Below, one piece after another: positions 1 to 55,772 of a stretch of DNA of 55,772 bases (positions within the stretch are counted from its first letter, which is position 1; each line of letters starts with the position of its first letter). The notes beneath the pieces were generated by a model. It made no database searches, was not told the DNA's origin, and saw nothing but the letters and a program-made list of their open reading frames with translations. The DNA comes from an uncultured Candidatus Saccharibacteria bacterium. Lineage in GTDB: Bacteria; Patescibacteriota; Minisyncoccia; Phycocordibacterales; Phycocordibacteraceae. Made by a program: the position numbers and the translations under genes. The stretch is taken from NCBI GenBank assembly GCA_964550425.1, contig CAZJZB010000005.1, forward strand, positions 1 through 55,772. Reading direction: 5' to 3'.

Positions 1-3000
1 AGCGTTTGAATACAGGAGGCGGTTGGCGTTGATGGAGGAGAGGCCGGTGCCGCCGGAGGAGACCGGGAGCGCAGTGGTGAAGCTGGCGGATGCGGCAGAG
101 AGTGCGCCGCTAATGGAGGCAGTACCGGTAGCGGTGAGGTTCGCAAGAGATAGATTGCCGGAGAAGTATCCGTTGCCGTGCACCGAGAGGAGTGATGATG
201 GGCTCGTCGTCCCGATACCGACGTTGCCGCCGAGCGTGGCGAAGTACGCGGAGCCGGTAGAACCGATTTGTGTCGTGGAAGCATTGCCAAGCGTGGTGAG
301 ACCGGTGACGTTGAGGGTGGAGGTGGCGGTGAGTGCTCCGCCGAAGAAAGAGGAGCCGCTGGTGTAGAGGTTGCCTTGGACGGAGAGGAGTTGTGAAGGA
401 GAGGTGGTGCCGATGCCGACATTACCGCTTATTATCATATTCCCTGCGCCAGCATCTGTACCAACATAACTATTACCAAGCGATAAACCTCCCGTTGCAC
501 TTAAACGCATTCTCTCGTTTGTTGCTCCTACTCCATTTGTGGCGAAACGAATCGGATTAGAACCCAACGTAATCATGTTGAGACCGCCGACATCGGAAAT
601 CATGTATCCCTGATTAACTATAAGGCCATTGGTGTTTGTTGTTCCGCCTACACCAAATTCAACCCATCCAGTTCCAGCCAGACCACTGTCATTAAATGCG
701 CGATACCCTGCGGCCCCACTTGCGGAAGAATTTACTATTGCTGTGTATGAAGTTTCAGAGGCTTTAGACCCAGTGATTACCATTGGGATACTCACATTGC
801 TTGTGCTAATTGTTACCGTATTCTCAGTTTGGGAATTTTTTAATTCAAGAACCGAGTCCAGATTTCCGTTGCCTCTCCCGACTGCGAAAGCCAACTTTCC
901 ATTTACATTGTTAGAAGAAATGGAATCGACCACATATCGTATATCCGCAATATTTAAGAATTTAGAACCTTCATAAGCATTCGCACCGAACTCGCCCACA
1001 ATATCATTGGCCACCGATATTGTGGGGCTGGCCAGTGTCCCGCGAGAACCGAAAAGGGCCACATATGGGTAGACGGATGTCCCAGCCGTCTGCGCGTTCC
1101 AACCAGCAAAATTTGATTCTCTACGTATTATCGCGTCCATCGGGGCAGTCACATTGAACGTAGTAATTGGTGCCAAATTTGTACCGTTGCCCACAAGGAT
1201 AGCCGGAAGCGTGAGAGAGTCTCCAGCGTCCACCTGCAGTTTTGCCGCAGGACTCGTGGTGCCGATGCCGACGTTGCCGGTCGGATTGATGTAGAGCGAG
1301 CCAGCCGGAGCGCCCTGATTCACTGTGAAGGCGGTGTTGTGCGCGACGATACCGCCGAAGGCGTACTCGCCTTCGGCGGGAACTTGGAACTTGGAACTTA
1401 GTTCTTGGACGAGCCCCGATGCAAACTCGCGGAGAGAGCGCGTACCTGCCGCATCAAGGCGAGCGAGCGAGAGCGCAAGCTGTTGTACGAGTCCGTCTTC
1501 AACATCCCGAGATCTCTCGCGAGAGTCAGTGTCGTCAGCGTCTCGTTCAACGATCCGAGCGATATTGTCAAAAATCGCGCGAAGTCCGTCTTGCTCTGCC
1601 TGCCCTGCCCCTCCGCGATGTTGAGTGGTACCGAGAGAACCGCGCGACGCAATTGGCTTATTATTCCGAATTGCTCCGACTTCGGAAACGCCAAAGAAAC
1701 TTTGTATACATCTCGCGAGAGTGTCATCGCTTCCTGCCAAACGCGCAGCTTTTCGTAGTTTGGTTGCAAGTTCGCATCTTCGTTCATTGCTATCAGTGTA
1801 TTCCGCTAAGCTCCAAGCTCCAAGCTCCAAGCTCTGTCGCAGGACAACAAGCTCTTCCTGCTCGGACGTGAGCGCAGTATTCGTCCGAGCGTCTATATAA
1901 TGTCCTGCGATGAAATTATGCGTGCCCTCTATTTCAACGTCATAGACATCTTCTTCAGCGACCGATTCGACGGAAACGATGCGGTCCCAAATGCCGCCGC
2001 CGTCCGCGGCGGCGGCGATTTCCATACCCTCTTTCAGCTCCGATACTTTGAGCCAGGAACCCTCGCCTGCGCGGACGTTATCCACACCAGTTTTGGAGAT
2101 GCTTGACAGCCCAAGCAGGTCGGCTATACTCGTATTACCTTTCTTCAAGACCCGCCCGCGAGGCGGGTTTTGCGTTACCGCATCACCTCCTATCAGAAGG
2201 CCGGATATGAATTTATTAAACAGACCGAGCGTCACGAATTTGCCAGCGGCGAGCAAAAGTTCACCTGATAGATACTTGCGGTCAGAAACAACAGTGACGT
2301 TCTTGCCGAGTTCGCGCAGGTGTTTTACCAACGGCACAAAGTCGCCATCACCGGAGAAAAGTACGAAGTTGTCATACTCATCTGAAAACTTAAGCGCGTC
2401 AGTTGCAATTTCGACATCAAAATTCGCTTTTGGTTGAAGAAGCCGCACTCCTATCATATCGAGTCGCTTGGCCTCGCGCAAAAGATTTGTACGAAGATTA
2501 ACGGGCAACGCTTCAATCCAGCGACGATTGAAAGGCTTCTGAAGTAAACCGAGAAAACTGATATTAAAATACTGGACGGGTTTTGTAACAACCGTGTAGC
2601 CGAAGGAGGTAATCTTTGCGAAGAATGAAGATGATTTTTCGTTACGTATATCAGTACCGTAATAGAAACGAATCGCCGTAATACCAGCGGCAAAGAGCGT
2701 ATCATAGAGCACTTCCAGATCAATAGTTCGATAACCGCGATCGCGATACCCAGCTTTTATATTCGCAAAGTCGATAAATGCTACAGAACGCGAAAGGCCA
2801 CGAGCGATGCTCGTAGCCTCTCCGTAGGCAGGACGAGATGCGAATCCAGCAGCAACCAACTTTTTAAGCCGGCTCGCATCTCTTTCCCCGTACTGTCCTC
2901 CAGTTCCTGGTAGACCAGAGTGAGCGGATCCAGGGTTGCCTTCACCGCCGGGAACATCTACTGCAACACGCCGCGCCAGATACGGATGATTCGCCGTGGT

Positions 3001-5838
3001 GCGGATTGACTTCCCCGAGGCCGTGGTGAGTTTGTACGTCTGCTTTGTGCCCATGTATGCGAGACGCTTCACTTTTGACCACACAAGCTCACCTGTTTTT
3101 TCATCAAGCGATTGAATCTCGTCACTTTCTTTAATATTGATGATTTCAACTTCGTCATACACATACACATCATCAGCGAAATATGCACGACCGGCATGAT
3201 ACACTCTACGCAAGCCGGCAGCTCGGTGCGGGATCAGGTTTGTCACTCTGTGTCCCGAGGGTTCGATTCCCTCTGCCGGCTTGATTAGGTTATCCACAGG
3301 ACCATTTTGCGTACTTGACGTGGAAAACCAGTTTGCTATACTCCCTTTGACAAACCTGGTCCATCCGCCCGAGTGGGACATACGAGGGGAATCGCCATCC
3401 GCAAGGGTGGCGGTTTCCTTTTCCGCTCCGTCTTTCGGTTCTTCATAGAATTCCCAACCGGCGTCTTCAAGGTCCTTCTTGCTGCGACGCCGCCGCAACT
3501 TCGTATCCCCCGTCACGCACTGCCCCGCGACGAAGCCGCCGGCGAAGGTGCTGGTTGCCGTCGTGGATGTTGCAAAGAAATTCTGGGCGACAACTTGGCC
3601 CGCGACCGAGAGCAGTGAGTACGGACTCGTCGTCCCGATGCCGACGTTGCCTCCGGTGGTGGCGAGGTACGTATTCCCTGTTACAGTAAGTTGCGTTGTT
3701 GAAGCATTGCTATTGAATTGTTGAAGCGCGGTCCATGTGTTTGCATTGCCGAGATTGAGCGAGAGGGTTGTCGCTGAACCGCCCACGAGTGCGCCAAGAG
3801 AACCAGAAGAAGAGAGCGAGGAACCGACCGCGACGGATGAGGTGGCGACTGTAGAGAAGTTTCCATAATGAAGCTGGTCGCTTGTGAAAGACGTTTGGCC
3901 GGTGCCGCCGTTCCCAACCGCGAGCGTGCCGGTGATGTCTGTCCCGAGATTAACGAGAGCGGTTGCGACGCTTCCTGCGGTCGCTTTGAGGAAGCCGGAG
4001 AGGTTAGCAATGGATAGATTGGAGGTGAAGAGATTTGAGGATGAGGCGGTTGTTGCGAAAAAGTTGGTTGTGGTTGCGTTTGTGGTCGTGCTGTTGATCG
4101 CGAGGAGGTTCGGAAACGTATTGTTTGCCGTGGTGGTCGCGGTGAAGTATGCTGCCACCGTTTCGCCAACAACCGACAATTTTGCGTATGGCGAGGTAGT
4201 GCCGATGCCGACGTTGCTTTCGGAGGAAATGCTGAGTGTGGAGGTTGCGGTCAGAGTCGTGCCGACGTATGAAAGTGTCTGGCCTGCCGTACCGGAAGGA
4301 AGAGAGCCGGAGGAAAGACAAGTGCCGTTGACGGCGTAGCATTGGTTGGCGGGAATGTTGATGCCGTTGCCATAGAAGGTGGTGGTGCCGGTGGTGAAGT
4401 TGGCGATGCCTTCGATGGAGAGGAGTGAGCCGGGGGTGGTGGTGCCGATGCCGACAGAGCCGTTCTCAAGTACGGTGAAGAGTGTTGTTGAAGCGGAGTT
4501 TACGAAATTGACGAGTTTAGTTGAGCCAGTGCCAGCACCCCAGACGGTTAGTTTTGCATACGGGGTGGTAGTGCCAATGCCAAGATTGGTCCCATCAAAA
4601 ATCAAATTCGAGCTGTTGGCAAACCCTGAACCGTCAAAGTACTCGACACCGTTTGTCACCCCGCCGGTAGTAGTGCCCGTACCGCCATTTGCAATAGGGA
4701 GTGCTAAGCCGCTGTATGAGACAGTGAACGTACCCGCTGATGTGATAGGAGAGCCCGAGACAGAAAGGAATGAGGGGACCGATATTCCAGCGGAAGTAAT
4801 ACCTGTGCTGATACCGCCGCTAACAATGACGGCTCTGCCGCCGGTAGCAGAAATAATCGGGTGCTCCGGTGTGCCCGTAATAGAAATATTCGTACCGGCA
4901 GTGATTGAGTTAATGACGTTTGATGCGAACACGCGACCAGAGCCAGCGTTGATATCGGAATTGCCAGTGTCGATGCCTCCGAGTGTCTGTAGGCGGCCGC
5001 TGAACACCGAGAAACCGAGGGTCCGTAACGCGCCGCCAATCGCTACCGACCCCGCGTTGATATTGGAATTGCTCGTGTCGATGCCTCCGAGTGTCTGCAG
5101 GCGGCCGCTGAACACTGAAGATCCCGAAACTTGGAATGAGCCGTTAATCGCGACCGGGGTATTGATACTGAGGAGAGTGGTGCTTGACGCGTTTTGCGCA
5201 CTGTTGATTTTGTTCACCAAAGGTAACCCTGAGTTTTTTGTACTGGTTGCGGCGACTAATTTTGAATCTGCCGCGGGTGGCGGGGAAGATGTATTCTCGT
5301 TTCCTAATGATCGTACCAGAGCAAGAAGAGATGCGAATGCGGTCTTTACACCGTCGATAGCGGAGACGGAAGAATGTATCAAAAGGGTTGATGCCTCGGA
5401 TAGAATACTCGCAGCACTTTGTGTCGATGCACTTACTGAGATCCGTTCAGGAATTAAAAGTGATTGAACCGTACTATTGACCGTACTGAAGTTTGTTGAA
5501 ACGCTTGCGACAACAGCGACAACAGTGAGAGTCATCGCGATTCTACCAAGGGTTAAGAAAGGGTGTCGAGCACCCATATTCTGACTTGATCGATCACCTT
5601 GGTATTCTATTTTACGTTTTTTCGATAGATCCTCATTCAGATTCTTATTCTGATCCTCTTGCAAATCAATAAATTTCTTAAATGAGAGCTCATCAACATA
5701 CCAGGAATTTCCAATTTTTTCTCCATCTACTTTCCCAAAACGACACATCCTTGATATGTAGTCGTTTGTATATCCTACTCGCCGAGCAAGTTCTTTGGAT
5801 GAAACTAACTGACGATTTAAAAGATTTTTGTTTTTCAT
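1..5838 (-). CDS. Giant surface/fibre-like protein (3'-partial, at least 1946 aa): N-terminal HTH, TM segment, S/T/G-rich GNVGIGTT repeats, contains an intein
   Basis: ATG at 5838. Manual triplet check found no stop down to base 1. Starts MKNKNLLNRQLVSSKELARRVGYTNDYISRMCRFGKVDGEKIGNSWYV; hydrophobic LTLGRIAMTLTVVAVVASV; seven xxVGIGTTxP-type repeats. Missing from the ORF track because no stop lies in the window. Confidence 0.95.
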   Translation of the reverse strand, partial: MKNKNLLNRQLVSSKELARRVGYTNDYISRMCRFGKVDGEKIGNSWYVDELSFKKFIDLQEDQNKNLNEDLSKKRKIEYQGDRSSQNMGARHPFLTLGRIAMTLTVVAVVASVSTNFSTVNSTVQSLLIPERISVSASTQSAASILSEASTLLIHSSVSAIDGVKTAFASLLALVRSLGNENTSSPPPAADSKLVAATSTKNSGLPLVNKINSAQNASSTTLLSINTPVAINGSFQVSGSSVFSGRLQTLGGIDTSNSNINAGSVAIGGALRTLGFSVFSGRLQTLGGIDTGNSDINAGSGRVFASNVINSITAGTNISITGTPEHPIISATGGRAVIVSGGISTGITSAGISVPSFLSVSGSPITSAGTFTVSYSGLALPIANGGTGTTTGGVTNGVEYFDGSGFANSSNLIFDGTNLGIGTTTPYAKLTVWGAGTGSTKLVNFVNSASTTLFTVLENGSVGIGTTTPGSLLSIEGIANFTTGTTTFYGNGINIPANQCYAVNGTCLSSGSLPSGTAGQTLSYVGTTLTATSTLSISSESNVGIGTTSPYAKLSVVGETVAAYFTATTTANNTFPNLLAINSTTTNATTTNFFATTASSSNLFTSNLSIANLSGFLKATAGSVATALVNLGTDITGTLAVGNGGTGQTSFTSDQLHYGNFSTVATSSVAVGSSLSSSGSLGALVGGSATTLSLNLGNANTWTALQQFNSNASTTQLTVTGNTYLATTGGNVGIGTTSPYSLLSVAGQVVAQNFFATSTTATSTFAGGFVAGQCVTGDTKLRRRRSKKDLEDAGWEFYEEPKDGAEKETATLADGDSPRMSHSGGWTRFVKGSIANWFSTSSTQNGPVDNLIKPAEGIEPSGHRVTNLIPHRAAGLRRVYHAGRAYFADDVYVYDEVEIINIKESDEIQSLDEKTGELVWSKVKRLAYMGTKQTYKLTTASGKSIRTTANHPYLARRVAVDVPGGEGNPGSAHSGLPGTGGQYGERDASRLKKLVAAGFASRPAYGEATSIARGLSRSVAFIDFANIKAGYRDRGYRTIDLEVLYDTLFAAGITAIRFYYGTDIRNEKSSSFFAKITSFGYTVVTKPVQYFNISFLGLLQKPFNRRWIEALPVNLRTNLLREAKRLDMIGVRLLQPKANFDVEIATDALKFSDEYDNFVLFSGDGDFVPLVKHLRELGKNVTVVSDRKYLSGELLLAAGKFVTLGLFNKFISGLLIGGDAVTQNPPRGRVLKKGNTSIADLLGLSSISKTGVDNVRAGEGSWLKVSELKEGMEIAAAADGGGIWDRIVSVESVAEEDVYDVEIEGTHNFIAGHYIDARTNTALTSEQEELVVLRQSLELGAWSLAEYTDSNERRCELATKLRKAARLAGSDDTLARCIQSFFGVSEVGAIRNNKPIASRGSLGTTQHRGGAGQAEQDGLRAIFDNIARIVERDADDTDSRERSRDVEDGLVQQLALSLARLDAAGTRSLREFASGLVQELSSKFQVPAEGEYAFGGIVAHNTAFTVNQGAPAGSLYINPTGNVGIGTTSPAAKLQVDAGDSLTLPAILVGNGTNLAPITTFNVTAPMDAIIRRESNFAGWNAQTAGTSVYPYVALFGSRGTLASPTISVANDIVGEFGANAYEGSKFLNIADIRYVVDSISSNNVNGKLAFAVGRGNGNLDSVLELKNSQTENTVTISTSNVSIPMVITGSKASETSYTAIVNSSASGAAGYRAFNDSGLAGTGWVEFGVGGTTNTNGLIVNQGYMISDVGGLNMITLGSNPIRFATNGVGATNERMRLSATGGLSLGNSYVGTDAGAGNMIISGNVGIGTTSPSQLLSVQGNLYTSGSSFFGGALTATSTLNVTGLTTLGNASTTQIGSTGSAYFATLGGNVGIGTTSPSSLLSVHGNGYFSGNLSLANLTATGTASISGALSAASASFTTALPVSSGGTGLSSINANRLLYSNA
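1352..1379. repeat. 28-bp palindrome (REP-like), family member 1
   Basis: ccgccgaaggcg-tact-cgccttcggcgg, perfect 12-bp stem; similar element at 54069-54096. Confidence 0.8.
1379..1401. repeat. Heptamer tandem array (GGAACTT)x3+AG, downstream arm of the stem enclosing the four-helix gene
   Basis: ggaacttggaacttggaacttag; inverted relative to 1806-1828. Confidence 0.9.
1398..1787 (-). CDS. Four helix bundle protein (23S rRNA IVS protein / Avd-like family), nested out of frame inside the intein
   Basis: YEKLRVWQEAM..FPKSEQFGIISQLRRAVLSVPLNIAEGQGR..FLTISLGSLNET is the family signature; own ATG and TAA. Confidence 0.92.
   Translation of the reverse strand: MNEDANLQPNYEKLRVWQEAMTLSRDVYKVSLAFPKSEQFGIISQLRRAVLSVPLNIAEGQGRQSKTDFARFLTISLGSLNETLTTLTLARDLGMLKTDSYNSLRSRSLALMRQVRALSASLHRGSSKN
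1806..1834. repeat. Heptamer tandem array (AAGCTCC)x~4, upstream arm of the stem
   Basis: ctaagctccaagctccaagctccaagctc; reverse complement of 1806-1828 matches 1379-1401 at 20/23. Confidence 0.9.
2078..2130 (+). promoter_or_regulatory. DnaA-box-like 9-mer plus sigma70-type promoter, antisense inside the intein (module A)
   Basis: TTATCCACA(2078-2086)-N16-TTGACA(2103-2108)-N16-TATACT(2125-2130). Confidence 0.7.
2146..2172 (+). terminator. Terminator-like hairpin of module A
   Basis: caagacccgcc-cgcga-ggcgggttttg; the G-U pair and GCGA loop favour the + strand. Confidence 0.6.
2224..2784 (-). other. NYN (LabA/DUF88, PIN-like RNase) domain in frame within the intein
   Basis: VAFIDFANI...RFYYG...KANFDVEIATDAL...FVLFSGDGDFVPLVKHLRELGKNVTVVS; the acidic catalytic motifs are present. 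Confidence 0.9.
3211..3283 (+). ncRNA. tRNA-like structure (acceptor stem plus T-arm, reduced D-arm, GTC-containing loop)
   Basis: caagccggca/tgccggcttg 10-bp stem stacked on GAGGG-TTCGATT-CCCTC; CAGG-TTTGTCAC-TCTG arm; TGaTACACT extended -10-like motif at 3197-3205. Confidence 0.55.
3290..3342 (+). promoter_or_regulatory. DnaA-box-like 9-mer plus sigma70-type promoter, antisense inside the intein (module B)
   Basis: TTATCCACA(3290-3298)-N16-TTGACG(3315-3320)-N16-TATACT(3337-3342), with extended TG; same spacing as module A. Confidence 0.72.
3348..3422 (+). ncRNA. Putative ~75-nt small RNA
   Basis: Lies between promoter B and an intrinsic terminator; 5' end is estimated. Confidence 0.5.
3387..3422 (+). 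terminator. Intrinsic terminator of module B
   Basis: gggaatcgccatcc-GCAA-gggtggcggtttcc-tttt; 14-bp stem with three G-U pairs valid only on the + strand; GNRA loop. Confidence 0.75.
4946..5115. repeat. Intragenic direct repeat, ~62 bp x2, period 108 nt
   Basis: 4946-5007 vs 5054-5115; encodes VFSGRLQTLGGIDTxNSxINAG twice. Confidence 0.85.
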
Positions 5839-5869
5839 CAGTGTCCAAAGAAACGAATTAACTATATAC

Positions 5870-6308
5870 TATCAGTATTTTATAGTTCGTCTGTGTAAAA
5901 TGTAAGATAGTTGTGGATAATAATAAATAAACACTTAATTTCCTTTTGAGTAGCTATAAACTTGTTGGTATTTGTTTGATAGCTAACTGGAGTAGTAAGC
6001 ACGGTATGAAAGTTTGTAATCATGGATTTAAGTAATACTAATCGGATTAAGAAAATATAATGACCATACCTAAATATGCAATAATTAATATAGTAAGCCA
6101 TATCTCATCTTGCACATATCGTCTACACGAGATGAGATATCCATATAAACATTGATTAAAATTGTTTTTACTACTGATACGGATTTGATTCTTACTATTT
6201 TATAGATATTGTTATGAATTTTTGTCTCGCGGATTAAAACTGAACCTGCGCAACATTATAGAAAGACGAACTGTCTATATAATATCAGTATTTTATAGTT
6301 CGTCTGTG
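5870..6308. repeat. 26-bp perfect direct repeat at both ends of an AT-rich intergenic region
   Basis: tatcagtattttatagttcgtctgtg at 5870-5895 and 6283-6308; DnaA-box-like TGTGGATAA at 5912-5920; 11-bp inverted repeat 6100-6110/6130-6140. Confidence 0.85.
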
Positions 6309-6337
6309 CAAAATAAGAATCCAGCTGAATTCCCTGA

Positions 6338-6601
6338 TTAGATATCACTATATATCTCTACTTTATTGTTTTTAACACTAAGAACGGCGGTCTTGTATCT
6401 AAATGTCTGATCTTCTTTCATTCTTGCTCGTATGACAATTGGCTCATTTTTTATCATGGTTACGAAATTGGCATGCCCCGGTAGAACATCAAACTGACCA
6501 GCACTATTTGCTGATGAGACGCTGTACGCCACCCCTTCCCAAATACGCTCCTCTGCATTACTAATTGACACCGCAAATTCTTCGACTTGCTGTTGCTTCA
6601 T
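6338..6601 (-). CDS. atpC: F1 ATPase epsilon-like subunit (N-terminal beta-sandwich only)
   Basis: GQFDVLPGHANFVT motif; follows atpD; 87 aa. Confidence 0.85.
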   Translation of the reverse strand: MKQQQVEEFAVSISNAEERIWEGVAYSVSSANSAGQFDVLPGHANFVTMIKNEPIVIRARMKEDQTFRYKTAVLSVKNNKVEIYSDI

Positions 6602-8007
6602 GATAGTACGTCGGGATTATCCACTTCAAGGTCTTTGGTCGTTCCAATATACATGAATTTTTCTGGCTGGACTGAATCAAACTTCCCTTCCAGTATTGCC
6701 TCGACATCAGATACGACATCTTCGCGACTTACGTATACACCAGGAAGTCCCGAATGCTCTTCAGCGGTAACGGTTAATTGCGTCATGTAGTTTCGTAATC
6801 GCATCGCTCGTTCATACATACTGCGATCTTGCGCCGATAACTCACCCTCTCCGATGATGGTAACGATGCGAGCCAGCCGTTCGTACTGATTAAGCACCCG
6901 TATGGCTTCAGTAACCGATTTCAAATGTCGCTCGGTAATATAGGCGCGATCAAGCGCCAATGATTTTGATTTAAGAATATTAACCGCCGGGTAACGCCCC
7001 TCTTGACTCATCTCCCGCGCGAGTACCACAATGGCTTCAAAATAAGGGGTGGCGGCCGCAACTGACGGGTCGGACAGATCGTCAGCAGGAACATATATGG
7101 TTTGTATTGAGGTAATCGAATTTTTATCAGTGCTTACCAGACGGTTTTCGAACTGAGCGATTTGTGTTTGAAGCGTTGACTGATAGCCAAACTCAGACGG
7201 GATTTCTTCAAGAAGCGTCGAGAGCTCGTTTCCCGCCTGAACGAATCTGAATATATTGTCCACAAAAAACAATACATTGGTTTTTTCTTCATCGCGAAAG
7301 TACTCAGCCAGCGTCACAGCAGCCGCTCCAATCTTGAAACGAATTGCCGCATTTTCGTTAATATGCGCAACGATGAGCGCCGATCTCGCAAGCTCGCCGG
7401 TTTCTTGTAATAATTCCCAGAGCTCAAACCCTTCACGAATGCGTTCGCCAATACCGGTAAAAATCGTGACATTTTTATGTTCCTTATTGAGGTTTCGAAT
7501 CATCTCTGTCAGGAGCGCCGTTTTGCCGACACCTGCGCCTCCTACAAGTCCGAGTCGTCCACCCTCAATGATCGGCATAAAGAAGTCGATAACCTTAATC
7601 CCGGTCTCAAGCAATTTCCGCTCCTTCCCTAATTTCAACCCTGTGGTGCGCGTGATTGGGTTAATCGGTCGAGAATCGCTATAGGCAAGCATCTCGCCTC
7701 CGTCAACAGGCCGGCCATACAAATTGATGGCGCGCCCAAGCACACATGTTCCTACGGGAATGGAGAGCGTAGCGCCATCAGTCACAATACGCATGTTTCG
7801 AGACACATTCTCTTTTGGAGAAAGGAGTAGGCAGTAGAGCATGTCCCTGCTGGAATAGGAGTGGACCTCGAGCTGTACATCCACCGCATCTTCTGCGGAA
7901 AGAAGCTCGAGAAGCGACGGACGGTACTCACTCTCGCAATGCACAAGGACTATTTGCCCTTGCACCCCGTATACGCGCCCCACAAATTGTTTTGTTATTT
8001 TTTCCAT
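6598..8007 (-). CDS. atpD: F1 ATPase beta subunit (divergent)
   Basis: LETGIKVIDF, GGAGVGKT, GIGERIREG, FFVDNIFRFVQAG, SITSIQTIYVPADD. Confidence 0.97.
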   Translation of the reverse strand: MEKITKQFVGRVYGVQGQIVLVHCESEYRPSLLELLSAEDAVDVQLEVHSYSSRDMLYCLLLSPKENVSRNMRIVTDGATLSIPVGTCVLGRAINLYGRPVDGGEMLAYSDSRPINPITRTTGLKLGKERKLLETGIKVIDFFMPIIEGGRLGLVGGAGVGKTALLTEMIRNLNKEHKNVTIFTGIGERIREGFELWELLQETGELARSALIVAHINENAAIRFKIGAAAVTLAEYFRDEEKTNVLFFVDNIFRFVQAGNELSTLLEEIPSEFGYQSTLQTQIAQFENRLVSTDKNSITSIQTIYVPADDLSDPSVAAATPYFEAIVVLAREMSQEGRYPAVNILKSKSLALDRAYITERHLKSVTEAIRVLNQYERLARIVTIIGEGELSAQDRSMYERAMRLRNYMTQLTVTAEEHSGLPGVYVSREDVVSDVEAILEGKFDSVQPEKFMYIGTTKDLEVDNPDVLS

Positions 8008-8843
8008 TTTGAAATCGCGGAGAAAGATTCGAGCAGACGCAGATCGTTGAAATTTGCGGCCTTTCTACGCATCATTCGGCGCGAGCGAATGATTTCCTCT
8101 TTTGAACGATCCTGGGCTGTGTTCATAGGAATCAATCGTGCTGCGGTGCGCGAGAGCTCTGATTCAAGCATGACTCGCTTGAAGAGCAGGTAACGAACTT
8201 TCGTCTCAAAAAAATTAAGGATTTTCGGAAGTTCCGGTTCAAAAATATAATCAAATGCCAGTGTTACCTCATTCCCTGTCTCGACATGCGGTGCATACGT
8301 AATATCTTGCATAACTACTTTTTGATTGAACACATTGCGAAATGAGGGGTAGAATATCTGCACCTGGCTGTACGCAGCAACGCTCTTTAGAAATTGTCGC
8401 CTCTCTTCTTCTGTCGGTTCATCTTCTGTAAATGCATAGTAGGAAGAACGTTTCTGTAAATCGGGAGTATTCCCCATAAGCATCTTCCCCGTCCTACCTA
8501 TGACGATGTAGTCGGAGGTGACGCCACTGTTCATATGCCGAGTAAAAGCTTCTATCACCTCTGCATTGACCGCTCCATAGAAACGTATGTTCGACGTGAA
8601 CGCTACGGTCACGGTTTGAGTTACGGTTGCTGATTTCTGCGGCAACTCGCCACGATCAAATGCCGTCTGTTTAATAGATTGATAGAGAATCGCGATGTCC
8701 TCATAAAAGGCCTTGTTTTTTTCGAAGGCGGCGCGCAATCGGTTTATTTTTTCGGCGCTCACATCAAACAGCGCCGAGGCGACGAAACCGATCGTCTCGA
8801 GGTCTTCCAATTCATCCTGTCGTGTTCCTAGGGCGTTTGACAT
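7995..8843 (-). CDS. atpG: F1 ATPase gamma subunit (divergent)
   Basis: Between alpha and beta; TSNIRFYGAVN, YIFEP, SELSRTAARLIPM. Confidence 0.9.
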   Translation of the reverse strand: MSNALGTRQDELEDLETIGFVASALFDVSAEKINRLRAAFEKNKAFYEDIAILYQSIKQTAFDRGELPQKSATVTQTVTVAFTSNIRFYGAVNAEVIEAFTRHMNSGVTSDYIVIGRTGKMLMGNTPDLQKRSSYYAFTEDEPTEEERRQFLKSVAAYSQVQIFYPSFRNVFNQKVVMQDITYAPHVETGNEVTLAFDYIFEPELPKILNFFETKVRYLLFKRVMLESELSRTAARLIPMNTAQDRSKEEIIRSRRMMRRKAANFNDLRLLESFSAISKWKK

Positions 8844-10297
8844 AGTGTGTGCAGATGCGTCACCGTGCTTTCAAGCTTCTTTTGGAACTGTTCAAACGAT
8901 ATGTTGCCTCGACGCGCACTTGCTACCACCGATTCAAGCGCGGTATCACGCGCATTTGAAATGGCGGCAATAATTCTATCTCGATTGTATGAGACGAATG
9001 CAACGTCTTTTCCATCGAACAATGTCGTGAAGACGAGCGTCAACAGCACGATCTGTACTTCAACAGACAATGCAATCATCGGCTCTTGGTTAAGAAGAAT
9101 TCGCACCGATTGTCCCCGAGCAATGATGCGCTGGGTCTGTTCTGAAAGCTGTGTTCCGAACTGACCGTAACCTCGTTGACGTTCATATTGTGCAATGAGC
9201 GCATTCACACGAATGGAAAGCTGTTTGGCCAGCATGCTTTGTGTGCTGTGACCGACACGGGTTACCGACTGCTCAGGCACCACGGCGGGGAAATGCCCTT
9301 CCGCATGAAAAAGTGGCGAGAAGAAAAGATGTCCGTCAGTCGCCGATACCAGATTGGTAGAAACGAGATTGGTAATATCCTCAATACTCGTCTCGAGCAC
9401 GGGTAAAATAGTGATACTTCCGCCACCGATACTCTTATTGAAACATCCGCCTCGCTCAAGCAGACGGGCTTGCTGATAAAACATATCGCCCGGATATGAT
9501 TCGCGGCCCGGCACTTTCCCAGACAAGAGAGCGATCTCGCGAAAATATTTTGCATGGCTCCCGAGATCGTCGAGCACGACCAGCACGTCCTTCCCTTTCA
9601 TAGAAAAATATTCTGCGAGCTCGAGTGCAACTACGGGTGTCAAGTACACCATGGGAGCCGGATCATCGGAAAGCGAGACAAGAATGATGGCGTCGCTATT
9701 TCCTTGTTCGTTCAGAAGATTCGCGATTACCTCTTCGACGTACGCAACCGGCCGTCCGATAAGCGCATAGATGCACACAACTCCCGATTCTTTCTGGTGG
9801 ACGAAGACGTTTTCAATAAATTTTCTCTTCCCACTGCTCAGAGGGCCCACGATGAGCTGCCGCTGGCCTTTGGCGATAGGAATTAAAATGTCGATCGCCG
9901 ACATGCCGGTGAGAAGGGGAGAGGTCATCGGTGCACGAGCGCTCATACGAGGAGCATCCGCCTCCATTCTCAGTGGCGTGTTGTCTGGCGGAAAACTACC
10001 CAAGCCATCAAGCGGTTCGCCAAGGACGTTTATCGTACGCCCGAAGAGGTGCTCCCCAAACGAAAACTGAATTCCCTTTGGATCTATAATGAACTGATCT
10101 CCCGCTCTCGGATTGCCCCGACCAAACAGATACGCCTCGACACTATCCTCTCGGAATGCTGTGACGAGTGCTCGTTGCCCTTTTGCATTGATAATAACAG
10201 TATTCACACGAGCCGACGGTAATCCCTCGAGTGTAAGAAGGTACCCCTTCGCCTTGATGACGAAGCCAATTTCTCCTTCAATAATGCGCTGCTCCAT
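8828..10297 (-). CDS. atpA: F1 ATPase alpha subunit (divergent)
   Basis: IPIAKGQRQLIVG, PGRESYPGDMFYQQARLLER, TDGHLF, SVTRVG. Confidence 0.95.
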   Translation of the reverse strand: MEQRIIEGEIGFVIKAKGYLLTLEGLPSARVNTVIINAKGQRALVTAFREDSVEAYLFGRGNPRAGDQFIIDPKGIQFSFGEHLFGRTINVLGEPLDGLGSFPPDNTPLRMEADAPRMSARAPMTSPLLTGMSAIDILIPIAKGQRQLIVGPLSSGKRKFIENVFVHQKESGVVCIYALIGRPVAYVEEVIANLLNEQGNSDAIILVSLSDDPAPMVYLTPVVALELAEYFSMKGKDVLVVLDDLGSHAKYFREIALLSGKVPGRESYPGDMFYQQARLLERGGCFNKSIGGGSITILPVLETSIEDITNLVSTNLVSATDGHLFFSPLFHAEGHFPAVVPEQSVTRVGHSTQSMLAKQLSIRVNALIAQYERQRGYGQFGTQLSEQTQRIIARGQSVRILLNQEPMIALSVEVQIVLLTLVFTTLFDGKDVAFVSYNRDRIIAAISNARDTALESVVASARRGNISFEQFQKKLESTVTHLHTLCQTP

Positions 10298-10299
10298 AG

Positions 10300-10824
10300 T
10301 TAGGGTTTCGCCATGCTTTGAGTCAACCTCTCATGTAATGCGGTCTGATTTTTAATGAGATACCGATTGAAGCTGAAATCGCGAAGCATATTGTTCCACA
10401 CCAGTCGACAACCAACTGCGATTGATGGATCGATGTCAAAATCAATAAGGAGATCGGGGCTCACTTCCCGATGTGCCCACATGCCGATGACCTCCACGTC
10501 TGCACGAGAGAGCGCGACCGGCACCGTCAGTGAAAGAGTTTTCAACTTTTTCGCATCCTCAGTGAGATGATCGAGCATGTCGTACAAAGATTCTTTCGTG
10601 AAGGATTCGAGGAACGAAAGCGGCAGCGAGCGCAAAAACGCATTGTCGACGGGCGATTTCCCGCTGTACGCGGCAAATTGTTCGATTCCTTCTTTGCTTG
10701 CAGATGCATCGCGTTTCGTAAAGAATATGTATTCAAAAAATTCTCTCGTGAGACTTATGTCGTGCGCGAAGTCCGCCCGAGTATAGGTGTGTTCCGTAAA
10801 TATCTTTAGGGACGGGTTCGTCAT
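10300..10824 (-). CDS. atpH: F1 ATPase delta-like subunit
   Basis: Upstream of alpha; C-terminal IDPSIAVGCRLVWNNMLRDFS resembles the delta/OSCP C-terminus. Confidence 0.7.
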   Translation of the reverse strand: MTNPSLKIFTEHTYTRADFAHDISLTREFFEYIFFTKRDASASKEGIEQFAAYSGKSPVDNAFLRSLPLSFLESFTKESLYDMLDHLTEDAKKLKTLSLTVPVALSRADVEVIGMWAHREVSPDLLIDFDIDPSIAVGCRLVWNNMLRDFSFNRYLIKNQTALHERLTQSMAKP

Positions 10825-11522
10825 GATGGTGTCTCGAACACGCCCTCTCGCTTCGCCTCAGCGAGCGCAGCGAGAATAATGCCGCGATGGTCGTCAAGCG
10901 AAAGCGATTTATGTAACGCGATACGCGCAGTATCCTCGACGAGTCCGACAATTTTCTTATCCAGGATCGCAAAACGTTCTTGTGTATAGACCGTAACGGT
11001 CTGTCGGGCAAAATCGATTTCTTTCGACAGCTCGTCTGACATGCGTTTTTTAATTTCTTCCATTAACCCCTGATACTCTTTTTGCGCCTGCATGCTGACA
11101 CCGGAAAATATTTTCTTTATGTTCTCCGATTCGTCTTGTAACGCTTGTTCGGCAAACTGAACCTGTTGTATCAAAAGATCTTTTGTATGTGTGGCGATTT
11201 CTTCCAGATGCGCGGCTTGTAGAGCGTGAAATTTTTTGTCTTCCTCTATACGGTCCGTAAATATCTTTTCTGCTTCCATCTGCGCACGCATCCTTAGAGC
11301 GCTCCCCTGTTCCCGGGCATCGATGAGGATGTGCTCCGCCCTCTCTTGCGCCTTTTTCACTGTCCGGTCGAACAGAGGGGTTACGAGGTAGTATAGCCGG
11401 TTCCCGAACTGAATGACGACTACGATGAGCGCTAAAAGCGCAAGGATCCCAAGCATCAAGAGCAGCGTGGGAAGCAGCGGATCGGAAAGAATGTTTGACC
11501 ATAACGATAGGATGATATTCAT
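10821..11522 (-). CDS. Subunit b-like protein (N-terminal TM plus long coiled coil)
   Basis: Single N-terminal hydrophobic helix, A/E/K/Q-rich helix, position before delta. Confidence 0.65.
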   Translation of the reverse strand: MNIILSLWSNILSDPLLPTLLLMLGILALLALIVVVIQFGNRLYYLVTPLFDRTVKKAQERAEHILIDAREQGSALRMRAQMEAEKIFTDRIEEDKKFHALQAAHLEEIATHTKDLLIQQVQFAEQALQDESENIKKIFSGVSMQAQKEYQGLMEEIKKRMSDELSKEIDFARQTVTVYTQERFAILDKKIVGLVEDTARIALHKSLSLDDHRGIILAALAEAKREGVFETPS

Positions 11523-11542
11523 GTTATTTATTTTACATATCG

Positions 11543-12406
11543 TTACAGTTGCACGAAGAGAATTATGAGTCCGATGAATAGTCCCGTTGCGGTAACAAGA
11601 ATAATCAGTACGGTATTGAGCATTACCATGGACTGAATGGAGGTTTTCGCAAGCGGATTGCGTCCTACTGAAATAATACTGTCTTTCATATTCGAACCAA
11701 AACTTCGAAATGCGATGCGGATAGAGCCGATGACGACAATAGCGGCAAGTATATATTTGATTAACGTAGCGAGTGGTACTGACACACCAAGCACGTTTAC
11801 GCCGGATGCCGAATCACCTCCCCCAGAACCGGCGATTGGTGACCCTCTCGCATCTAACGCTTTCGAGCCAACGGTGAGCAGCACACGAATAGATCCCTCA
11901 TCCATCGTTGATGTACTCACTGCAGTTGATGTAACAATCGGTACTGTGGGAAAAGAATCAAGCGCAATACCAAGGACAAAGGATGCTGCGGGATCAGCTT
12001 TCTGACCCTTACCGGGAATAGATGATGAGGTGATGTAATCTCCAGCACTAATTGGGCCATTCGCTGTTGTTACTTGTACATACACCTCCCCTGAACTAAT
12101 GATCGGAACGCTTTCCGTGCTGGTGCGGAACACGATTGTCGGATTAGTCACCACAACTCCAAACAGGTTCGAGTCGTTGACCTCTTGTGCAAGACGAAAA
12201 GTCTGCGTAGAGCGGTCAAACGATACAAGATCACCGGGCTCCGCTACACCTCCAGAAATAAGTTGGGTTCGCGCAATCATGGTCTCGCTGGATTGCGCGT
12301 ATGCTGCAGAAGGAAGAATGAATACAAGGATACTCGCCAGAAACATCATGAATTCTGTCGTAGCAGTAATGAATGTTCGGCGGTGATAATGCGAAATAAC
12401 ACCCAT
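11543..12406 (-). CDS. Exported protein with a C-terminal subunit-c-like helical hairpin lacking the ion-binding carboxylate
   Basis: Likely ATG 12406, just after the upstream stop; signal peptide ..FILPSAAYA/Q; beta domain GVVVTNP..GEVYVQV..NGPISAGDYITSS; C-terminal TM-SVGRNPLA-TM. Confidence 0.75.
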   Translation of the reverse strand: MGVISHYHRRTFITATTEFMMFLASILVFILPSAAYAQSSETMIARTQLISGGVAEPGDLVSFDRSTQTFRLAQEVNDSNLFGVVVTNPTIVFRTSTESVPIISSGEVYVQVTTANGPISAGDYITSSSIPGKGQKADPAASFVLGIALDSFPTVPIVTSTAVSTSTMDEGSIRVLLTVGSKALDARGSPIAGSGGGDSASGVNVLGVSVPLATLIKYILAAIVVIGSIRIAFRSFGSNMKDSIISVGRNPLAKTSIQSMVMLNTVLIILVTATGLFIGLIILFVQL

Positions 12407-12408
12407 AT

Positions 12409-13122
12409 TTATTGAGTCCCATGTGCGAATACACTTGCCATCTGCATGGGAATACGAGCGACAGCTATGGACAAATAATCGCCAATACTTGTGAGAGTCC
12501 CCACGGTCACATGCGCAATTGTTGGTGTGGCAATCGCAATACCGTACGCGAGAGACACCTCTGCCGCAATGGCGGCATGTGTCGCTGTTATGACGAATTC
12601 TCCAAGCGCGAGAGATGTCCGACCAATAATCGCCGGAAGCGTTTGAAGTGTCCCTACCGACTGCAAGAACACCGGGTTGGATTGGACCGCAATGGTAATA
12701 AATTCTGCTGCAATTACAACGGAAACGATGAACATGACCGCACATACTATCTCAATCCATATTGAAGGGGGGGTCTTCAGATCATCAGAAACAATTTGGT
12801 GCGTTGTTATGGTATGGGGCTCCGCTGAAGAAAATGATAGGGATATGCTCGGAGGCGCATGGTACGTTCGCTGTTCCTGTGCGCGCGAGCGCGTAGTATT
12901 GGCATTTGTAGATGTGCGTGTTTTATTGGAGTTCTGTTTGTCATATTGTGCAACAAAATGCTGGAGGGAATTCTGTTCAATAAGCCAGCTTCGACCCAAT
13001 CGCTGTGCATTTATTTTCTTGGTGCGAACAAGATGCGCAATGTAACTCGGCGTATATCTGAAAAGTTTAGACGCCTCCTTAGTGGTGATAAAACCCTCAT
13101 GAAGCATTATGGTCTCATTCAT
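12409..13122 (-). CDS. HTH (excisionase/MerR-like) domain membrane protein
   Basis: FITTKEASKLFRYTPSYIAHLVRTKKINAQRLGRSWLI; TM IWIEIVCAVMFIVSVVIAA. Confidence 0.8.
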   Translation of the reverse strand: MNETIMLHEGFITTKEASKLFRYTPSYIAHLVRTKKINAQRLGRSWLIEQNSLQHFVAQYDKQNSNKTRTSTNANTTRSRAQEQRTYHAPPSISLSFSSAEPHTITTHQIVSDDLKTPPSIWIEIVCAVMFIVSVVIAAEFITIAVQSNPVFLQSVGTLQTLPAIIGRTSLALGEFVITATHAAIAAEVSLAYGIAIATPTIAHVTVGTLTSIGDYLSIAVARIPMQMASVFAHGTQ

Positions 13123-13362
13123 ACAGGATATTCAAATCACCTATCATTTTACAGTATTTTTCTAAACAAACACTCTATCATTGTGTGGACAATGGTCCCA
13201 TTAAAATCTATGCGCGACAAAAGAATTAAGCGTATTAAATTTTCTGGATGTATCTCACTCAAGCGTCTTCCTAAAGAGTCCGTAAAGAAAATCCGCGGAT
13301 ACACGCTTCTGGTACTGAATATGCTGGATTGTAAAGACGAGACGAGAAACTCTGCAAATAAA

Positions 13363-14139
13363 CTATTTATTATAGATTGTTACTCCGCTTATAATTCTTA
13401 CTTGGGCAAGCGAGGTTATATATGTATCAAAATATCCGCTCCCGATAACTGCGGTAGCTACCGCAATTGTCGCAAATAATATACCGACGACTTGCAACGC
13501 GCTCATAATTATCAACTTTCCTTTTCGCACATCTTGCTGTGTTGACTGCTCTTTAGATTCATTTGACGATTGAATCTTCGGGTGAATATGTGGTAGAAGG
13601 TCTTTTGGAGGTGGTTTGTAAATGGCGTGAATGGGTACATTTATATCTCTGCTGTCGTGCTTTATTTCTGGCTTTTCTTCGTCTTTTTCCTGTTGTGAAG
13701 GTTGGGCGATGGGGGCGACCGGTCCGGTATCCATTATACTTTTATATGTGCCCATATCTTCTACACGATCGAACCATGCCTGCCACGATTCCTGCAGGTG
13801 CTGTGAGACCTCTGCTTCTGTATTTCTTAGACGGTCGATAAAAGGAATTTCTTTTTCTACGGACGTTTCGTAGCGCGGAAATTCTGAAGATAATGAGAGT
13901 TTATCCCTCTCCGTGAGCCCGACCCCTTTCAGGAGCACTGGTGCGGGAGATTCGATTGTATCGCCAAAACGATGGTCCTGAATTGCCGCCTCAAGAACAT
14001 ACCAGCTGCGTCCAACGAGTCGAGCCGGTACCCGCCCCTCTCTACAAAGTTGGCCTATATAGTCCTTCGCGTAGCCAGTCAGTTTCGCAGCTCGTTTTGA
14101 CGATATATATTTTTTCTCCTCTATAAGTATCTCATCCAT
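13363..14139 (-). CDS. HTH (excisionase/MerR-like) domain protein with C-terminal TM
   Basis: Likely start MDEILIEEKK; YISSKRAAKLTGYAKDYIGQLCREGRVPARLVGRSWYV; C-terminal hydrophobic helix. Confidence 0.82.
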   Translation of the reverse strand: MDEILIEEKKYISSKRAAKLTGYAKDYIGQLCREGRVPARLVGRSWYVLEAAIQDHRFGDTIESPAPVLLKGVGLTERDKLSLSSEFPRYETSVEKEIPFIDRLRNTEAEVSQHLQESWQAWFDRVEDMGTYKSIMDTGPVAPIAQPSQQEKDEEKPEIKHDSRDINVPIHAIYKPPPKDLLPHIHPKIQSSNESKEQSTQQDVRKGKLIIMSALQVVGILFATIAVATAVIGSGYFDTYITSLAQVRIISGVTIYNK

Positions 14140-14190
14140 ACCTGCAGTATAGCCGTATCTCGGCAAGCAAGGAAGGGTTGTGCACAACGC

Positions 14191-15636
14191 CTATCCTATC
14201 TTCTTAATGATAAGTTCTTTCAAGATTGTCGGATTCCCGGCCCCACCACTTCCCTTCATAGCCATCCCAATAAGGTACTGCAGTGCTGCTTGCTTACCGG
14301 TCTTATATTCATTAACCGCCTTTTCATTCTCGATAATGATCGCCTCTACAATCTTCACGAGTTCTTCCTCATTGCTTTTTTGAAGATATTTTTTAGAAAT
14401 CTCAGCTAAATCTCCCCCGTTCAAAAATACGTCCGTAATGGCGTCTTTGACCCCCCTCGAAGAAATATGTCCGTGCATGAAGTCGTCTAGGACAGTTCCC
14501 AACCCTTCGGGAGTAATATTCTTTAGACCTGTATCTCCAAATTTTGAAACCAGACCCGCGATGTCAGATCCTATGTAGTTTGCGATCAAATTATATGCGC
14601 CCGGATGTATGTTGGAAGTTTGGTCAAATAATTTCCCTAATCGCTCATCGGAGAGGAACATCTCGATATACTCCGGTGATATTTTAAATTCTTGAGTTGC
14701 GCCTTTTTCTTGATAGCGCGCTCGACGCTCCCATGGAAGCTCCGGTAATGACGCGCGTATCGCCTCTGAAGAAAATTCTGAAATCTCTGAGAGAAAGAGT
14801 TTGGGGAGATCCGGCTCCGGAAAATAACGGTAATCAGCACTCCCCTCCTTGAATCGTTGGTGGAAGGTCTCTTGTTTCGCTTCATTCCACCCGCGGGTCT
14901 CTTGCACCACTTTTCCACCCTTCTCAAGAAGAGCTGTCTGACGCCCTATCTCAAAGGCGATCGCGCGTTCAACGGAACGGAATGAGTTCAGATTCTTGAC
15001 CTCCACCTTTGTGCCAAAAATTCCCTCTTTGGTCGAGACGGAAATATTCGCTTCAACGCGCATTTCGCCCTTTTCAAGATTCGCTTCGCTCGCGCCAAGC
15101 GTACGCAACAGAAGCTGCAGTTCCCGCGCGAAATGCCCTGCCGTCTGCGCATCAGGAATAACCGGCTCGGTGACAAGCTCCATGAGCGGAATGCCGGCGC
15201 GATTGAAATCGACCGAGCTCTTTCCCTCGGCTTTGCCTTTGGGACCTTCGGCTCGTCCGATGTGAATTGAACGCGCAGTATCCTCTTCAAGATGTACCCG
15301 GGTGATGCGGACACCCACAAGCTCTCCGCCCGTAACAAGCGGATGTTCGTACTGGCTAATTTGATAGCCCTTGGGAATATCGGGGTAGAAATAACTCTTA
15401 CGATCAAACTCGCTGAAATCGGCAAGAGTGCCGCCGATAGCGGCGCCGATACGCAGAATATGTCGTACCGCCTCCTGATTGATGACCGGCAACGTGCCCG
15501 GGTGCGCCACACAGACCGGACATATATTCACATTTGGCCGCATCTCATCAGGGTTGTTCGCGGAGTCGCAAAACATCTTGGTTCGTGTCTTGAGTTCCGC
15601 ATGAATTTCCAAACCTATCGTCGGAATATATTTCAT
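14191..15636 (-). CDS. gatB: Asp/Glu-tRNA amidotransferase subunit B
   Basis: IGLEIHAELKTRTKMFC, YFYPDIPKGYQISQ, DYRYFPEPDLP. Confidence 0.98.
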   Translation of the reverse strand: MKYIPTIGLEIHAELKTRTKMFCDSANNPDEMRPNVNICPVCVAHPGTLPVINQEAVRHILRIGAAIGGTLADFSEFDRKSYFYPDIPKGYQISQYEHPLVTGGELVGVRITRVHLEEDTARSIHIGRAEGPKGKAEGKSSVDFNRAGIPLMELVTEPVIPDAQTAGHFARELQLLLRTLGASEANLEKGEMRVEANISVSTKEGIFGTKVEVKNLNSFRSVERAIAFEIGRQTALLEKGGKVVQETRGWNEAKQETFHQRFKEGSADYRYFPEPDLPKLFLSEISEFSSEAIRASLPELPWERRARYQEKGATQEFKISPEYIEMFLSDERLGKLFDQTSNIHPGAYNLIANYIGSDIAGLVSKFGDTGLKNITPEGLGTVLDDFMHGHISSRGVKDAITDVFLNGGDLAEISKKYLQKSNEEELVKIVEAIIIENEKAVNEYKTGKQAALQYLIGMAMKGSGGAGNPTILKELIIKKIG

Positions 15637-15758
15637 AGAGTTTGCCGACTTGCCCCGTTAGAAATGGGCTTTATTTCTAATGGGGTGGTCGGACGATACA
15701 TGATGCCCACAGTATGCAGTATGTGGTGGGCAGTAGGCAAATGCGCTGGTTCGGCTGC

Positions 15759-16733
15759 TTATTTCTTGCTTAGTATTTTGGTGAGCGTGTCAGCAAACTT
15801 CTTAAGCATCTTTGGATCATTCACCGATACTGCGAGCACTTCCCTGCCCGTCTCCTTAACAAGGAGCTGCATCGTAGTTGCGCATTCTTTTGGCGAAACG
15901 AGGTCTGTTTTTGACAGAATGATGATCTCGCGCTTCAGGGCGAGGTCATGCCCGAATGATTCTATTTCTTTACGCACTTCCCTATAGGCCGCGAGAGGGT
16001 CATCTTGATTCGCCGAGACGAGATGCAAGAGAATTCCTGTTCTTTCAACATGCTTTAAAAATTTTATGCCGAGCCCTCGTCCAGACGAGGCGCCTTCGAT
16101 GAGCCCGGGAATATCCGCGAGAACATGGCCATGGAAATCACCGAGGTTCGGCTCTAGCGTCGTGAAGGGATAGGAACCTGTTTTTGCCTTTGCTCTTGTG
16201 AGAGCATTCAATAGCGATGATTTCCCGGCATTCGGAAGCCCAATGAGTCCCGCATCTGCAATAATCTTGAGGGTAAGTTCAATGGTTCCGGCTTTTCCTT
16301 CCCGCCCGAACGTCTGCTGAAACGGATTCTGGTTCGTAGCACTCCTGAAACGAGCATTCCCTTTCCCACCGGAACCGCCTCGAAAAAGAATAATGCGTTC
16401 ATCCTCTTTTGTAATTTCATACTCATCTCCGGTCTCAACAACGCGCGCAAGCGTACCGACCGGCACTTTAAGCACAGCATCCGCGCCGTTTGCACCACGC
16501 TTCAATTCATTCTTTCCCGCCCCGCCGTTTTCTGCGCTGAATTTTTTCTCATACCGATACTGGGAAAGCGCTGCGTAATCGCGTACGCCAAGAAGAACAA
16601 CGTCGCCGCCTCTGCCACCGTCGCCGCCTGAAGGCCCGCCACGCGCGGACTCTTTGGTGCGCAGCCAGCGGATGACGCCATCGCCACCTTTACCGGCTGT
16701 TGCATATATTTTTACCTCATCAACAAATGCCAT
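15759..16733 (-). CDS. obg: GTPase Obg/CgtA
   Basis: Gly-rich Obg fold, GLPNAGKSS, YPFTTLEPNLG, DIPGLIEGAS. Confidence 0.97.
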   Translation of the reverse strand: MAFVDEVKIYATAGKGGDGVIRWLRTKESARGGPSGGDGGRGGDVVLLGVRDYAALSQYRYEKKFSAENGGAGKNELKRGANGADAVLKVPVGTLARVVETGDEYEITKEDERIILFRGGSGGKGNARFRSATNQNPFQQTFGREGKAGTIELTLKIIADAGLIGLPNAGKSSLLNALTRAKAKTGSYPFTTLEPNLGDFHGHVLADIPGLIEGASSGRGLGIKFLKHVERTGILLHLVSANQDDPLAAYREVRKEIESFGHDLALKREIIILSKTDLVSPKECATTMQLLVKETGREVLAVSVNDPKMLKKFADTLTKILSKK

Positions 16734-16756
16734 AAATAGTAACGAGCTGCTTCAGA

Positions 16757-17422
16757 TTACCAGAGTATTTTCTCTTCTTTGAACCAGAATTGACCGGTTT
16801 CAAGACATGAGACAGCGAAGCGGTATATATTGTCCGCGGCTTCCGCAGGCGTCAGATCGGCATCCGCTCCGCCCATATCGGTCTTCACCCACCCCGGATG
16901 AACTGACGAGACAATAGCCCTGCCTTTCAACTCAATGGAAAGTGTGCGCGTATACATATTGAGCGCTGTTTTTGAGATTTTGTAGGCCGGATAATTCCTG
17001 GGGAAATGGATAATGGGACTATCGGCAAGCGCGAGCGAGCCGACGATTGAGGATATGTTGATGATGTGGCCGCCTGGCGAAATAATGTCTTTAAGACCTT
17101 CTGTGAACGAAACGGTGCCGAGCACATTCACTTCGAGAGTATTTCGTAATAGAGTGGGGTGGAGCATTGTTTCGTCCTCATCCAGCAGTACGCCGGCATT
17201 GTTGATTAGAATATCGATTGAGTGTGTCGCTATGCGGACAGCGCTTGTTGCGCGGGCAATACTATCAGCATCGCGCAAATCGAGTTGCTGTATCTGTGCT
17301 CCGACGATATCCGCTTTCCCGGAACGAGACGTGCCGATCACACTGAATCCCGCGCTCGCAAACCTCTCCGCAAGTGCTTTTCCGATTCCCTTTCCTATGC
17401 CCGTAATGACAACCGTACGCAT
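16757..17422 (-). CDS. Short-chain dehydrogenase/reductase
   Basis: TGIGKGIG, NNAG, YKISK, HPGWVKTDMGG. Confidence 0.93.
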   Translation of the reverse strand: MRTVVITGIGKGIGKALAERFASAGFSVIGTSRSGKADIVGAQIQQLDLRDADSIARATSAVRIATHSIDILINNAGVLLDEDETMLHPTLLRNTLEVNVLGTVSFTEGLKDIISPGGHIINISSIVGSLALADSPIIHFPRNYPAYKISKTALNMYTRTLSIELKGRAIVSSVHPGWVKTDMGGADADLTPAEAADNIYRFAVSCLETGQFWFKEEKILW

Positions 17423-17559
17423 AATCTTAGTACGCGCATAGTATCATATTACATTTTAGTATGCAGTATCCTATCCCTCTCTCCTCCCTACCCCTTTCCC
17501 TTCCTTATCCACTCCTTATCTTCGCAAATACCATTTGCGTCCTATAGGATGTAAATGGT

Positions 17560-18129
17560 ATGGGAAAGATACCGATACAAAACAAAAGAAAGATGGCGGT
17601 TCAGGCGGCGCTGTTGCGAACGCTCTATATCGGCGGAATGCTTACCATCGCAGTTCTTGCGCCAAAGATGATATCTCTTCTCGGAAAATTAGATCGCGCA
17701 AAAACGAATCGCCAAGAATTGTATGGGCGTATTCAAGCGGCAAAAAATCGACTTGCGCAACGCGGCCTTATTCAAGAAAACACAGATGGCCGCATTGAAT
17801 TGACTCGACAGGGACGGACGCGTATTGAACGCATACTCATGCTGGAATACGATATTCCCGCGCCAGTGCGCTGGAATGGAAGGTGGCATATTCTTCTTTT
17901 TGACATTCGTGAGCGGCGGAGAAAGACGCGAACGCAGTTGCGTCATTTACTACAAGGAGCCGGTTTCGTCCGCTTGCAGGACAGCGCGTGGGTGCATCCG
18001 TACCCCTGCGATGAATTCGTAACGCTCATTCGAGCGCATCTCTCAAGCGGTGTCGGCGAATTGCGACATATCACCACCGATGCTCTTGAAGCGGACCGGG
18101 CGCTCCGCGAGCATTTCCACCTCCTCTAA
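17560..18129 (+). CDS. PaaX-like transcriptional regulator (wHTH plus Cas2-like ferredoxin domain)
   Basis: IELTRQG..WNGRWHILLFDI..R..LR..L...GFVRLQDSAWVHPYPC. Confidence 0.8.
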   Translation: MGKIPIQNKRKMAVQAALLRTLYIGGMLTIAVLAPKMISLLGKLDRAKTNRQELYGRIQAAKNRLAQRGLIQENTDGRIELTRQGRTRIERILMLEYDIPAPVRWNGRWHILLFDIRERRRKTRTQLRHLLQGAGFVRLQDSAWVHPYPCDEFVTLIRAHLSSGVGELRHITTDALEADRALREHFHLL

Positions 18130-18230
18130 AATACCAAATGTGTCCTATGGGATGAAATTGGTATTGCTGAATGAAATCTATAGATAGATAGATGAGTAGG
18201 TGGATAGATGGGGGTGGTATGCTCCGATGA

Positions 18231-20774
18231 TTAAGATGTGATCTCCCACCCTTCGGCGAGGAACGGTTCGGCTTTTTTAAATTTGAGCGTTTGCGTTTCG
18301 CCGCCTTTCGAAATAGTAACGAAGTCGTTGCGGCCATATTCGACCGCTTTCTTAATTGGTGCCGGCGCATTACTCTCTTCTTGACCGGCAGCGACAAGCG
18401 CGGCACGCGTCTTCGCTTCTTCTTCACGAATGCGCGTATCGTCCGTCCGTGCAAGGCGCGGCAGTGCTTCGGCAACCGCCATCCTGATATTCTCTTCAAG
18501 CTGCCGAAAACGCGCGAGCCCTTCGCGCCGATACTCTATCAAAGGATCTCTCTGGCCGTAGGCCCGAAGCGACACTGAACGGCGCAGATAATCCATGGTT
18601 TCAAGGTGCTCAAGCCAAAAGGTATCAATCACCTGCAAAAGAAGGCGGCGCGCATGCACAACAAACGCGTCGCCAAGTTCAATTTTCTTCGCATCAAACA
18701 CAGTGAGTATCGCTTCATTCAGCTCCCCTTCGGGAGCCCCGCTGCGGGACCCAAGAAGCGCAAGAATGAGTTGTTCCACTTCTACAGTATCGCCCTGGAG
18801 CGCGGCGCGGCGCCGCGCATATATCGCGAGCCGCTGCGTATTCATCACGTCGTCGTAGGCAAGAACCTGTTTGCGCGAATCGAAGTTGAATCCCTCGATG
18901 CGCCCTTGTGCGGTCTCCAGGGACCGTGTGATCATCGCACTCTCAATCGGTTCGTCCTCGGGGATACCGAAGCGACCCATGACTTTCTTCAATGTCTCGG
19001 AGGCAAACACGCGCATAAGCTTGTCCTCCAAAGAAACATAAAAGCGCGTCTCGCCCGGATCGCCTTGGCGCCCCGAGCGGCCGCGCAGCTGATTGTCGAT
19101 GCGGCGCGCATCGTGCCGCTCAGTGCCGATAACCGCAAGACCTCCATTCATAATGACCGCGGCGCGTTCATCGCTTGAAGCAAGCGCACCGCCGAGCTTG
19201 ATGTCAACACCGCGGCCCGCAAGATTGGTTGCGACTGTCACGCGACCTTCCTTACCCGCATTTGCGATAATCTCGCCCTCGCGTTCATGATTCTTTGCAT
19301 TCAGCACCTCGTGCGGCACGCCCGCGTTCGTGAGATGGGCGCTTACCGTTTCATTGTCCTCAATGGATACCGTTCCAACGAGGACCGGCTGCCCTTTTTC
19401 ATGCCGCTCCTTCACCGCACGCGCAACGGCACGATACTTCCCCTCGCTCGTCTGGAAGATGAGATCGTCATAGTCCTTGCGCTTGACAGGTTGGTTGGTC
19501 GGCACCGCAACAACCTCAAGCCCGTATACGGTATAAAATTCCTCTTCGGAGGAGAGTGCGGTGCCTGTCATGCCGGCGAGCCGCTTATACATGCGGAAAA
19601 GATTTTGGAATGTAACGGTCGCATAGGTGCGCGTTTCTTCGTGTATGCGCACACCCTCTTTCGCCTCAATCGCCTGATGGAGGCCCTCCGACCAACGTCG
19701 ACCGGGCTGCATCCTTCCCGTGAATTCGTCCACGATGATAATTTCGTTATCACGCACTACATACTCCTTATCCTTATGAAAAAGCGCTTGTGCGCGCACC
19801 GCCGTCTCGAGATGATGCGCATATTTTATCCCGCCTTCGGTGTACAAGTTCTCGAGACCGAGCGCGGCTTCGGCTGCGTGCATCCCCGCTTCCGTCATCT
19901 GAATCGCTTTCTGTTTTTCATCAACGGTATACTCCTCGCCCTCGCTCATGTTGCGGACAATTCCCGCAAAACGCTCGTAGAGATTCTCCGAATCGCCCGC
20001 GGGTCCGCTGATGATAAGCGGCGTGCGCGCCTCGTCTATGAGGATGGAGTCGACCTCGTCGATAATCGCGTAGTGATGCCCCCGCTGCACTATTTGCGAT
20101 GCGTCATACGCGGTGTTGTCGCGCAGATAATCGAAACCGAGTTCGTTGTTCGTTACATAGGTGATGTCGCATGCGTACGCCTCTTTCTTTGTCGCAGGCC
20201 GCAGGTAGTCATAGAATACTTTAAAAAAACCCTCGGCGTCGCGTTCAGCATCTTCTTTGCGGGCAACATGCGACGAGTCATAACGATACGCGCCCGCACT
20301 CGTGACAACGCCGACCGTGAGACCGTAAAAGTCATAAACCTGTCCCATCCACACGCAGTCGCGGCGCGCGAGATGGTCGTTCACCGTAACGACCTGTACG
20401 CCGTTTCCCGCAAGCGCATGAAAGGTCGCCGGCAATGTGGCGACGAGCGTTTTACCCTCGCCGGTACGCATCTCGGCAATCTTGCCTTCCAGAAGCGCGA
20501 GACCGCCGATGAGCTGCACGTCAAAATGCGGTTGATGGAGCGTGCGCCGCGATGCTTCGCGCACGAGCGCGAACACAAGCGGAATATCAGCCGCGGGTGT
20601 CGCACCCGCCTCCTGTGCGCGGACGCGCACGTCGAGTAGCCGCGCGCGGACGACCTCGTCAGAAAGTCCGATGAGTTCATCGGAAAACTTGTTTGTCGCC
20701 GAGACGACCGAGGCCGCGGCCTTTAAGAAGGCCGCGGATTGATTCTTTGAGAAAAAACGGGAGATCCCAAACAT
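18231..20774 (-). CDS. secA: Preprotein translocase ATPase SecA
   Basis: MRTGEGKT, DEVDSILIDEARTPLIISG, RSGRQGDPG; start taken at MFGISRF; Cys-free C-terminal tail. Confidence 0.98.
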   Translation of the reverse strand: MFGISRFFSKNQSAAFLKAAASVVSATNKFSDELIGLSDEVVRARLLDVRVRAQEAGATPAADIPLVFALVREASRRTLHQPHFDVQLIGGLALLEGKIAEMRTGEGKTLVATLPATFHALAGNGVQVVTVNDHLARRDCVWMGQVYDFYGLTVGVVTSAGAYRYDSSHVARKEDAERDAEGFFKVFYDYLRPATKKEAYACDITYVTNNELGFDYLRDNTAYDASQIVQRGHHYAIIDEVDSILIDEARTPLIISGPAGDSENLYERFAGIVRNMSEGEEYTVDEKQKAIQMTEAGMHAAEAALGLENLYTEGGIKYAHHLETAVRAQALFHKDKEYVVRDNEIIIVDEFTGRMQPGRRWSEGLHQAIEAKEGVRIHEETRTYATVTFQNLFRMYKRLAGMTGTALSSEEEFYTVYGLEVVAVPTNQPVKRKDYDDLIFQTSEGKYRAVARAVKERHEKGQPVLVGTVSIEDNETVSAHLTNAGVPHEVLNAKNHEREGEIIANAGKEGRVTVATNLAGRGVDIKLGGALASSDERAAVIMNGGLAVIGTERHDARRIDNQLRGRSGRQGDPGETRFYVSLEDKLMRVFASETLKKVMGRFGIPEDEPIESAMITRSLETAQGRIEGFNFDSRKQVLAYDDVMNTQRLAIYARRRAALQGDTVEVEQLILALLGSRSGAPEGELNEAILTVFDAKKIELGDAFVVHARRLLLQVIDTFWLEHLETMDYLRRSVSLRAYGQRDPLIEYRREGLARFRQLEENIRMAVAEALPRLARTDDTRIREEEAKTRAALVAAGQEESNAPAPIKKAVEYGRNDFVTISKGGETQTLKFKKAEPFLAEGWEITS

Positions 20775-20802
20775 TACGGCGCAGTATAGCATTGTGGCCT
20801 CT

Positions 20803-20841
20803 AAAGAAAAATCCCCGCCGACTGGCGGGGATTTTTTCTTT
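20803..20841. terminator. Bidirectional intrinsic terminator
   Basis: aaagaaaaatccccgcc-gact-ggcggggattttttcttt. Confidence 0.85.
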
Positions 20842-20868
20842 CCTGCCTAACGGCAGCCAGATACGAAA

Positions 20869-20940
20869 CTAACGCTTCTTTGTCTTGCGCTTCGCGGTCT
20901 TCTTTACCGTTTTCTTCGCGGCCTTACGCTTTTTTGCCAT
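20869..20940 (-). CDS. 23-aa Lys/Arg-rich small protein (histone-H1-like composition)
   Basis: MAKKRKAAKKTVKKTAKRKTKKR*, followed by a terminator. Confidence 0.7.
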   Translation of the reverse strand: MAKKRKAAKKTVKKTAKRKTKKR

Positions 20941-21074
20941 GGTGGTTGCAAATTAGAAATTGTGGTTGATATGTCGACCCGTCTGTGCGCGAGGAAAATT
21001 TCTCATGCGCAAACGTTTCTACATATCATTATCGCGCGTAAAAAAACTTTGTGTGACAAAAAAATATAAAGTGT

Positions 21075-21124
21075 GGATAACTTTCATAAAAAATTCATCG
21101 ATGAATTTTTTATGAAAGTTATCC
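21075..21124. repeat. Perfect 50-bp palindrome with no spacer
   Basis: ggataactttcataaaaaattcatc/gatgaattttttatgaaagttatcc; overlaps the murB stop and a DnaA-box-like 9-mer (21072-21080). Confidence 0.9.
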
Positions 21125-22213
21125 TGCGCGTTCAACCGTACCGACGTACTCAACTTCGCGTTCAAGGCGAATGCCAAAAATATTTTCAACCGCATTCTGC
21201 ATGTCGCGCGCAAGTTGCGCTATCTCTTCTGCGCGCGCCTCTGCAACATTGATAATGGAGAGCGTGTGTTTGGGTGATACGCCGACCGCGCCGCGCATAT
21301 ATCCTTTTTGAAACTCGGTGTACTCAAGTAAGAAACCGGGCGCTATTTTATACGAACCATTTGGCTGTTTCCAGGCCCACGGGCGTAACTGTTCTTCTTT
21401 TGAGGCATCGAGGGCGCGGGCGCGTTCCCCGATCCGTTCATAGCGCTCGTGCGACACAAACGGCATATGGAAAAACGATCCCGCGCTTTTGTAGGAGAGG
21501 CGACCCTTCATAATGAGCGCGCCCTTTTCTTCACGCATCTTGAGCACCGATTCGCGCACTTCTTTTTGAGTTGGCGTACGGCCAATCTCTCTCGCAAGCG
21601 CCGTCATGTCAAAACGATTATCTCGATACGAGAGCTGCGCCGCCGGATCAGTCGAGAGTGCAAAAGTGGCGCGCACGATGACGTAACGTCCCGCCGCATG
21701 ACCGAACATACTGTCATGATAAGAAAAATCGCACTGTTCTTTTTCTAAGATCTTGAGTTCCCCGCCCTTTTCCTGCATATCCAATACTTCTGCGTGCACG
21801 AATGTATCGCTGCACTGCGCCCCATACGCGCCAAGATTCGCGACCACCGCTCCTCCAACAGTGCCCGGCACGCCAGAAAGACATTCAAGACCAGCGAATC
21901 CTTGTTCGATAGTCCAGCATACAAACTCGTCCCATACGACACCGGAACCGACGGTCACCCGCATCCGATTATCCTGCTCTTTTACGGTAATACCCTGTAT
22001 GCGCATAGCAAGCACCAATCCGTCAAATCCTTCGTCGGCAATGACGATATTTGAGCCGCCGCCAAGCACGAACAGCGCGAGGCCGCGCGCGCGCGCGAAC
22101 GCAAGCGCGGTGTCTATATCCTCTTCCGTATGCGCCTCGATGAAGAAGCGTGCCAGCCCGCCGATATGAAACGTTGTGAGTGGTGCGAGCGAGACGTGTT
22201 CTTTCACTTTCAT
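21119..22213 (-). CDS. murB: UDP-N-acetylmuramate dehydrogenase
   Basis: TTFHIGGLA, GGGSN, GVPGTVGG..NLGAYG, SAGSFF, LEREV. Confidence 0.96.
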   Translation of the reverse strand: MKVKEHVSLAPLTTFHIGGLARFFIEAHTEEDIDTALAFARARGLALFVLGGGSNIVIADEGFDGLVLAMRIQGITVKEQDNRMRVTVGSGVVWDEFVCWTIEQGFAGLECLSGVPGTVGGAVVANLGAYGAQCSDTFVHAEVLDMQEKGGELKILEKEQCDFSYHDSMFGHAAGRYVIVRATFALSTDPAAQLSYRDNRFDMTALAREIGRTPTQKEVRESVLKMREEKGALIMKGRLSYKSAGSFFHMPFVSHERYERIGERARALDASKEEQLRPWAWKQPNGSYKIAPGFLLEYTEFQKGYMRGAVGVSPKHTLSIINVAEARAEEIAQLARDMQNAVENIFGIRLEREVEYVGTVERAG

Positions 22214-24378
22214 TTTCCTTCTATCTGTTGCAGAGCGGCGGCGCCGGCGGCAGCGGAATCCGGATACCGCGCGATGACGGTGTTGATTGTCGTAATGGCA
22301 TTCGCCTTGTCACCCGCCGTGTAGTAAGCCGCTGCGAGAGAAAACCATGCGTCAGAGCTTGCATCGAGTTTATCAGCGCGCGCTTTCAACATAGCGATGA
22401 GACGCGGCCAATTCCGGGTACGATAATATGCGGCGGCGAGAACATCGCTATCCACGCTCTCGGAACCATAGGCGGCGAGTAGAATCTGATCCGCCTTCTT
22501 GATGTCACCGACAATCATGTTGCCCGCGGCTGCATATACGGCGAGATCCGGAAACTGCGGACCGAGCGCGTACGCGGTATTGAAATTCTTTCGCACCGCC
22601 TCAACATTACCCGCATCCCATTCAACCGCGCCCGCCTGAATCCAAATTTCCTCCTTCCCCGGCGAGAGTTGTGCGGCAGCCATAATTTCATTAAGCGCGG
22701 CGGCATTGTCTCCGGCTACGCGATAGGCCTGGGCGAGCTGAAGACGTTCGCGCGTATCAAACGGATATGCGGCGACTTGTTTTTGCATTTCGCTTATCGC
22801 AAGCGAGACCGCTCGCTGCTTATCTTCATTTGTTGTTTGCTGGCTCTGCACCACCCTGCCCGCAAAGGCAATCATCTGCTCGCGTATCTCCTGCATGCCG
22901 AGAAAGGTCGGGTGTGCCGCGAAATCCTCAAAGACGGTAAAATTGGTTTGGAGACCGGCAGCAGAGGGCGACAGCGCGGTGATAAGCCCCTTCGCCGTAC
23001 GCATCCCGGAAATATTTACGGTCCAGATGAGTACGATTGCGACGATAATCGCGATAGGGAGTGCGTAGGTTATACCGTCCGCGGCATCAATTTCCGGCAC
23101 CCGCTCAAGCCGCTCAAAAGGGCGCGAGACCTGCGAGTCAATAAGCGCCAAGAGCGCAAAGAAATATATGTAGGAGTAGAGATTGTCAAAAACAAAGAGA
23201 TTGTGGACGGCGTATCCGACAAGCGCGGCAGTGAGCGCGATGCGCTCCGGACGCGAGAGCTCTGAACTCCGCCAGAGCAGCACCACGGCAGAACCGAAGA
23301 GCGAGAGGTAGAGCAGAAATGCCGGTACGCCGCCCGCAGTGAGCCAGTCAATGAATGCATTGTGTGCGCGATCAAACCACGGCTCTTGTTTATAGAGGGA
23401 CGGATCGTAGTACTTGTTGAAAACGTAATTGAAACCCTCCTGTCCCCAGCCAGTAAGGGGGCGCTCCAGAGTCCCCTTCCATGCCATGTTCCAGATAGTG
23501 AAGCGGGTCTGACCGTCCTTGAGAGAAATGGAGGCGATACGTTGGAGCACGTGGCTGTTTTGTACGAAGTTAGAATTGCGCGCGAGATAGAAGCTGCCAA
23601 CGAGAACTAGAATAAGAATAAATACGCCCGCCGCTATGCGGCGGGCGTATTTTCCTGCTGTGATCGCTGTCAGGAGCGCCGCAAGCGCGAGCGCGAGTAC
23701 AAGTCCAATGATCGTGCCGCGCGTCTCGGTGAAAAATATGAGTGTTGCCTCAAGCGCCGCAAGAGCGATTAATGACCATTTCATCCACGCGTGATTCGAG
23801 GTTAAGGCGAGCCAGAGCGCGATGAATGTATTGAAAAGAAGATAGATTGCGAGATATGCGGAATTACCTAAGGAAGCGTCTATGCGCACCGATCCTTGAT
23901 GTATTGCAAGGGAGCCGTTGATCTGCAAAAGCGCATAGGCGCAAATAACTACCGAGACGCCGAGTGACGTGAGGAACCATGCGCGCCACTTCTTCTCCAC
24001 CCGCAGCACCGCACTCGCCGCAAAGAAGAATCCGAGTAGATGAATAAGGAGTACCCAACCTTCCATGCGTTCAAAATTGCTCCAGAAGGCCTTCAGGGCA
24101 TTCGGCGCGAATACATCCGCCACGAACATCCAAACGACGAAACCGACAATTACCGCCCCAATAAGTGAGAAACGCGGGCGATATTCTTTATCAAGAAATG
24201 CGAGCATTGCCCATGCGACGACCACTATCTCGATGAGGATGCGCAAGAAGAACGCTTTGCCGGTGATGAAGGGGAAGAAGTAGCTGTTCGCGACCAGAAG
24301 CGGCGCGAGTGGAATAAGAAAAAGCGCGCCGAGCGCGACCCATCTCGCAATCTGTTTCGCTGTATCGCCGCTACCCAT
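22210..24378 (-). CDS. O-antigen ligase / O-oligosaccharyltransferase family protein with C-terminal TPRs
   Basis: Multi-TM; TETRG, R..IW..A, GWGQEGF, DRAHN; TPR-like tail; start taken at MGSGDT after a TGgTATAAT motif. Confidence 0.88.
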   Translation of the reverse strand: MGSGDTAKQIARWVALGALFLIPLAPLLVANSYFFPFITGKAFFLRILIEIVVVAWAMLAFLDKEYRPRFSLIGAVIVGFVVWMFVADVFAPNALKAFWSNFERMEGWVLLIHLLGFFFAASAVLRVEKKWRAWFLTSLGVSVVICAYALLQINGSLAIHQGSVRIDASLGNSAYLAIYLLFNTFIALWLALTSNHAWMKWSLIALAALEATLIFFTETRGTIIGLVLALALAALLTAITAGKYARRIAAGVFILILVLVGSFYLARNSNFVQNSHVLQRIASISLKDGQTRFTIWNMAWKGTLERPLTGWGQEGFNYVFNKYYDPSLYKQEPWFDRAHNAFIDWLTAGGVPAFLLYLSLFGSAVVLLWRSSELSRPERIALTAALVGYAVHNLFVFDNLYSYIYFFALLALIDSQVSRPFERLERVPEIDAADGITYALPIAIIVAIVLIWTVNISGMRTAKGLITALSPSAAGLQTNFTVFEDFAAHPTFLGMQEIREQMIAFAGRVVQSQQTTNEDKQRAVSLAISEMQKQVAAYPFDTRERLQLAQAYRVAGDNAAALNEIMAAAQLSPGKEEIWIQAGAVEWDAGNVEAVRKNFNTAYALGPQFPDLAVYAAAGNMIVGDIKKADQILLAAYGSESVDSDVLAAAYYRTRNWPRLIAMLKARADKLDASSDAWFSLAAAYYTAGDKANAITTINTVIARYPDSAAAGAAALQQIEGK

Positions 24379-24532
24379 GATGCGGTGATTATACCACACC
24401 CGATCATTAACACTCATTTCAAACGTATTCGGAGAACCGGCTGAGCAAAAGGGTATTGGACGAGATTATGATTGTTGTGAATAAAGCATATCAAGGAATC
24501 GCCCACGACTTTCAAGAAAGGAGGCCGGAAAA

Positions 24533-24991
24533 TTATACCGTATTCCCATCTTCGTTCGTCTCTTTTTTGAACAACACGAATTTAAAAATCAGGAATGTAA
24601 TGATTGAAAATACAAAAATGACCGAAGCAATGATGATAATATACCAATTGACTCCTATCCAGTCGGTCAGGTGTTTTACCATATACGCCTGTACATAGGC
24701 GAGTGTGAGTGAATAGATAAAAAACATACTGAGCCGGTACAGATGTTTACCGCTCGTCTTAAATGTGACCAGTGTATGAAGCACGAAATTGTATAACAGA
24801 TTGACGAACAATCCGATAAGATACGCATTGAAGTAGTGCGTGCGCCCAAACACGAGCTCGGCAAAAAATGCCGTGAAAGCTAAATTGAGAGCAGCCCCTG
24901 TCGCACCAACGACAAAAAAATGGAGATAGCGCGTCTCTCGCAAAAACGTAAACCACAAGCGCGGATTGAGATAATTCTTCAACATATTCAT
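24533..24991 (-). CDS. GtrA family membrane protein
   Basis: FFVVGATGAALN..NFVLHTLVTF; four TMs. Confidence 0.88.
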   Translation of the reverse strand: MNMLKNYLNPRLWFTFLRETRYLHFFVVGATGAALNLAFTAFFAELVFGRTHYFNAYLIGLFVNLLYNFVLHTLVTFKTSGKHLYRLSMFFIYSLTLAYVQAYMVKHLTDWIGVNWYIIIIASVIFVFSIITFLIFKFVLFKKETNEDGNTV

Positions 24992-27459
24992 ATTCGGACT
25001 ATACCAAACATCCGCAGCAGCGGAAGCTCATTCAATACACCCGTATATAGAAAACGCACTGTATGCGTGCCCTGCGGAATCAATACGGACATATACAAAC
25101 CATTTGCTCTCCGTATAGCAATCTCATCTCCATCCAGAAAAGCATGCCATCCTGGTACATTGGTTTGAGAGAGAACGATATGTTGCGGAGTAGCGACAGT
25201 AACGGTGAAATCATATTCACCGTTACTGTCGTCAGTAAGTTTCAGAATTCCTTTACCGGAGGTTTGCGCGCAGGAGACGCAATCGAGATACGTCACATCT
25301 CCCCATTTCAGATCCGCGTGCGATGCGAGGTCTGTAAAATCTGTATGAGGCACCGCGACTATTTTTTGCGCAATATAAAAAATCGGCAGTGCATTCGAAT
25401 TTATATAGGTATAGAGCGTCATGCCATAGGTAGTCACTGAAGAAGTAGCCAGTAGACTGAGATTTTTATTCTCTAGTGGCACACCCGAGACGATGTATTT
25501 GCCGCCCATCATTCCTAGCACAGGAAGATTCGACAACAACACCAGACGACGTTCTTCTGCGCTCTGTCCACCGTACCCCGCACCGAGCTCACCCCCAACA
25601 CGTCCCAGAGCATTTAGTGTCGCGAGTGGTTCAAACTGATCGTATCCATCTACTGATTGCAATCCACTCCACAAATTAAGATTGGGTGAAGCACTCGCAA
25701 TAAAAAGTTTTCCTAGTTCATGCTGCTCACCATAAGACAGTTTATACTGCGGCGGAATTGCCTGCAGAGACGCTTTTTCGGGCATGAAGGAATAAGCTCG
25801 ATATAGTTTTTGTTCGTCAGCTGAAATAAGAGCCGTAAGAATCGACGTTCTTTGAAGTAAGTCGGTAGAATCATATGATCGCCATCCAATGAAAGTGATA
25901 CTGAAAATAGTGACTGCTCCTAATACCGCCGCGCCACACCTGAAACGTTCAATAGTTATATTCTCCCGAATCAGCATGATGGTCAGCACCAAAGCAAGAA
26001 GCAACAAGACAAACGGAACGACGATAGCCAGATCTCTGAGGGAAAGCAGCTCGCGATATGCACTGAGACCCCGAAGTATTGCCTCTTGATAGTGCATCAA
26101 ATCTTTATGTAACCCAATGTGACCTTGCAACAGAGTGACCCATCGAAATAACCATGTTGAGAGGCGTTCAATTCCCATAGAACCAAGCATCTGCAGAACG
26201 ACAAGTGCACTTATACCAATCGTCGAAATACTTGCGACGATATAAACTCCGTACCGAAACAATCGTTGCTGAGATAGCCTATCAGCAAAATCAAGCCCGA
26301 AAGCTCCAAGGAGAGAGAGTAGAAATGCCCCCAGAAACATGAAACGAAATGGGAATCGAAATAACTCAAATATGGGCAATGTATTAAGCGCGAGATACAG
26401 TGGAGACCATTTGAAAGCTGCTATGAACGCAAATAAAAATACGATAGCGACTATGGTCACTCGTTTTTGCTGCAGTGAAAGCGTAGACCAGTGTGAGATA
26501 CGTCTAAGCGCACCAAAAGAAATACCGAGCGCGCCGAGCGCAAGCAAGAACCAAATCGCACCGACAAAAAGTGGCTTACGTCCTGCAGTCACATACGGTA
26601 CATAAAAATAAGGCGGCACGACCGCGAGCACAAGATCTGCAGGTTCGATGACCTTGAGTGTCGTACTGTCGTATGCCGCTGATGTTCCGCGTGAGGTAAG
26701 CGGCAAAAAGGTACTCGCAGGAAGAATTTGCGGCAGACCGATACTTCCGCCCATGATTACCAGAAGCGCAAAAGCGCCGGCGGTCCGTAGCACATACTGA
26801 TAGGTCCTCTGTCCTTCTATAAAAAGAACATGGCCGAATGCAAATAGTCCTGCAAGGACTACTGCGTAAAATACCAATTGTGTGTAGCCACTAAGCACCG
26901 AGAGACCAAGCCCTGCCCCGCCGAGCGCTATGTAGCGCCAATTGATTCGCCCATCGACGTATGCTCGGACGATGCAGAAAATAAGAAGTGGCAGCAAGAA
27001 AAGCGAATTAGCGATGAGTGGGTTTGAAAGATATCGCCAGTCAAATGCCAGTAGGTAGCTCGGTCCTACGAGAGCGGCGGCGATACGTGAAAGACCGAGT
27101 GCGCGAGTTGCCGCATAGGAAGCGATGAAAACGAACCCTATATCGAGAGCGAGACGCAAATGCATACCAGGCACGACTGAAAAGAGCCTGAAAATAAAAA
27201 GATTGAAGGGATCAAAAAAACCTCCTACCTGACTGAGATATACTGGAAAGCCGGAAAAAATACCTGGGAGCCATAAAAACGATTGCCCGGTATGAAGCGC
27301 TTGACTGTAAAAATCAAACACTGGATAGTAGTAAAGAAAAAGATCATAATCGCTTTGTACCATAGTAAAACCGAAGAATGTCGGTAGAAAAACTACCAGT
27401 AGGACAGCCGCAAAAAAAATGCCGATATACATTGTGGGGCGGAAAAATTGTTTCTTCAT
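24988..27459 (-). CDS. YfhO-like GT-C membrane glycosyltransferase
   Basis: D..YYYP, LWLP...SGFP, FRFPFRF, PGWHAFLDG..ANG. Confidence 0.85.
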   Translation of the reverse strand: MKKQFFRPTMYIGIFFAAVLLVVFLPTFFGFTMVQSDYDLFLYYYPVFDFYSQALHTGQSFLWLPGIFSGFPVYLSQVGGFFDPFNLFIFRLFSVVPGMHLRLALDIGFVFIASYAATRALGLSRIAAALVGPSYLLAFDWRYLSNPLIANSLFLLPLLIFCIVRAYVDGRINWRYIALGGAGLGLSVLSGYTQLVFYAVVLAGLFAFGHVLFIEGQRTYQYVLRTAGAFALLVIMGGSIGLPQILPASTFLPLTSRGTSAAYDSTTLKVIEPADLVLAVVPPYFYVPYVTAGRKPLFVGAIWFLLALGALGISFGALRRISHWSTLSLQQKRVTIVAIVFLFAFIAAFKWSPLYLALNTLPIFELFRFPFRFMFLGAFLLSLLGAFGLDFADRLSQQRLFRYGVYIVASISTIGISALVVLQMLGSMGIERLSTWLFRWVTLLQGHIGLHKDLMHYQEAILRGLSAYRELLSLRDLAIVVPFVLLLLALVLTIMLIRENITIERFRCGAAVLGAVTIFSITFIGWRSYDSTDLLQRTSILTALISADEQKLYRAYSFMPEKASLQAIPPQYKLSYGEQHELGKLFIASASPNLNLWSGLQSVDGYDQFEPLATLNALGRVGGELGAGYGGQSAEERRLVLLSNLPVLGMMGGKYIVSGVPLENKNLSLLATSSVTTYGMTLYTYINSNALPIFYIAQKIVAVPHTDFTDLASHADLKWGDVTYLDCVSCAQTSGKGILKLTDDSNGEYDFTVTVATPQHIVLSQTNVPGWHAFLDGDEIAIRRANGLYMSVLIPQGTHTVRFLYTGVLNELPLLRMFGIVRI

Positions 27460-28805
27460 GAATTTTTATATCGCTCCGCGAGCTTGAGGCACGCAAACAC
27501 GGCCGCAACCAAAAGTATCCCCTCGACCGGCAAACGATACCGGGCGTTTGATACGGGACCGGTAAGCAGCGCAAAATAGAGCATTGGTGCAACGAGAAGA
27601 AGCGCGAGCTTGTACAGACGCTTCCGAAGGACGATGACGACAGTGTAACCATACAAAAAAGTTACGACTATCCAAAAACCGCTCCCGAAGATAAGCAACG
27701 TGGTAGCTAACCCTCCCGTGCGCAGGTACTGAACCACTAATCCTATATCGCCATGCAAGAGCGCTGTTGAAATATTCGGCATAGTACCGACATCGACGTT
27801 AAACAGCCGCACAGTATCGCGCAACCCGTCAGTCACAAAAAAAGGAAGAGTTTTTGCAACATGAAAGATACCGTAAGTAATCTCATGTCCACGAATGACA
27901 TCGAAGAACGTGTTAGTAAAAACACTACTGCGCACAAGGGAGAGTGCATCACTGCGCGGCAACGCACTTTGCTCTTGTTGAAATCGCTCCATAACCTCCT
28001 GCCCACGCACATCAGGGCGATACTGCAAAAATGCGGGAGCATTGTAGATCATGAGATTAGCACTTCCAACGGAAGAAATATTCCACGACCCGAAATTAGC
28101 ATGATTGCGCAGCATCCATGGAAATATAACGATAAAACATGCGGTACACAGCGCCATAGAGCTGATCATGCTCTGTCTTGAAAAACGACCCAAAAAAAGC
28201 AAATAACCTGCATAAAGTATCGGCAAAAATATTGCAATCGGCCGCACCAGTATGCTCACACCAAGCGCGAGTCCGGAGAGTACAAAATAGTTCCTGCGTT
28301 CCTGCTGTATTCCCTGCTCAAGCAATACGAGCGAAAGTAAAAATAAACACACATACAACGCATCGGACAGAAGAGACACGGAAAGAAAAAGACGAATGGG
28401 TTCAATGGCAAATAGCATAGATCCCCAAAATGCGACACGCTCATGATACGGCCTGAAAAGAATGTACAAAAGTACCGGGGCGGCACTTACTATCGCCGCC
28501 TGTACGAACAAAACGCTGAGCCAGCTGCCGAAAACCGCATATAGTAAAGCGAGAAAGAACGGATACCCAGGAGCGCGGAAACTCTCAAGAGCAAACGGTG
28601 CCTGTGTTGAAAAAGAAAAAGTGTGAGTAGTTAGAAGATTCTGCGCCAGCTGCAAATATCCTTTTGCATCGCCCGTAAGTGTTACCGGATCAAGCCCCTG
28701 GTGCCAAGCGGCGAATACTACTATCACGTATGCAAGTATACTTGCGACAGACGAAACAAGCGCTACCGTAAGCAATCGTCGCTGAGCAAGTAGCCAATCA
28801 CTCAT
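27456..28805 (-). CDS. GT39/ArnT-like membrane glycosyltransferase
   Basis: DAKGY..LA, RAPGYPFFLA, RP, PWMLRN, RYRLP. Confidence 0.85.
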   Translation of the reverse strand: MSDWLLAQRRLLTVALVSSVASILAYVIVVFAAWHQGLDPVTLTGDAKGYLQLAQNLLTTHTFSFSTQAPFALESFRAPGYPFFLALLYAVFGSWLSVLFVQAAIVSAAPVLLYILFRPYHERVAFWGSMLFAIEPIRLFLSVSLLSDALYVCLFLLSLVLLEQGIQQERRNYFVLSGLALGVSILVRPIAIFLPILYAGYLLFLGRFSRQSMISSMALCTACFIVIFPWMLRNHANFGSWNISSVGSANLMIYNAPAFLQYRPDVRGQEVMERFQQEQSALPRSDALSLVRSSVFTNTFFDVIRGHEITYGIFHVAKTLPFFVTDGLRDTVRLFNVDVGTMPNISTALLHGDIGLVVQYLRTGGLATTLLIFGSGFWIVVTFLYGYTVVIVLRKRLYKLALLLVAPMLYFALLTGPVSNARYRLPVEGILLVAAVFACLKLAERYKNS

Positions 28806-29536
28806 GATCGTTTTGCAACGGCAATAATCGAAACGCCGAACGGTAGTGACGTATGTCGCAACAAAAAACGCTCGAATCCAAGCATCCAAGCAAAGAAAGA
28901 GTTGAGAAATGCAGGAGTCCGAGAAAAGTCACTTTCCTCGCTTTTTCTGCGGAATGCCAGAGAAAGCAGACGTACGATTGCAATAGGAAGAAATAGAAAA
29001 AAATTAAAATAACTTACGAATTGCGGTTCGAGGCCTGCTTGTTTTATTTTATTTCTAAGTTCGGAACGACGATAGCGGCGCTTGTGGTGCGCGAGCTCGT
29101 CATGCGGCGTCCAAAGAAATTGAAAAGCGGGAACAGTTATCAGCAAGGTCCCACCAGGAACCAGTGCGGCGCGAGCGGCTCGTAATGCCGCTACATCGTC
29201 ATCTATATGCTCAAGTACGTCGAGCAGGGTAATCACTTCATACTTGTTCTGAGGCACTGACGGCGATGGGAAAGAATCTTGTACAATCGGCAAATCCGGC
29301 AACGTGGTGCGAGTAAACGCAATCGCTTCCGATGAGAACTCAAGACCTTCGACTGCAAAGCCTGAAGCAAGAAATGCGCGGGCGTTGCGACCAGTGCCGA
29401 GCCCAACATCAAGCAATGTCCCGCGTGAGGATCCGCGAAAACGACGGAGTGTGTCGAGGATAATTGCGCGACGGCCGCGAAACCACCAGTGCTCGTCTTC
29501 AAGCTCATACATCTCTCTGTAGAGAGCGGCATCCAT
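28802..29536 (-). CDS. Class I SAM-dependent methyltransferase
   Basis: HWWFRGRR, LDVGLGTG, DVLEHIDDD, HHKRRY. Confidence 0.9.
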   Translation of the reverse strand: MDAALYREMYELEDEHWWFRGRRAIILDTLRRFRGSSRGTLLDVGLGTGRNARAFLASGFAVEGLEFSSEAIAFTRTTLPDLPIVQDSFPSPSVPQNKYEVITLLDVLEHIDDDVAALRAARAALVPGGTLLITVPAFQFLWTPHDELAHHKRRYRRSELRNKIKQAGLEPQFVSYFNFFLFLPIAIVRLLSLAFRRKSEESDFSRTPAFLNSFFAWMLGFERFLLRHTSLPFGVSIIAVAKRS

Positions 29537-29537
29537 A

Positions 29538-30275
29538 TCAGCGAGTGTATTTGCCCAGAAAAGATCGCGTGAGTATGCGCACGAGCCCAATTAGCGATCG
29601 TCCTATTTCTCGAAATGGCTTAATACGCGAGTCCGCATCATCCGTCCATGTGACGGGAATTTCGATAAAACGGTGCCCGCGTTTTGCTGCGACATATATG
29701 ATCTCCGCCTCTGCGACGATAAACAGTTCGTATTGGTGCGCAAATATATCGTGTGCGGCGGCGCGACGGAACATTTTGAACCCAAGTGCGAAATCGGTAA
29801 TACGCCACATACAAAAAAGCGTACGCGTAAGATACAGAAAGCCGTATCCAAAAAAAACACGGAGCAGCGGCTGCCACACGATAATGCGCGAACCGTGCAT
29901 CTCTCTACTGCCGAATACCGCACCAAGCTTCGGATCGGCCGCAAAAGCCGCAACGCAGCGGCCGATCGCTTCATCTGCGACAGAACCATCCGAATCGGCC
30001 TCGAGAATAAGCTCGCCCTTTGCTTGCATGATGCCGTATTTAACGGCCGGCGCTCTGCCACGATTGACGCCATCAGCGATAATCCTCAATTCGGGATGCA
30101 CTTTCGCTAAGTCACGCACCCGAGCGACCGTCCCGTCGGTGCTCCCGTCATCAACAACAACAATCTCGTACGACAGGTTGAGCGTCGGTAGATAGGCAAA
30201 TAGACGTTGCAGCGTTGGCGGCAACCGACGCTCTTCATTGTACGCTGGTATGACTATAGAAAGATGTGGGTGCAT
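29538..30275 (-). CDS. GT2 polyprenyl-phosphate glycosyltransferase
   Basis: SIVIPAYNE, VDDGSTDGT, DSD. Confidence 0.92.
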   Translation of the reverse strand: MHPHLSIVIPAYNEERRLPPTLQRLFAYLPTLNLSYEIVVVDDGSTDGTVARVRDLAKVHPELRIIADGVNRGRAPAVKYGIMQAKGELILEADSDGSVADEAIGRCVAAFAADPKLGAVFGSREMHGSRIIVWQPLLRVFFGYGFLYLTRTLFCMWRITDFALGFKMFRRAAAHDIFAHQYELFIVAEAEIIYVAAKRGHRFIEIPVTWTDDADSRIKPFREIGRSLIGLVRILTRSFLGKYTR

Positions 30276-30278
30276 ACG

Positions 30279-31703
30279 TTAACCTTTCGTTTCCTCATGA
30301 TACACACGCTCGACGTTAACGTCCCAGAGATTATGCCCGGCATCGGAAACGATATTTTCAACAGCGAGCATCGCAGTAAGCATGGCATGGTCCTGATTAT
30401 TGTAGCGATGCATGCCGTTGCGGCCTACTGGATAGACATTCGGAAGCAGCGCAAATGCATCCCTAATAAGCGGCATGGCGGTTTCGTATGCAGAATCATA
30501 TACCGGATACGTTTTACTGACTCGTACGACCGCCCCGTCGATAACATCGCTTTTCTTCGCAAGACCGATTTTCTCAAGTTCATTTGCACCGCGCGCTATG
30601 AGCTCCTTGTCGGAGGTACGCCATAGCGGATCAGTGTCAAAACAAAAATATTCCAACCCTAGACACGTCGTTCCATTATCAGGCACCATATATGGCGACC
30701 AGTTATTGAAGTTCTGAATACGGCCCACTAATACTTCCGGCTCATGAATATATATCCAATTGTCGGGGAATAGATCCTTTTTCTTCAACACGAGAGCGAC
30801 GGTAATAAAATCACGGAACGATAGTGCGCGAGACGCTTCCAGAGCCTGAGTCGGCAGCGCCGGCGAAAAAAGCTCAAAAAGGGTTTTAATCGGGATACTT
30901 GAGACGACCGAGTCCACAGCAATCATCTGCTCGCCTTCTGGTGTTTTTATAACCGCTTCATGCACAATTCCTTCTTTCTGCCGCAAAACAGTTACTTCCG
31001 AATTGAAATGAATCTCGCACAAACCGGACGCGAGCACCAGATCGAGAGTTTTTTCCCACATCTGACCAGGACCCAGTTTCGGATAATAAAAATTCTCGAT
31101 CAAACTTTTGACTTTATTGTCGCGATTACCGAACAGCGCCGTCGTTATGAGACTCGTCACCGAAAGACCCTTGATACGCTGAGCTGCCCACGAGGCCTTG
31201 ATTTCCGTACAAGGCATTCCCCATACTTTCTCTGTGTATGACCTGAAGAACGTATTGTAGAGACGATAGCCGAAATTATTGACGATATAATTTTCAAACG
31301 ATCCATCATCAGGACGCTTGAATACTTTTGCCTTTGCATAGCTGAGTCCTGCAAGAAAACTTTCCCAGATTCCCAACTTGAACAATACGTCCAACGGCTT
31401 TATCGGGTAGAGGAAAAATTTATGCTGATAATAAATATGTGACAGGCGCGTACGCTTAATAAAATCGTCCCCCAGCACCTCGTGCCACATCCGATTGACT
31501 CGCTCCACTTTAGTAAAGAAGCGGTGTCCACCGATATCAAAGCGATAATCCTTGTAGACCACCGTGCGCGAAATACCCCCGACAACATCGCTCTTTTCCA
31601 CAATAATAGATCGCCGACCTATTTTCGATAATTCATAGGCAGCCGTAAGCCCAGCGGGACCGGCACCTATGATTAATACTGGTTTTTGAGTAGAAGATTT
31701 CAT
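30279..31703 (-). CDS. FAD-dependent oxidoreductase (glycan-cluster type, UDP-galactopyranose mutase/PPO-like)
   Basis: Own start MKSSTQKPVLIIGAGPAG; FDIGGHRFF; GRNGMHRYNNQDH. Confidence 0.88.
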   Translation of the reverse strand: MKSSTQKPVLIIGAGPAGLTAAYELSKIGRRSIIVEKSDVVGGISRTVVYKDYRFDIGGHRFFTKVERVNRMWHEVLGDDFIKRTRLSHIYYQHKFFLYPIKPLDVLFKLGIWESFLAGLSYAKAKVFKRPDDGSFENYIVNNFGYRLYNTFFRSYTEKVWGMPCTEIKASWAAQRIKGLSVTSLITTALFGNRDNKVKSLIENFYYPKLGPGQMWEKTLDLVLASGLCEIHFNSEVTVLRQKEGIVHEAVIKTPEGEQMIAVDSVVSSIPIKTLFELFSPALPTQALEASRALSFRDFITVALVLKKKDLFPDNWIYIHEPEVLVGRIQNFNNWSPYMVPDNGTTCLGLEYFCFDTDPLWRTSDKELIARGANELEKIGLAKKSDVIDGAVVRVSKTYPVYDSAYETAMPLIRDAFALLPNVYPVGRNGMHRYNNQDHAMLTAMLAVENIVSDAGHNLWDVNVERVYHEETKG

Positions 31704-31864
31704 TGTGGTTTTCGAGCAATAATATATAAATGAGCACTTACTGCCTCGGCGCCTGGAAGCGAGGCGAAAAGAAGATCGAATATCTTCAGCGGGCCGAGGA
31801 TCAGCATAAAGACATGCGCCAAGAAAGGAGCGGCCTTCCGCGATCCGAAAGAGAAGATAACCCC
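31700..31864 (-). pseudogene. Orphan 3' end of a probable methyltransferase gene
   Basis: Alternate frame GVIFSFGSRKAAPFLAHVFMLILGPLKIFDLLFASLPGAEAVSAHLYIIARKPQ*; its TGA overlaps the next ATG (ATGA). Confidence 0.55.
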
Positions 31865-31865
31865 C

Positions 31866-33557
31866 AACTTCTTTTGAGTTCACTTTATCGAAGAGTCCGT
31901 CGCCAATACCATACCCGAGAATTCGATAGGTGCTTGGATCCGCTTCTCTGTTTTGCAGAAGAGCCACGAGCTCAGGTTTCGTGTCGTACAGAGATTGCGG
32001 CACGAGCATATCCCATTGCAGCGCATAGGTACCGACCACGGATATGAGCGCCAAGACGCCGATAGTATACGACGCAAAGCGGCGTTCGCTCTCCCATTTT
32101 GAGTAACAAATGAAAAACACGAATGTAAGAATCCACAGGGAAACCCCAAACAAAAATCGACCGGAAGTAAGTGAGAATAGATTAGATACTTGTTGAAGCG
32201 ACTGCGCAAATATCGTCGTGTAATGCTCAGGAACATGCAGTAATGTGCGACCATCGGTATACCATTTGATTAATCGTTCAATCGATTCGGGAGAGGAAGC
32301 TATAGTTCGAACTGCCGCGCCGAACAGGAGACTGCTGAATAGAAGCGTACCGGTAATGAGGCCAGTACCCCACAGTATCAGGCGCCAAGCTCGAGAAGAT
32401 AAGCGCTCGGGTGCCGCCAAAAAACCCTCGACACCGACCGCGGCAAGATACGCAAGCGGGAATGATGCTCCAACCATCCAGCGAAAATTACCGCCCATAT
32501 GTGAAAATGGCGGTATATGCTCGTTGAGCCAACTGAATAAAGGAAGATGAAACGAGATGCCGAGCATGAATGCATACAATCCTGCGAAAAATATTGACGT
32601 GCGCGTTCGATAGTAGACAAGACCCAAAAGCACAAAAACAAGCCCGAGTGCACCGACATAAAATCCCGCAGAACCTCCCCCACCGAAAAACGGTATGTCT
32701 AGATAGGGAGGTAGAAACAAGGCAATGAGCTGGGTCACGAATGGGTGGTAGGCGTTTTGGATGGCGTACGTATCGGTGCGAATAGTGAGATCAATCAGAT
32801 ACGCTGAGGGGAAAAACTGCCAAATACCGATGCAAAAGCCAACTACGGTCATCCCCGCATACCCAAGACTTGCGGAATAGGTGCGGTACCACGCGAGACC
32901 TTTTTGATTTTGATACCGGCTCCAATCAAGAAAAAGCGCATAGGCGCCCGCGATGCAAAAATCATAAAAAACTATCTGCATGAAGCCCGCCAAAAAACCA
33001 ACGCCGAGCGCCAAACCGCCAAAAACCACTGCGAGTACATACGTCCGATAATTCCGCGCATATGCCGCGTACCACAGCGCCGTCAAGAGTGCCGGCAAAA
33101 TCATAAATGAATGAGCCGCTATGGTTCCGATCTGCAACCATGCAAACGTAGTTGCGGAAAGATAGCTGAGCGCTAATACCAAAGACGATGTTTTCCCCCA
33201 CCCCTGCACCCTTCCGAACCAATACGAAAACAAGAGCCCGAGCGTCGTAGCGACTACGATACTCAAGTGATGCGCGGTAAAAAATCCAAATACTGAAAAA
33301 AGGAAAAGATTCAGAGGGTACCACACACCGACAAACTGATCGAGACTGGCTGAAACGCCGCCATAGTACCCGCCCTGCCACAACAGCGGCACTCCATTGC
33401 GAAGAGACTCGTGCACCCAGTATGAAATCGCGTAATAGAATCCCATCTGCTCTTCCCCGCTAAACGCTTTTCCGAAAAACAGCAGCGGCGCAAACACAAA
33501 AAGCACGACCAAGAAAAGGAGAGCGGGTGGTGCAAAACGACGAAGTCCCATACGCAC
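31866..33557 (-). pseudogene. YfhO-like membrane protein, C-terminally truncated, reading through into the next gene
   Basis: Paralogous to 24988-27459 up to YRILGY, then loses similarity; lacks the PGW..DG C-terminal part. Confidence 0.65.
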
Positions 33558-33709
33558 TATCGACTATACCACGTTGGCAAAACCGCCCTTCGGTACCAAA
33601 CATTACCGTTTTGTATGAGAAACCATACAGTATACTTACTGGTTGTAGGATTGGTAAGAGGAAGGTATGATATCCATATTCGTTTTCAGAAATCTCATAA
33701 GATAACGCT

Positions 33710-34168
33710 ATGCCGAAGAAAAAACCCGCTGCCAAAATAAAAGTCGTCTACACGTACGGCGCTTTTGACCTGTTCCATAGCGGACATGTTGAGTTATTGC
33801 GAGATGCCAAAAAACTCGGGGACTATCTCGTCGTCGGTCTATTCACTGACAAAGTGGCGGCCGGATTCAAACGCGAGCCAATTATATCCTTTTCCAATCG
33901 GAAGAACGTCTTAGAGCATTGCCTGTTCGTGGACAAAGTCGTAACACAAGATGAACTTCAACCTGACAAAAATATCTTGAAGCTGAAGCCGCATATTCTG
34001 GCTAAAGGGCCTGGGGCCGGCTGGGACCCGAAAATTAAAGAAGTCCCTGGCGAGGACGCCATCCATACTGTCGGAGGGAAAGTTGTACGTCTTTCGTACC
34101 ATAAAGGTATCTCGACCAGCGAAATCATTAAAAAAATAACAACGAATCATGCTCGTCATAGTCTCTAA
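33710..34168 (+). CDS. Cytidylyltransferase (TagD/RfaE-like)
   Basis: YTYGAFDLFHSGH, GISTSEII. Confidence 0.9.
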   Translation: MPKKKPAAKIKVVYTYGAFDLFHSGHVELLRDAKKLGDYLVVGLFTDKVAAGFKREPIISFSNRKNVLEHCLFVDKVVTQDELQPDKNILKLKPHILAKGPGAGWDPKIKEVPGEDAIHTVGGKVVRLSYHKGISTSEIIKKITTNHARHSL

Positions 34169-34688
34169 CCACTTGCTCGGCGTGATGAAGGTCGAATTTC
34201 CTGAAGAGTATATTGTACTCCGAATCAACGTCGCGTGGATGCGCAGCAAAAAAGACTTGATCGACCTACTCAAGGAAACGACTCATGATGTATTTCTCGA
34301 TTTCCCCCAAGGACGTAGTAAACCGCCGCGCCCTACACTCAATCTGGATGAGATAATCGAGATCATCCCGAAATTCAAGAACATAAAATATTTTGCCATT
34401 TCAAACGTCGAAGACCCTATAGCGGTAGCGACACTGAAAGCCCGACTACCTCATACGATAGAGCTGATTCCGAAGATTGAGACGAAAATAGGTATCGAAG
34501 GACTTGAAGCGATCATCAAAAGCATCGACGCTAAGCATATTATGCTTGATAAAGAGGATATCTATACGAACGTGCACCATGATCACAAACTGTTTGAGGA
34601 GCTTGTCGAACAAGCGCGCACGACAAGTAAAGAAAACCATGTCCAGGTTTTAGAGCTGCAAGGCGTCGTCTTTGCGCCTCACGAGTAG
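34149..34688 (+). CDS. Small pyruvate-kinase/HpcH-aldolase-like barrel protein
   Basis: RINVAW, FLDFPQGRSK, AISNVE, PKIET..G...LEAII, IMLDKED. Confidence 0.6.
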   Translation: MLVIVSNHLLGVMKVEFPEEYIVLRINVAWMRSKKDLIDLLKETTHDVFLDFPQGRSKPPRPTLNLDEIIEIIPKFKNIKYFAISNVEDPIAVATLKARLPHTIELIPKIETKIGIEGLEAIIKSIDAKHIMLDKEDIYTNVHHDHKLFEELVEQARTTSKENHVQVLELQGVVFAPHE

Positions 34689-34697
34689 CGAGTCCGG

Positions 34698-35927
34698 CTA
34701 GCGCTCGAGTATGTCTGAGATTGCACGGAATACCTGCTCGGACGACTTCTCCGGATGAGGGCGTAGGACCATCTCTCGCATCTTCGCCCTTGTCTCCGCA
34801 TACGTGTCGCGATTCGCCCCGATATCTTCCAAGCATCGATAGAGTTCTTCTACGGTTTTTGCCTTGGGGCCTGGAGTTATCTTTTCGTAGTCAAAATACA
34901 GCTCTCGGAGCTTGCCGACATACGCATCCAAGTCGAAAGCAAAAAAGATGATAGGATGATCGGTCAATAAGAATTCAAAAAATACCGAGGAGTAGTCGGT
35001 AATGAGGATGTCCGTATTGCGCAACATGAGCATGGCACTGAAATCGGCCGGAAGGAATTCTATGTGTGCATAACGATCGGCTCCATCAGGCACTCCTTCA
35101 TGATGCATCTTTATATACATGTGCATCGAATTTTTCCCTAGAAAATCGTTCAAATCGTCAAACGCGAGGTGACTGCCTGCGAGCGGATCATTGCTGCCAT
35201 CCCTGAATGTCGGCAGATATGTGATCACTTTCTTTGTCTTGCGCAGCTCAGCGATTTTTTCAAGAACCGCATCCTCACTCTTAAACGTAAAGACTGTTGG
35301 AGCAGTAAATGCTTCATTGCGAGGCTGATTCTCTACGATGACGTGCGACGGGTCCACGCGGAATGCGGAGCTGAAAAAAGCATGCCACGCTGGCGATTGT
35401 GAGAGCACATAGTCGCCCAACGCCACCTTTTCTGGCTGAAAGAACATATGATAAAGCCTTCGCACACCGGTGGCGGTATACACCCAATTATTCTTCTTGG
35501 TCTCTACGGAATCATAGACGATTTTCTTTATCGGCAGACCGTGCCAGAGGTTTATTTTCAGTATGCCGCCGGTCAACCAAAAAAAGGCAGAGACCGTCGA
35601 TTCGAAGACGATGACTTTCGCTCGGAGCGTATACCACAACCCTCCTACCGAGTAGGCGTGATAGGCTCGCAAGCCCCGACTTCTCAACTCAGTAACGATC
35701 GCAGGATCATGCGTAATCCATATCCCTACCATCGAAGGCTGATGCTCGTGCACATAGAGATACAGGTACCGCGCATTATCAGCGCAACGTTTCCCTTCCC
35801 ATTCGTCGAACAGCCAGATATTTCTGCTCCGCGGAAAAAGAAAAGAGAGTGCGTACACAATATAAAACAGTGCGTACAATAGAGCTTGCGGAATATCCCG
35901 TACAATTTTTTTAGTTTTAGAATACAT
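34698..35927 (-). CDS. CDP-glycerol glycerophosphotransferase (TagB/TagF) family
   Basis: LWHGLPIKK, PRN, YLPTFRD, LITDYSSVFFEF. Confidence 0.92.
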   Translation of the reverse strand: MYSKTKKIVRDIPQALLYALFYIVYALSFLFPRSRNIWLFDEWEGKRCADNARYLYLYVHEHQPSMVGIWITHDPAIVTELRSRGLRAYHAYSVGGLWYTLRAKVIVFESTVSAFFWLTGGILKINLWHGLPIKKIVYDSVETKKNNWVYTATGVRRLYHMFFQPEKVALGDYVLSQSPAWHAFFSSAFRVDPSHVIVENQPRNEAFTAPTVFTFKSEDAVLEKIAELRKTKKVITYLPTFRDGSNDPLAGSHLAFDDLNDFLGKNSMHMYIKMHHEGVPDGADRYAHIEFLPADFSAMLMLRNTDILITDYSSVFFEFLLTDHPIIFFAFDLDAYVGKLRELYFDYEKITPGPKAKTVEELYRCLEDIGANRDTYAETRAKMREMVLRPHPEKSSEQVFRAISDILER

Positions 35928-35944
35928 ACGGATGCGAGATTGCT

Positions 35945-36640
35945 TTATTCTTTCTTAAGCACGTAGAGCACGACTCTCCCGAAATGCTTATTCGCAGGAT
36001 AATTGAATTTTCGCAAAAAGCGCCAGGGCATTTCCGGCAGAAGATAGGCGACTTGCTCTATAGTGAATAACTCCAGAATCCCTTTTTTCAATAGAGGGTC
36101 GGTCAAAAAAGTAATATGATCGTTCCCCGCCAAAAACCGATAGAATGTCTCGCGGAACACGAAAAGAATCTTATTAAAAATATGGCTCGGGTTCGGAGTT
36201 GAGAATATGAATATCCCGTCTTTTTTCAAAACGCGATGGATTTCTCGAACGAAATAAAAAGGATTTTCCAGATGTTCGATAGTTTCAATCGAAGTAACCG
36301 CATCAAACTGCCCGTCCGCATAAGGATAGGCGTCCCTATTGAAATCAAACAGCGCGAAATGTTTCGGGCGACCCTTCGATAGATAGTCTCCGATATCTGC
36401 GCCATACGTCTGCGTGATACGCATGTCCTCCAGCACCTTAAAAATAAGCCCGTTTGCCGATCCAAGATCGAGGACCGCATCAGTCGGTTTCAGATACTGC
36501 CGCATCAATGAGAGGAAAATGGGCGAAGAAAGGACTTTGGTATCGGTATCCTGATATTTCTCCCTCAACTCAGGTTCGAGTTTCTTAAGCTCAGAGGCGG
36601 AGAGATATGGGATTGCTTTTTGTTTTTCAAGGACATTCAT
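35945..36640 (-). CDS. Class I SAM-dependent methyltransferase
   Basis: LDLGSANG, ETIEHLENP, STPN. Confidence 0.88.
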   Translation of the reverse strand: MNVLEKQKAIPYLSASELKKLEPELREKYQDTDTKVLSSPIFLSLMRQYLKPTDAVLDLGSANGLIFKVLEDMRITQTYGADIGDYLSKGRPKHFALFDFNRDAYPYADGQFDAVTSIETIEHLENPFYFVREIHRVLKKDGIFIFSTPNPSHIFNKILFVFRETFYRFLAGNDHITFLTDPLLKKGILELFTIEQVAYLLPEMPWRFLRKFNYPANKHFGRVVLYVLKKE

Positions 36641-36655
36641 ATATGCAGGGCGTCA

Positions 36656-37936
36656 TTATACGCCGCTTTCCCAAAAATATTTCTGCACGTTTATCTTTTC
36701 AAGGTCATGGGTCGCCAACACTTCTGCGATACATTTTGCAGCCGTCCCATCACCAAAACGTACGTCCTGCGTGTATGGCCCGTGTTTCAGTTGGGTCCGG
36801 ATCGCATCGGCAATATTCTTTCGTTCTGTCGCAACTTCTTGTACATTATCTCCGCGCTCGCGATAAAGCTGTCGCATACCGACCAAGACAGCAGGAGTCC
36901 CTAAATAGGCCGCCTCGCGCAAAAAACTTGAAGAATTCCCGACGGCGACTGCGGCATGGGCGAGCAATCTTATATACTCTTCGAGCGCGACATGCTTATG
37001 GAATACGCTCCTCTCTATCCCATCGGTGGCGCGATACTCCCGCATGGCGATGGCGATACCATCAGAACCGGCATCGATATTAGACGCGATAAAGAATTGC
37101 GGCAAACCGACGTTATCTAAGGCGGCGAGCAGCTCCTTCATTTGCCGATAGTTGTCTTCATATTCGGTCGTGACGGGATGATGGGAGACGAGAATATACG
37201 GCTTCGTGAGATCAATGCGTCCGACTTCAAGCGGATAACGATCATAAAATGAATTATCAAGATGCATATCAATCTCTTTAAGAGAGTCGATTATGGGCGA
37301 GCCGAACGTGAATACCGTTTTAGGGTCTTCCCCCATGCGGGCGAGGCGCTCTGCACTTTGTACGGTGGCAGGAAAATGAAGATGCGCCAACTTCGAAATA
37401 GCATGACGGGTACTATTGTCGATAGTCCCAGAGACATCGCCCCCTTCTATATGCGCCAGCGGGATATTCATGTATGCGGCGGCAATGGCCACCGAGATAA
37501 TTTCAAATCGATCACCATTGATGAGAACGATGTCTGGTTTCAATTTCTTAAAGATTGCAGGGAGTCCCAATAATCCGAAACCTGCCGAGCTTACCATTTC
37601 AGCTGGAGAACCTCCTTCAACGAGCAGTGATAACCGCGCATCGACCGCGTACCCATCGGCTGCCATGGTTTGTGCCATCCTTTCGTGCCACAAAGCGGCA
37701 GTATCGCCACCGAGCAAGTGCGTAAGCCGCGCGCGTATATACCAGGGCAATGAACGAATAAGGGACGTGGGATTCGCATGTCGCAGGTATGAAAAAAAAT
37801 TATCAAAATAGGCAAACGATCCAATGAGTATCCGAAGCTTGATATCATCTCGGGCGCGCAGAGCATCCATAACCGGCTTGAGACGGCCGTAGTCGGAGCG
37901 ATTCGTAGCGACAATGCAGATAGTCCTCATATGCAT
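36656..37936 (-). CDS. neuC: UDP-GlcNAc 2-epimerase (hydrolysing)
   Basis: NRSDYG, GDRFE, HIEGGDVSGTID, HPVTTE, GNSSS. Confidence 0.93.
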   Translation of the reverse strand: MHMRTICIVATNRSDYGRLKPVMDALRARDDIKLRILIGSFAYFDNFFSYLRHANPTSLIRSLPWYIRARLTHLLGGDTAALWHERMAQTMAADGYAVDARLSLLVEGGSPAEMVSSAGFGLLGLPAIFKKLKPDIVLINGDRFEIISVAIAAAYMNIPLAHIEGGDVSGTIDNSTRHAISKLAHLHFPATVQSAERLARMGEDPKTVFTFGSPIIDSLKEIDMHLDNSFYDRYPLEVGRIDLTKPYILVSHHPVTTEYEDNYRQMKELLAALDNVGLPQFFIASNIDAGSDGIAIAMREYRATDGIERSVFHKHVALEEYIRLLAHAAVAVGNSSSFLREAAYLGTPAVLVGMRQLYRERGDNVQEVATERKNIADAIRTQLKHGPYTQDVRFGDGTAAKCIAEVLATHDLEKINVQKYFWESGV

Positions 37937-38982
37937 TACGCAATATCTTTGCGACGGATGTGCACGTCTGCGGAAATATCCGTACTCGCTTTTTTACCAA
38001 GCATCGCAGCGTATTCAGTTGCTTTTATTTCGCCCGTTCCCGGCCGCTTGACCCAGATATTCTTTTCCGTAAAATGCTCACCCTTTTTAATAGGCGCGAT
38101 GCTGACGACGCAGGCGTAGGCAAAATCTATCGTCGGTTTCTCTGCTTTGAGAATTTTCTTGCTGCCACCGAGAGCTTGATGGATCGCGCGCGTACCGATG
38201 ATTAGCTCCTTCAGTTCGGCGGGGTCTATCGAGATCGACACATCAGGGCCCGGCCAGCGTTTATTGGAAGTGAAATGTTTTTCCAGAATCGATGCGCCGA
38301 ACGATACCGCCGCAAAGCAGGTGTAATTACCCATCGAATGGTCGCTCAGGCCCAATACCGCATCGGGAAATGCCTTATGCAGTTCGGCTAGAGCACCCAA
38401 GCGCACCTGCGTATAGGGCGTCGGATAGAGCGACGTGCAGTGCAGGAGCGCGTACGGCGTTCTGTGTTTACGAAATATCTGCACCGCTTTTTTCACTGCC
38501 GGAATATCGTTCATTCCCGTTGAAAGAATGGTCGGCTTTTTAAAGCGGGCAATGTGCTCGATAAGCGGATAATTGTTACATTCTCCTGAGCCGATTTTAT
38601 AGGCAACGACATTCATGCGCTCCAACCTATCCGCCGCGGCCCGCGAAAACGGAGTCGAGATATAGATAAGACCCTTCTGCTCGGTGTATTTCTTTAATTC
38701 ACGATCCTGTGCCTCGGAAAAAGCGCATCGCGCCATAATGTCCCAGATGGATTCCTTGGCATTCCCGGGTATTACCTTCTTTGCCTCGGGAATCATCTCG
38801 TCCTCGATAACATGCGCCTGAAATTTTACACATTCGGCACCGGCCTTGACAGCATCATCGATCATCTGCTTCGCCTTCTGCATGCTACCTTCGTGATTGA
38901 TGCCAATCTCGGCAATGACAAAAGGCGGGTACGTCCCGCCGATTTTCCGGCCTCCGACTGAGATGCTAGGTATTTTTGTCAT
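37936..38982 (-). CDS. neuB: N-acetylneuraminate synthase
   Basis: IAEIGINHEGS, KIGSGECNNYP, GLSDHS, EKHFT, C-terminal SAF/AFP domain KRPGTG. Confidence 0.96.
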   Translation of the reverse strand: MTKIPSISVGGRKIGGTYPPFVIAEIGINHEGSMQKAKQMIDDAVKAGAECVKFQAHVIEDEMIPEAKKVIPGNAKESIWDIMARCAFSEAQDRELKKYTEQKGLIYISTPFSRAAADRLERMNVVAYKIGSGECNNYPLIEHIARFKKPTILSTGMNDIPAVKKAVQIFRKHRTPYALLHCTSLYPTPYTQVRLGALAELHKAFPDAVLGLSDHSMGNYTCFAAVSFGASILEKHFTSNKRWPGPDVSISIDPAELKELIIGTRAIHQALGGSKKILKAEKPTIDFAYACVVSIAPIKKGEHFTEKNIWVKRPGTGEIKATEYAAMLGKKASTDISADVHIRRKDIA

Positions 38983-39106
38983 ATGAATCTATAACCTAGG
39001 CGTATGAAAAAAAGATACCGCTTTTCATGCCTATATACATTATTTGTATCCAAATTTTTTTCTCATCGGTAGAAAAACGGGGTGCTGATTCTTTCATACA
39101 GAGATG

Positions 39107-39391
39107 CTAGCTCCTTGCCCCGCGGTCACTCCCGATACGAAATACGTGGATGTAGACGCCCATGCAGATGAGCAGAAACAAGATTCCGAGAATGTATTTT
39201 ATGATGAGGGGTGGCTGATTGATGAGTGTCGCATACCAAAGCGCCACTATATTGGCGACAAATTGGAGAAATAAAAGAGCGAAGCTTAAGCCCTCCACGC
39301 TTTTTGTCTTAAACGTCTTGATAATCTGCGGAATGTAACAAACGGTAAACAAAAAAGTTGCGAGCCACCCTAAAAACATTGCGAAGGTCAT
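39107..39391 (-). CDS. PQ-loop / SemiSWEET family transporter
   Basis: YIPQIIKTFKTKSVEGLS; three TMs; 94 aa. Confidence 0.85.
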   Translation of the reverse strand: MTFAMFLGWLATFLFTVCYIPQIIKTFKTKSVEGLSFALLFLQFVANIVALWYATLINQPPLIIKYILGILFLLICMGVYIHVFRIGSDRGARS

Positions 39392-40107
39392 ACTGTAGAC
39401 AGTTTAGAAAGCTTTTTTTCAGCATTGATCCAATCTTCCGGAGAATCGATGTCGATGGAATACTCGGGTGCAAGAATGTAGCCACGAACATCATTTCCAT
39501 ACAGGCTCGGCTCCGGTGCAAACAGCAGATCGGTCTTGAAGAGGTAGAATGCGCCATTCCGAAAATAGGTTTTGGGAAGGTCTTGGCGACGACGAATCAC
39601 ACTTGACCAGGGACTGCCGTCAGCCAGCAGCGCCTTCCCTTTCTCGTCTATCTTTATTTGCCAATGACAGTTGTGATGCCCTTCGACCTCGCCGAGAGCG
39701 ATCACTGAGTCTGCTGCCGTCTGCGTGGCAAGCGCGACCGCTTCTTGTATATGAAACGCTTGCCGTCCTGGCGATGTTGGCTCAAGCAGAAGTACGTAGT
39801 CCGGATAATACCCTTCATGTTCTCTGAGCCACTGCACCGCGTGTTGCAAGACCGGCAAGGTAGGGGTTACATCTTCAGCGAGTTCAGCAGGACGAATGAA
39901 AGGCACTTCTGCGCCAAGAGTGCGTGCAATATCCGCAATTTCCTTATCCTCGGTCGAAATAATCAGGCGATCGAGCACGCCGGAGTCCCGACCTGCCTCG
40001 ATAGACCATGCGATAAGCGGCTTACCGCAGAACGGTCTTATATTTTTGCGAGGAATCGATTTTGAGCCGCCGCGCGCGATGACTATTCCGAGAATCTTTC
40101 TGTCCAT
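39388..40107 (-). CDS. neuA: Acylneuraminate cytidylyltransferase
   Basis: ARGGSKSIPRKN, PTSP, SIDIDSPED. Confidence 0.95.
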   Translation of the reverse strand: MDRKILGIVIARGGSKSIPRKNIRPFCGKPLIAWSIEAGRDSGVLDRLIISTEDKEIADIARTLGAEVPFIRPAELAEDVTPTLPVLQHAVQWLREHEGYYPDYVLLLEPTSPGRQAFHIQEAVALATQTAADSVIALGEVEGHHNCHWQIKIDEKGKALLADGSPWSSVIRRRQDLPKTYFRNGAFYLFKTDLLFAPEPSLYGNDVRGYILAPEYSIDIDSPEDWINAEKKLSKLSTV

Positions 40108-40139
40108 GTATATGTATCGTACAACCGTGCAATGGTACC

Positions 40140-41507
40140 TTAAAGTTTCAAGATTCCCAATAAAGCGACCGCCATCCGCTTCCCCGCATCGGGTGGCCCT
40201 GCAAAACGTTCAACAATCTTTTTCCGAGCCTCAGAATCGAGGCTGGGATTTGCACAATAATCCCGTATCTGACTCCCCAGCTCTTCTAGCGAATGCGCGA
40301 CACGCACGCCTTTTGTCTTAAGCAAGTCAACGATATGCGTCCCCATATCATGAAAGCGTGCGACTGAAAACCAGTACCGCTCCTTCGAATTTCCATCGAA
40401 AGCAACGGTTATGACTGGCCGATCAAGTACCGCCCCTTCTATCATCATGGTGGATCCTGCAGTAATGACGACCGCCGCATGACGAATTGTGTTGATGAGG
40501 CGTACTGTATGCTTGAGCTTCATATCCCACTGATGTAATACGTCAGTTTTATATTCTGCATTGCGTTCCGGTCTCACATGCACGAGTGATGCTATACGCT
40601 CCAGCGGGCTACTGAACGCCGGATGCGCGCGAAAGAGTGCGATGCAATTTTTTGGGACTGAACCCATTTCGATCAGTGACTCTAGTACCTCTGCGATTTC
40701 TCCCTCTTTCGGAAATAGGAAATCCCCTATCGCGGCATACAGCAATATACGGGAGGACGGATCGATACCAAGTTCGACACAGTATTCCTCGCGTGTTTGA
40801 TAGTATTCTTCGCGCCTATAGAGGTCCAAAAACGGCGTGCCTACCGTAGATACGCGTGCAGACAGCATATCGTGCAAATTGACGGCTTGTGCTGCGAGAA
40901 AAAAGTTTTGAGCAAAAAATTGATCCGGCAGAATTCGTAAAATTCCATATGTCGTAAGATTATCCCAACCGCGCACCATGCCAACCGTATAAACTTCTCG
41001 ACGACGTGCCTCACGAAGAAGAGGGGTGTCAATATCTACATTGAGACATACTGTAGAAAATAGTAAGTCAGGATTATGACGCTCAAACACATCTGCCACC
41101 TCTTTTGTTGGTGAAATATGAAGCTCTAGTGCACGCAAAAGAGTTCGCAATGGACGCACGTGTCCAAATAATTTCCCAATACACCACTTTACCCATGGCT
41201 TAATCTTACTTTCGCCATTTTCGTACGAACGGTGTTGCATGAGTGTATTGGTCTCGGTTACCATTCCGTTGCGGGCAAAAAATGCCAATACTTTCTCAAA
41301 AAATGACGAGTGTTGCGGAAGCAAAGATTCAACAAGTATGTTCGGGCCGCCAAACTCTTCGCGAAACGATTCAACCATGTCTGATGTGGTCAGCAGCACA
41401 ATGCGCAGATCTTTCTGCTCTTTCAACGCCAACCAGAAGTCGGTGCGCAGGATATTACGCGCGACGGATGTCTCAGAAAGAGTGATGATGAGTGTTTTTC
41501 GTTGCAT
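40140..41507 (-). CDS. GT-B fold transferase (TagF-like / candidate nonulosonate transferase)
   Basis: WDNLTT, RAHP, GSTMMIEGAVLDRP; adjacent to neuA and the flippase. Confidence 0.65.
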   Translation of the reverse strand: MQRKTLIITLSETSVARNILRTDFWLALKEQKDLRIVLLTTSDMVESFREEFGGPNILVESLLPQHSSFFEKVLAFFARNGMVTETNTLMQHRSYENGESKIKPWVKWCIGKLFGHVRPLRTLLRALELHISPTKEVADVFERHNPDLLFSTVCLNVDIDTPLLREARRREVYTVGMVRGWDNLTTYGILRILPDQFFAQNFFLAAQAVNLHDMLSARVSTVGTPFLDLYRREEYYQTREEYCVELGIDPSSRILLYAAIGDFLFPKEGEIAEVLESLIEMGSVPKNCIALFRAHPAFSSPLERIASLVHVRPERNAEYKTDVLHQWDMKLKHTVRLINTIRHAAVVITAGSTMMIEGAVLDRPVITVAFDGNSKERYWFSVARFHDMGTHIVDLLKTKGVRVAHSLEELGSQIRDYCANPSLDSEARKKIVERFAGPPDAGKRMAVALLGILKL

Positions 41508-41511
41508 AATC

Positions 41512-42894
41512 TTAGAATCTTTTCCGCTGCGGGAACACTTCTAATTTCTTCAGCACATATCTCCTGATCTGAGCTACGATCGTACGGTCGATATCGTCAA
41601 CCGTAAAGAAACTCCGCCACTCAAGTCTGAAGTCCGGCATAAGACGCTTCAGGGTAAGGTATCGCTCCCACACGTACAGATAATTTACGATGATGTTCGC
41701 GTAGGCAATGCCGAATAATCCGAAGAAGTGAAGTAGGGGCGGCATGAGAAGCAACGTGAGAAACAATTTGTATGCGGATGCCCAAAAGAGGTTTCGTTGC
41801 GCCTGCAGGGCGTAGAAGACCCCCGTAAATATCGTATCGAATGCGCTCGAAATGAGCATGATGAGCATGATTTGAAACAGCGGCACCGCCGGAACATACT
41901 GGGGGAAAAACCACGCGATGAGGAACGGCGAGAATGCCATCGCTGCGACGCTGACAAAAATGTATACGAGCAATTCGTACTTTACTGCCTTGGTTATGAA
42001 GCGATAAAAACGCTCTTTCATATGCACATACTGCGGGAACATCGGCTTTACGATCAAATCAAGCGGCACTAGAGACACCGTGTGCCCGATAAGACCCTGA
42101 ACGACCGCAAAGATAGCGACCGCTTCTGTACCTAAGAAAAACTTTACTATCCACGGACGGATGTTCTTGCCGACCGTCCCGAGATAGCTTGAGAAAATAC
42201 CCCACTTGCCATGATGCCAGAGGAAATAAAATGTCGAATAGTGCACCGCGCGCGTCTTCCACAACAGAGGATCGATACGGCTGAACGGTACGGCGATCGA
42301 GATGAGGGCAAACACTTGCGAGAGCACGATTGCCAGAACAAGGCCCGCGGCGCTCATATTGAACACGAAGAAAAAAACCACGAGCAGGAGCAGCTTCCAC
42401 ACTTCCTCCAATATGGTCTGGATCGATTGCTGTCTGAAGCGGAAGTATACACTCTGAAGCGTTTGCGCGGTCGTCCGGATCGGGGACACGAGGAAGGAGA
42501 AGGAAATAATTTCAAAAAGGAATGCCGCGTCCGGTTTGCCGTACCACACCGCAAGCACATGCACGCCAAAAAAAACTATCGCGAATATCAGTACGGAAAA
42601 CAATACTTGTAGCCGAAGAAATGAGAGCAGTAAGCCCTTCATGCGTGGCAAATCCCCCTTCCCCCGTTCGAGTCCCATATCGGCGATTACCGTCACATTG
42701 AGACCGGGAAGAAGAAAGAGGGAGAGCAGGGGCACTGCCGTGATGACTAACTCGGCAAAACCATACTCATACACTGTGAGGTGGTTAAGGGTGAGTAAAA
42801 CAGAAAAAACCCCGATTACCTTTATCAGGAGAGTGGTGCTCATAAGCCACGCGGTTCCACGACTGACGACGCCCGTAACGGAGGTCCCTTCCAT
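41512..42894 (-). CDS. Oligosaccharide flippase (Wzx/MOP family)
   Basis: About 12 TM segments; LTVYEYG; position in the glycan locus. Confidence 0.85.
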   Translation of the reverse strand: MEGTSVTGVVSRGTAWLMSTTLLIKVIGVFSVLLTLNHLTVYEYGFAELVITAVPLLSLFLLPGLNVTVIADMGLERGKGDLPRMKGLLLSFLRLQVLFSVLIFAIVFFGVHVLAVWYGKPDAAFLFEIISFSFLVSPIRTTAQTLQSVYFRFRQQSIQTILEEVWKLLLLVVFFFVFNMSAAGLVLAIVLSQVFALISIAVPFSRIDPLLWKTRAVHYSTFYFLWHHGKWGIFSSYLGTVGKNIRPWIVKFFLGTEAVAIFAVVQGLIGHTVSLVPLDLIVKPMFPQYVHMKERFYRFITKAVKYELLVYIFVSVAAMAFSPFLIAWFFPQYVPAVPLFQIMLIMLISSAFDTIFTGVFYALQAQRNLFWASAYKLFLTLLLMPPLLHFFGLFGIAYANIIVNYLYVWERYLTLKRLMPDFRLEWRSFFTVDDIDRTIVAQIRRYVLKKLEVFPQRKRF

Positions 42895-42989
42895 AGAAAA
42901 GTAAGTGGTTGTCCGCTTATAGTATCTTATACCCTCGTTCTTTGCTTAAGGTTGCGACACCGGAAGATTCGCGCAGATCGAGAAACTTG

Positions 42990-43146
42990 TTAAAAGACCG
43001 CTTCAATCCATATGAGCGACACACCGGACAAGCCCCCATTACTGACTATACGATTCCCGTATGCCGCGCCCGAGGAATAATTTAGCGACTGTCTTCAGGT
43101 ATTCAATACCAGTACGCATCATTGAAAGAGGTGCGTGGCTAGACAT
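42990..43146 (-). pseudogene. Internally deleted FkbM-like methyltransferase remnant
   Basis: MSSHAPLSMMRTGIEYLKTVAKLFLGRGIRESYSQ* joined to another-frame GLSGVSLIWIEAVF*. Confidence 0.5.
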
Positions 43147-44287
43147 AACTGTTTTCTGATACGCCCTCTTCTATAAATCGCACAATGCGCTCTGCACGAG
43201 CACGCCAGGAAAATGCTGCCGCCAGACGCTTCGCCGCTTCAATCTTCGGTGCAAGTTCTCTACCGTGTGTGATTGCATGCTGTACCACGAGTGCAAGATC
43301 TTGTGCATTATCCGGCTCATAGAAAAGTACCTCATGCTCCGACACTATCTCGCGGAGTGCGGGCGTGCCGCTCGCGATGATAGGGCGCCCTGTAGCAACA
43401 TATTCAAAGAGTTTCATCGGCGATGTATAGCGATAGGATTGTATGTCGCGTTTCGTCCCGAGCACGAGTAGCGCATCAGCCGCCGCGTACCAAAGCGGCA
43501 TCTCATTAAATGGGCGACTGCCCGCGAAGAAAAAATTAGCTGGCACCGCTTCTTTGACCAGTTTTTTAAATTCTTCTTCAGTACCGCCTACGATCTGCCA
43601 GCGGATAGTAGATGTCTCTGTTGCGGCTGTTGGTAAAATTTCTAGACCCTTCCATTCAAAAAATCGACCTGCGTAGAGAACGATATGGGTATCCTGCGGA
43701 AGTCCGAGTCGTGTGCGTGCATCTCTTTTCTCTATCTTAGGAAAAGCCATGAGATCAACACCGTTCGGTTCGACGAGATATTGTGCTGGTGAGCGAGGAA
43801 AATTCTTTTGTAATTCCTCGACGATAATTTTATTAATGGCGATGATACCCCATACGCTTCTGAAAAGAACATGTTTCGCGAGTGTCGAGTGTTTTACATC
43901 ATGCATCTCCGAGAAAATCGGTTTCTGCAGAAAGGTAAGTGCCAATGAAGAGAACGTATCTAGATCGACTGTATAGAGCACGAACCGCTCTCCTTTTCTT
44001 TTTTTCCGCGAGAGGAAAATCAGGTATGAACACATGAACGACAGAGAAGCTACGACGTACCCGAAACGCCCTCTGCCGTACCAATCGAGCGCCGGTAGGC
44101 ACACGAGCGGAACCTCGACGCGCAAGCCATAATACTCGCGTATCGAACGCTGATCAGTCGCGCGACGCGGCACAACTAGCGTTACATCGACCCCTGCTTC
44201 AATAAATGCCTCGCACATCTTCGCTATCTGGATGCCATGCGCCTTCTCAGTCGGCATTCGCGCATTAGCAATATAATACAGCTTCAT
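43139..44287 (-). CDS. GT4 glycosyltransferase
   Basis: MKLYYIANARMPTEKAHG, PNGVD, SPMKLFEY. Confidence 0.92.
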   Translation of the reverse strand: MKLYYIANARMPTEKAHGIQIAKMCEAFIEAGVDVTLVVPRRATDQRSIREYYGLRVEVPLVCLPALDWYGRGRFGYVVASLSFMCSYLIFLSRKKRKGERFVLYTVDLDTFSSLALTFLQKPIFSEMHDVKHSTLAKHVLFRSVWGIIAINKIIVEELQKNFPRSPAQYLVEPNGVDLMAFPKIEKRDARTRLGLPQDTHIVLYAGRFFEWKGLEILPTAATETSTIRWQIVGGTEEEFKKLVKEAVPANFFFAGSRPFNEMPLWYAAADALLVLGTKRDIQSYRYTSPMKLFEYVATGRPIIASGTPALREIVSEHEVLFYEPDNAQDLALVVQHAITHGRELAPKIEAAKRLAAAFSWRARAERIVRFIEEGVSENSYV

Positions 44288-44351
44288 AAGCAATATAATC
44301 CCACAAATTGCGGAAAAGTAGCAACAGAGTGAATACGAGTATATACTTGCG

Positions 44352-45449
44352 TCAACACCTATCTGAATGTATGCCGAAAGCCAATTTTGCACGCAGTTCT
44401 TCTACAATAGGTCGCATGAGCGCATCAATGCGGAAATAATTAATGTAGGCATCGCGCGCTCTTCTTTGCATCTGTTCAAAATAATCGGGCGAAATATTCT
44501 TATGAAATGCAGTTATCCTTTCTGGTAACTGTTTGATATCACGAAAATCGACAATAAGTGCGAATGATGAATAATCGATTCTGTCACTGAAGGGGAAGTT
44601 CCGTTCGGTATCTATGATGATGGGAATACGCCCGAGTGACAATATTTCAAACAGCCGTGTTGAATTGTTTGCATCCCCGCGCACATCAAGCGCGTAATCA
44701 TTTTCTAATATATTATTTACAAATTCTTTATGGAGTTTTTCCGTTGGATCAAGAGCGGTTTTACTATGTCCAGAATACGAGCTCCGCACTAAAAAGTTTG
44801 ACTCGAGAGCCGAAGAACATTTTAAAATAGATATTGCCTCTCGGCGAAAAAATAGACCCTTTTTACAAGCCTCGTAACGACGGTCAAACATACTCCTGAC
44901 ACGGATTGGTAACTCTTTAATAAGAGTGCGTATCTCCTGATTTGGCGTAAGTACTGCCCATCCAGAGAAACCAATTCTCGCCTTTTCGCTTTTCTGGCGT
45001 ATCTGCAATTTTCCGTCGTAATACACCTCAAGAAGATCGTCCGCATATGCCGGAATAATTATTTCATTTTGCGCGCGTGAAAAACGATATCCGCCATAGC
45101 GCAATACCAAAGTATTAGGAAGTATTATTGGATATTCGATATCTCCTACTCCGTCAACAAGAAGAAACTTCCCTTGTCTTTTTGCTTCTGCGACACACGA
45201 CTCAATAAGGTCTGGCGCATGTCGTTGAGCAAGATTATGACTGTAGGGCATAAGCACCATATCCGCCGCTTTCGCATCCTCGGTAATAGCGTACCGCATC
45301 GTGTCAAAACTATGTCTCTCAAAAAGAGCGTGGTGAAATGAAAGATATTCTTTGTCGAGACAATTTCCCCAAAAGGGATACATGAGCGGTATGTGCTGCA
45401 AATTTTGACGTCGCCACGCCGGATCAACAAAAAAAGTGATGTGGTCCAT
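44352..45449 (-). CDS. Exostosin (GT47) family protein
   Basis: ALDVRGDANNSTRLFEILSLGRIPIII..PF. Confidence 0.82.
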   Translation of the reverse strand: MDHITFFVDPAWRRQNLQHIPLMYPFWGNCLDKEYLSFHHALFERHSFDTMRYAITEDAKAADMVLMPYSHNLAQRHAPDLIESCVAEAKRQGKFLLVDGVGDIEYPIILPNTLVLRYGGYRFSRAQNEIIIPAYADDLLEVYYDGKLQIRQKSEKARIGFSGWAVLTPNQEIRTLIKELPIRVRSMFDRRYEACKKGLFFRREAISILKCSSALESNFLVRSSYSGHSKTALDPTEKLHKEFVNNILENDYALDVRGDANNSTRLFEILSLGRIPIIIDTERNFPFSDRIDYSSFALIVDFRDIKQLPERITAFHKNISPDYFEQMQRRARDAYINYFRIDALMRPIVEELRAKLAFGIHSDRC

Positions 45450-45452
45450 ATA

Positions 45453-46097
45453 CTACTCAACTGAAGCGACAAAAAGAAAGCCCAGAGGATTACGCAGAAC
45501 ACTCTGTGGGCGCATATGTACGAACAACCAATCGCTCGATGCATAACATATAAACAGGAGTGGTCTGAATATACGCGGCACCGAGAGTACAATGGTGTTG
45601 AAGTTCGCCAATATCGGACCACGGCCGATACGCTTGATGATTACTTTTTTAAACCCGACCTCCGTAAGCATTCGTTCGAGCGCTTCATTAGTATACCGAA
45701 AGAAATCATGAGGATCAGGATGATAGCCGACCCAAAATGGTACGAACCCGATAAGGTGTCCTTCTTTTTTTAGGACGCGATGGACCTGCAGTAGGAGAAA
45801 TTTATGCTCGTAAATATGTTCAAGCACGTTACACAATAGAATGGTGTCCGCATACGCGTCACTGAATGGGAGTGGGTCTGTCTCGAAATCAATGCCTGAA
45901 AGTGAAGCGTCGACAGTTTCTATCTGTACCCCGTCTGCGCGCTGTAGAAAGTCAAAATAATTGGGACTGCGCCCTCCCCCAATGTCAATAACCGTGCCAC
46001 GAAGCGTCTCGTGCGCGAGTGCTTCATTCATAAGTATGCGGGCAATGCTCTGTCCACGGAAAAGAGAGCTCATTCTGTGCAATATGCCGCGTTTCAT
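45453..46097 (-). CDS. Class I SAM-dependent methyltransferase
   Basis: IDIGGG, NVLEH, HPDPHDFFRYT. Confidence 0.88.
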   Translation of the reverse strand: MKRGILHRMSSLFRGQSIARILMNEALAHETLRGTVIDIGGGRSPNYFDFLQRADGVQIETVDASLSGIDFETDPLPFSDAYADTILLCNVLEHIYEHKFLLLQVHRVLKKEGHLIGFVPFWVGYHPDPHDFFRYTNEALERMLTEVGFKKVIIKRIGRGPILANFNTIVLSVPRIFRPLLFICYASSDWLFVHMRPQSVLRNPLGFLFVASVE

Positions 46098-46137
46098 TCT
46101 GGGTCGAATAGATCAAATAGTAACATGGGGTGAGAAG

Positions 46138-46764
46138 TTATTTTGGTTTTTCTAATACAAAGAAATGGTGGTAAGGGCTTCCAAATGGGATAAAGTCACG
46201 CACAATTTTTCCGTGGGCAGAAAGTGTGTTTCGGATGAGAGAGATCGAATAACCGCGTTTGCCCAACTCCCAGTAATGCTGGCCGTTAAAGATATGCTTC
46301 TTCGGAAAGGGAATTTTTAACGCGAGATGTATTTGTGGAAGGAACGGAATTTTGAGTGAAAAAAAAAGCATCGGCCCGAAATGCGGCACACTAATCACCA
46401 CGTGTGTACGAGCGACGCGACAAAGCTCAATAATAGCTGAGTCAAACTGCTCGAACGGCAAGTGCTCTAGAACTTCGAACGCACACACGACATCAAACGA
46501 CTTATCGGCAAACGGAAGTTTCAAAATATTTCCTACGACATCCGGGTGCAGATCCTCCGCGACATCAACTGATGTGTATGACACGGCAGTATTGTTTTTA
46601 ATAAAATCCCCAAACACTCGATCTCCCACCCCAACCTCAAGAACGGTCAAGGGTTGAAGTTCCAAGACCTCTTTTAGCTGCCAGTAATAACTCACGAACC
46701 GCCCCTCAAAGGCGTATTTGCCGAACTGGTAGTGTGACTTATCAACCTGCGGAATAGGGCTCAT
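46138..46764 (-). CDS. Class I SAM-dependent methyltransferase
   Basis: LEVGVG, LPFADKSFD, EVLEHLPF, HYWELG. Confidence 0.9.
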   Translation of the reverse strand: MSPIPQVDKSHYQFGKYAFEGRFVSYYWQLKEVLELQPLTVLEVGVGDRVFGDFIKNNTAVSYTSVDVAEDLHPDVVGNILKLPFADKSFDVVCAFEVLEHLPFEQFDSAIIELCRVARTHVVISVPHFGPMLFFSLKIPFLPQIHLALKIPFPKKHIFNGQHYWELGKRGYSISLIRNTLSAHGKIVRDFIPFGSPYHHFFVLEKPK

Positions 46765-47768
46765 AGGGCTTGTATAGCCCTTAGTATCGCAGGAATGAGG
46801 CGCTGGAGCGAGTGGTGCTCCCGCACATAGGTCGCAAGTGGGGATATATTGACTCGTGGCGCTCGTTGCAGAGCATCGGCGATAGCGCTCGCATCAAAAG
46901 CCACGAACAGACCGAGTGGCTCCAGTAAATGTTTGTACGCCTCATTACCGGTGACGACGGGAATGCCCGCACACAGCGCCTCAAGCACGGCTTTGTCCAT
47001 ACTTCCATTCTCGCCAAGGTTTACAAACACATTGGCTTCGCATAGAAGCGCGGCGATCTCGGATTGGGTTTTTGGCCCTACAAATTGCACGGTACTTCCA
47101 GCGCGGGCATATACTCGTTCGGCGTATTTTATATCCGCTGCGGTGACCGGCGCTCCCGCGATAACAAGCATAAACGGTACTCCTCGCGCCGTGAGAATAT
47201 CGGCTGCGTCAAGTAGCAAGGAGATATTTTTTGTTTTGGAGATACGGCCGGCGGTAAGTATTCTTAACGTTCCTGACATTTCTTGCATCGGGCAGATGAA
47301 AAGATTGGTGGGAATGCCGTGTCCTACTATATTGAGCTTTTTCGTATGTAAACGGAAACTTTCCTTTGAAGCGGTGAGGATGATGTTTGCAAAAAATACC
47401 GCAATTCGCAGTTTCAGATCGACGTTCTTGTGCAGGTACCAAAATGCGATGCGCTTCTTCCATATTCGCCAGAAAAGACCGCCGAGTACGACATACTCAG
47501 GATTCATGTGCACGAATACCGTGTCATAATCGCGACGCAGACGCCAGATATAGGTATAAAAATTCAGAATGTATTTTATTCGCGAAACACCTTTTTCTTT
47601 CCCGAGCGAGTGCACCCGCACGTTCGCAGGCAAACTATGCTTCCCTTCTTTGAGGCAGATGACTTCAATTCGCTCCGCATGTTTCGCGAACTCTTCTATC
47701 CATCGCACGAAGAATCCGAGGATTGGGTCTTCAGAATCGACGGCTTGGGTGATTATTAACAGCTTCAT
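46761..47768 (-). CDS. GT4 glycosyltransferase
   Basis: Start MKLLIITQAVD; GHGI, GRISKTK, GSMDKAVLEA. Confidence 0.9.
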   Translation of the reverse strand: MKLLIITQAVDSEDPILGFFVRWIEEFAKHAERIEVICLKEGKHSLPANVRVHSLGKEKGVSRIKYILNFYTYIWRLRRDYDTVFVHMNPEYVVLGGLFWRIWKKRIAFWYLHKNVDLKLRIAVFFANIILTASKESFRLHTKKLNIVGHGIPTNLFICPMQEMSGTLRILTAGRISKTKNISLLLDAADILTARGVPFMLVIAGAPVTAADIKYAERVYARAGSTVQFVGPKTQSEIAALLCEANVFVNLGENGSMDKAVLEALCAGIPVVTGNEAYKHLLEPLGLFVAFDASAIADALQRAPRVNISPLATYVREHHSLQRLIPAILRAIQAL

Positions 47769-47855
47769 ATTGACTTTTGGTGTGGTTGGTATATCATGGC
47801 AGGACAAATGCCTTCGGGCTGGCCCTCGCAAGAGGGAGAAAAATACGAGAGGCCG

Positions 47856-48242
47856 TCAAAGCATATCTTTGACGGCTTTTCGTATTGTTTCAAAAGTTTG
47901 CTTATTGAGTATCTGAATCTTCGGATCGAGCCGCTTGGTATCTACAAGACGGAGTTGGGAGATTATTGCAAACGCAATCTTTCCTTCGACTTCTCCAACT
48001 GGCACATGATACGGATTCTGTTTAGTCGATGTAGTGAGCGGTACGATCAAACACACAGAGCGACTGAAAGCTTTCAACACAAGGATGGGGCGCGCGCGTC
48101 CGGCACCAGTGCCGTCTTGCTCAAATCCAACGTTAACACCGAGACGGCACCAGCGAATCTCGCGCTCGTGATACAACGGCTTATACTCCAGAGCATCTAT
48201 CGCTTTTTTCTCCTCATTCCAGCCATCAAAATCTTTCTTCAT
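47856..48242 (-). CDS. PemK/MazF family toxin (no adjacent antitoxin gene)
   Basis: EIRWCRLGVNVGFEQDG..RPILVLK..VPLTT..SQLRLVDTKRL. Confidence 0.88.
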   Translation of the reverse strand: MKKDFDGWNEEKKAIDALEYKPLYHEREIRWCRLGVNVGFEQDGTGAGRARPILVLKAFSRSVCLIVPLTTSTKQNPYHVPVGEVEGKIAFAIISQLRLVDTKRLDPKIQILNKQTFETIRKAVKDML

Positions 48243-48251
48243 ATTCTCATT

Positions 48252-48320
48252 CTAACGCACAAAGAACCCGAGGATCGGGTCTTCGGAATCGATGGCTTGG
48301 GTGATGATGAGTACTCTCAT
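48252..48320 (-). pseudogene. Truncated duplicate of the 5' end of the GT4 gene at 47768
   Basis: MRVLIITQAIDSEDPILGFFVR* vs MKLLIITQAVDSEDPILGFFVRW. Confidence 0.85.
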
Positions 48321-48375
48321 GGCAATTCGGAAAGCGAACAGATGACGATAACGACTGTATGTGGAGCAGTATCAG

Positions 48376-49530
48376 TCATAAAGAAATGAGTCGTGCTAAG
48401 TCGCTCGTGATGCGCGTCGAGAGATCGCCTTGCGAGGCGAGATGCGCACACGCAGAGGCCTCGGCATGCATTGGGAGTTCCTGTCGCATCCTCGTATCCT
48501 CGATGAACCGAGTGATGTTGAGAGAGAGGGCTTTCGGATCGGCAACCGGCGCGACAAGGACGTCTCTACGATCTTTAAATACCTCTCCCACGATGCCGAC
48601 GTCGGTCGTGATGATAGGGATCCTGGCGAGCGCCGCTTCGATAAGCGTACGGCCATATCCTTCATACGCGCTCGCTTGGATAAATGCCTGCGCGCTCCCC
48701 ATAAGCGCCCGCGCATCGTGGCGTTCTCCAAGAAAGACGACATTCTTTTCAAGATCCAGAGCGCGCGTCAGCCGCTCAAGCCGACCGCGCTCGCTGCCCT
48801 CGCCGACGATAAAGAGCCCGAGCATCGGATACTGCTTGATGACAAGCGAGAGCGCCGTGAGAATATCTTCCACTCTTTTCTCCGGCTCTAGGCGACCGAC
48901 TGCGATGAGTGCAAAATTGAACGGGTGCGCAGGCAATGCTATCGGCGAGGGTACCTCCATCGAAACTGTAATCGGGATAACTGACGGTTCGGGAATGCTT
49001 GCCTCGTGAGATCGAGTACTTATCTCACTGGGGTGCGAACCGTAGCGCGCCATGAGCGACGATTTCACGCGCTCGGAGACCGCTCGGATACCTGCGGCTG
49101 CGGGCAAAACACGGTCGGCGATTCCGCGGCGATAACGATTAAGAAGTGTTGCGCGCCACGTGCCGCCCTTCACAAACCATGAGGAAAGGAAGTCGGTATG
49201 CACCTGAATATGCAGCTTCGCGTTCGTGCCTTGCACGGCTCGCAGCGCCGCAAGACCGTGTTCAAAAGGATCCTGTGCCGAAACGACGTCAATATCATGT
49301 TTTAGAATAAGAACGTGTGCCCGCTTGACAAACGAGCGCACACGAAATGGTCTCCATGAATGCACCGGGTAAAGAAAAAGATTGCCTTCCTTCTCTTCTT
49401 TTGCGTTTCGATCCGCGGAAGAAAGAATGTGCAACTCCCCCATCAATGCGGCGTATGCGCGCATTCGAGCGCGCGTGGCGCTTGTCGCCACAAATAGTGA
49501 AGGATCGGATCCGATATTTAAGACACGCAT
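48376..49530 (-). CDS. GT4 glycosyltransferase
   Basis: Start MRVLNIGSD; GRLEPEK, EGYGRTLIEA. Confidence 0.92.
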   Translation of the reverse strand: MRVLNIGSDPSLFVATSATRARMRAYAALMGELHILSSADRNAKEEKEGNLFLYPVHSWRPFRVRSFVKRAHVLILKHDIDVVSAQDPFEHGLAALRAVQGTNAKLHIQVHTDFLSSWFVKGGTWRATLLNRYRRGIADRVLPAAAGIRAVSERVKSSLMARYGSHPSEISTRSHEASIPEPSVIPITVSMEVPSPIALPAHPFNFALIAVGRLEPEKRVEDILTALSLVIKQYPMLGLFIVGEGSERGRLERLTRALDLEKNVVFLGERHDARALMGSAQAFIQASAYEGYGRTLIEAALARIPIITTDVGIVGEVFKDRRDVLVAPVADPKALSLNITRFIEDTRMRQELPMHAEASACAHLASQGDLSTRITSDLARLISL

Positions 49531-50528
49531 ATTTTTCTTAGGACTGCCAGAAATTCTTTTACGACCTCTTCCCATGGATGTGAGAATGAAAATGTTCGAA
49601 CACGCTCGCATGCGCGAGCGTACTCTGCCGCATCAAGCAACATCTCTATTTTCTGACGGAGTGCATTAGCGTCAAACGTATCGACGAAAATACCCACTTC
49701 CGCGAGACGCTCGCGTGCTCCATTATCATAGGGCATGATGAATGGTTTGTCGTAACGAATAGCATCTATGGCAGTATTCGGACTTATCTCACTCATTGAG
49801 GGTACAATGACCGCATATGCATATCGAATGCGCTCTTCGTGCATACTGGGAGGCAAGATCCGAGTATCCAGCTCAATGTCGGGAAATGTGCGTTTCAAAT
49901 CAGTAAAAATTGTTTCGAGCATTTCTGTGTTCTTAAGAAAAGATGCGCGCGCGGCGGCGACGAAGACACGCCCTTTTGCGGGCGAAGTTTCGCGCCCTGT
50001 CGGATATGCATTCTCAATAACCGATGCTTTTTTTTGATCGAGATCATATATCTTTTCCCAGAGATTCTTCTGCCACGCCGTATTAAATATAATTGCATCC
50101 GCGTACGTTGTGATTAAACGCGCGCCCATGCGTATAATCTGTTCTTTGAGAGAAAGGGGTCGTTTGGTCGCATAAAATTCAGAAAGTGTGATGAAATTGC
50201 GTGTCCTCTGTACGTACGTCTCCCACAGGAAATCGCCCCCGATACGGACAAGTATCTTCTTCTTTCGCGCTTTTGCAGCAATAAGAGCTGGTACGCCAGT
50301 GCTCCATGTGTCAAAAGCGAGCACTGCATCTGCCTCGCGCGCAGCTCGAAATACGCGCCAGAAATATGCAACGTGCCGCAACATCTTTGGATACAAACGC
50401 ACATCCGAGAATTTCACCAACACAACATCATTGCCAGACGCCGCGATCCTTTCATTGAGTTCTTTCGCATACGTCGCCGGACCGCCAATCTCGGGCGGGT
50501 ATAAAGGAGTAGCGATGACAATTCGCAT
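49518..50528 (-). CDS. GT4 glycosyltransferase
   Basis: Start MRIVIATPLYPPEIGGPA; EISPNTAIDA. Confidence 0.88.
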   Translation of the reverse strand: MRIVIATPLYPPEIGGPATYAKELNERIAASGNDVVLVKFSDVRLYPKMLRHVAYFWRVFRAAREADAVLAFDTWSTGVPALIAAKARKKKILVRIGGDFLWETYVQRTRNFITLSEFYATKRPLSLKEQIIRMGARLITTYADAIIFNTAWQKNLWEKIYDLDQKKASVIENAYPTGRETSPAKGRVFVAAARASFLKNTEMLETIFTDLKRTFPDIELDTRILPPSMHEERIRYAYAVIVPSMSEISPNTAIDAIRYDKPFIMPYDNGARERLAEVGIFVDTFDANALRQKIEMLLDAAEYARACERVRTFSFSHPWEEVVKEFLAVLRKICVS

Positions 50529-50536
50529 AGCTCTAT

Positions 50537-50959
50537 TTAGCGTTTCTTTCCCCTCCCGCGCGGCTTCGCCGCGCAGATTTTCTTCGTATGTTTCTTGAGC
50601 CACGCGACTAGTGTTGGCATTTCAATTTTTTCAGCTGCAACAGAAAGAACAAACCTCTCAACTTCTTTGTTTGTCGCCGAAAGATTGTGACCGTTCTTAT
50701 AGAGGAATCGCGCGCAAACCGTAATGCCAGTACGTTTGTTTCCGTCGATGAAAACATGATAATTCACGATTGATTCAAGATAGACTGCGGCCTTTATAAA
50801 AACGTCCGGGTAAAGATCCTCTCCGCCGAACGTCGCTTTTGGCTTGTCAACAATTGCAGCGAGCAGGCCGACATCACGGACGCCATGCGAGCCGCCAGTC
50901 GCATCAATAATTTCAGAATGCAGTACTAGTATTGCTTCGGCCGAAAGATATTGCATCAT
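50537..50959 (-). CDS. Doc/Fic family toxin
   Basis: HVFIDGNKRTG Fic/Doc motif. Confidence 0.92.
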   Translation of the reverse strand: MMQYLSAEAILVLHSEIIDATGGSHGVRDVGLLAAIVDKPKATFGGEDLYPDVFIKAAVYLESIVNYHVFIDGNKRTGITVCARFLYKNGHNLSATNKEVERFVLSVAAEKIEMPTLVAWLKKHTKKICAAKPRGRGKKR

Positions 50960-51195
50960 TATTTCGCAAGCGCCTCAAGTGCGCCGCGATAGCGTTTTAT
51001 AAAGCGGTCGGACCAATCAAGCAGTTCAGCGTCCGCAATCGGCGCGGGATGCGAAACGACAAAACGCCGCTTCTGTTCATCTATGTCGAGCGCGAGCGAT
51101 GTTCCCGCCTTGATACCGAGCGATTTCAAAGATTTCTTCGGAATGACGACTGCTATGGAAGATCCTATTCTAATCGCTTTTTGGAGTGTTGACAT
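50959..51195 (-). CDS. AbrB/MazE family antitoxin
   Basis: RIGSSIAVVIPK..LGIKAG; C-terminal YRGALEALAK; stop/start overlap with doc. Confidence 0.9.
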   Translation of the reverse strand: MSTLQKAIRIGSSIAVVIPKKSLKSLGIKAGTSLALDIDEQKRRFVVSHPAPIADAELLDWSDRFIKRYRGALEALAK

Positions 51196-51246
51196 ACTTT
51201 TAATTGTTATGATTATAATGCCATTATAATCTATCTGTTTTGAGCG

Positions 51247-52479
51247 TCAAGCGACTTTTGTCGTGCTTGAATCAGCAGATTCACCTACTGGGGTCGAGTG
51301 CACCCGATTGAAGATCGCCTTCATCTGCGCTGCAATGAGGGTCCAATCATATTTTTCGGCAACAAGTTTTTTTGCATTCGTCTTTACTCGCGCAACATGC
51401 TCGGGATGCGCGAGAATATCCTTTACCGCTTCCGCAATTTGCTCGGGTGAATCAACATCAACCGCCCACCCGGTCGTCTCTTTGTCGGGATTGCGCTTCG
51501 CATCAAACAGAAAGTCAGTAATGCCCCCCTCCTGTGTCCCAATGACCGGCAACCCGGTCGCCATAGCTTCAATAAATGAATTACCCATGCCTTCGGAACG
51601 GGAAGGGCGAATAAATATATCGCAAGATTTCAAGTAGTTCGGCAGGTCTTCATTCGGCACATATGGATGCATATGGACGCGCGTGGAAACGCCAACTTCC
51701 TGCGCAAGTTCCCTAAGAGTAGTTGCATCGGGGCCATCCCCGATCATGAAAAAATGTATGTGTCCCGGGAGAAGAGGTAGCGCGCGAATAACCGTATCGA
51801 GCGCATTTTTGCGTACCAGGCGGCCGGTATGAATGAGCCATGTGTCTCCTCCCTTTTTTCCGATCTTTTTGCGAATGATTTTCAGTTCCTCTTGAGGAAG
51901 TGTTCGCGAAAATTGTGCGAAAGAAACACCATTGCCTATCACTTCCGGAGTTCCGGGAAATCCAATTTGTTTCGCCCATCGGGCAAGAAAAGTAGAGATT
52001 GTCTGAACGGCGGTTGCCTGTCTGAATCCCGCCGCAAGTAATGGACGAAATGGCAGAATACGAAAACGGTTAAACATGTGTCCAAAAGGATCGCCTTCTT
52101 GAAGCGAGAGCAAATATGGCACACGGATTCCGAGGGAATGAAGTAAGACAATTGGAAACAGCATGTAAGACATCATCGCCCAGAAAGCGTCAAAATGAAG
52201 CGCTTGATGGAGAACGCGCGCCGCTCTTGCGGCGCGCGGCACAAACAATATTTTTGAAAAATACGAATCGCCGTTCCCTATCCGATGCACAAAAATATTT
52301 CCAATTTTCTCTTCCGACGCTTCGCCGCCGAAGTTCAGCGTGAGCATATGGAATTCAATATCGGGCAGTCGATCGGTAATTTCTTTGAGAGCGACTTCGG
52401 CTCCGCCGACATGCGGATAATAGGCGAGCGAGAAGATAAGCACACGATGCTTCATCGCGCTGTCGAGTGTATGCTTCAT
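51247..52479 (-). CDS. GT4 glycosyltransferase
   Basis: GGAE, GNGV, PSRSEGMGNSFIEAM. Confidence 0.93.
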   Translation of the reverse strand: MKHTLDSAMKHRVLIFSLAYYPHVGGAEVALKEITDRLPDIEFHMLTLNFGGEASEEKIGNIFVHRIGNGDSYFSKILFVPRAARAARVLHQALHFDAFWAMMSYMLFPIVLLHSLGIRVPYLLSLQEGDPFGHMFNRFRILPFRPLLAAGFRQATAVQTISTFLARWAKQIGFPGTPEVIGNGVSFAQFSRTLPQEELKIIRKKIGKKGGDTWLIHTGRLVRKNALDTVIRALPLLPGHIHFFMIGDGPDATTLRELAQEVGVSTRVHMHPYVPNEDLPNYLKSCDIFIRPSRSEGMGNSFIEAMATGLPVIGTQEGGITDFLFDAKRNPDKETTGWAVDVDSPEQIAEAVKDILAHPEHVARVKTNAKKLVAEKYDWTLIAAQMKAIFNRVHSTPVGESADSSTTKVA

Positions 52480-52485
52480 GAGTAA

Positions 52486-53787
52486 TTAAAGAAATATGAA
52501 CGCACTGGCGGCAAGCGCCACGATTCCAAGGAAACCGAGAGTCCATGGAGAGCGAAAGAGATTGGAAGCGCGAGTGTCGGCGGGCGGCATCGGATCGGAA
52601 ACGAGTTCCGGAGACAATGCCGCCCCCGCGGCGGCGAGCTTTGTCGTCGCCGCGGGGGCGGCTACTGTTTCTTCATGCGTTTGAATGTTCGTCTTCGTGC
52701 TAGTAATCTGTTCGACCTGTCTCGCCGGATCCTCGTCAAGGCGGACCGTCTGTATCTTTTCATAACTCGCCGCGCTGGAAGAAAGTTGCGTGTTAGATAC
52801 GGGAGGATACGCAATTGCCACTTCCCCGCTCGGATACTGAAGAAATGCCGAGTCCGCAATGGGCAACTCAATTACTTGCGATGGGAAAAGAATCGTGCGG
52901 CCGGCGAGGATCTGTGTGTCCTCGGGAATTTTAAACTCTTGCCCACCCATGGATAAGCGCCAGAGCGAGATGTCGAGCGTGCGGGAATCAGTATTCACGA
53001 GAGTGATGCCGCGAGAAGACACTGAGCTGATTTTTATACCGGCATTTTTTACCGTCATGATGATTTCATTCCGTGCATCGCCGCCGTCGGGCGTCGTGGC
53101 GCGCACAACGGCGACGTACTCGCCCAGATCGTAATATTTATGATACACGCTCGCACCGGTCCTCTGCATTCCATCGCCAAACGACCATTTTACGAAAGCA
53201 TCGTCGCGTTTGTTTCCTTTGCCGTCATACACGATAGCCGTAAAAACGGTATCCGCTCCAGCGGATACCGTGCGATCGCCTCCGGTAACAATGCGGAGTG
53301 TTGGTATAGGAAGATACTCCGCCGATCCGCCGCTTGAAGAAGCCGCAGCGGCCGAAGAAGAATCGGGAGGAGGCGTGGAACCGCCCGAGCCGCCCGATGA
53401 CGCAACAGCGACCGTTTGGGACGAGTCAGTCATTGTGAGATCGGTTGCTGTTGAGGTTGCCGAAATAAGAACGGTGTAGGTGCCATTATCGACTCGGGTG
53501 CCAGCAGTATTCATCCCGTCCCAAATCTTAGGGGTCGGATTGGTGACACTCGAACTTGAATACAGTGATTTAACCATGGCGCCATCCGCGGATATGATTT
53601 TAATGGATGCTTTTACCTGCTCGGAGAAAGCGATGTCAATGGCGGTAGTGGTCGCAAGACCGGACTCGACCGTTGCGTCCGGATATATGGTGCCGTGCGA
53701 AATCGTATAAACCGTGAGTGTGGGTGAAGCCGCGTGCGCAAACGCGGGGAAAAGAATGGCGAGGGTGAGCAAGCTGGCAACACGCAT
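52486..53787 (-). CDS. Surface protein: signal peptide, FlgD-like Ig, PKD and lamin-tail-like domains, C-terminal TM
   Basis: FAHA/A signal; WDG..G..VDNGTYTV; WSFGDG..HKY...GEY; LDISLWRL. Confidence 0.78.
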   Translation of the reverse strand: MRVASLLTLAILFPAFAHAASPTLTVYTISHGTIYPDATVESGLATTTAIDIAFSEQVKASIKIISADGAMVKSLYSSSSVTNPTPKIWDGMNTAGTRVDNGTYTVLISATSTATDLTMTDSSQTVAVASSGGSGGSTPPPDSSSAAAASSSGGSAEYLPIPTLRIVTGGDRTVSAGADTVFTAIVYDGKGNKRDDAFVKWSFGDGMQRTGASVYHKYYDLGEYVAVVRATTPDGGDARNEIIMTVKNAGIKISSVSSRGITLVNTDSRTLDISLWRLSMGGQEFKIPEDTQILAGRTILFPSQVIELPIADSAFLQYPSGEVAIAYPPVSNTQLSSSAASYEKIQTVRLDEDPARQVEQITSTKTNIQTHEETVAAPAATTKLAAAGAALSPELVSDPMPPADTRASNLFRSPWTLGFLGIVALAASAFIFL

Positions 53788-53794
53788 AAAATTA

Positions 53795-55420
53795 TTATAT
53801 CTCGTCTTTAAATACCTTCCGAAGCGCATCTTCGGGGACCTCAAAGGGTTTCTTCTCTGCTGCCGCTGGCTTTTTTGGTTGCTCGTCTCGTTGAGGATTT
53901 GGCGAAATGGGTTGGTTGTTGATTGTTGGTTGTTGTTGATTACGGATAATCACATCGGCAAGAACTTTCTTGAGCGACCGCTGATTTTGTGATTTTCTCT
54001 GCCCCATTTCCGCGCCGGTCTTCGCGGTCATGGTGCGTAGAATTGACTTGAGGTCTTCTGCTGATTTGCCGCCGGAGGCGGACCCGCCTCCGGCGGGAAA
54101 AGTATCGAATCTTTTTACCGGCAAGTTTGGACGTGTACTCGCAACATGCGGAGCAATGTTCTTTATCTGTTCGCGCGATACGGTATATTGCTCGCGCGAT
54201 GCAGCGATAACTTGTTCTTTATAGGAAATGGGCGGCGGCTCTATCGGGGGGATCGTTACCGCAGAGAATGGCGCCGACCTGACCCCGTCTATCATAAGCG
54301 TGAGATATATCTGCCGGCGATCGAGCACGACGACATCCTCCTTCGTGAATCTCGGCATGAAAATCGTCTCAAGCACTTCGGCGTCAGGGAGTCCGACACG
54401 GAAGACAACTATTGTGCCGACGTTGTCAAAAATAGCGTCGCGCACCCCTTTCTCCATCTGCTCTATGTACTGATGCGCAATAACAAGATTCAATTTGTAT
54501 GTGCGCGCCTCAGAAAGGATCTCTGCGAAGGTCTCGTTCGCGAAATTCTGGAACTCATCAATGTAGAAATAAAAATTCGGCAGTTTCGCAAGCCCTTCGA
54601 TAGGAAGATTCGCGCGGCTCATCGCGGCGAGGAATATGCGGGTCGTGAGCATGGAGCCGAGGAGACGCATACTGATCTCTCCTATGGGACCCTTGGAAAG
54701 ATTGATGATGAGGATTTTTTTCTCATCCATCATCGTGCGGATATCAAATGAAGATTTCGGTTGCCCGACAATGTTCCTGATGAGCGGGTTGCCGGTAAAT
54801 TGGCCGACCTTGTTCTGGATGGCAGATGTCGCCTCCTGCGTATAGCGGTCGGTATAGACCGCATATTCCTTCGTCCAGAAGTCCTTCACGACTGGATCTT
54901 TCACGTTCTCAACAACCTTTTTCCGGTACTCTTTGTCGGTATACATGCGGTTCACGCCCAAAAGGGTCGCGCCCGGATATTCAAGCAAAGCGAGGAGCGT
55001 GTTCGTGAGGATGTACTCCATGCGTGAGCTCCATGCGTCCACCCATATCTTCTTGAAAGTCGCCATCAGACCGCTCACGACAATGTGGCGTTTGTCGTAG
55101 CCGATATCCTCCATCACGTTGAACGCGATCGGATGCTCCAGATCAAACGGAGCGAAGTACACCACGTCCTGTATGCGGTCTTCAGGAATATAATCGAGAA
55201 GCCGATCAACGGTTCCCCCGTGCGGATCAATGAAGGCGAATCCTTCGCCGTTCCTGAGATCCTGAATCGCCATGTTTTCGAGCAGGGTCGACTTGCCCAT
55301 ACCGGTCTTGCCGATGATATACATGTGACGATCCCGATCCTTCGCCTTGATGCCGAAAGGCACATACTTCCCTCGCGAATCAGTTGCCGCGAAGTAGGTA
55401 ACGCGTTCCGGATTCTCCAT
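53795..55420 (-). CDS. VirD4/TraG/TrwB-like ATPase
   Basis: RHMYIIGKTGMGKS, IDPHG, YIDEFQNF, AHQY. Confidence 0.9.
   Translation of the reverse strand: MENPERVTYFAATDSRGKYVPFGIKAKDRDRHMYIIGKTGMGKSTLLENMAIQDLRNGEGFAFIDPHGGTVDRLLDYIPEDRIQDVVYFAPFDLEHPIAFNVMEDIGYDKRHIVVSGLMATFKKIWVDAWSSRMEYILTNTLLALLEYPGATLLGVNRMYTDKEYRKKVVENVKDPVVKDFWTKEYAVYTDRYTQEATSAIQNKVGQFTGNPLIRNIVGQPKSSFDIRTMMDEKKILIINLSKGPIGEISMRLLGSMLTTRIFLAAMSRANLPIEGLAKLPNFYFYIDEFQNFANETFAEILSEARTYKLNLVIAHQYIEQMEKGVRDAIFDNVGTIVVFRVGLPDAEVLETIFMPRFTKEDVVVLDRRQIYLTLMIDGVRSAPFSAVTIPPIEPPPISYKEQVIAASREQYTVSREQIKNIAPHVASTRPNLPVKRFDTFPAGGGSASGGKSAEDLKSILRTMTAKTGAEMGQRKSQNQRSLKKVLADVIIRNQQQPTINNQPISPNPQRDEQPKKPAAAEKKPFEVPEDALRKVFKDEI
54069..54096. 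repeat. 28-bp palindrome (REP-like), family member 2, inside a coding linker
   Basis: ccgccggaggcg-gacc-cgcctccggcgg; encodes PAGGGSASGG. Confidence 0.8.
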
Positions 55421-55442
55421 TACGCTTTAGTATAACAAACTC

Positions 55443-55703
55443 TTATTCGTATATCGAATGATCACCAACAGCGTGTAACCTTGCTTCTTTATTGGAAATC
55501 CACTCGAACATGATGCGATTCTTGCGGTCAATGGAGAAACCGAAAAATCCAGCATATTTGCCATGCAATTTATGTACTTCGAGTTGCCGGTGGTTATCTC
55601 TATCTCTGAACAATTCAATCTTCTTGAAGGCGACCTCCTGTAACCGCAAATCGAGTCTTTTTAACCTTCGGAAGAATTCCGGTGTGAACCCGACGGTTAC
55701 CAT
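55443..55703 (-). CDS. RelE/ParE-superfamily toxin
   Basis: FTPEFFRRLKRL..LEVHKLHG..FSI....RIMF..VGDHSIY. Confidence 0.85.
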   Translation of the reverse strand: MVTVGFTPEFFRRLKRLDLRLQEVAFKKIELFRDRDNHRQLEVHKLHGKYAGFFGFSIDRKNRIMFEWISNKEARLHAVGDHSIYE

Positions 55704-55772
55704 ACTGTTAGAATTTCTCGGTTAAAGAAACTTTTGGGTTGCTGATTTTGTGATACGGTGGCGTACATACAA

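What the first reader, a model, noticed from the sequence alone, without database searches (positions are those of the whole stretch)
2137..2784. NYN RNase replaces the homing endonuclease and faces a tiny convergent RNA
Seen: a complete NYN/LabA domain (DFAN, DVE, SGDGDF) is in frame after block B. Just past its 3' end is an opposite-strand promoter and a ~35-nt hairpin transcript (2137-2172). Known: NYN domains are PIN-fold RNases. Inference: splicing would release an RNase-bearing intein (toxin, defence, or processing of the neighbouring RNA stems), with the small RNA as antitoxin or regulator. Alternatively, a captured stand-alone NYN gene brought its own 3' element along.
Basis: partly seen in the sequence, partly recalled or inferred. 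Interest (0 to 1): 0.75.

Follow-up and report, generated by a model that had tools for sequence, protein, structure and literature searches.

The report
NYN nuclease intein with antisense RNA
A self-splicing protein insert (intein) in a giant surface-protein gene of an ultrasmall groundwater bacterium carries a NYN nuclease where a homing endonuclease normally sits, together with a tiny backward-facing RNA gene that proves to be a conserved partner of such nuclease cassettes and of this whole intein family.

Summary
Observation confirmed and extended. Window 1336-3519 (-) is a 728-aa class-1 intein (CVTGDTKL...GGIVAHN|T) inside a >1,946-aa repeat surface protein. Its endonuclease slot holds an in-frame LabA-type NYN domain (Pfam E 8.8e-21; catalytic Asp/Glu kept). 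On the + strand, inside the last ~40 NYN-tail codons, lie a DnaA-box-like TTATCCACA, TTGACA-16-TATACT, a conserved AC start at 2137, a 7-bp GC hairpin and a U-tract: a predicted 35-40-nt RNA. This is not chance. The same unit is found in 17 of 17 inteins of this family with DNA (0 of 17 on the sense strand), whatever the cargo. It also lies at the 3' end of free-standing NYN genes (43 of 79 loci by a strict pattern). The hexamers are read in different frames, and the hairpins show compensatory changes and strand-specific G.U pairs. Free-standing NYN proteins 75-84% identical to the window's domain carry the same tail, so a complete "nuclease + convergent small RNA" cassette sits in the intein. 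No RNA data exist, and function is inferred. My best guess is a type-I-toxin-antitoxin-like, self-limiting selfish nuclease cassette. Rivals are a new kind of homing endonuclease, or an RNA unit that works independently of NYN. I found nothing in Rfam or in the papers searched. This scan noted similar loci twice before on other genomes.

The parts
1336..3519 (-). Class-1 intein, 728 aa (Cys774 ... Asn1501; +1 Thr1502 at 1333-1335), inside the 3'-open ORF 1..5838
   Evidence: Pfam Intein_splicing E 3.8e-12. NCBIfam intein_Nterm 26.6 bits and intein_Cterm 18.9 bits, both above cut-off. Motif coordinates. Clean homologues in L001 and L002.
3496..3519 (-). Block A, CVTGDTKL, followed by the poly-Arg run (RRRR, 3484-3495) typical of this intein family
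2977..2997 (-). Block B, TANHPYL (TxxH)
2786..2930 (-). Extra structured linker between block B and NYN, absent from L001 and L002. It may be the former 5' leader of the captured cassette (inference).
   Evidence: Sense-strand fold -67 kcal/mol, z -4.58, 0 of 200 shuffles. Comparison with the L001/L002 inteins.
2227..2778 (-). NYN (LabA-like) nuclease domain, in frame with the intein. It has a ~70-aa helical insert typical of this subfamily.
   Evidence: Pfam E 8.8e-21. Invariant D/E/SGDGD columns. The AF2 model of the L001 homologue matches 2qip and the MARF1 NYN domain.
2077..2200 (-). NYN tail (…GGDAVTQNPPRGRVLKKGNTSIADLLGLSSISKTGVDN), dual-use: the codons read on the + strand as hairpin, -10, -35 and box
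2078..2086 (+). TTATCCACA box (DnaA-box-like) 16 nt upstream of the -35 hexamer
   Evidence: 7 matches in the window against 1.45 expected. A box lies within 45 nt upstream of 15 of 21 antisense promoters in family inteins.
2103..2130 (+). Sigma-70-type promoter, TTGACA-16-TATACT
2137..2176 (+). Predicted small RNA: conserved AC start at 2137, 13-nt CU-rich tail (2137-2149), stem 2150-2156/2162-2168, loop CGCGA, U-tract from 2168
   Evidence: Fold. The AC is invariant in 8 of 8 aligned relatives. Hairpin 97.9% of cells paired, 2 pairs with double changes, 0 of 500 shuffles. No expression data.
1912..2070 (-). C-terminal splicing region up to block F (…SWLKVSELKEGMEIA…VYDVEIEGTHNF)
1379..1834 (-). 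Inserted element between blocks F and G. It is flanked by inverted repeats (GGAACTT x3 at 1381-1400; AGCTCCA x3 at 1810-1834). It carries a 23S_rRNA_IVP four-helix-bundle ORF (1398-1787) in another frame, while the intein frame stays open through it.
   Evidence: Pfam E 1.4e-35; sequence
1336..1356 (-). Block G, GGIVAHN
3195..3430 (+). Second antisense RNA cassette ('insertion 1'). Its parts are an extended -10 TGATACACT (3197-3205), a tRNA-like cloverleaf (3211-3283), a TTATCCACA box (3290-3298), the promoter TTGACG-16-TATACT (3315-3342), and a ~75-nt RNA with terminator (about 3349-3425). The 5' end of that RNA (TGACAAACCTG) is complementary to the tRNA-like loop (CAGGTTTGTCA).
   Evidence: The same cassette occurs in P0127 and in L169, L170, L181 and L183.

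Best explanation
SHOWN. Window 1336-3519 (-) encodes a genuine class-1 intein in a giant repeat-rich surface protein of a ~0.74-Mb Patescibacteria-type genome. The slot that normally holds a homing endonuclease contains a complete two-part cassette. One part is a LabA-type NYN nuclease domain read in frame with the intein. The other is written on the opposite strand into the last ~40 codons of the NYN tail: a box-promoter-hairpin-U-tract unit that would make a 35-40-nt RNA (2137-~2176, + strand). The same cassette (small nuclease gene plus convergent, strongly promoted small RNA whose end overlaps the gene's 3' end) exists free-standing in many Patescibacteria metagenome contigs. It lies at unrelated loci, for example between trpB and trpA, and inside restriction-modification gene groups. 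An antisense promoter-RNA-terminator unit is a constant part of this intein family.

INFERRED mechanism (my commitment, about 0.4). The cassette is a selfish, self-limiting nuclease module that works like a type I toxin-antitoxin pair. The abundant, short-lived antisense RNA pairs with the 3' end of the NYN-coding message, here the host mRNA. It holds down production or activity of the nuclease, which protein splicing would release as a free NYN-bearing intein. Loss of the locus or a fall in RNA synthesis would unleash the nuclease, giving addiction or abortive-infection-like behaviour. The intein offers the cassette an in-frame home that is harmless to the host protein.
For: Intein:
- All splicing residues are present, and the family models score above cut-off.
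- The 728-codon frame stays open through three inserted elements.

NYN:
- Pfam E 8.8e-21, with the catalytic columns invariant across 42 embedded and free-standing sequences.
- The AF2 model of the clean homologue L001 has pLDDT 85.9. It matches the LabA-like 2qip (TMt 0.78), the MARF1 NYN RNase (0.64-0.67) and DnaB mini-inteins.

RNA unit conserved at nucleotide level:
- The window, L001 and L002 keep box, TTGACA, 16 nt, TATA[CG]T, ~19 nt and hairpin, while the peptide over the hairpin differs: QNPPRGRV, PTPAHEERV, AKPARRQV.
- The -35 hexamer is read in two different frames, 14 against 7.
- The hairpin has compensatory changes, and its U.G pairs are possible only on the RNA strand.
- 17 of 17 family inteins with DNA have the antisense promoter and 0 of 17 have a sense-strand one; 16 of 17 have a terminator-like hairpin within 120 nt.

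Free-standing cassettes:
- 43 of 79 NYN loci have a strict-pattern convergent promoter at the gene's 3' end. L086 has one with TATAAA that the pattern missed.
- The commonest RNA type has 16 predicted pairs, 9 with compensatory changes, and an invariant G.U closing pair.
- There is no conserved synteny, and cassettes are frequent next to R-M genes. L118 holds four nuclease genes in tandem, each followed by a convergent promoter.

Type-I-like geometry:
- The genes are convergent with a 3' overlap, and the RNA has a near-consensus promoter.
- The NYN stop codon lies inside the RNA gene in L156.

Exchange between states:
- Free-standing proteins are 75-84% identical to the window's NYN domain.
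- Embedded and free forms interleave on the tree: 7 changes, and starred branches force at least 3.
Against: - No transcript has been seen. No RNA run holds the stretch.
- No toxicity or binding data exist.
- Classical type I toxins are small membrane peptides, not 230-aa nucleases.
- The antisense unit also occurs in family inteins with no recognisable nuclease, for example L169, L170, L181 and L183, whose only cargo is RNA genes. It therefore cannot be only an antitoxin for NYN.
- The RNA shows no better pairing with its own NYN 5' region than with those of other loci: own mean -26.2 against -25.7 kcal/mol. Any control must act through the short 3' overlap or through protein binding.
- Pairing with the host mRNA would also cost the host its surface protein.
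- Linked inheritance, rather than functional coupling, could explain why RNA types track nuclease subfamilies.
Confidence: 0.4

Rival explanations
1. The NYN domain, and the RNase-H-like 'EIDQS' cargo of sister inteins, is the family's homing endonuclease, a DNA-cutting enzyme of a new class. It drives intein spread among the repeated 'Q|T-x-x-V-T-N-G-G-N-V-G-I-G-T-T' sites of giant surface-protein genes. It would also drive insertion of the free-standing cassettes between genes. The antisense RNA only throttles its expression.
For: - The domain sits exactly in the endonuclease slot.
- No LAGLIDADG, HNH or GIY-YIG domain was found in 15 family proteins scanned or in the window's intein.
- Single giant proteins hold 2-5 matched stretches, i.e. 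intein copies, all at the same repeat position.
- Distribution is sporadic: the family is in 19 of 400 other genomes of the class, this NYN subfamily is in 1 of 400, and it is absent from two genomes of the same genus.
- Two unrelated nuclease folds occupy the same slot.
- Free-standing cassettes sit between conserved genes, as free-standing homing endonuclease genes do; the example is trpB|trpA in L156.
- The active site is conserved in the embedded copies.
Against: - The nearest characterised relatives (MARF1) are RNases (activity recalled).
- Many family inteins carry no recognisable nuclease and still persist.
- No DNA-binding module was identified.
- Spread among repeats of one gene could happen by ordinary gene conversion.
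Confidence: 0.25
2. The antisense promoter-RNA-terminator unit is the primary, autonomous element, and NYN is one of several interchangeable passengers. The unit might be a trans-acting regulatory RNA gene, a recombination handle for cargo swapping, or a strong convergent promoter that stimulates transcription-associated recombination.
For: - It is present in 17 of 17 family inteins whatever the cargo, at a fixed place about 185 nt from the intein's C-end in most.
- It occurs without any protein cargo in L169, L170, L181 and L183, and in the mini-intein of P0151.
- The second cassette in this same intein (3195-3430) pairs with its own tRNA-like partner, and the pairing covaries over five loci. 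RNA-RNA functions without NYN therefore exist.
- At least six different RNA types use the same promoter architecture.
Against: - RNA types track nuclease subfamilies. One type accompanies related EIDQS genes in L118 and L186, and the short type accompanies the long NYN subfamily in 9 loci.
- The unit is always convergent and abuts or overlaps the nuclease gene's 3' end, which suggests coupling.
- No trans target was found for the window's 13-nt tail.
Confidence: 0.22
3. The small RNA is a guide or cofactor that gives the small nuclease its target specificity, making a minimal RNA-guided nuclease.
For: - The RNA is built as a 5' single-stranded tail plus a hairpin and terminator.
- A nuclease gene and an RNA gene are inherited together.
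- The EIDQS cargo model gives a weak top fold match to IsrB with its omega RNA (E 3e-3).
Against: - The tail is conserved across loci and is fixed by being antisense to the NYN tail.
- The longest complementarity to the extein flanks is 6 nt; 87% of shuffled tails do as well.
- There is no consistent partner within 1.2-1.5 kb on the same strand.
- The proteins (150-250 aa) are far smaller than known RNA-guided nucleases (recalled).
Confidence: 0.06
4. Chance promoter-like and hairpin-like sequence inside a coding region, with no function.
For: Promoter and terminator scans as a whole are not enriched in this 6.5-kb region: 8 found against 7.1 expected, and 3 against 6.2. No transcript data exist.
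Against:: recurrence in 17 of 17 inteins on one strand only, conservation that is independent of reading frame, and compensatory changes.
Confidence: 0.02

Closest known systems
Class-1 inteins of the DnaB/DnaX mini-intein type, and large inteins with LAGLIDADG or HNH homing endonucleases
   Same: Cys1, TxxH, penultimate His-Asn and +1 Thr. Hint fold: the model of the homologue L001 matches Npu and Ssp DnaB inteins at 26-31% identity over 83 columns. The extra domain is inserted between blocks B and F.
   Different: The host is a non-housekeeping, repeat-rich surface protein with several copies per gene. A poly-Arg run follows block A. The cargo is a NYN nuclease (in sister inteins an RNase-H-like domain or RNA genes), not a known homing-endonuclease family. 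An antisense RNA gene is embedded in the open frame. A second permissive site lies between blocks F and G.
LabA-like / MARF1-type NYN nucleases (PF01936; PDB 2qip, 5yaa, 6fdl)
   Same: Fold and acidic active-site residues.
   Different: A ~70-aa helical insert and a conserved C-terminal tail that doubles as an antisense RNA gene. The domain is embedded in an intein or carried on a mobile-looking cassette. The substrate is unknown.
Type I toxin-antitoxin loci with convergent, 3'-overlapping genes (txpA/RatA and bsrG/SR4 of Bacillus subtilis, recalled) and with nuclease toxins (RalR/RalA; abstract seen in the listing, PMC4041452)
   Same: A protein gene faces a small, strongly promoted antisense RNA that overlaps its 3' end. 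The loci are multi-copy, patchy and sit in variable contexts.
   Different: The candidate toxin is a 170-250-aa NYN or RNase-H-like nuclease, not a small membrane peptide. The overlap is only ~35-60 nt. No toxicity has been shown. Here the 'toxin' is translated as part of a host protein and freed by protein splicing.
Free-standing homing endonuclease genes of phages (recalled)
   Same: Small nuclease genes wedged between conserved genes (trpB|trpA in L156), with sporadic distribution.
   Different: A different nuclease fold, a companion RNA gene, and a bacterial chromosomal setting.
Type III toxin-antitoxin systems (ToxIN) and OMEGA nucleases (IscB/IsrB/TnpB) (recalled)
   Same: A nuclease is inherited together with a dedicated small RNA.
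   Different: In those systems the RNA is co-directional (upstream repeats, or overlapping the 3' end in sense). Here it is convergent, is not repeated, and shows no guide-like variable segment.

Membership tests
Intein (class 1, Hint fold) | N-terminal Cys/Ser nucleophile | tested here: met
   Cys774 in CVTGDTKL, 3517-3519
Intein (class 1, Hint fold) | Block B TxxH | tested here: met
   T-A-N-H in TANHPYL, 2977-2997
Intein (class 1, Hint fold) | C-terminal His-Asn followed by a Cys/Ser/Thr +1 residue | tested here: met
   GGIVAHN|T, 1333-1356
Intein (class 1, Hint fold) | Match to family profiles and Hint fold | tested here: met
   Pfam Intein_splicing 46.7 bits against cut-off 35.8. NCBIfam intein_Nterm 26.6 against 24.5 and intein_Cterm 18.9 against 15.6. 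The fold was tested on the homologue L001, not on the window's own longer intein.
Intein (class 1, Hint fold) | Protein splicing activity; existence of an intein-less allele | not testable with these tools
   Exteins on both sides carry the same GNVGIGTTSP repeats. No bridging contig with a trustworthy joint was found.
NYN / LabA-like nuclease (PF01936) | Profile match above the gathering score | tested here: met
   75.4 bits against 24.2
NYN / LabA-like nuclease (PF01936) | Conserved acidic active-site residues (IDxAN, DVE..D, SGDGD) | tested here: met
   Invariant or nearly invariant columns in A1, A2 and A3
NYN / LabA-like nuclease (PF01936) | PIN-like fold | tested here: met
   Model of the L001 homologue: 2qip TMt 0.78, MARF1 0.64-0.67
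NYN / LabA-like nuclease (PF01936) | Nuclease activity and substrate | not testable with these tools
   -
Known homing endonuclease families (LAGLIDADG, HNH, GIY-YIG, His-Cys box, PD-(D/E)xK, Vsr-like) | Presence of one of these domains in the intein | tested here: not met
   Pfam finds only NYN and Intein_splicing in the ORF. 15 family proteins show none either.
Type I toxin-antitoxin | Antisense RNA gene overlapping the toxin gene | tested here: met
   Met by geometry only. The predicted RNA 2137-2176 (+) lies inside the NYN tail codons. In L156 the stop codon lies inside the RNA gene.
Type I toxin-antitoxin | Small (<60 aa) hydrophobic toxin | tested here: not met
   The candidate toxin is a ~230-aa soluble nuclease domain
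Type I toxin-antitoxin | Toxicity neutralised by the RNA | not testable with these tools
   -
Bacterial sigma-70 promoter plus intrinsic terminator (small RNA gene) | -35 and -10 hexamers at 16-18 nt, then a GC hairpin and U-tract, conserved in relatives on one strand | tested here: met
Bacterial sigma-70 promoter plus intrinsic terminator (small RNA gene) | Observed transcript | tested here: inconclusive
   No RNA holder was listed; only contigs were laid
Any Rfam family | Covariance-model match | tested here: not met
   The window gives 0 hits at gathering score. 18 cassette loci searched at E<=1 gave three chance-level hits, none on the RNAs.
RNA-guided nuclease (OMEGA/CRISPR-like) | A guide segment complementary to a target at or near the insertion site | tested here: not met

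The most novel reading that the evidence does not exclude
Patescibacteria carry a hitherto undescribed class of minimal mobile cassettes: a 150-250-aa nuclease (NYN or RNase-H-like) plus a dedicated convergent small RNA. In this reading the cassettes serve as the homing machinery of a large intein family that lacks endonucleases and lives in giant surface-protein genes. That would make them a new class of homing endonuclease whose activity is licensed or restrained by its own antisense RNA. The intein reading frame would be evolved to encode RNA genes on its opposite strand.
Probability: 0.17. Interest if true: 0.9.

Novelty: new variant of a known kind. Interest (0 to 1): 0.77.

Why it matters
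Inteins are textbook selfish elements whose mobility is ascribed to a handful of homing-endonuclease families. Here a large intein family (292 cluster representatives at E<=1e-10) carries none of them. Instead it carries NYN or RNase-H-like nucleases, and it always carries an RNA gene written backwards through an open reading frame. Three things would follow if the functional reading holds.
1. It would give a testable case of dual coding: a protein on one strand and a promoter, RNA and terminator on the other, kept under selection over deep divergence.
2. It would define a new, compact nuclease-plus-RNA module in the least understood bacterial radiation, with possible roles in addiction, defence or homing.
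3. It would supply several new structured small-RNA families that are absent from Rfam.

If the nuclease proves to be a site-specific DNA enzyme or an RNA-controlled RNase, it would also be of practical interest.

Tried and rejected
- Expression: the look-up of sequencing runs listed no RNA holder. Read laying on X1-X4 used contigs only. X1 is the probable source of the window. X3, guessed to be RNA, holds 150 nt of the NYN region with one difference, which says nothing on transcription. The joints 1399->1808/1813 have sides of only ~21 nt and are not trustworthy.
- Known RNA families: Rfam found none in the window or on 18 cassette loci. ARAGORN found no tRNA or tmRNA in the window or in 8 loci with tRNA-like elements.
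- Does the small RNA pair with the 5' region of its own NYN mRNA? There is no signal over 28 loci: own mean -26.2 against -25.7 kcal/mol for other loci.
- Does the window-type RNA tail have a nearby same-strand partner, like the tRNA-like partner of the second cassette? No consistent site was found in 8 loci.
- Is the tail complementary to the extein flanks (guide hypothesis)? The longest match is 6 nt, and 87% of shuffled tails do as well.
- Is the module attached to every NYN gene? No. The genome's second, housekeeping-type NYN (171 aa, next to rpsO) has none. L087-L089, which have truncated or replaced C-termini, have none. 36 of 79 loci did not match the strict pattern, and some of these are misses of the pattern, like L086.
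- Defence-system libraries: PADLOC gives only generic hits, NYN (PDLC01154) and a weak HEC-09. NCBIfam gives only sub-threshold TIGR00288 hits.
- Literature: 'intein'+'NYN domain' gave 0 papers. 'inteins'+'Patescibacteria'+'homing endonuclease' gave 0. 'intein'+'NYN' as whole words gave 24, of which the 15 listed were all about Cas9 NYN PAMs. 'intein'+'candidate phyla radiation' gave 6, none relevant; passages of PMC11270868 were read and it has no NYN. 'NYN domain'/'antitoxin'/'small RNA' gave nothing on such a pair among the 15 papers listed of 1,612. 'NYN domain'+'homing endonuclease' gave 2 papers, listing only. 'Patescibacteria'+'antisense RNA'+'toxin-antitoxin' gave 1 paper, a plasmid review, listing only. 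PMC3482391 has no 'NYN' or 'intein' in the 300,000 characters held. Subscription journals and supplements were not searched.
Full report
WHAT IS THERE. The minus strand of window 1-5838 is one open frame of at least 1,946 codons. It is cut by the contig end, because the window is the start of contig C5 of a 738-kb, 28-contig genome. It encodes a repeat-rich surface protein (GNVGIGTTSP repeats). Residues 774-1501 (window 1336-3519) are an intein. The hallmarks are CVTGDTKL at the start, TANHPYL (block B), VYDVEIEGTHNF (block F), and GGIVAHN followed by Thr. Pfam Intein_splicing gives E 3.8e-12, and both NCBIfam intein end models score above cut-off. Between blocks B and F lies a NYN domain (PF01936, E 8.8e-21, window 2227-2778), with IDFAN, FDVEIATD and SGDGDF in place. 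No known homing-endonuclease domain is present.

THE OPPOSITE-STRAND UNIT. On the + strand the NYN tail codons read as follows:
- TTATCCACA (2078-2086)
- TTGACA (2103-2108), 16 nt, TATACT (2125-2130)
- six bases, then ACCTTTCTTCAAG (2137-2149)
- the hairpin ACCCGCC-CGCGA-GGCGGGT (2150-2168)
- TTTTGCGTT

This is the best promoter match in 6.5 kb (11 of 12). The second best (3315-3342) lies in the same intein on the same strand. The pattern TTGACR-N16-TATAST occurs only at these two places in 55.8 kb (expected 0.01). A strict promoter pattern occurs only 12 times in the whole genome. The hairpin folds better as + strand RNA (-18.6 kcal/mol, z -3.6) than as - strand RNA (-16.5, z -2.2).

IT IS CONSERVED AS NUCLEIC ACID, NOT AS PEPTIDE. 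Two Patescibacteria MAG contigs (L001, L002) hold the same kind of host protein with a 'clean' intein of ~400 aa, made of the splicing domains, NYN and tail, without the window's extra inserts. All three loci keep box, TTGACA, 16 nt, TATA[CG]T, about 19 nt, hairpin and T-run on the antisense strand. The peptide over the hairpin differs between them, and the stems change in a compensatory way: ACCCGCC/GGCGGGT, ACCCGCTC/GAGCGGGT, ACCTGCC/GGCAGGT. Eight relatives were aligned. The hexamers and the AC at the predicted start are invariant. 97.9% of stem cells pair, two pairs show double changes, and no shuffle or slid register comes close. L083 has two U.G pairs that would be C.A mismatches on the mRNA strand.

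I then gathered every complete intein of this family for which I hold DNA, 17 distinct ones including the window's. An antisense promoter is present in 17 of 17, a sense-strand one in 0 of 17, and a terminator-like hairpin follows within 120 nt in 16 of 17. The -35 hexamer is read as Leu-Ser in 14 cases and in another frame (Val-Lys or Val-Asn) in 7. The TT[AG]T[CT]CA[CT]A box lies within 45 nt upstream of 15 of 21 promoters, at variable spacing. Conservation that ignores the reading frame means selection on the DNA or RNA.

THE SAME UNIT BELONGS TO FREE-STANDING NUCLEASE GENES. A search with the NYN segment found 106 proteins of 127-405 aa. The best five are 240-255 aa and 75-84% identical. 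They begin with Met just before the first strand and share the tail …QNPPxGRVLKKGxxSIADLLGLSS..VDN, ending a few residues later. Among 79 metagenome loci encoding NYN relatives, 43 have a strict-pattern promoter on the opposite strand within -200..+400 nt of the end of the NYN match. L086 has one that the pattern missed. Each promoter is followed by a small RNA with a terminator that abuts or overlaps the NYN stop codon.

Several RNA types occur. The commonest (13 sequences) has 16 predicted pairs, 9 of them with compensatory changes, and an invariant G.U closing pair that fixes the strand. None is in Rfam. The cassettes have no conserved neighbours. They lie between trpB and trpA (L156), between a methylase and MetRS (L097), and often among restriction-modification genes (L091, L100, L113, L123, L136, L143, L144, L157, L158). 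They also lie beside an IVP gene (L092) and a GIY-YIG gene (L143), and in tandem (L109). L118 has four small nuclease genes in a row (two NYN, two 'IDQS'), each followed by a convergent promoter. On a tree of the NYN core, intein-embedded and free-standing forms interleave: 7 changes of state, with at least 3 forced by well-supported branches. The window's domain nests among free-standing P0001-P0005. One caveat applies. For most 'free-standing' proteins I have no DNA, so some could be mis-called fragments. L081, L085 and L086 are verified in DNA.

THE INTEIN FAMILY. The 82-residue N-part of the L001 intein finds 663 cluster representatives (292 at E<=1e-10), mostly giant proteins with up to five matched stretches. 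Among 149 of these proteins, a simple pattern delimits 88 complete inteins. 33 of them hit a NYN profile; this is an undercount, because the short NYN subfamily is missed. About 15 carry a recurrent 'F-E-V-D-Q-S … I-G-K-K-S-P-A-H' domain, and the rest carry other or no recognisable cargo. Pfam sees no classical endonuclease in 15 of the proteins.

The EIDQS cargo folds with pLDDT 91.3. It gives only weak, consistent matches to RNase H-like folds (best E 3e-3; RNase HI/HII/H3 and the IsrB RuvC domain; none at E<=1e-3). Its invariant D, E, D and H fit that reading. It too exists free-standing with a convergent promoter and RNA (L176, which is nearly identical to L177, and L186). In 400 other genomes of the class, the intein family occurs in 19 and this NYN subfamily in 1. 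Two genomes of the same genus have neither. This distribution is sporadic, as expected of mobile elements.

THE WINDOW'S INTEIN IS UNUSUALLY LOADED. Besides the NYN cassette it holds three further elements.
- A second antisense cassette (3195-3430). It consists of an extended -10, a tRNA-like cloverleaf, a box, a promoter and a ~75-nt RNA. The 5' end of that RNA is complementary to the tRNA-like loop, and the pairing covaries in L169, L170, L181, L183 and the window. The same insert is seen in P0127.
- A structured ~145-nt linker before NYN.
- An inverted-repeat-flanked element with a 23S_rRNA_IVP gene in another frame, between blocks F and G.

The 728-codon frame is open through all of these, which argues that the intein must still be translated.

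HOW IT MOST LIKELY WORKS. What is shown: the anatomy, its conservation, the strand of the RNA, the nuclease fold and its intact active site, and the exchange between free and embedded states. What is inferred: function. The geometry is a protein gene facing a short RNA gene with a near-consensus promoter that overlaps its 3' end. The copies are multi-copy and patchy, often near defence genes. This is the geometry of type I toxin-antitoxin loci of the convergent kind, with a nuclease in place of a membrane peptide. I therefore favour (about 0.4) a self-limiting selfish nuclease module in which the RNA restrains the nuclease. The intein would merely provide an in-frame harbour, and splicing would release the nuclease-bearing intein.

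Against this reading, the RNA unit also occurs in inteins without a nuclease, and no trans or 5' pairing was found. The main rivals are these:
- The nucleases are a new kind of homing endonuclease (0.25). Support comes from the slot, the lack of any other endonuclease, and two different nuclease folds in the same place.
- The RNA unit is the autonomous core and NYN is a passenger (0.22).
- A guide-RNA role is unlikely (0.06).
- Chance is excluded in practice.

NOVELTY. Inteins, NYN nucleases and antisense-RNA-controlled toxins are each known. I found three things neither in Rfam nor in the papers searched: the combination of the three, the rule that this intein family always encodes an RNA gene on its opposite strand, and the nuclease-plus-convergent-RNA cassettes themselves. 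Two earlier notes of this scan on other genomes describe the same kind of thing, so this is a recurrence and not a first sighting within the scan. One describes three inteins with NYN, unknown and antisense tRNA-like cargo. The other describes a NYN gene whose conserved tail holds a backward-facing promoter and terminator. I read both only after my own analysis had reached the same points.

Noticed in passing
window 3195-3430 (+); also L169, L170, L181, L183 and protein P0127: A second antisense cassette in the same intein. It has an extended -10 (TGATACACT), a tRNA-like cloverleaf (3211-3283; not called by ARAGORN), a TTATCCACA box, the promoter TTGACG-16-TATACT, and a ~75-nt RNA with terminator. 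The RNA's 5' end is complementary to the loop of the tRNA-like 'anticodon arm'. The pairing covaries across five loci, for example GGTTGACAAGCCGG/CCGGCTTGTCAACC and GCTGTCAAGACAGAG/CTCTGTCTTGACAGC. In four short inteins this RNA pair is the only cargo.
   Followed up: partly
window 1379-1834 (-): An element flanked by inverted triple repeats (GGAACTT x3 / AGCTCCA x3). It encodes a 23S_rRNA_IVP four-helix-bundle protein (1398-1787, Pfam E 1.4e-35) in a frame other than the intein's, and is inserted between intein blocks F and G. The same site carries shorter extensions (AGHY[VI]N.KTG..LT.EEQE…GGI[IV]AHN) in L083, P0141 and P0176.
   Followed up: partly
window 5912-5920(-), 13184-13192(-), 21072-21080(-), 24476-24484(-): DnaA-box-like TT[AG]T[CT]CACA motifs lie in intergenic regions upstream of ordinary genes, on the gene's strand (7 in the window against 1.45 expected). 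The box may be a general promoter-proximal element in this organism rather than an origin feature.
   Followed up: partly
window 2786-2930 (-): A ~145-nt stretch between block B and NYN, absent from L001 and L002, folds strongly on the sense strand (-67 kcal/mol, z -4.6). It may be the former 5' leader of the captured cassette.
   Followed up: no
L176/L177 1522-1992, L186, L118 1124-2283, L167 intein; proteins P0205, P0243 and others: A ~155-aa 'EIDQS…IDxEYxGYE…IGKKSxAH' protein family has no Pfam match. The AF2 model has pLDDT 91.3 and gives weak matches to RNase H-like folds. The family occurs both as intein cargo and as free-standing genes with their own convergent promoter and small RNA.
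   Followed up: partly
L118 1-4016: A tandem array of four small nuclease genes (two EIDQS, two NYN) plus a fifth unit. Each is followed by a near-identical ~70-nt repeat containing a convergent TTGACA-17-TATAnT promoter and a different small RNA.
   Followed up: partly
L156 2553-3464: A NYN-plus-small-RNA cassette sits exactly between trpB and trpA. The NYN stop codon lies inside the small-RNA gene.
   Followed up: partly
all inteins of the family (e.g. window 3484-3495): A run of 4-7 Arg/Lys immediately after block A (CVTGDT[KR]L-RRRRR…) is a family hallmark. Its function is unknown.
   Followed up: no
G000 C1:36218-36418 region (L161 1234-1749): A second, housekeeping-type 171-aa NYN gene lies next to rpsO in the same genome. 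It has no convergent promoter or RNA.
   Followed up: yes
G000 C6:46795(-) and C28:829(-): Two further strong promoters in this genome are each followed at once by a hairpin and U-tract. One lies upstream of nusG-rplK and may be a leader or attenuator rather than a small-RNA gene.
   Followed up: partly
L082 (= L166/L172/L190) and L083: Single giant genes hold two NYN inteins each, with different NYN subfamilies (short ~170 aa and long ~230 aa), at the same repeat position. The host proteins end in a Peptidase_S74-like chaperone region (Pfam hit seen in P0151).
   Followed up: partly

Follow-up and report, generated by a model that had tools for sequence, protein, structure and literature searches.

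The intein gene studied here appears to harbour two small-RNA units on its antisense strand, each headed by its own promoter. Judged by comparison with related sequences, we regard this as the best explanation as a whole and put its probability at about 0.65; unit A would damp expression of the intein mRNA, and unit B would be a cassette of two RNA genes. Both promoters would be of the lineage's own housekeeping type (TTGACA, 16-17 nt, TATACT) with a consensus DnaA box 16 nt upstream. Each would lie opposite the intein ORF at the head of a small RNA unit selected as nucleic acid. The window, i.e. the whole stretch of 55,772 nt that was analysed, comes from a tiny groundwater bacterium with a genome of 737,994 bases (labelled G000).

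The giant host ORF (1..5838, minus strand) comprises 1946 aa and overruns the left end of the window; it is repeat-rich (GNVGIGTTSP...) and surface- or tail-fibre-like. Its intein (1339..3519, minus strand; Pfam Intein_splicing, 3.8e-12) extends from Cys774 (CVTGDTKL) to His-Asn1500, the next residue being Thr. The intein hallmarks are all present (blocks A, B, F and G, Cys1 and the terminal His-Asn before Thr), and additional insertions follow block A and separate F from G. The endonuclease slot is occupied by a NYN domain (2227..2778, minus strand, aa 1021-1204; PF01936, 8.8e-21), with a profile score of 75.4 bits versus a curated cut-off of 24.2. A literature search found no report of an intein combined with a NYN domain.

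The motif GTTATCCACA-N16-TTGACR-N16-TATACTC described in the initial annotation matches exactly at 2077-2131 and 3289-3343 of the plus strand, antisense to the NYN-domain intein, and the spacers are, as claimed there, different in sequence and equal in length; none of 100 dinucleotide shuffles contained any match. The genome-wide scan that it had called for (737,994 bases) returned only these two matches, and the reversed control gave 0. Module A (2077..2131, plus strand) consists of the DnaA-box consensus at 2078-2086, a -35 element TTGACA at 2103-2108 and a -10 element TATACT at 2125-2130, and its opposite strand codes for ..TSIADLLGLSSISKTGVDN... Module B (3289..3343, plus strand), the putative promoter of an RNA termed RNA2, has the DnaA box at 3290-3298, a -35 element TTGACG at 3315-3320 and a TG-extended -10 element TATACT at 3337-3342. 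TTATCCACA in both modules is the exact DnaA-box consensus, as had been stated. Both also have the features of sigma70-type promoters, with hexamers near TTGACA/TATAAT, A2 and T6 of the -10 element and a 16-nt spacer. A promoter scan of positions 1-6500 scored module A at 11/12 and module B, with its TG, at 10/12, placing both in the top three of 8 sites.

Among relatives, the -10 hexamer occurs as TATACT, TATAAT, TACAAT, TATAGT and TATATT, with T1, A2 and T6 constant and the encoded residue changing among S, I, T and N; the sixth -35 base varies freely. Synonymous identity along five NYN ORFs amounts to 96/96 in the hairpin and 0.77-0.9 in the module, as opposed to about 0.45-0.74 elsewhere. 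As far as aligned relatives can tell, the comparison shows modules A and B to be constrained as nucleic acid, not as peptide. It likewise supports that both motifs behave as conserved sigma70-type promoters, which would head hairpin-ended plus-strand RNAs within a coding gene. The search pattern for further copies fixed TTATCCACA, CTTGAC and TAnnnT, and in many of the copies related to unit A (class A) or unit B (class B) these letters are conserved by construction; samples collected independently of the pattern include the RNA1-model search, the NYN protein similarity search and the rpoB protein search. In genome contigs this composite has 46 matches (31 with a Patescibacteria-type label), and by our own arithmetic about 17 are expected by chance over the entire genome collection. 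Locus-by-locus reading of the pattern matches left out L155-L158.

Of eight aligned intergenic composite copies, six have in common a long leader and the start of an ORF identified as RpoB. In several copies from metagenomes an ATG follows the -10 element by 6-7 nt, by eye a leaderless signature. Upstream regions of rpoB collected by protein search only (n=21) contain TTGAC-N17-19-TAYAMT in 17 cases, mostly with TATACT, exact TTATCCACA within 520 nt in 5 and the full composite in 3. Strong sites of this kind number only 17 in the G000 genome, versus a mean of 5.25 and a maximum of 12 in shuffles, and two of the 17 are modules A and B. The composite was rejected as a general promoter type of G000, where it is present at only 2 of 19 TTATCCACA boxes and the genome's own rpoB promoter is a degenerate relative. 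Judged by titles and abstract openings, no description of a Patescibacteria promoter with TTATCCACA was found in the literature. The modules had been described as hidden in the intein; this is true here, and elsewhere such elements also occur in free-standing NYN genes, a giant surface protein, an SMC-like intein and intergenic DNA.

Unit A (2077-2172) would comprise a promoter and a hairpin-ended RNA of about 35-45 nt. The hairpin of this predicted A-RNA of ~40 nt (2146..2172, plus strand) has 11 bp and a CGCGA loop, is followed by TTTTGCGTT and resembles an intrinsic terminator; the segment 2138-2180 folds with -18.6 kcal/mol on the plus strand versus -16.5 on the minus strand. Each module had been said to precede a hairpin with a GNRA-type loop and G-U pairs that work on the plus strand only; this applies to hairpin B with its GCAA tetraloop, but the CGCGA pentaloop of hairpin A is not strictly GNRA. 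A terminator scan of positions 1-6500 listed hairpin A at 2154-2168 and left hairpin B unlisted. No plus-strand ORF of at least 80 aa starts between 2137 and hairpin A. Class A contains five different hairpin sequences at the same position, and their stability favours the plus strand in 15/15 copies. Direct reading finds a T-rich run after every GC stem; a scripted T-tract count gave 3/15 and is confounded, RNAfold having paired the Us with upstream As. Compensation in the hairpin spans NYN subfamilies whose amino-acid identity is only about 30-50 %. Genomes collected from NYN protein similarity alone (n=6) retain the -10 element and hairpin in 6/6 and the whole composite in 5/6; among these protein-defined class A homologues the DnaA box is exact in 5/6, and the sixth (G155) has 8 of 9 letters, shifted by one codon, together with a degraded -35 element.

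The initial annotation missed that module A is part of the NYN nuclease gene, in its 3' tail. On contig C38 of a related genome (G001), the order is Int-N, free-standing ORFs and Int-C of the same host gene; the ORF next to Int-N encodes a NYN domain and carries the antisense promoter and hairpin, and four more ORFs precede Int-C. A neighbouring island in G001 also has a MazF/PemK-like ORF (below the curated cut-off). Unit A would accompany the NYN gene, both where this gene stands alone between the two halves of a split intein and where it has become an in-frame part of an intein. The A-RNA would be perfectly antisense to the NYN/intein mRNA and would most likely dampen its expression, although 35-45 nt is short for a regulator. 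A promoter within the coding region of the target and a stable stem-loop, the marks of a cis-antisense RNA, are both predicted for unit A.

Unit B (about 3197-3425) appears to be a discrete two-gene RNA cassette of ~235 bp, inserted in frame after intein block A; the probable role of module B as internal promoter in a cassette with two RNAs had been overlooked. At the left class B edge, an extended -10 element recognised by eye, TGATACACT (3197..3205, plus strand), lies 7 nt upstream of RNA1 as its putative promoter; TGnTAnnnT is retained in most of 7 aligned class B copies, the flanks of which are unrelated. RNA1 (3213..3283, plus strand) is a D-arm-less tRNA-like element scoring 92.2 bits with its own RNA1 model (R1), and is composed of an 8-bp acceptor stem, a GG-containing connector, a long arm ending in the loop TTTGTCA, and a T arm of canonical form. 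Its arm and loop (3231..3245, plus strand) form the left arm of an inverted repeat whose partner over 15 bp (93 %) is the 5' end of RNA2. RNA2 (3348..3425, plus strand) starts with this complementary segment (3348-3362) and continues with a small hairpin, a putative terminator and a T tract. This terminator-like hairpin has a 17-bp stem (3384-3421) with a GCAA loop (3401-3404) and G.U pairs, followed by UUUUCC. Folding of the B-RNA (3349-3425) yields -33.5 kcal/mol (z -2.9) on the plus strand versus -21.9 (z +0.7) on the minus strand. Transcription of RNA2 would start from module B; the unpaired 5' end of this RNA would pair with RNA1's own loop and invade the arm.

Several other identities were considered for these elements. 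A plus-strand protein target of module B was rejected by inspection, the ORFs 3373-3618 and 3479-3724 starting within or past the RNA2 terminator. ARAGORN did not call RNA1 as a tRNA (loop of 10-12 nt, D stem absent), and the only Rfam match within positions 1-6500 is a sub-threshold one to tRNA-Sec at RNA1 (25.8 bits versus a gathering score of 47). A function as decoding tRNA was dismissed, G000 already having 45 tRNAs for all 20 amino acids including Asp-GUC, and so was a tmRNA domain, as no match to the tmRNA model falls at 3213-3283 and every match in G000 is below threshold. An Rfam scan of 20 intergenic promoter loci returned one ordinary tRNA as its sole match. No Rfam family matched the RNA1/RNA2 family, and no description of it was found in the literature as judged by titles and abstract openings.

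The RNA1/RNA2 family comprises at least 32 copies, at 1-6 per genome. In class B, pairing is observed in 95-97 % of cells, versus 36-53 % in slid controls. In one analysis the observed value was attained by 0/500 shuffles for four of five measures and by 1/500 for the fifth, further pair types; in a second analysis it was attained by 0/500 for all five. These and the binomial figures overstate independence because the copies are related. Double changes affect 3/8 pairs of the acceptor stem, 5/5 of the local arm, 13/17 of the RNA1:RNA2 helix and 10/13 of the terminator. G.U cells outnumber A.C cells by 41:11 overall and by 16:0 in the terminator; the ratio of 12:8 in the RNA1:RNA2 helix is a weak strand bias, and this helix is also readable as a DNA inverted repeat. 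Among 16 non-tRNA matches of the RNA1-model search, 14 are followed by -35 and -10 elements and, 5-7 nt further on, by the complement of their own loop, whatever the loop sequence (by eye). An automated count over the 32 copies found a complement of at least 9 nt in 28 and a correctly placed promoter in 23, all with TTGAC and all with a spacer of 16-18 nt. The scripted finder missed 9 of the 32 cassettes, mostly when the longest exact complement it chose was a different segment; inspected by eye, seven of the nine have -35 and -10 elements, G077:C9 has a -35 element only and G064:C2a has neither. In two class B copies a terminator separates RNA1 from the promoter of RNA2, and some RNA1 copies encode CCA. 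Discreteness of the cassette is evident from the unrelated flanks and from Int-N of G001, which is without the ~80 aa that hold the cassette in G000. Class B copies lie in frame in unrelated genes, namely this intein, another intein site and a giant protein of G079 (open frame). No terminal inverted repeats were seen at the cassette ends; a possible diverged target duplication (EFYEEP / YVYDEVE) was noted by eye in G000 and is absent from L171. Promoter-like conservation, RNA structures, the strand that would be transcribed and the discreteness of the cassette are shown by this comparison; from them we infer transcription, start sites, regulatory targets and any role of DnaA. The initial annotation's proposal of antisense transcripts maintained inside the gene is in this way partly supported, its transcripts being as yet predicted and the suggested regulation by DnaA a conjecture. 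Among the sequencing runs listed for positions 1900-3600, none is recorded as RNA.

The shared placement of both modules in one register of the minus-strand ORF (SIA..SS..VDN), pointed out in the initial annotation, is real but forced. Of the remaining two antisense frames, one meets a TAG in the complement of GCTATA and the other a TAA in the complement of TTATCCACA. These stop codons impose the register of A and B, so that their sharing it is no independent coincidence. Because exactly one antisense frame is stop-free, units A and B can reside inside ORFs; this frame is not open in every copy, since one intergenic class B copy (L181) carries a stop in it. SIA-x5-SS-x5-VDN might instead be a conserved intein/NYN linker motif with promoter likeness as a by-product, as retention of the second Ser through the synonymous change AGT/AGC and the single frame of all ORF-embedded copies could suggest. 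Yet this frame is imposed by stop codons, the residues separating the blocks vary freely, and variable hexamer positions cause radical residue changes (S/I/T/N; T/L/E). Compensatory hairpin changes rewrite the peptide (NPDLSAGA versus NPPRGRV), G.U pairs are limited to one strand, and the identical DNA motif also occurs in intergenic promoters; a peptide motif is largely refuted here and very improbable. An unlikely alternative that carries some weight is that promoter-bearing non-coding DNA, namely an sRNA cassette and the end of a formerly free-standing nuclease gene, was captured in frame and is merely tolerated in G000, its conservation reflecting common ancestry and a function elsewhere rather than one in this intein. 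Class B cassettes do occur in intergenic DNA near housekeeping genes, the intein copy is common to the orthologous inteins L160 and L171 and therefore inherited, and the -35 element and box of G155 are partly decayed. Against such a relic, the G000 copies are intact throughout, with RNA1 as the best model match (92.2 bits), promoters scoring 11/12 and 10/12 and strong hairpins; ORF-embedded copies share fully in the compensatory pattern, and compensation preserves the class A hairpin even across NYN subfamilies of such low identity.

To two further explanations we give hardly any credence. Module B could be an invertible promoter, the 15-bp repeat 3231-3245/3348-3362 serving as a recombination site; an inverted repeat does flank the promoter, and the strand bias of the helix is weak (12:8). 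The repeat sequence nevertheless changes between copies and stays complementary, which is unexpected for a recombinase site, and its right arm always begins 5-7 nt past the -10 element, like an RNA 5' end. Contigs of 4 runs, which drop rare variants, contain no strand-changing joints and no inversion or deletion variants at the locus; contig "skips" from 1279 to 3628 were rejected as deletions, being artefacts that join GNVGIGTT repeat units. Least credible of all is that the units bind or titrate DnaA in a datA-like manner, or couple replication to the locus, with transcription secondary. An exact consensus box at a fixed distance in both modules, 19 TTATCCACA boxes in G000 versus about 5.4 expected and a dnaA gene in the genome (G000:C9) speak for it. 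The box, however, is the least conserved part, with variable spacing (7, 16-18), and varies while -35, -10 and RNA structures are retained. In the RNA1/RNA2 family, sampled partly by pattern, it is present in 15 of 32 cassettes and absent from 17; among the copies compared it is an optional component.

Within the preferred explanation of two promoter-headed RNA units, a more specific role for unit B is conceivable but improbable as a whole: RNA1/RNA2 could be a mobile RNA-only system of a tRNA mimic or NYN/PIN decoy and its cognate anti-loop RNA. RNA1, by its acceptor stem and T arm, might engage tRNA-handling machinery or decoy anticodon-directed NYN/PIN nucleases. Each mimic would be checked by its own anti-loop RNA, and specificity loops would diversify from copy to copy, like those of incompatibility or addiction systems. 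The cassette could spread into tolerant coding DNA (inteins, giant surface proteins), one antisense frame being open, and in the subfamily found here the DnaA box might link production of the anti-RNA with the replication cycle.

Should the predicted RNAs indeed be produced, complete small-RNA genes can nest antisense and in frame in coding sequence, even in an intein, over the long term, as an overlapping information layer missed by gene callers and RNA finders alike. A well-supported covarying RNA family, a D-arm-less tRNA-like RNA with an antisense partner, would then be added to the Candidate Phyla Radiation, in which to our knowledge almost nothing is known about regulation. A nuclease-carrying mobile intein tied to antisense control would be a new way for such an element to limit its own cost. 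For one order, TTGACA-N17-TATACT, in some cases preceded by TTATCCACA, would also serve as a working promoter consensus.

In IS10, the strong promoter pOUT within the coding region of the mobile element drives RNA-OUT, a short stable stem-loop RNA antisense to the transposase mRNA. Unit A resembles it by an internal promoter and a short stem-loop RNA, here predicted, antisense to its own nuclease mRNA. RNA-OUT, however, overlaps the mRNA 5' end and ribosome-binding site, whereas unit A lies in the NYN 3' tail or, in the intein fusion, in the middle of a 6-kb host mRNA. In the type I toxin-antitoxin systems txpA/RatA and bsrG/SR4, the toxin gene is overlapped at its 3' end by the gene for the antisense RNA, as a potentially toxic gene would be by unit A. 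The partner in txpA/RatA-type systems is a small membrane peptide, that of unit A a NYN nuclease of ~210 aa, and the predicted RNA has only ~40 nt. The plasmid copy-control pairs ColE1 RNA I/II and R1 CopA/CopT act by contact of a tail or loop with the hairpin loop of the partner, followed by strand invasion. RNA1/RNA2 share predicted loop contact and invasion as well as copy-specific loops; unlike the plasmid pairs, they are arranged in tandem on the same strand with separate promoters, RNA1 is tRNA-shaped and no replicon is attached. The tRNA-like domain of tmRNA and D-arm-less tRNAs combine an acceptor stem and a canonical T arm with a GG-containing connector that replaces the D stem, all of which are found in RNA1; unlike tmRNA, RNA1 has no tag reading frame and occurs in many copies per genome with differing loops.

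Rickettsia palindromic elements are described as short structured non-coding elements inserted in frame in unrelated protein genes, with one open frame (PMC10969869). Class B is inserted in frame likewise; compared with that description it adds promoters, a terminator and two RNA genes, and each genome has few copies of it (1-6). Correia elements and other MITEs that bear promoters are described in the same review as small repeats with sigma70-like promoters and hairpins, the promoters pointing outward onto neighbouring genes (PMC10969869); promoters and hairpins are common to class B, whose predicted transcripts end within the element. Fractured genes combine split inteins with free-standing endonuclease genes (PMC2677866). 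The arrangement of Int-N, free ORFs and Int-C in G001:C38 is alike, and differs by a NYN ORF with antisense promoter and hairpin and by four further ORFs.

Both modules lie in a 1946-aa ORF (1-5838, minus strand, 3'-open) encoding a giant protein with many GNVGIGTTSP-type repeats. This ORF is interrupted by an intein (3519-1339, minus strand) that runs from Cys774 (CVTGDTKL) to His-Asn1500/Thr and carries a NYN domain (aa 1021-1204, 8.8e-21) at the usual position of the homing endonuclease. Module B (3289-3343) corresponds to aa 833-852, in an additional stretch past block A, and module A (2077-2131) to aa 1237-1256, after the NYN domain and ahead of the C-terminal Hint half; both are on the plus strand, opposite to the host ORF. 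The intein also contains a ~180-aa insertion (1369-1902, minus strand) of charged, low-complexity sequence between block F (VYDVEIEGTHNFIAG) and block G (GIVAHN), which has a shorter counterpart at the same site in L178. A third TTATCCACA is found at 5912-5920 (minus strand), immediately ahead of a promoter-like CTTACA-18-TAAAAT (together 5877-5920) and of the giant ORF start at 5838. The AT-rich region upstream of this ORF is flanked by a 49-nt direct repeat (5853-5901 and 6266-6314, 90% identical) and by inverted repeats.

The initial annotation had described two composites of identical geometry at these places. The exact pattern, GTTATCCACA-N16-TTGACR-N16-TATACTC, was recovered on the plus strand at 2077-2131 and 3289-3343 and in 0/100 shuffles, and in the whole CPR-sized genome (737,994 bases, 28 contigs) the two modules are its sole matches, with 0 in the reversed control. 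A consensus promoter scan of 1-6500 scored module A 11/12 and module B 10/12 plus an upstream TG, which places both within the top three of 8 promoter sites. Genome-wide, 17 strong-consensus sites were counted, the two modules included (20 shuffles: mean 5.25, maximum 12). Elsewhere in this genome, a near-identical pair of ~90 nt (window 21000-21080, minus strand, and contig 2 at 62399, plus strand), in which TTATCCACA is followed by TTGTCA...GATAAT, looks like a duplicated box and promoter region, unlike the composite of the modules. The hairpins noticed behind both modules are present, but only that of module B (3384-3421, plus strand; 17-bp stem, -33.5 kcal/mol on the plus versus -21.9 on the minus strand) has a GNRA loop, GCAA; that of module A (2146-2172, plus strand; 11-bp stem, -18.6 versus -16.5) closes with a CGCGA pentaloop. 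The common codon register of the modules is likewise real but forced, because the motif itself puts stops into both remaining antisense frames, TAG (from GCTATA) and TAA (from TTATCCACA).

Relatives of the modules were found at 20 places in 14 of 222 genus genomes when up to two mismatches to the pattern were allowed (controls 0), namely 8 class A copies, 7 class B copies and 5 others. Class A copies, which resemble module A, are always antisense and lie in the tail of free-standing NYN ORFs of 210-245 aa or, in inteins, just upstream of the Hint C-half. In one genome (G001, contig 38, 1-5463; L064) the host gene is 'fractured', a layout comparable to that of 'fractured genes' (PMC2677866): the N-extein and Int-N close with a stop, Int-C and the C-extein come last, and between them are five same-strand ORFs, the first being the NYN ORF with the module, followed by a 65-aa ORF, one that resembles MazF/PemK (21 bits, under the cut-off), one of 471 aa with weak PD-(D/E)XK similarity and a 162-aa ORF. 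The class A -10 element occurs as TATACT, TATAAT, TACAAT, TATAGT and TATATT; T1, A2 and T6 are constant, the encoded residue changes to S, I, T or N, and the sixth base of the -35 element is free. Identity at synonymous sites of five NYN ORFs is 96/96 in the hairpin, 0.77-0.9 in the module and ~0.45-0.74 in the domain. Five different hairpin sequences hold the hairpin position, and the plus strand folds better in 15/15. We take these patterns as comparative evidence that the constraint on class A acts on the nucleic acid. With the NYN protein alone as a pattern-free query (222 genomes, E <= 1e-25), six genomes were retrieved, five previously known and G155. In the G155 tail TATAAT is perfect and the hairpin is preserved by compensation, but the -35 element is weakened and the box, at 8/9, is displaced by one codon. 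The NYN intein of this genome (L257, G155:C1:914060-917644) interrupts an SMC-like ATPase at its P-loop (GPNGSGK|C...), and thus the unit of intein, NYN domain and antisense tail resides in unrelated host genes.

Class B is a discrete unit of ~235 nt with unrelated flanks between copies. Its order is an extended -10, the tRNA-like RNA1 (3213-3283, plus strand), the module, RNA2 (3348-3425, plus strand), a GC hairpin and a T tract; the 5' start of RNA2 is the complement of an RNA1 arm. Int-N of G001 is without the ~80 aa that house the unit here. The orthologous inteins L160 and L171 carry class B at the same site, L170 and L139 have it at other sites, in G079 it lies directly within a giant protein, and further copies are intergenic, adjoining groES, EF-G, nusB, dnaE, rpmE and typA. 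Across the core, no stop breaks the register frame in any of the 6 copies with a valid window, and the G079 copy lies within a 1043-aa open frame; in L181 a stop interrupts the register frame. Past the Hint N-half, L170/L171 (a single metagenome contig) and L139 have an extra read-through stretch, ..FFTSVK..S.D.ISRLLGWN.KN.G.., which resembles translated non-coding DNA, is common to unrelated contexts and hints at another in-frame element.

RNAalifold of 14 class B copies gave a 17-bp helix joining the RNA1 arm to the RNA2 start, a T arm and a 13-bp terminator. Paired cells amount to 95-97%, versus 36-53% with the partners slid; four of five measures were matched by none of 500 shuffles and the fifth by one (second count: 0/500 on all five). 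Changes on both sides affect 3/8 acceptor pairs, 5/5 of the local arm, 13/17 of RNA1:RNA2 and 10/13 of the terminator. The copies are related by descent, and the shuffle figures therefore exaggerate their independence. The RNA1:RNA2 helix draws on letters that also form the local arm, and the two are therefore alternative pairings. G.U cells outnumber A.C cells by 41 to 11, and by 16 to 0 in the terminator, which makes the plus strand, antisense to the ORF, the RNA strand; with cells that are not independent, the binomial figure is too favourable. RNA1 is no missing tRNA, since the genome holds 45 tRNAs covering all 20 amino acids, and a tmRNA domain was rejected by search with the Rfam tmRNA model. 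This genome, scored 100% complete, has no tmRNA by ARAGORN, and its Rfam tmRNA matches reach at most 29.5 bits (gathering score 47).

Many module copies from the genome and metagenome scans were ascertained by a pattern that itself fixes the letters at issue. A covariance model restricted to RNA1, promoter columns excluded, matched in 21/151 genus genomes including the present one, with 32 matches outside it. Twenty-one of these were examined by eye (19 of the 23 absent from set A3, plus G156:C12 and the second G244 copy; G133:C3, G133:C23 and G244:C12:10067 were left out). Five, at 30-33 bits, were ordinary tRNAs by ARAGORN. Fourteen of the 16 others have a TTGAC-type -35 element, ~16-17 nt and TAnnnT downstream, and in the same 14 the complement of the copy's own loop begins 5-7 nt past TAnnnT, even as loop sequences vary greatly from copy to copy (..CTCGGTAAT.., ..CCTCATCAAG.., ..CTTGGTATC..). 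In two copies a terminator separates RNA1 from the RNA2 promoter; RNA1 and RNA2 are therefore two predicted transcription units. Automated counting over 32 RNA1/RNA2 cassettes found an exact complement 9 nt or longer in 28, a correctly placed TTGnnn-N16-18-TAnnnT in 23 (TTGAC in 23/23) and a DnaA-like box in 15. Beyond the genus, the model matched in 1/150 genomes of the order, with the same layout and without the box.

The pattern TTATCCACA-N15-CTTGAC-N17-TAnnnT, scanned over one genome per species (596-Gb collection), gave 46 loci, 31 with Patescibacteria-type labels; by our own estimate ~17 chance matches are expected over the full collection, of which small CPR-type genomes are a minor share. 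Many of the 46 are intergenic, and 6 of 8 copies that were aligned have a long leader and the start of an ORF in common. In L101 this ORF is RpoB (tblastn to the present genome; Pfam RNA_pol_Rpb2_1). A metagenome scan gave 96 loci (80 fetched, all but 4 of these inspected); among those inspected are intergenic copies in which the boxes are in tandem and an ATG lies 6-7 nt past the -10 element, read by eye as a leaderless signature. In a motif-free sample of rpoB upstream regions, collected across 30 families of the order with a protein query (usable anchor in 21), TTGAC-N17-19-TAYAMT was present in 17/21, mostly with TATACT as -10, exact TTATCCACA within 520 nt in 5/21 and the full composite in 3/21. 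Judged from these sequences, this group has the composite as a promoter type in its own right; because of the rpoB counts, TTGACA/TATACT is taken as the housekeeping consensus of the lineage and the DnaA box as an occasional upstream addition. The rpoB promoter of the present genome is a degenerate relative.

Several Paceibacteria-type MAGs (L082, L083, L088, L101, L105, L111) have a conserved rpoB leader of ~250-300 nt past the composite promoter (..TTTACTATTGA.CGATTGAGTT.TGGCTTGTCAATGG..), with no Rfam match. In other CPR genomes (L072, L144, L191, L077, L173) the composite precedes conserved sequences of ~75 nt with a terminator hairpin at their end (..GTACTTGAGTTGTAGCTTGCTATAACTTAAGTAC..), which are probably additional genes for small RNAs; the two scanned against Rfam, L072 and L077, gave no match. 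Across the ~215-nt promoter region, a Zambryskibacteria record and one that bears the label Woesearchaeota archaeon do not differ (L083 versus L096), which suggests a mis-binned contig.

The reading that fits modules A and B best is that of working promoters, each heading a predicted small RNA unit under nucleic-acid selection, with RNA start sites and targets as we infer them. Regulation by DnaA, as initially proposed, is a hypothesis: dnaA is present in the genome and the box is exact in both modules, yet no other part of the family is so poorly conserved. Literature searches found no paper combining inteins with NYN domains, and the titles and abstract openings contained no description of this promoter type or of a tRNA-like/antisense RNA pair in CPR bacteria. 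Unit B would be a two-RNA cassette, in which the free 5' end of RNA2 can pair with the RNA1 loop and so open the RNA1 arm. Unit A, part of the NYN gene tail, would give a short cis-antisense RNA that most likely, by analogy, damps the nuclease-bearing mRNA. IS10 RNA-OUT and the 3'-overlapping type I antitoxin RNAs are antisense models for such a unit, analogous in this putative damping role. As described in a review (PMC10969869), Rickettsia palindromic elements resemble the units in their in-frame residence, and Correia elements in their carriage of promoters.

Follow-up and report, generated by a model that had tools for sequence, protein, structure and literature searches.

The window analyzed here is a stretch of 55,772 nucleotides. 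On its minus strand lies the gene for a giant protein whose ORF runs from 5838 to 1 (1946 aa) and is still open at the window end. The N-terminus of this protein is an HTH-like segment, and homologous giant proteins are found at loci L005, L058, L138, and L151. The gene carries an intein, and a cassette with a four-helix-bundle (FHB) gene is inserted in the intein. The features are as follows.

1..5838, minus strand: host gene for a giant repeat-rich surface-type protein (ORF call)
1336..3519, minus strand: intein, 728 aa (Pfam Intein_splicing, 5.9e-13, and TIGR intein N- and C-terminal models)
2227..2778, minus strand: NYN (PIN-like nuclease) domain in the intein frame (PF01936, 1.4e-21, residues 262-445 of the translated stretch)
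1357..1902, minus strand: entire insertion of 546 nt (182 host codons), separating intein blocks F and G (comparison with the uninterrupted inteins of L005 and L010)
1837..1910, minus strand: hairpin 1, 10-bp closing stem with arms 1901-1910 and 1837-1846 (fold)
1806..1834, minus strand: 5' array of about four heptamers (GGAGCTT on the sense strand), of which 1806-1828 is the 5' stem arm (TRF and fold)
1398..1787, minus strand: FHB gene of 129 codons and a stop, shifted to frame +1 of the host (ORF call and profiles)
1379..1401, minus strand: 3' array of three heptamers (AAGTTCC on the sense strand), which is the 3' stem arm (TRF and fold)
1352..1379, minus strand: hairpin 3, perfect 12 bp, G+C-rich, 4-nt loop (inverted-repeat search and fold)

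The element at 1336..3519 has the motifs of an intein (Hint domain) and is predicted to splice. The first Cys, the Thr..His of block B, block F, and the terminal His-Asn followed by Thr(+1) are all present in the translation, based on a by-eye alignment to L005 and L010. The NYN domain occupies the position where a homing endonuclease usually sits. In the inteins of L005 and L010, block F directly joins block G without an insertion. By this comparison, the span 1379-1834 given originally, which is 456 nt as stated, appears too short, and the insertion is delimited to 1357-1902, including two extra hairpins. It is in-frame and palindromic, lies within the open host frame, and is predicted to be translated.

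The 129-aa protein is assigned by profile to the PF05635/TIGR02436 four-helix-bundle family, the family of 23S rRNA intervening sequence (IVS) proteins. It matches PF05635 with an E-value of 1.4e-35 (122.1 bits; cut-off 33.8), TIGR02436 with 1.6e-32 (111.9 bits; cut-off 24), and PDB 2GSC chain A with 2.3e-22 over residues 6-124. As the original prediction had it, the gene is nested on the same strand in a shifted frame, and the host frame is stop-free across its whole length. No ribosome-binding site is evident by eye upstream of the FHB start.

Period 7 was detected by TRF at 1379-1399 (3.0 copies) and at 1808-1834 (3.9 copies), both with 100% matches. The two arrays pair over 23 bp between 1806-1828 and 1379-1401, with 20 Watson-Crick and three G-U pairs on the sense strand, and the 3' arm contains the FHB stop codon. 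This stem appears both when 1360-1850 is folded (MFE) and in a fold of 670 nt. No other inverted repeat in the 55.7-kb window reaches 20/23 within 650 nt, and none of such quality was found in 10 first-order Markov resamples of the window. The stem of inverted heptamer flanks that had been proposed is thus confirmed. The closing stem of hairpin 1 joins the final block-F codons to the end of a 23-codon leader (z = -4.7; 0/200 shuffles as stable). The 3' arm of hairpin 3 extends into the first block-G codons (z = -6.1; 0/200 shuffles as stable). Palindromes resembling hairpin 3 are present four times in the genome, this one and three elsewhere.

Contigs of four DNA runs were compared, and the run that is probably the source has an identical contig of 3599 nt. 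The contig joints 1399>1808 and 1399>1813 were discounted because their shorter side has only ~21 letters; they most likely derive from other heptamer repeats and are unusable.

Orthologous loci and constraint on frames and stems

The same insertion is found in two orthologs, L054 and L144, both diverged, whose FHB proteins are 61% and 72% identical, respectively. In both, the host frame stays open from one contig end to the other (557 and 530 codons), and the host product of L144 is present in the protein database (P0001). Between this locus and L054, 78 of 127 positions are identical in the FHB frame, 47 of 127 in the host frame, and 45 of 126 in the third frame. The comparison between L058 and L138 gives similar values: 66/124, 45/124, and 46/123 in the same order. 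The nested FHB frame is therefore under purifying selection, as expected from the original prediction, and appears to be the only one under amino-acid constraint. The host frame seems merely to be kept stop-free, its conservation being like that of a non-coding frame.

All three stems are found in L054 and L144, where the sequences differ and complementarity is kept. Between this locus and L054, hairpin 1 shows one double change over 9 pairs; of the 20 pairs in the heptamer stem, five are doubly changed, one is singly changed, and none is broken; hairpin 3 shows two double changes over 11 pairs. Compensatory changes in palindromes can also be generated by template switching and not by selection. 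When folded singly, the three hairpins fold in this locus, L054, and L144, with z between -4.2 and -6.1 and 0/200 shuffles as stable. Hairpin 3 is 12 bp in L054 and 11 bp in L144, with a different sequence; its "broken" pairs in L144 are an artefact of a one-column slip in the three-way MAFFT alignment. In a relative, represented by a contig of 189 nt (run X3), the 5' arm of hairpin 3 differs at 8 of its 12 positions, which counts against the reading preferred below.

The three G-U pairs, which are A-C on the other strand, had been taken as a sign that any selection acts on the mRNA. This argument fails because the three pairs represent one unit difference copied three times, because L144 carries a sense-strand A-C mismatch, and because there is no sense-strand wobble bias family-wide (40 sense-type vs. 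57 antisense-type).

The cassette family in other genomes and genes

FHB cassettes are observed in 102 of the 201 genomes of the order. They are multi-copy, with up to 9 per genome, in varied contexts. Inverted period-7 arrays surround FHB genes across the family (lag-7 identity 0.41 vs. 0.28, n = 84). Flank pairing was scored by aligning the 5' flank locally with the reverse-complemented 3' flank, and mismatched flanks served as controls. RNAduplex on 130-nt flanks was set aside because multi-loop energies were inflated. Complementary period-7 flanks with covariation, expected from the original prediction, are thus found family-wide as well as in the two orthologs. Of 40 loci sampled from this class of FHB genes, none is located in LSU rRNA, and the LSU rRNA of this genome is on contig C18.

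Nine of 107 unique FHB genes have a stop-free frame -1 in a long host ORF (530 to 1433 codons), a ratio which is not a frequency, as this set is enriched for relatives of the present cassette. In an unbiased order-level sample, 1 of 33 FHB genes is in-ORF, and it is this cassette. Frame +1 is stop-free in only one of the 107 genes, over only 165 codons. The first set of 61 FHB genes, including six in-ORF ones, showed a mean of 9.25 stops in frame -1. T at third positions before AA/AG/GA codons is absent (0/30, 0/29, 0/43, 0/43, 0/31, and 0/37). The synonymous-codon shuffle is not significant for this cassette alone (P = 0.10); for L054, P is 0.16. TTAG units in the 5' array number 1/4, 1/4, and 0/4 in the in-ORF orthologs, and 2/4 and 5/5 in the nearest free cassettes, L110 and L055.

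The nine in-ORF cassettes represent five contexts, namely two different positions in inteins, one DNA methylase gene, one ORF of unknown identity, and the linker of a surface protein. The host of L058 is an intein (Intein_splicing, 2.3e-29), that of L070 is an N6_N4 DNA methylase (2e-29), that of L060 is an ORF without Pfam match, and that of L151 is a giant protein whose N-terminus is integrase SAM-like. In L058, L059, and L138, the FHB gene occupies the endonuclease position of the intein. No enclosing stem was found around intein-nested cassettes of the L058/L138 type, and stems are therefore unnecessary for life inside an ORF. FHB-less solo heptamer hairpins were found in the host ORF of L070 by a tandem-repeat scan. 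On a quick tree, the in-ORF label needs four changes, at least two of which are forced. All nine in-ORF cassettes are on the sense strand of the host, where antisense host frames were checked for open frames only; this orientation fits dependence on host transcription.

Interpretation and comparison with known systems

The best explanation for this anatomy, the conserved arrangement, the open frames, the covariation of stems, and the recurrence in other hosts is a promoter-less IVS-type selfish cassette, which is placed in-frame in the intein, read through by host ribosomes, and removed with the intein. The probability of this reading is estimated at about 0.68. The cassette, putatively mobile and composed of the FHB gene in the loop of the heptamer stem and two flanking hairpins, would have been inserted in-frame in the loop that connects blocks F and G. 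Ribosomes translating the host would pass through the insert in frame -1 relative to FHB, adding ~182 polar residues to the intein. Intein and insertion would then leave together by protein splicing, and the mature host protein would therefore be unaffected. The intein may thus serve as a safe harbour for the cassette. The FHB gene would remain functional while the host frame only avoids stops. Frame -1 can always be kept clear of stops by synonymous NNT-to-NNC choices in FHB, together with heptamer units lacking an in-frame TAG.

The palindromic stems are probably maintained actively. Judging from rRNA IVSs, their likeliest role would be cleavage of a fraction of transcripts by RNase III, whose gene is present in the genome, to free the FHB mRNA. 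The authors of the Coxiella study state, in the part of the article available, that the IVS ORF is probably untranslated after RNase III excision (PMC4990558), which weakens the idea that cleavage serves the release of FHB mRNA.

It is unlikely, but deserves consideration, that the palindromes act as DNA. They could be ends for a trans-acting hairpin-binding transposase of the Y1/HUH type, like IS200/IS605-derived elements or REPs, or be kept perfect by template-switch repair; the cassette would then be mobile DNA, and RNA processing would be irrelevant. The unbiased wobbles, the A-C mismatch of L144, the multiplicity of cassettes in varied contexts, the four hairpin-3-like palindromes, and the solo heptamer hairpins in the L070 host ORF are consistent with this. 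So is one Y1_Tnp-like gene elsewhere in the genome, on contig C3, which is a candidate only (30.2 bits; cut-off 23). Hairpins lie at both cassette ends. On the other hand, neither a target-site rule, an empty site in a close strain, nor a link between Y1 and the cassette emerged, and the sense orientation of 9/9 in-ORF cassettes fits the need for host transcription.

Fragmentation is harmless to rRNA but would destroy mRNA. Removal at the RNA level, proposed originally as excision or bypass, is very improbable. By this explanation, the 456-nt stem-loop or the 546-nt three-hairpin unit would be excised and the ends rejoined, or ribosomes would bypass it, and the insert would be untranslated in the host frame. 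Both lengths are multiples of 3, and the three-way junction in the fold places the codons of blocks F and G next to each other. Related rRNA IVSs are excised by RNase III, but without ligation after excision, as far as the available part of the source describes (PMC4990558). RtcB was not found in this genome, which is estimated to be 100% complete, and RtcB-type religation is therefore unlikely. As for ribosomal bypass, take-off and landing signals were not identified. A stop-free frame would be needless if the segment were removed from the RNA, yet the insert is stop-free in the host frame in three orthologs and six cassettes in other hosts. This argues for read-through and removal with the intein, and against excision or bypass.

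A decaying relic, in which either a dead FHB gene leaves the host frame as the only one that counts, or the host is a pseudogene with an open frame by chance, would fit the P of only 0.10 in the synonymous shuffle and the lack of an evident ribosome-binding site. It is hardly credible, however: FHB scores 122 bits, comparable to free copies, and its frame is much more conserved than either of the others, while the host ORF is open over 1946 codons, no intein motif is damaged, and the arrangement is retained in three diverged lineages.

The preferred reading of a cassette translated through and spliced out with the intein can be extended, although the extension as a whole is tentative and rather doubtful. 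FHB cassettes would form a widespread class of parasitic genes that lack promoters and are carried within transcripts of the host, be they ribosomal, intergenic, or coding. The period-7 arms would be multi-purpose: they would form a stem recognized by RNase III or as a hairpin, and TAG-bearing arms would supply stop codons in all three frames. As 7 mod 3 = 1, slippage in the arms could retune the reading frame. One sub-lineage would have adapted repeatedly to ORFs by overprinting in frame -1. In bacteria of the candidate phyla radiation (CPR), inteins in the genes of giant surface proteins would be landing pads for selfish genes nested in them, such as FHB, NYN, and a DUF433/DUF5615 pair in antisense.

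What IVS-type FHB genes do, and how they move, has been an open question since their discovery in rRNA. The same type of cassette is found here inside coding genes, where its translation is inferred, with stable dual-coding and a simple frame rule (-1). It provides a testable model for a gene-carrying selfish element that enters coding sequence without killing the host gene, and a natural case of a large insertion accommodated right before the last intein strand. The inverted period-7 arrays are a family-wide signature for finding and classifying FHB elements. Gene callers will overlook either the nested gene or the read-through, which is a warning for annotation. In a search of the open-access literature, neither FHB genes within inteins or ORFs nor FHB cassettes with heptamer flanks beyond rRNA were found to have been described.

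The cassette shares its protein family with the 23S rRNA IVSs carrying S23p/FHB ORFs (Leptospira, Coxiella, and the Xanthomonas-type protein 2GSC), and like them it has no promoter of its own. The IVS-like character that had been predicted is well supported by the Coxiella 23S IVS. The available part of that study documents both heptamer repeats and excision by RNase III; there, as here, the ORF is in the loop of a ~23-28 bp terminal inverted-repeat stem, and tandem heptamer repeats precede it (PMC4990558). Unlike the 23S rRNA IVSs, the cassette sits in-frame in a protein-coding ORF whose frame is kept open.

Avd of diversity-generating retroelements (DGRs) has a homologous four-helix-bundle fold and belongs to the same family, according to the part of the source available (PMC10053308). 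The reverse transcriptase profile PF00078 has no match in this genome, estimated to be 100% complete, and a DGR identity was therefore rejected.

Homing-endonuclease genes are also selfish genes housed in inteins. A homing endonuclease is a same-frame part of the intein polypeptide, whereas FHB is out-of-frame and would be a separate product. PF05635 is not known to have a nuclease motif.

Overprinted gene pairs likewise have two long same-strand open frames, here over ~390 nt. In contrast to pairs born de novo, this overlap appears to have arisen by the insertion of a ready-made gene into the host frame, and only one of the two cassette frames seems to be under amino-acid constraint.

Rickettsia palindromic elements (RPEs) and MITEs are likewise palindromic selfish in-frame insertions, tolerated and translated in coding genes, as described in the available part of the source (PMC10969869). 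RPEs are ~150 bp and gene-free, whereas the cassette carries a conserved 129-aa gene in another frame and is thus a dual-coding insert. Unlike RPEs, it is also hidden in an intein, with which it is predicted to splice out.

Host intein and extent of the insertion

The window corresponds to contig C5 in a genome of 738 kb and 28 contigs (G000, ~50% G+C). A protein encoded on an orthologous contig carries the class label Minisyncoccia (candidate phyla radiation, CPR). The features under discussion are as follows.

5838 to the window's first base, minus strand: host ORF, 1946 aa, repeat-rich, of the surface-protein type
Host residues 774-1501, minus strand: intein, from profile matches and splicing motifs in the translation
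2227-2778, minus strand, in the intein frame: NYN nuclease domain (PF01936, 1.4e-21)
1837-1910: hairpin 1, the 23-codon leader of the insertion (part 1) folded with the last block-F codons
1806-1828 with 1379-1401: heptamer stem, whose stem-loop encloses the nested gene (part 2)
1398-1787, minus strand like the intein, one base off its frame: nested gene, 129 aa
1352-1379: hairpin 3, a perfect 12 bp, whose 3' arm enters block G (part 3)

The host ORF matches the Pfam Intein_splicing model at 5.9e-13, and the TIGR models for the intein N- and C-termini match too. The first Cys, block B, block F, and the terminal His-Asn followed by Thr are present. The NYN (PIN-like nuclease) domain occupies the usual place of the homing endonuclease. 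A related intein in genome G043 (locus L005) also bears NYN. The orthologous intein of metagenome contig L054 has, in place of NYN, two antisense genes that match DUF433 (1.4e-21) and DUF5615/Mut7-C-like (2.9e-11) and lie at 155-752 on the locus's minus strand; the intein frame is open across both. The two genes resemble a toxin-antitoxin pair. The giant host ORF contains a 108-nt tandem repeat (4932-5156, 2.1 copies, 80% matches). At another locus, L058, one mini-intein start occurs twice in a single 1433-codon giant ORF, which suggests that this intein spread between repeats of its host gene.

In two related inteins without the insertion (L005 and L010, from other genomes), block F passes directly into block G. 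Measured against them, the insertion is 1357-1902, or 546 nt (182 host codons), which exceeds the span first reported. The same insertion is present at the same intein position in L054 and in the genome contig L144 (host product P0001), whose nested proteins are 61% and 72% identical to that of the window. In both contigs the host frame has no stop from end to end (557 and 530 codons, respectively), and each of the three orthologs retains a full set of intact splicing motifs. Counting hairpin 3, nearly identical palindromes occur four times in G000; the places noted elsewhere are window 54069-54096 and 53911-53935, C4:23589, and C18:7515. Close to the end of the window, one such palindrome falls within an ORF of 541 aa, and a period-7 array is ~135 nt away.

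The nested gene and its reading frame

By its profile matches, the 129-aa ORF is clearly a four-helix-bundle (FHB) "23S rRNA IVS protein" (PF05635, 122 bits, cut-off 33.8; TIGR02436; PDB 2GSC, 2.3e-22). Its start codon is 19 nt past the 5' arm of the heptamer stem, and its stop codon is inside the 3' arm. Between the window and L054, 78/127 residues are identical in the FHB frame, 47/127 in the host frame, and 45/126 in the non-coding third frame. A second ortholog pair, L058 and L138, gives 66/124, 45/124, and 46/123, respectively. The FHB frame is conserved and the host frame is no better than the third frame. Purifying selection thus acts on the nested gene, as the original prediction required, and the host frame is just kept open. 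The products of frame -1 are more polar than FHB (GRAVY -0.37 to -1.16 and -0.16 to -0.84, respectively), which fits a tolerated loop. Two further FHB genes of G000 are intergenic (C2:65296-65607 and C9:3998-4315). One, between secA-like and obg-like genes, is flanked by sequences that pair on visual inspection; the second precedes a VirB4-like ORF, and a clear stem is absent there.

In frame -1, a host codon consists of the third base of one FHB codon and the first two bases of the next. This frame is stop-free in 9 of 107 unique complete FHB genes, a sample enriched for relatives of the window cassette, and stays open for 530-1433 codons, mostly limited by the locus end. Frame +1 is stop-free in 1/107, for just 165 codons. 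Frame -1 contained 9.25 stops on average in the first set (61 genes, six in-ORF). In the unbiased order-level set, one of 33 FHB cassettes is inside an ORF. Cassettes within ORFs are thus recurrent, in every case in frame -1, and their host contexts are five.

Block F/G loop of the window's intein: window, L054, L144
Endonuclease position of a mini-intein in similar giant proteins (Intein_splicing, 2.3e-29): L058, L059, L138
N6_N4 DNA methylase: L070
904-codon ORF with no Pfam match: L060
Linker of a giant protein with an integrase SAM-like N-terminus: L151

In a quick maximum-likelihood tree, the in-ORF label requires four changes, at least two of them forced by well-supported branches. The nearest relatives of the window cassette are two free intergenic cassettes of the same heptamer family, L110 and L055. 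The nearest, L110 (G361 C8), has identical heptamer units and lies immediately 5' of where a homologous giant-protein gene starts.

Third-position T before AA, AG, or GA codons is absent from the six in-ORF genes tested (0/30, 0/29, 0/43, 0/43, 0/31, and 0/37). Under synonymous shuffling, P was 0.10 for the window, 0.16 for L054, and 5e-5, <5e-5, 2.5e-4, and 3.8e-3 for the other four. We infer that frame -1 is used because a synonymous NNT-to-NNC change is always available to remove its stops, which is not so for the stops of frame +1 (e.g., ATG-A). TTAG units make up 1/4, 1/4, and 0/4 of the 5' array in the in-ORF orthologs, with the remaining TAG outside the host frame, against 2/4 and 5/5 in free relatives. 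In L070, the heptamer unit that would meet the host frame is without TAG. The methylase ORF of L070 contains more period-7 arrays of the same units (2362-2394, 2548-2597, and 2608-2640), including one adjoining pair of 5'-type and 3'-type arrays without an FHB gene, which looks like a solo hairpin translated in-frame. In two high-G+C loci, L076 and L174, the FHB gene is spanned by a stop-free antisense frame, whose open length is 598 and 950 codons, respectively. It may represent a host ORF of the opposite strand or an artefact of high G+C.

Stems and the fate of the cassette

The 23-bp heptamer stem has 20 Watson-Crick and three G-U pairs on the sense strand, and appears in MFE folds. Both arms are perfect period-7 arrays in a tandem-repeat scan. 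It is the sole inverted repeat of at least 20/23 within 650 nt across the 55.7-kb window, and 10 Markov resamples of the window contained none. The stem is real, not chance. The window and L054 share all of the stems although the sequence differs: double changes number one in the nine pairs of hairpin 1, five in the 20 pairs of the heptamer stem (with one single change and no broken pair), and two in the 11 pairs of hairpin 3. The six flanking hairpins, folded singly, have z of -4.2 to -6.1, and none of 200 shuffles was equally stable. Compensatory changes in palindromes may be mutational in origin. In one short contig of a relative, 8/12 positions differ in one arm of hairpin 3.

Our best estimate from these sequences is that the host ribosome would translate straight through the cassette, and that protein splicing would drop the intein along with its 182-residue passenger. 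In engineered split inteins, a break immediately ahead of the last strand is tolerated. The stems would be maintained to benefit the element itself; their likeliest role is that RNase III cuts a fraction of the transcripts and thereby would free the FHB mRNA. The RNase III gene, rnc, is present in G000. The 7-nt period could permit frame retuning via slippage, since 7 mod 3 is 1.

Alternatively, the stems would act as DNA hairpins recognised by a mobilising enzyme. G000 has a Y1_Tnp-like (HUH transposase) gene (C3:2475-2645 in a 257-codon open frame; 30.2 bits, cut-off 23), which possibly mobilises hairpin elements. In the L058-type intein cassettes no stem was seen, which counts against the stems being necessary.

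The data do not favour excision or bypass of the cassette, as originally proposed: were the segment taken out of the mRNA, the host frame would have no need to lack stops, yet it is stop-free in three orthologs and six other cassettes. RtcB was not found in G000, which counts against excision with rejoining; in rRNA IVS excision, as described in PMC4990558, the fragments stay unjoined. The G-U pairs, too, had been read as selection on the mRNA; this argument fails. They are one unit difference copied three times (GGAGCTT against the complement of AAGTTCC). The 5' arm of L144 uses the fully complementary unit, and L144 has an A-C mismatch on the sense strand. Family-wide, wobbles across well-paired arms are 40 of the sense type and 57 of the antisense type.

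Period-7 arms in the FHB family

PF05635 genes are present in 102 of 201 sampled genomes of the same order, with at most nine per genome, and the FHB protein query matches 109 of 401 genomes of the class (E <= 1e-15). None of 40 sampled FHB loci is in LSU rRNA. The partial 23S rRNA of G000 (C18:8899-11957) fits the model in four pieces, with several hundred extra bases separating or stretching them; none of these large insertions contains an FHB gene.

The proposal of an IVS-like cassette is borne out, and complementary heptamer flanks with covariation are found across the family. Among 84 cassettes whose flanks are complete, self-identity at lag 7 is 0.41 in the 70 nt before the start and 0.40 in the 70 nt after the stop, against 0.26-0.30 at other lags and 0.28 in a control segment. 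TAG is repeated at least three times at exact 7-nt spacing in 22/77 non-ORF 5' flanks, and its complement CTA in 14/77 3' flanks; at this spacing, repeated TAG puts a stop into each of the three frames. Flank complementarity is above the 99th percentile of 400 mismatched-flank pairings in 30/86 cassettes and above the 95th in 46/86.

The 23S IVS of Coxiella, as described in PMC4990558, has heptamer repeats before its ORF, whose copy number is variable and differs between strains, and a 28-bp stem, with excision by RNase III. That paper records the heptamers at a local level only. Because our survey and the heptamers of the Coxiella IVS agree, the period-7 arms look like a family trait of FHB cassettes.

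What the first reader, a model, noticed from the sequence alone, without database searches (positions are those of the whole stretch)
1336..3519. Cargo-carrying intein: a self-splicing element hosting an RNase, a nested gene and ncRNA units
Seen: all splicing motifs (C1, TxxH, block F, HN/T) are present but separated by three insertions. After block A (~3160-3495) sit a tRNA-like fold and a promoter-sRNA-terminator. After block B (~2070-2960) sit an NYN domain and a promoter-terminator. Between blocks F and G (~1352-1880) sits an out-of-frame four-helix gene. The 728-codon frame stays open through all of them. Known: inteins usually sit in conserved motifs of cytoplasmic replication enzymes and carry LAGLIDADG/HNH endonucleases in one central loop; blocks F and G are normally adjacent. 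Inference: this intein is a neutral landing pad, where any stop-free DNA is removed from the host protein at protein level, so genes and regulatory RNAs can accumulate inside a surface-protein gene. I know of no description of this arrangement.
Basis: partly seen in the sequence, partly recalled or inferred. Interest (0 to 1): 0.93.

Follow-up and report, generated by a model that had tools for sequence, protein, structure and literature searches.

The report
Intein carrying nested gene and RNAs
A self-splicing protein element inside a giant surface-protein gene of a tiny groundwater bacterium carries a second gene read in another frame, plus small-RNA units on the opposite strand, and its own frame is kept free of stop codons through them.

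Summary
Window 1336-3519 (minus strand) is a 728-codon stop-free class-1 intein (C1, TxxH, HN/T+1) with an in-frame NYN nuclease domain. Its closest cargo-free relative (76% identical, 399 aa) and two inteins at the same extein site lack three insertions. The 552-nt insertion between blocks F and G is an rRNA-IVS-type cassette: an intact PF05635 four-helix-bundle gene in the +1 frame, flanked by heptamer arrays that pair as a 21-bp RNA stem. The intein frame crosses this gene without a stop (1 of 20,000 synonymous resamples; 31 free-standing homologues have 1-12 stops). The same cassette sits at the same place in other Patescibacteria. In one, the 4HB frame is under purifying selection while the intein frame only avoids stops. 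The insertion after block A is one copy of a recurrent antisense module (tRNA-like RNA, promoter, sRNA, terminator). Relatives also have split versions with multi-gene cargo. The "landing pad" reading is largely supported, but splicing is untested. The claim of no precedent is wrong: out-of-frame homing endonucleases in inteins are described. New variant of a known kind.

The parts
1..5838 (-). Host gene: giant repeat-rich ('GNVGIGTTSP') protein, 1946 codons, runs off the contig end
   Evidence: No Pfam family apart from the intein parts. A homologous host in L029 has a Bact_surface_Ig-like domain.
1336..3519 (-). Intein, 728 codons, junctions GQ|C and HN|T
3496..3519 (-). Block A, CVTGDTKL (C1)
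   Evidence: C1, D5 and T6 invariant in 18 inteins
3184..3474 (-). Insertion 1 (about 85-95 codons; boundaries uncertain by about 30 nt), absent from L069, L068 and G078
   Evidence: pLDDT under 35
3213..3281 (+). tRNA-like RNA (7-bp acceptor, no D arm, covarying 7-bp arm with loop UUGUCAY, T arm), antisense to the host frame
3315..3342 (+). Promoter-like site TTGACG-16-TATACT of the module's sRNA
   Evidence: conserved position in 12 of 13 copies
3349..3426 (+). Putative sRNA. Its 5' part is complementary to the tRNA-like arm. It ends in a 16-bp GCAA-loop hairpin (3385-3420) and a T run.
2965..3183 (-). Hint N-terminal lobe with block B TxxH (2986-2997)
2812..2964 (-). Insertion 2 (about 50 codons), absent from L069, L068 and G078. 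Two sense-strand hairpins. No relative found.
2227..2778 (-). In-frame NYN nuclease domain at the usual homing-endonuclease position
   Evidence: E 1.1e-21; pLDDT 80-95; Foldseek 2qip, E 1.5e-8, TM 0.76
2103..2172 (+). Antisense promoter-like site (TTGACA-16-TATACT) followed by a hairpin and T run, conserved in L069 and L068
1906..2079 (-). Hint C-terminal lobe with block F (VYDVEIEGTHNF)
1354..1905 (-). Insertion 4: IVS-type cassette, 552 nt = 184 codons, between blocks F and G
1837..1910 (-). Leader hairpin (10-nt arms), kept in L066 through a compensatory change
1808..1834 (-). Heptamer array (GGAGCTT) x3.9, 5' arm of the cassette stem
1398..1787 (-). Four-helix-bundle gene (129 aa, PF05635/TIGR02436) in the +1 frame of the intein
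1379..1399 (-). Heptamer array (AAGTTCC) x3, 3' arm of the stem. It holds the TAA of the nested gene.
1352..1379 (-). Perfect 12-bp terminal hairpin. L066 has a different sequence there that is also a perfect palindrome.
1336..1356 (-). Block G, GGIVAHN, followed by T+1
   Evidence: A726, H727 and N728 invariant

Best explanation
This is a genuine class-1 intein of a Patescibacteria-specific family. The family colonises repeat-rich surface/tail-fibre-like protein genes, and at least one SMC gene. It carries a NYN nuclease where inteins normally carry their homing endonuclease. This copy has been invaded secondarily by other selfish or regulatory elements. (1) In the beta-turn between blocks F and G sits a stem-flanked four-helix-bundle cassette of the kind that forms intervening sequences in rRNA genes. 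(2) After block A sits one copy of an antisense tRNA-like/promoter/sRNA/terminator module. (3) Before NYN sits a ~50-codon piece of unknown origin. Each insertion is a multiple of three and stop-free in the intein frame. The ribosome therefore reads through the cargo, the Hint lobes fold around it, and the cargo is discarded with the intein when the exteins are ligated. Shown: the anatomy; the homology; the variable cargo among homologues; selection against stops in the intein frame; purifying selection on the nested 4HB frame; conserved RNA structures. Inferred: splicing competence; NYN acting as the homing nuclease; independent expression of the 4HB gene and of the antisense RNAs.
For: Intein motifs and family models. 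The AF2 model has confident Hint lobes (pLDDT 71-89) and NYN (80-95), with insertions 1 and 2 below 35. Foldseek matches NYN structures and, over 62-69 columns at about 2 A, mini-inteins. Cargo-free homologues: L069 (76% identical), and G078 and L067 at the same extein site. None of the 17 other contiguous inteins has an F-G insert. Stops in the intein frame across the 4HB gene: 0 observed. One of 20,000 synonymous resamples is stop-free, with a mode of 7 stops. In L066, 0 of 20,000 are stop-free, mean 9.2. The 31 free-standing homologues average 5.6 stops, minimum 1. Ours against L066 over 390 nt: 75.6% nucleotide identity. The 4HB frame is 70.8% identical (31 synonymous, 38 non-synonymous codon differences). 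The intein frame is 54% identical (13 synonymous, 59 non-synonymous). Differences by 4HB codon position are 24/23/48. The third frame has 10-11 stops. The same cassette lies in the same loop in P0003, P0007 and P0008, next to different C-exteins (TAFT, TYVS, TYLG). So the loaded intein, or its cassette-bearing C-terminal part, has spread since acquisition. Catalytic C1, TxxH and HN+T are kept in ours and in P0003. L066, whose contig begins inside the intein, shows only block F and HN+T. An independent contig spans the whole intein.
Against: No splicing, proteomic or RNA evidence exists; no RNA run holding the locus was listed. AF2 places block G with low confidence (pLDDT 43) and gives a global pTM of only 0.42. 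A 184-residue insert between the last two strands of a Hint fold has no tested precedent that I know of. The flanking 21-bp stem looks like an RNase III substrate, and RNase III is encoded in the genome. Cleavage there would cut the host mRNA. Stop avoidance shows that translation through the cassette matters, not that the intein is removed. The host N-extein joins the intein-bearing contig through a repeat covered at high depth (3623-3649). I did not find an empty (intein-free) allele of the site.
Confidence: 0.68

Rival explanations
1. RNA-level removal. The cassette behaves as in rRNA: RNase III cuts the heptamer stem, the 4HB RNA is released and the mRNA ends are rejoined. The translated intein would then be canonical, and the open frame would be incidental.
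For: The stem pairs only in the sense RNA, through G.U pairs. The fold z-score is -5.15. Cassettes of the same family lie in 16S and 23S rRNA genes of relatives. RNase III is present. The stem-to-stem span is 456 nt, a multiple of 3. IVS excision by RNase III is documented for Coxiella (PMC4990558, abstract).
Against: It gives no reason to keep 129 overlapping codons stop-free in two diverged genomes. IVS excision leaves rRNA in fragments and does not religate them (PMC4990558, abstract). No RtcB ligase was found in a genome rated 100% complete.
Confidence: 0.07
2. Dead or decaying intein. The element no longer splices. Either the whole 728-residue piece stays in the mature surface protein as a tolerated domain, or the gene copy is on its way to loss.
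For: The host is one of many repetitive paralogues that tolerate large inserts. G050 carries the tRNA-like module in an extein of a 6358-codon frame. Block G is modelled with low confidence.
Against: All catalytic residues are intact here and in P0003; block F and HN+T are intact in L066, the only part its contig covers. The cassette-bearing intein is found at three different extein sites. There are no frameshifts or stops in 1946 codons. NYN is full-length with high model confidence.
Confidence: 0.15
3. The intein-frame product of the cassette is itself functional, for example a helical module that gates splicing. The overlap would then be true dual coding rather than a tolerated read-through.
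For: AF2 predicts long helices with pLDDT 52-73. The non-overlapped leader 'AGHY.D.RT..AL..EQE' and the tail 'LSSK.QVP' are conserved as peptides in ours, L066, P0003 and P0007.
Against: Inside the overlap the intein frame shows 59 non-synonymous against 13 synonymous codon differences and 54% identity. Substitutions concentrate at the third position of the 4HB frame. The terminal hairpin changes its peptide completely (PAEGEYAF vs PEFEFLEF) while keeping the palindrome.
Confidence: 0.08
4. Assembly chimera that joins an intein to unrelated pieces.
For: Metagenome-assembled genome; the host gene is repetitive; a contig break lies at 3623-3649.
Against: One independent 3599-nt contig covers 51-3649 with 0 differences at even depth (~16). 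A second sample holds identical pieces, including 3119-3331, which crosses an insertion boundary. The same architecture occurs in independent assemblies: L066, P0003, P0007.
Confidence: 0.02

Closest known systems
Cyanobacterial dnaX intein with an out-of-frame LAGLIDADG homing endonuclease (Phillips, DeSimone and Gogarten, bioRxiv 10.64898/2026.09.14.751524; abstract and section 17 read)
   Same: A gene is read in another frame inside an intein whose own frame stays open. The nested frame is under purifying selection and the intein frame is relaxed. The authors interpret it as secondary invasion.
   Different: There the nested gene is the intein's own homing endonuclease, at the central position. 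Here the endonuclease-like domain (NYN) is in frame. The nested gene is a non-nuclease rRNA-IVS protein with its own stem flanks. It lies between blocks F and G, and there is further RNA cargo.
ShiLan out-of-frame HNH insertion in a phage methylase (PMC11855218; abstract read)
   Same: A stop-free in-frame insertion hides an out-of-frame gene. The in-frame product is thought to loop out.
   Different: ShiLan has no splicing domain and is not removed from the host protein.
[quoted passage not shown] 2009, PMC2677866; abstract read)
   Same: Relatives of this intein (L027-L031) are broken right after block B, with a free-standing NYN ORF and other genes between the halves. [quoted passage not shown]
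   Different: The window's intein is contiguous. The hosts are surface proteins, not DNA-metabolism enzymes. The cargo in relatives is multi-gene (NYN, PemK/MazF-like, Zn-ribbon plus PD-(D/E)XK, a distant 4HB relative, Bro-N).
rRNA intervening sequences encoding 23S_rRNA_IVP / S23p (Coxiella IVS, PMC4990558, abstract; CPR rRNA insertions, PMC11270868, passage)
   Same: Same protein family (PF05635). The ORF sits in the loop of a long stem. Cassettes in relatives lie in 16S and 23S genes.
   Different: Here the cassette lies in a protein-coding frame that must stay open. Removal would be at protein level rather than by RNase III.
Rickettsia palindromic elements and bacterial intein-like (BIL) domains (both recalled, not checked in a paper here)
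   Same: RPEs are structured selfish DNA inserted in frame into protein genes. BILs are Hint domains in surface proteins.
   Different: RPEs remain in the mature protein. As I recall, BILs lack the canonical intein C-terminal junction, which this element has.

Membership tests
Intein (class 1, Hint fold) | N-terminal nucleophile Cys/Ser in block A | tested here: met
   C1 in CVTGDTKL; invariant in 18 aligned inteins
Intein (class 1, Hint fold) | Block B TxxH | tested here: met
   T175..H178; TIGR01445 26.6 bits against a cut-off of 24.5
Intein (class 1, Hint fold) | Blocks F and G ending in His-Asn, followed by Cys/Ser/Thr at +1 | tested here: met
   VYDVEIEGTHNF ... GGIVAHN|T; TIGR01443 18.9 bits against 15.6. 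F and G are 184 residues apart, unlike the 17 relatives.
Intein (class 1, Hint fold) | Hint fold | tested here: inconclusive
   AF2 lobes have pLDDT 71-89 but block G has 43. Foldseek matches mini-inteins over only 62-69 columns, E about 0.01-0.02.
Intein (class 1, Hint fold) | Homologous host gene with an uninterrupted site | not tested
   Only occupied sites were seen (G078, L067). I did not search with the joined junction.
Intein (class 1, Hint fold) | Protein splicing activity | not testable with these tools
   Needs an expression assay or proteomics.
23S_rRNA_IVP / four helix bundle protein (PF05635, TIGR02436) | Full-length match above the curated cut-off | tested here: met
   122.1 bits against 33.8; 111.9 against 24
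rRNA intervening sequence (IVS) | ORF enclosed by a long stem formed by the element's ends | tested here: met
   21-bp stem from heptamer arrays. 10 of 30 free-standing homologues have flank duplexes with z of -4 or lower.
rRNA intervening sequence (IVS) | Located in an rRNA helix and excised by RNase III | tested here: not met
   It lies in a protein-coding frame. No Rfam rRNA match in the window. Excision is untestable here.
NYN domain (PF01936) | HMM above cut-off and NYN/PIN-like fold | tested here: met
   78.3 bits against 24.2; 2qip TM 0.76 and MARF1 NYN
Homing endonuclease | Cleaves the intein-less allele | not testable with these tools
   Only positional evidence: it lies in frame at the endonuclease site here, and is a free-standing ORF between split halves in L028 and L029.
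tRNA | Cloverleaf recognised by ARAGORN or the Rfam tRNA clan at threshold | tested here: not met
   ARAGORN default finds 0. Rfam tRNA-Sec 25.8 bits against 47. No D arm and a non-canonical loop. No own-genome tRNA shares its acceptor stem.
Split intein / fractured gene | N and C halves in separate ORFs | tested here: not met
   Contiguous frame here. The feature is met in relatives L027-L031.

The most novel reading that the evidence does not exclude
In Patescibacteria, inteins in surface-protein genes serve as protein-level safe harbours. Several unrelated element classes would share them: rRNA-IVS-type four-helix-bundle cassettes, tRNA-like/sRNA modules, and toxin-antitoxin and nuclease genes in the split versions. 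NYN would be a new class of intein homing nuclease. The loaded intein would remain able to splice and to move even with a 184-residue insert between its last two strands. The cassette's RNase III-type stem might then couple production of the surface protein to release of the nested mRNA.
Probability: 0.35. Interest if true: 0.85.

Novelty: new variant of a known kind. Interest (0 to 1): 0.72.

Why it matters
If the loaded intein splices, three things follow. First, a Hint fold tolerates a large insert at the F/G turn, a natural counterpart of engineered split sites with very short C-fragments (recalled, not checked here). Second, protein splicing can shelter arbitrary genetic cargo inside essential or abundant genes. 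That extends the 'secondary invasion' idea beyond homing endonucleases. Third, it gives the enigmatic PF05635 IVS proteins a third habitat besides rRNA genes and intergenic gaps, with a clean dual-frame selection signature showing that the protein is functional. It also points to NYN as a candidate new homing-nuclease type, and to an undescribed tRNA-like/sRNA module in CPR genomes.

Tried and rejected
ARAGORN at default settings and Rfam at gathering scores found nothing in the window. I therefore dropped the reading of the element as a true tRNA gene.

BLASTN of each intein segment against the whole genome found no second copy. So there is no evidence that the cargo is repeated DNA within this genome.

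Codon-usage frame scoring did not separate the two frames in the overlap.

The global promoter/terminator scan was not above shuffles. Only conservation in homologues gives the individual sites weight.

The insert inside NYN (2434-2547) and the post-NYN linker were first taken as insertions. I rejected this once L069 and L068 showed them.

Insertion 2 has no homologue in any held locus or protein; its origin is unknown.

The stop-free frame through insertion 1 is not remarkable: 5 of 13 module copies are stop-free in an antisense frame.

No RNA holder was listed for the locus, so expression is untested. The runs laid were contigs only. Short 'joints' between the two heptamer arrays (1399 to 1808) had sides of only 21 nt and probably come from other organisms.

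RtcB was not found.

Their nested frames are therefore unverified.

Literature searches: 'intein'+'NYN' gave 29 papers, and the 15 listed all concern NYN PAM sites. 'NYN domain'+'homing endonuclease' gave 2 papers; neither title concerns inteins and I did not open them. 'inteins'+'candidate phyla radiation' gave 1 unrelated paper. Supplements of the papers cited could not be seen.
Full report
WHAT IS THERE

The window is a whole 55.8-kb contig of a 738-kb, 28-contig genome. Close relatives are annotated as Kaiserbacteria or Patescibacteria. On the minus strand, an ORF of 1946 codons runs from 5838 to the contig end. Codons 774-1501 of it (window 3519-1336) begin with CVTGDTKL, contain TTANHPYL and VYDVEIEGTHNF, and end with GGIVAHN followed by Thr.

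Pfam finds Intein_splicing (E 4.8e-13) and NYN (residues 248-431, E 1.1e-21). NCBIfam intein_Nterm and intein_Cterm both exceed their cut-offs.

An AlphaFold2 model built on 18 homologous inteins has a mean pLDDT of 62.6. The two Hint lobes are confident (71-89) and so is NYN (80-95). Residues 27-112 and 188-241 fall below 35. Residues 540-720 are helical at 52-73, and block G is at 43. Foldseek returns NYN structures (2qip, E 1.5e-8, TM 0.76; MARF1). It also returns mini-inteins (Ssp and Npu DnaB, gp41-1) over 62-69 columns at about 2 A.

WHICH PARTS ARE CARGO

I collected 17 other contiguous inteins of this family from relatives. All of them read HNF..N.I.AHN, so blocks F and G are adjacent in every one.

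The closest, L069, is 76% identical and 399 aa long. It has the NYN domain, including the ~38-residue internal insert, and the same post-NYN linker. Those two pieces are therefore ancestral and not cargo. L069 lacks three pieces:
- residues ~28-112 (insertion 1);
- residues ~186-236 (insertion 2);
- residues 539-722 (insertion 4, window 1354-1905).

G078 (same genus) and L067 carry cargo-free inteins at the same extein site..STFAGGF.VG(Q/L)|...|TAF... Other members sit at many sites of similar proteins, up to three per protein. One sits in the Walker A motif of SMC.

THE F-G CASSETTE

Read on the minus strand, the cassette consists of the following parts:
- a leader hairpin (1910-1837);
- a heptamer array (GGAGCTT) x3.9 (1834-1808);
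- an ORF (1787-1398);
- a second array (AAGTTCC) x3 (1399-1379), which contains the ORF's TAA;
- a perfect 12-bp hairpin (1379-1352).

The arrays pair over 21 bp in the sense RNA through G.U pairs; on the other strand they would mismatch. The region folds with z = -5.15.

The ORF lies in the +1 frame of the intein. It is a full-length PF05635/TIGR02436 four-helix-bundle protein (E 1.4e-35 and 1.6e-32). The genome has two more such genes, both free-standing between housekeeping genes. In the genus, 34 of 222 genomes have one, all in short frames.

Of the 30 free-standing homologues evaluated, 10 have flanking duplexes with z of -4 or lower, often built from 7-nt periodic repeats. Three of the four loci I scanned with Rfam lie inside rRNA genes: 23S in L063, and 16S in L046 and L064. 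ORFs of this family in CPR rRNA insertions are on record (PMC11270868, passage). RNase III excision of such an IVS is documented for Coxiella (PMC4990558, abstract). The cassette is therefore an IVS-type element in an unusual place.

IS THE OPEN FRAME MORE THAN CHANCE?

I kept the 4HB protein sequence fixed and drew synonymous codons from the genome's own usage. Only 1 of 20,000 resamples had no stop in the intein frame; the mode was 7 stops. The 31 free-standing homologues have 1-12 stops in that frame, mean 5.6. The third frame of our gene has 10.

A profile scan of GTDB species genomes found L066, a 1593-nt contig of a Minisyncoccia MAG. It has the same cassette in the same loop, and both frames are open. 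For L066, 0 of 20,000 resamples were stop-free, mean 9.2.

Over the gap-free 390 nt of the gene, the two copies compare as follows:
- nucleotide identity 75.6%;
- 4HB frame 70.8% identical, with 31 synonymous and 38 non-synonymous codon differences;
- intein frame 54% identical, with 13 synonymous and 59 non-synonymous differences;
- differences by 4HB codon position 24/23/48.

So the nested protein is under purifying selection, and the intein frame is constrained mainly not to stop.

The leader hairpin keeps pairing through a compensatory change. The terminal hairpin has a wholly different sequence in L066 but is again a perfect palindrome. This argues for selection on structure rather than on peptide.

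An exhaustive phmmer search of 1.84 billion representatives, using the intein-frame product, found five proteins:
- P0006, which is L066;
- P0003, 2252 aa, a full intein with the insert;
- P0007, Hint-C plus the insert;
- P0008, a fragment;
- one weak, unrelated hit.

The cassette-bearing inteins are followed by different C-exteins (TAFT, TYVS, TYLG). The loaded element, or its C-terminal part, has therefore spread since it acquired the cassette. I could not fetch DNA for P0003, P0007 or P0008.

INSERTION 1

On the plus strand, antisense to the host, 3213-3281 has a 7-bp acceptor stem and a canonical T arm (GAGGG-UUCGAUU-CCCUC). It has no D arm and a long arm ending in the loop UUGUCAY. ARAGORN and Rfam do not accept it as a tRNA. 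No tRNA of the genome shares its acceptor stem.

A 26-nt pattern with up to 2 mismatches finds 14 copies in 10 of 222 genomes of the genus, and none with the reversed control. On their alignment, 95.9% of cells pair, against 82% in shuffles and 41-57% when the partners are slid. The covariation score is 0.44 against 0.17, reached by 0 of 500 shuffles. All 7 pairs of the variable arm show double changes.

In the 13 distinct copies, the element is followed by three further parts:
- a TTGACN-17-TATA(A/C)T site, found by regex in 12 of 13;
- a ~55-70-nt stretch whose start is complementary to the tRNA-like arm;
- a strong GNRA-loop hairpin with a T run.

Most copies are intergenic. Ours and the G050 copy lie inside long antisense ORFs. 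P0003 carries the module's peptide footprint at another place in its intein (43.6% over 78 aa, E 1.6e-13).

Five of the 13 copies are stop-free in an antisense frame. This insertion therefore needed no special selection to be tolerated.

A second antisense promoter-hairpin pair (2103-2172) is conserved in L069 and L068. Its hairpin shows a compensatory change where the peptide differs.

RELATIVES WITH SPLIT INTEINS

In five genomes of the genus, the N lobe ends an ORF right after block B. The C lobe starts another ORF 2-3.4 kb downstream. Between them lie the following:
- a free-standing NYN ORF, in L028 and L029;
- a PemK/MazF-like gene;
- a ~430-aa Zn-ribbon/PD-(D/E)XK protein, with only a weak Pfam match;
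- a distant 4HB relative (hhalign probability 79.5%, E 1.5e-5);
- a Bro-N gene, in one locus.

This is the 'fractured gene' layout of Dassa et al. (PMC2677866, abstract), here with multi-gene cargo. It supports two readings: NYN as the element's nuclease, and this intein family as a recurrent site of cargo accumulation.

ASSEMBLY

An independent 3599-nt contig of a public run covers 51-3649 without a difference, at depth ~16. A second sample holds identical pieces. The join to the upstream extein passes through a repeat at 3623-3649.

INTERPRETATION AND LIMITS

The best reading is a splicing-competent intein that shelters secondary invaders, which are read through and discarded at protein level. 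Selection against stops shows that translation through the cassette matters; it does not prove splicing. The stem could make the mRNA an RNase III target, since RNase III is present and RtcB was not found.

Precedent exists for out-of-frame genes in inteins and in in-frame insertions: the dnaX intein (bioRxiv 10.64898/2026.09.14.751524, abstract and section 17) and ShiLan (PMC11855218, abstract). The arrangement is therefore a new variant and not a new category. The new points are:
- a non-nuclease IVS cassette as cargo;
- its position in the F/G turn;
- an in-frame NYN domain;
- RNA modules on the other strand;
- several cargoes in one intein.

I found no paper on NYN in inteins or on inteins in CPR.

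Noticed in passing
L080-L093 (relatives); window 3213-3426: An undescribed composite RNA module: a D-armless tRNA-like RNA with loop UUGUCAY, then a promoter, then an sRNA whose 5' hairpin loop is complementary to the tRNA-like loop (a possible kissing pair), then a terminator. It has 14 copies in 10 of 222 genomes and no Rfam family.
   Followed up: partly
L027, L028, L029, L030, L031: Split ('fractured') versions of the same intein in surface-protein genes. They carry 2-3.4 kb of cargo: free-standing NYN, a PemK/MazF-like toxin, a Zn-ribbon/PD-(D/E)XK protein, a distant 4HB relative and Bro-N.
   Followed up: partly
L037-L065: The inverted repeats flanking free-standing four-helix-bundle genes are often built from imperfect 7-nt repeats (for example TCAGnnn x4) whose two arms co-vary unit by unit. 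This may be a binding or processing signal.
   Followed up: no
P0004, P0005, L075: Single surface proteins carry two or three inteins of this family. All have an unusual RRRR run right after block A (CVTGDT.LRRRR). The central regions differ: NYN in some, unknown domains in others.
   Followed up: no
P0003 residues ~1290-1310: The peptide 'NLELRTENLDNPSSKLQAPSS' after block B looks like the translation of two facing heptamer arrays with nothing between them, that is, an empty cassette stem. Short contigs joining window 1399 to 1808 in runs X2 and X4 may be similar. No DNA was available to check.
   Followed up: no
G000:C1:42488-42823 (L004): A second intein-splicing match in the same genome, inside a 1035-codon frame. 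The host was not identified.
   Followed up: no
window 2812-2964: The ~50-codon insertion before NYN has two strong sense-strand hairpins (z -3.1; 1 of 200 shuffles folds as well). A 58-codon ORF lies in another frame (2781-2957) with slightly better codon usage. No homologue was found.
   Followed up: partly
window 6338-8843: ATP synthase epsilon-, beta- and gamma-like ORFs lie directly upstream of the giant gene, on the same strand. This is by reading the translations; it was not checked with a family search.
   Followed up: no
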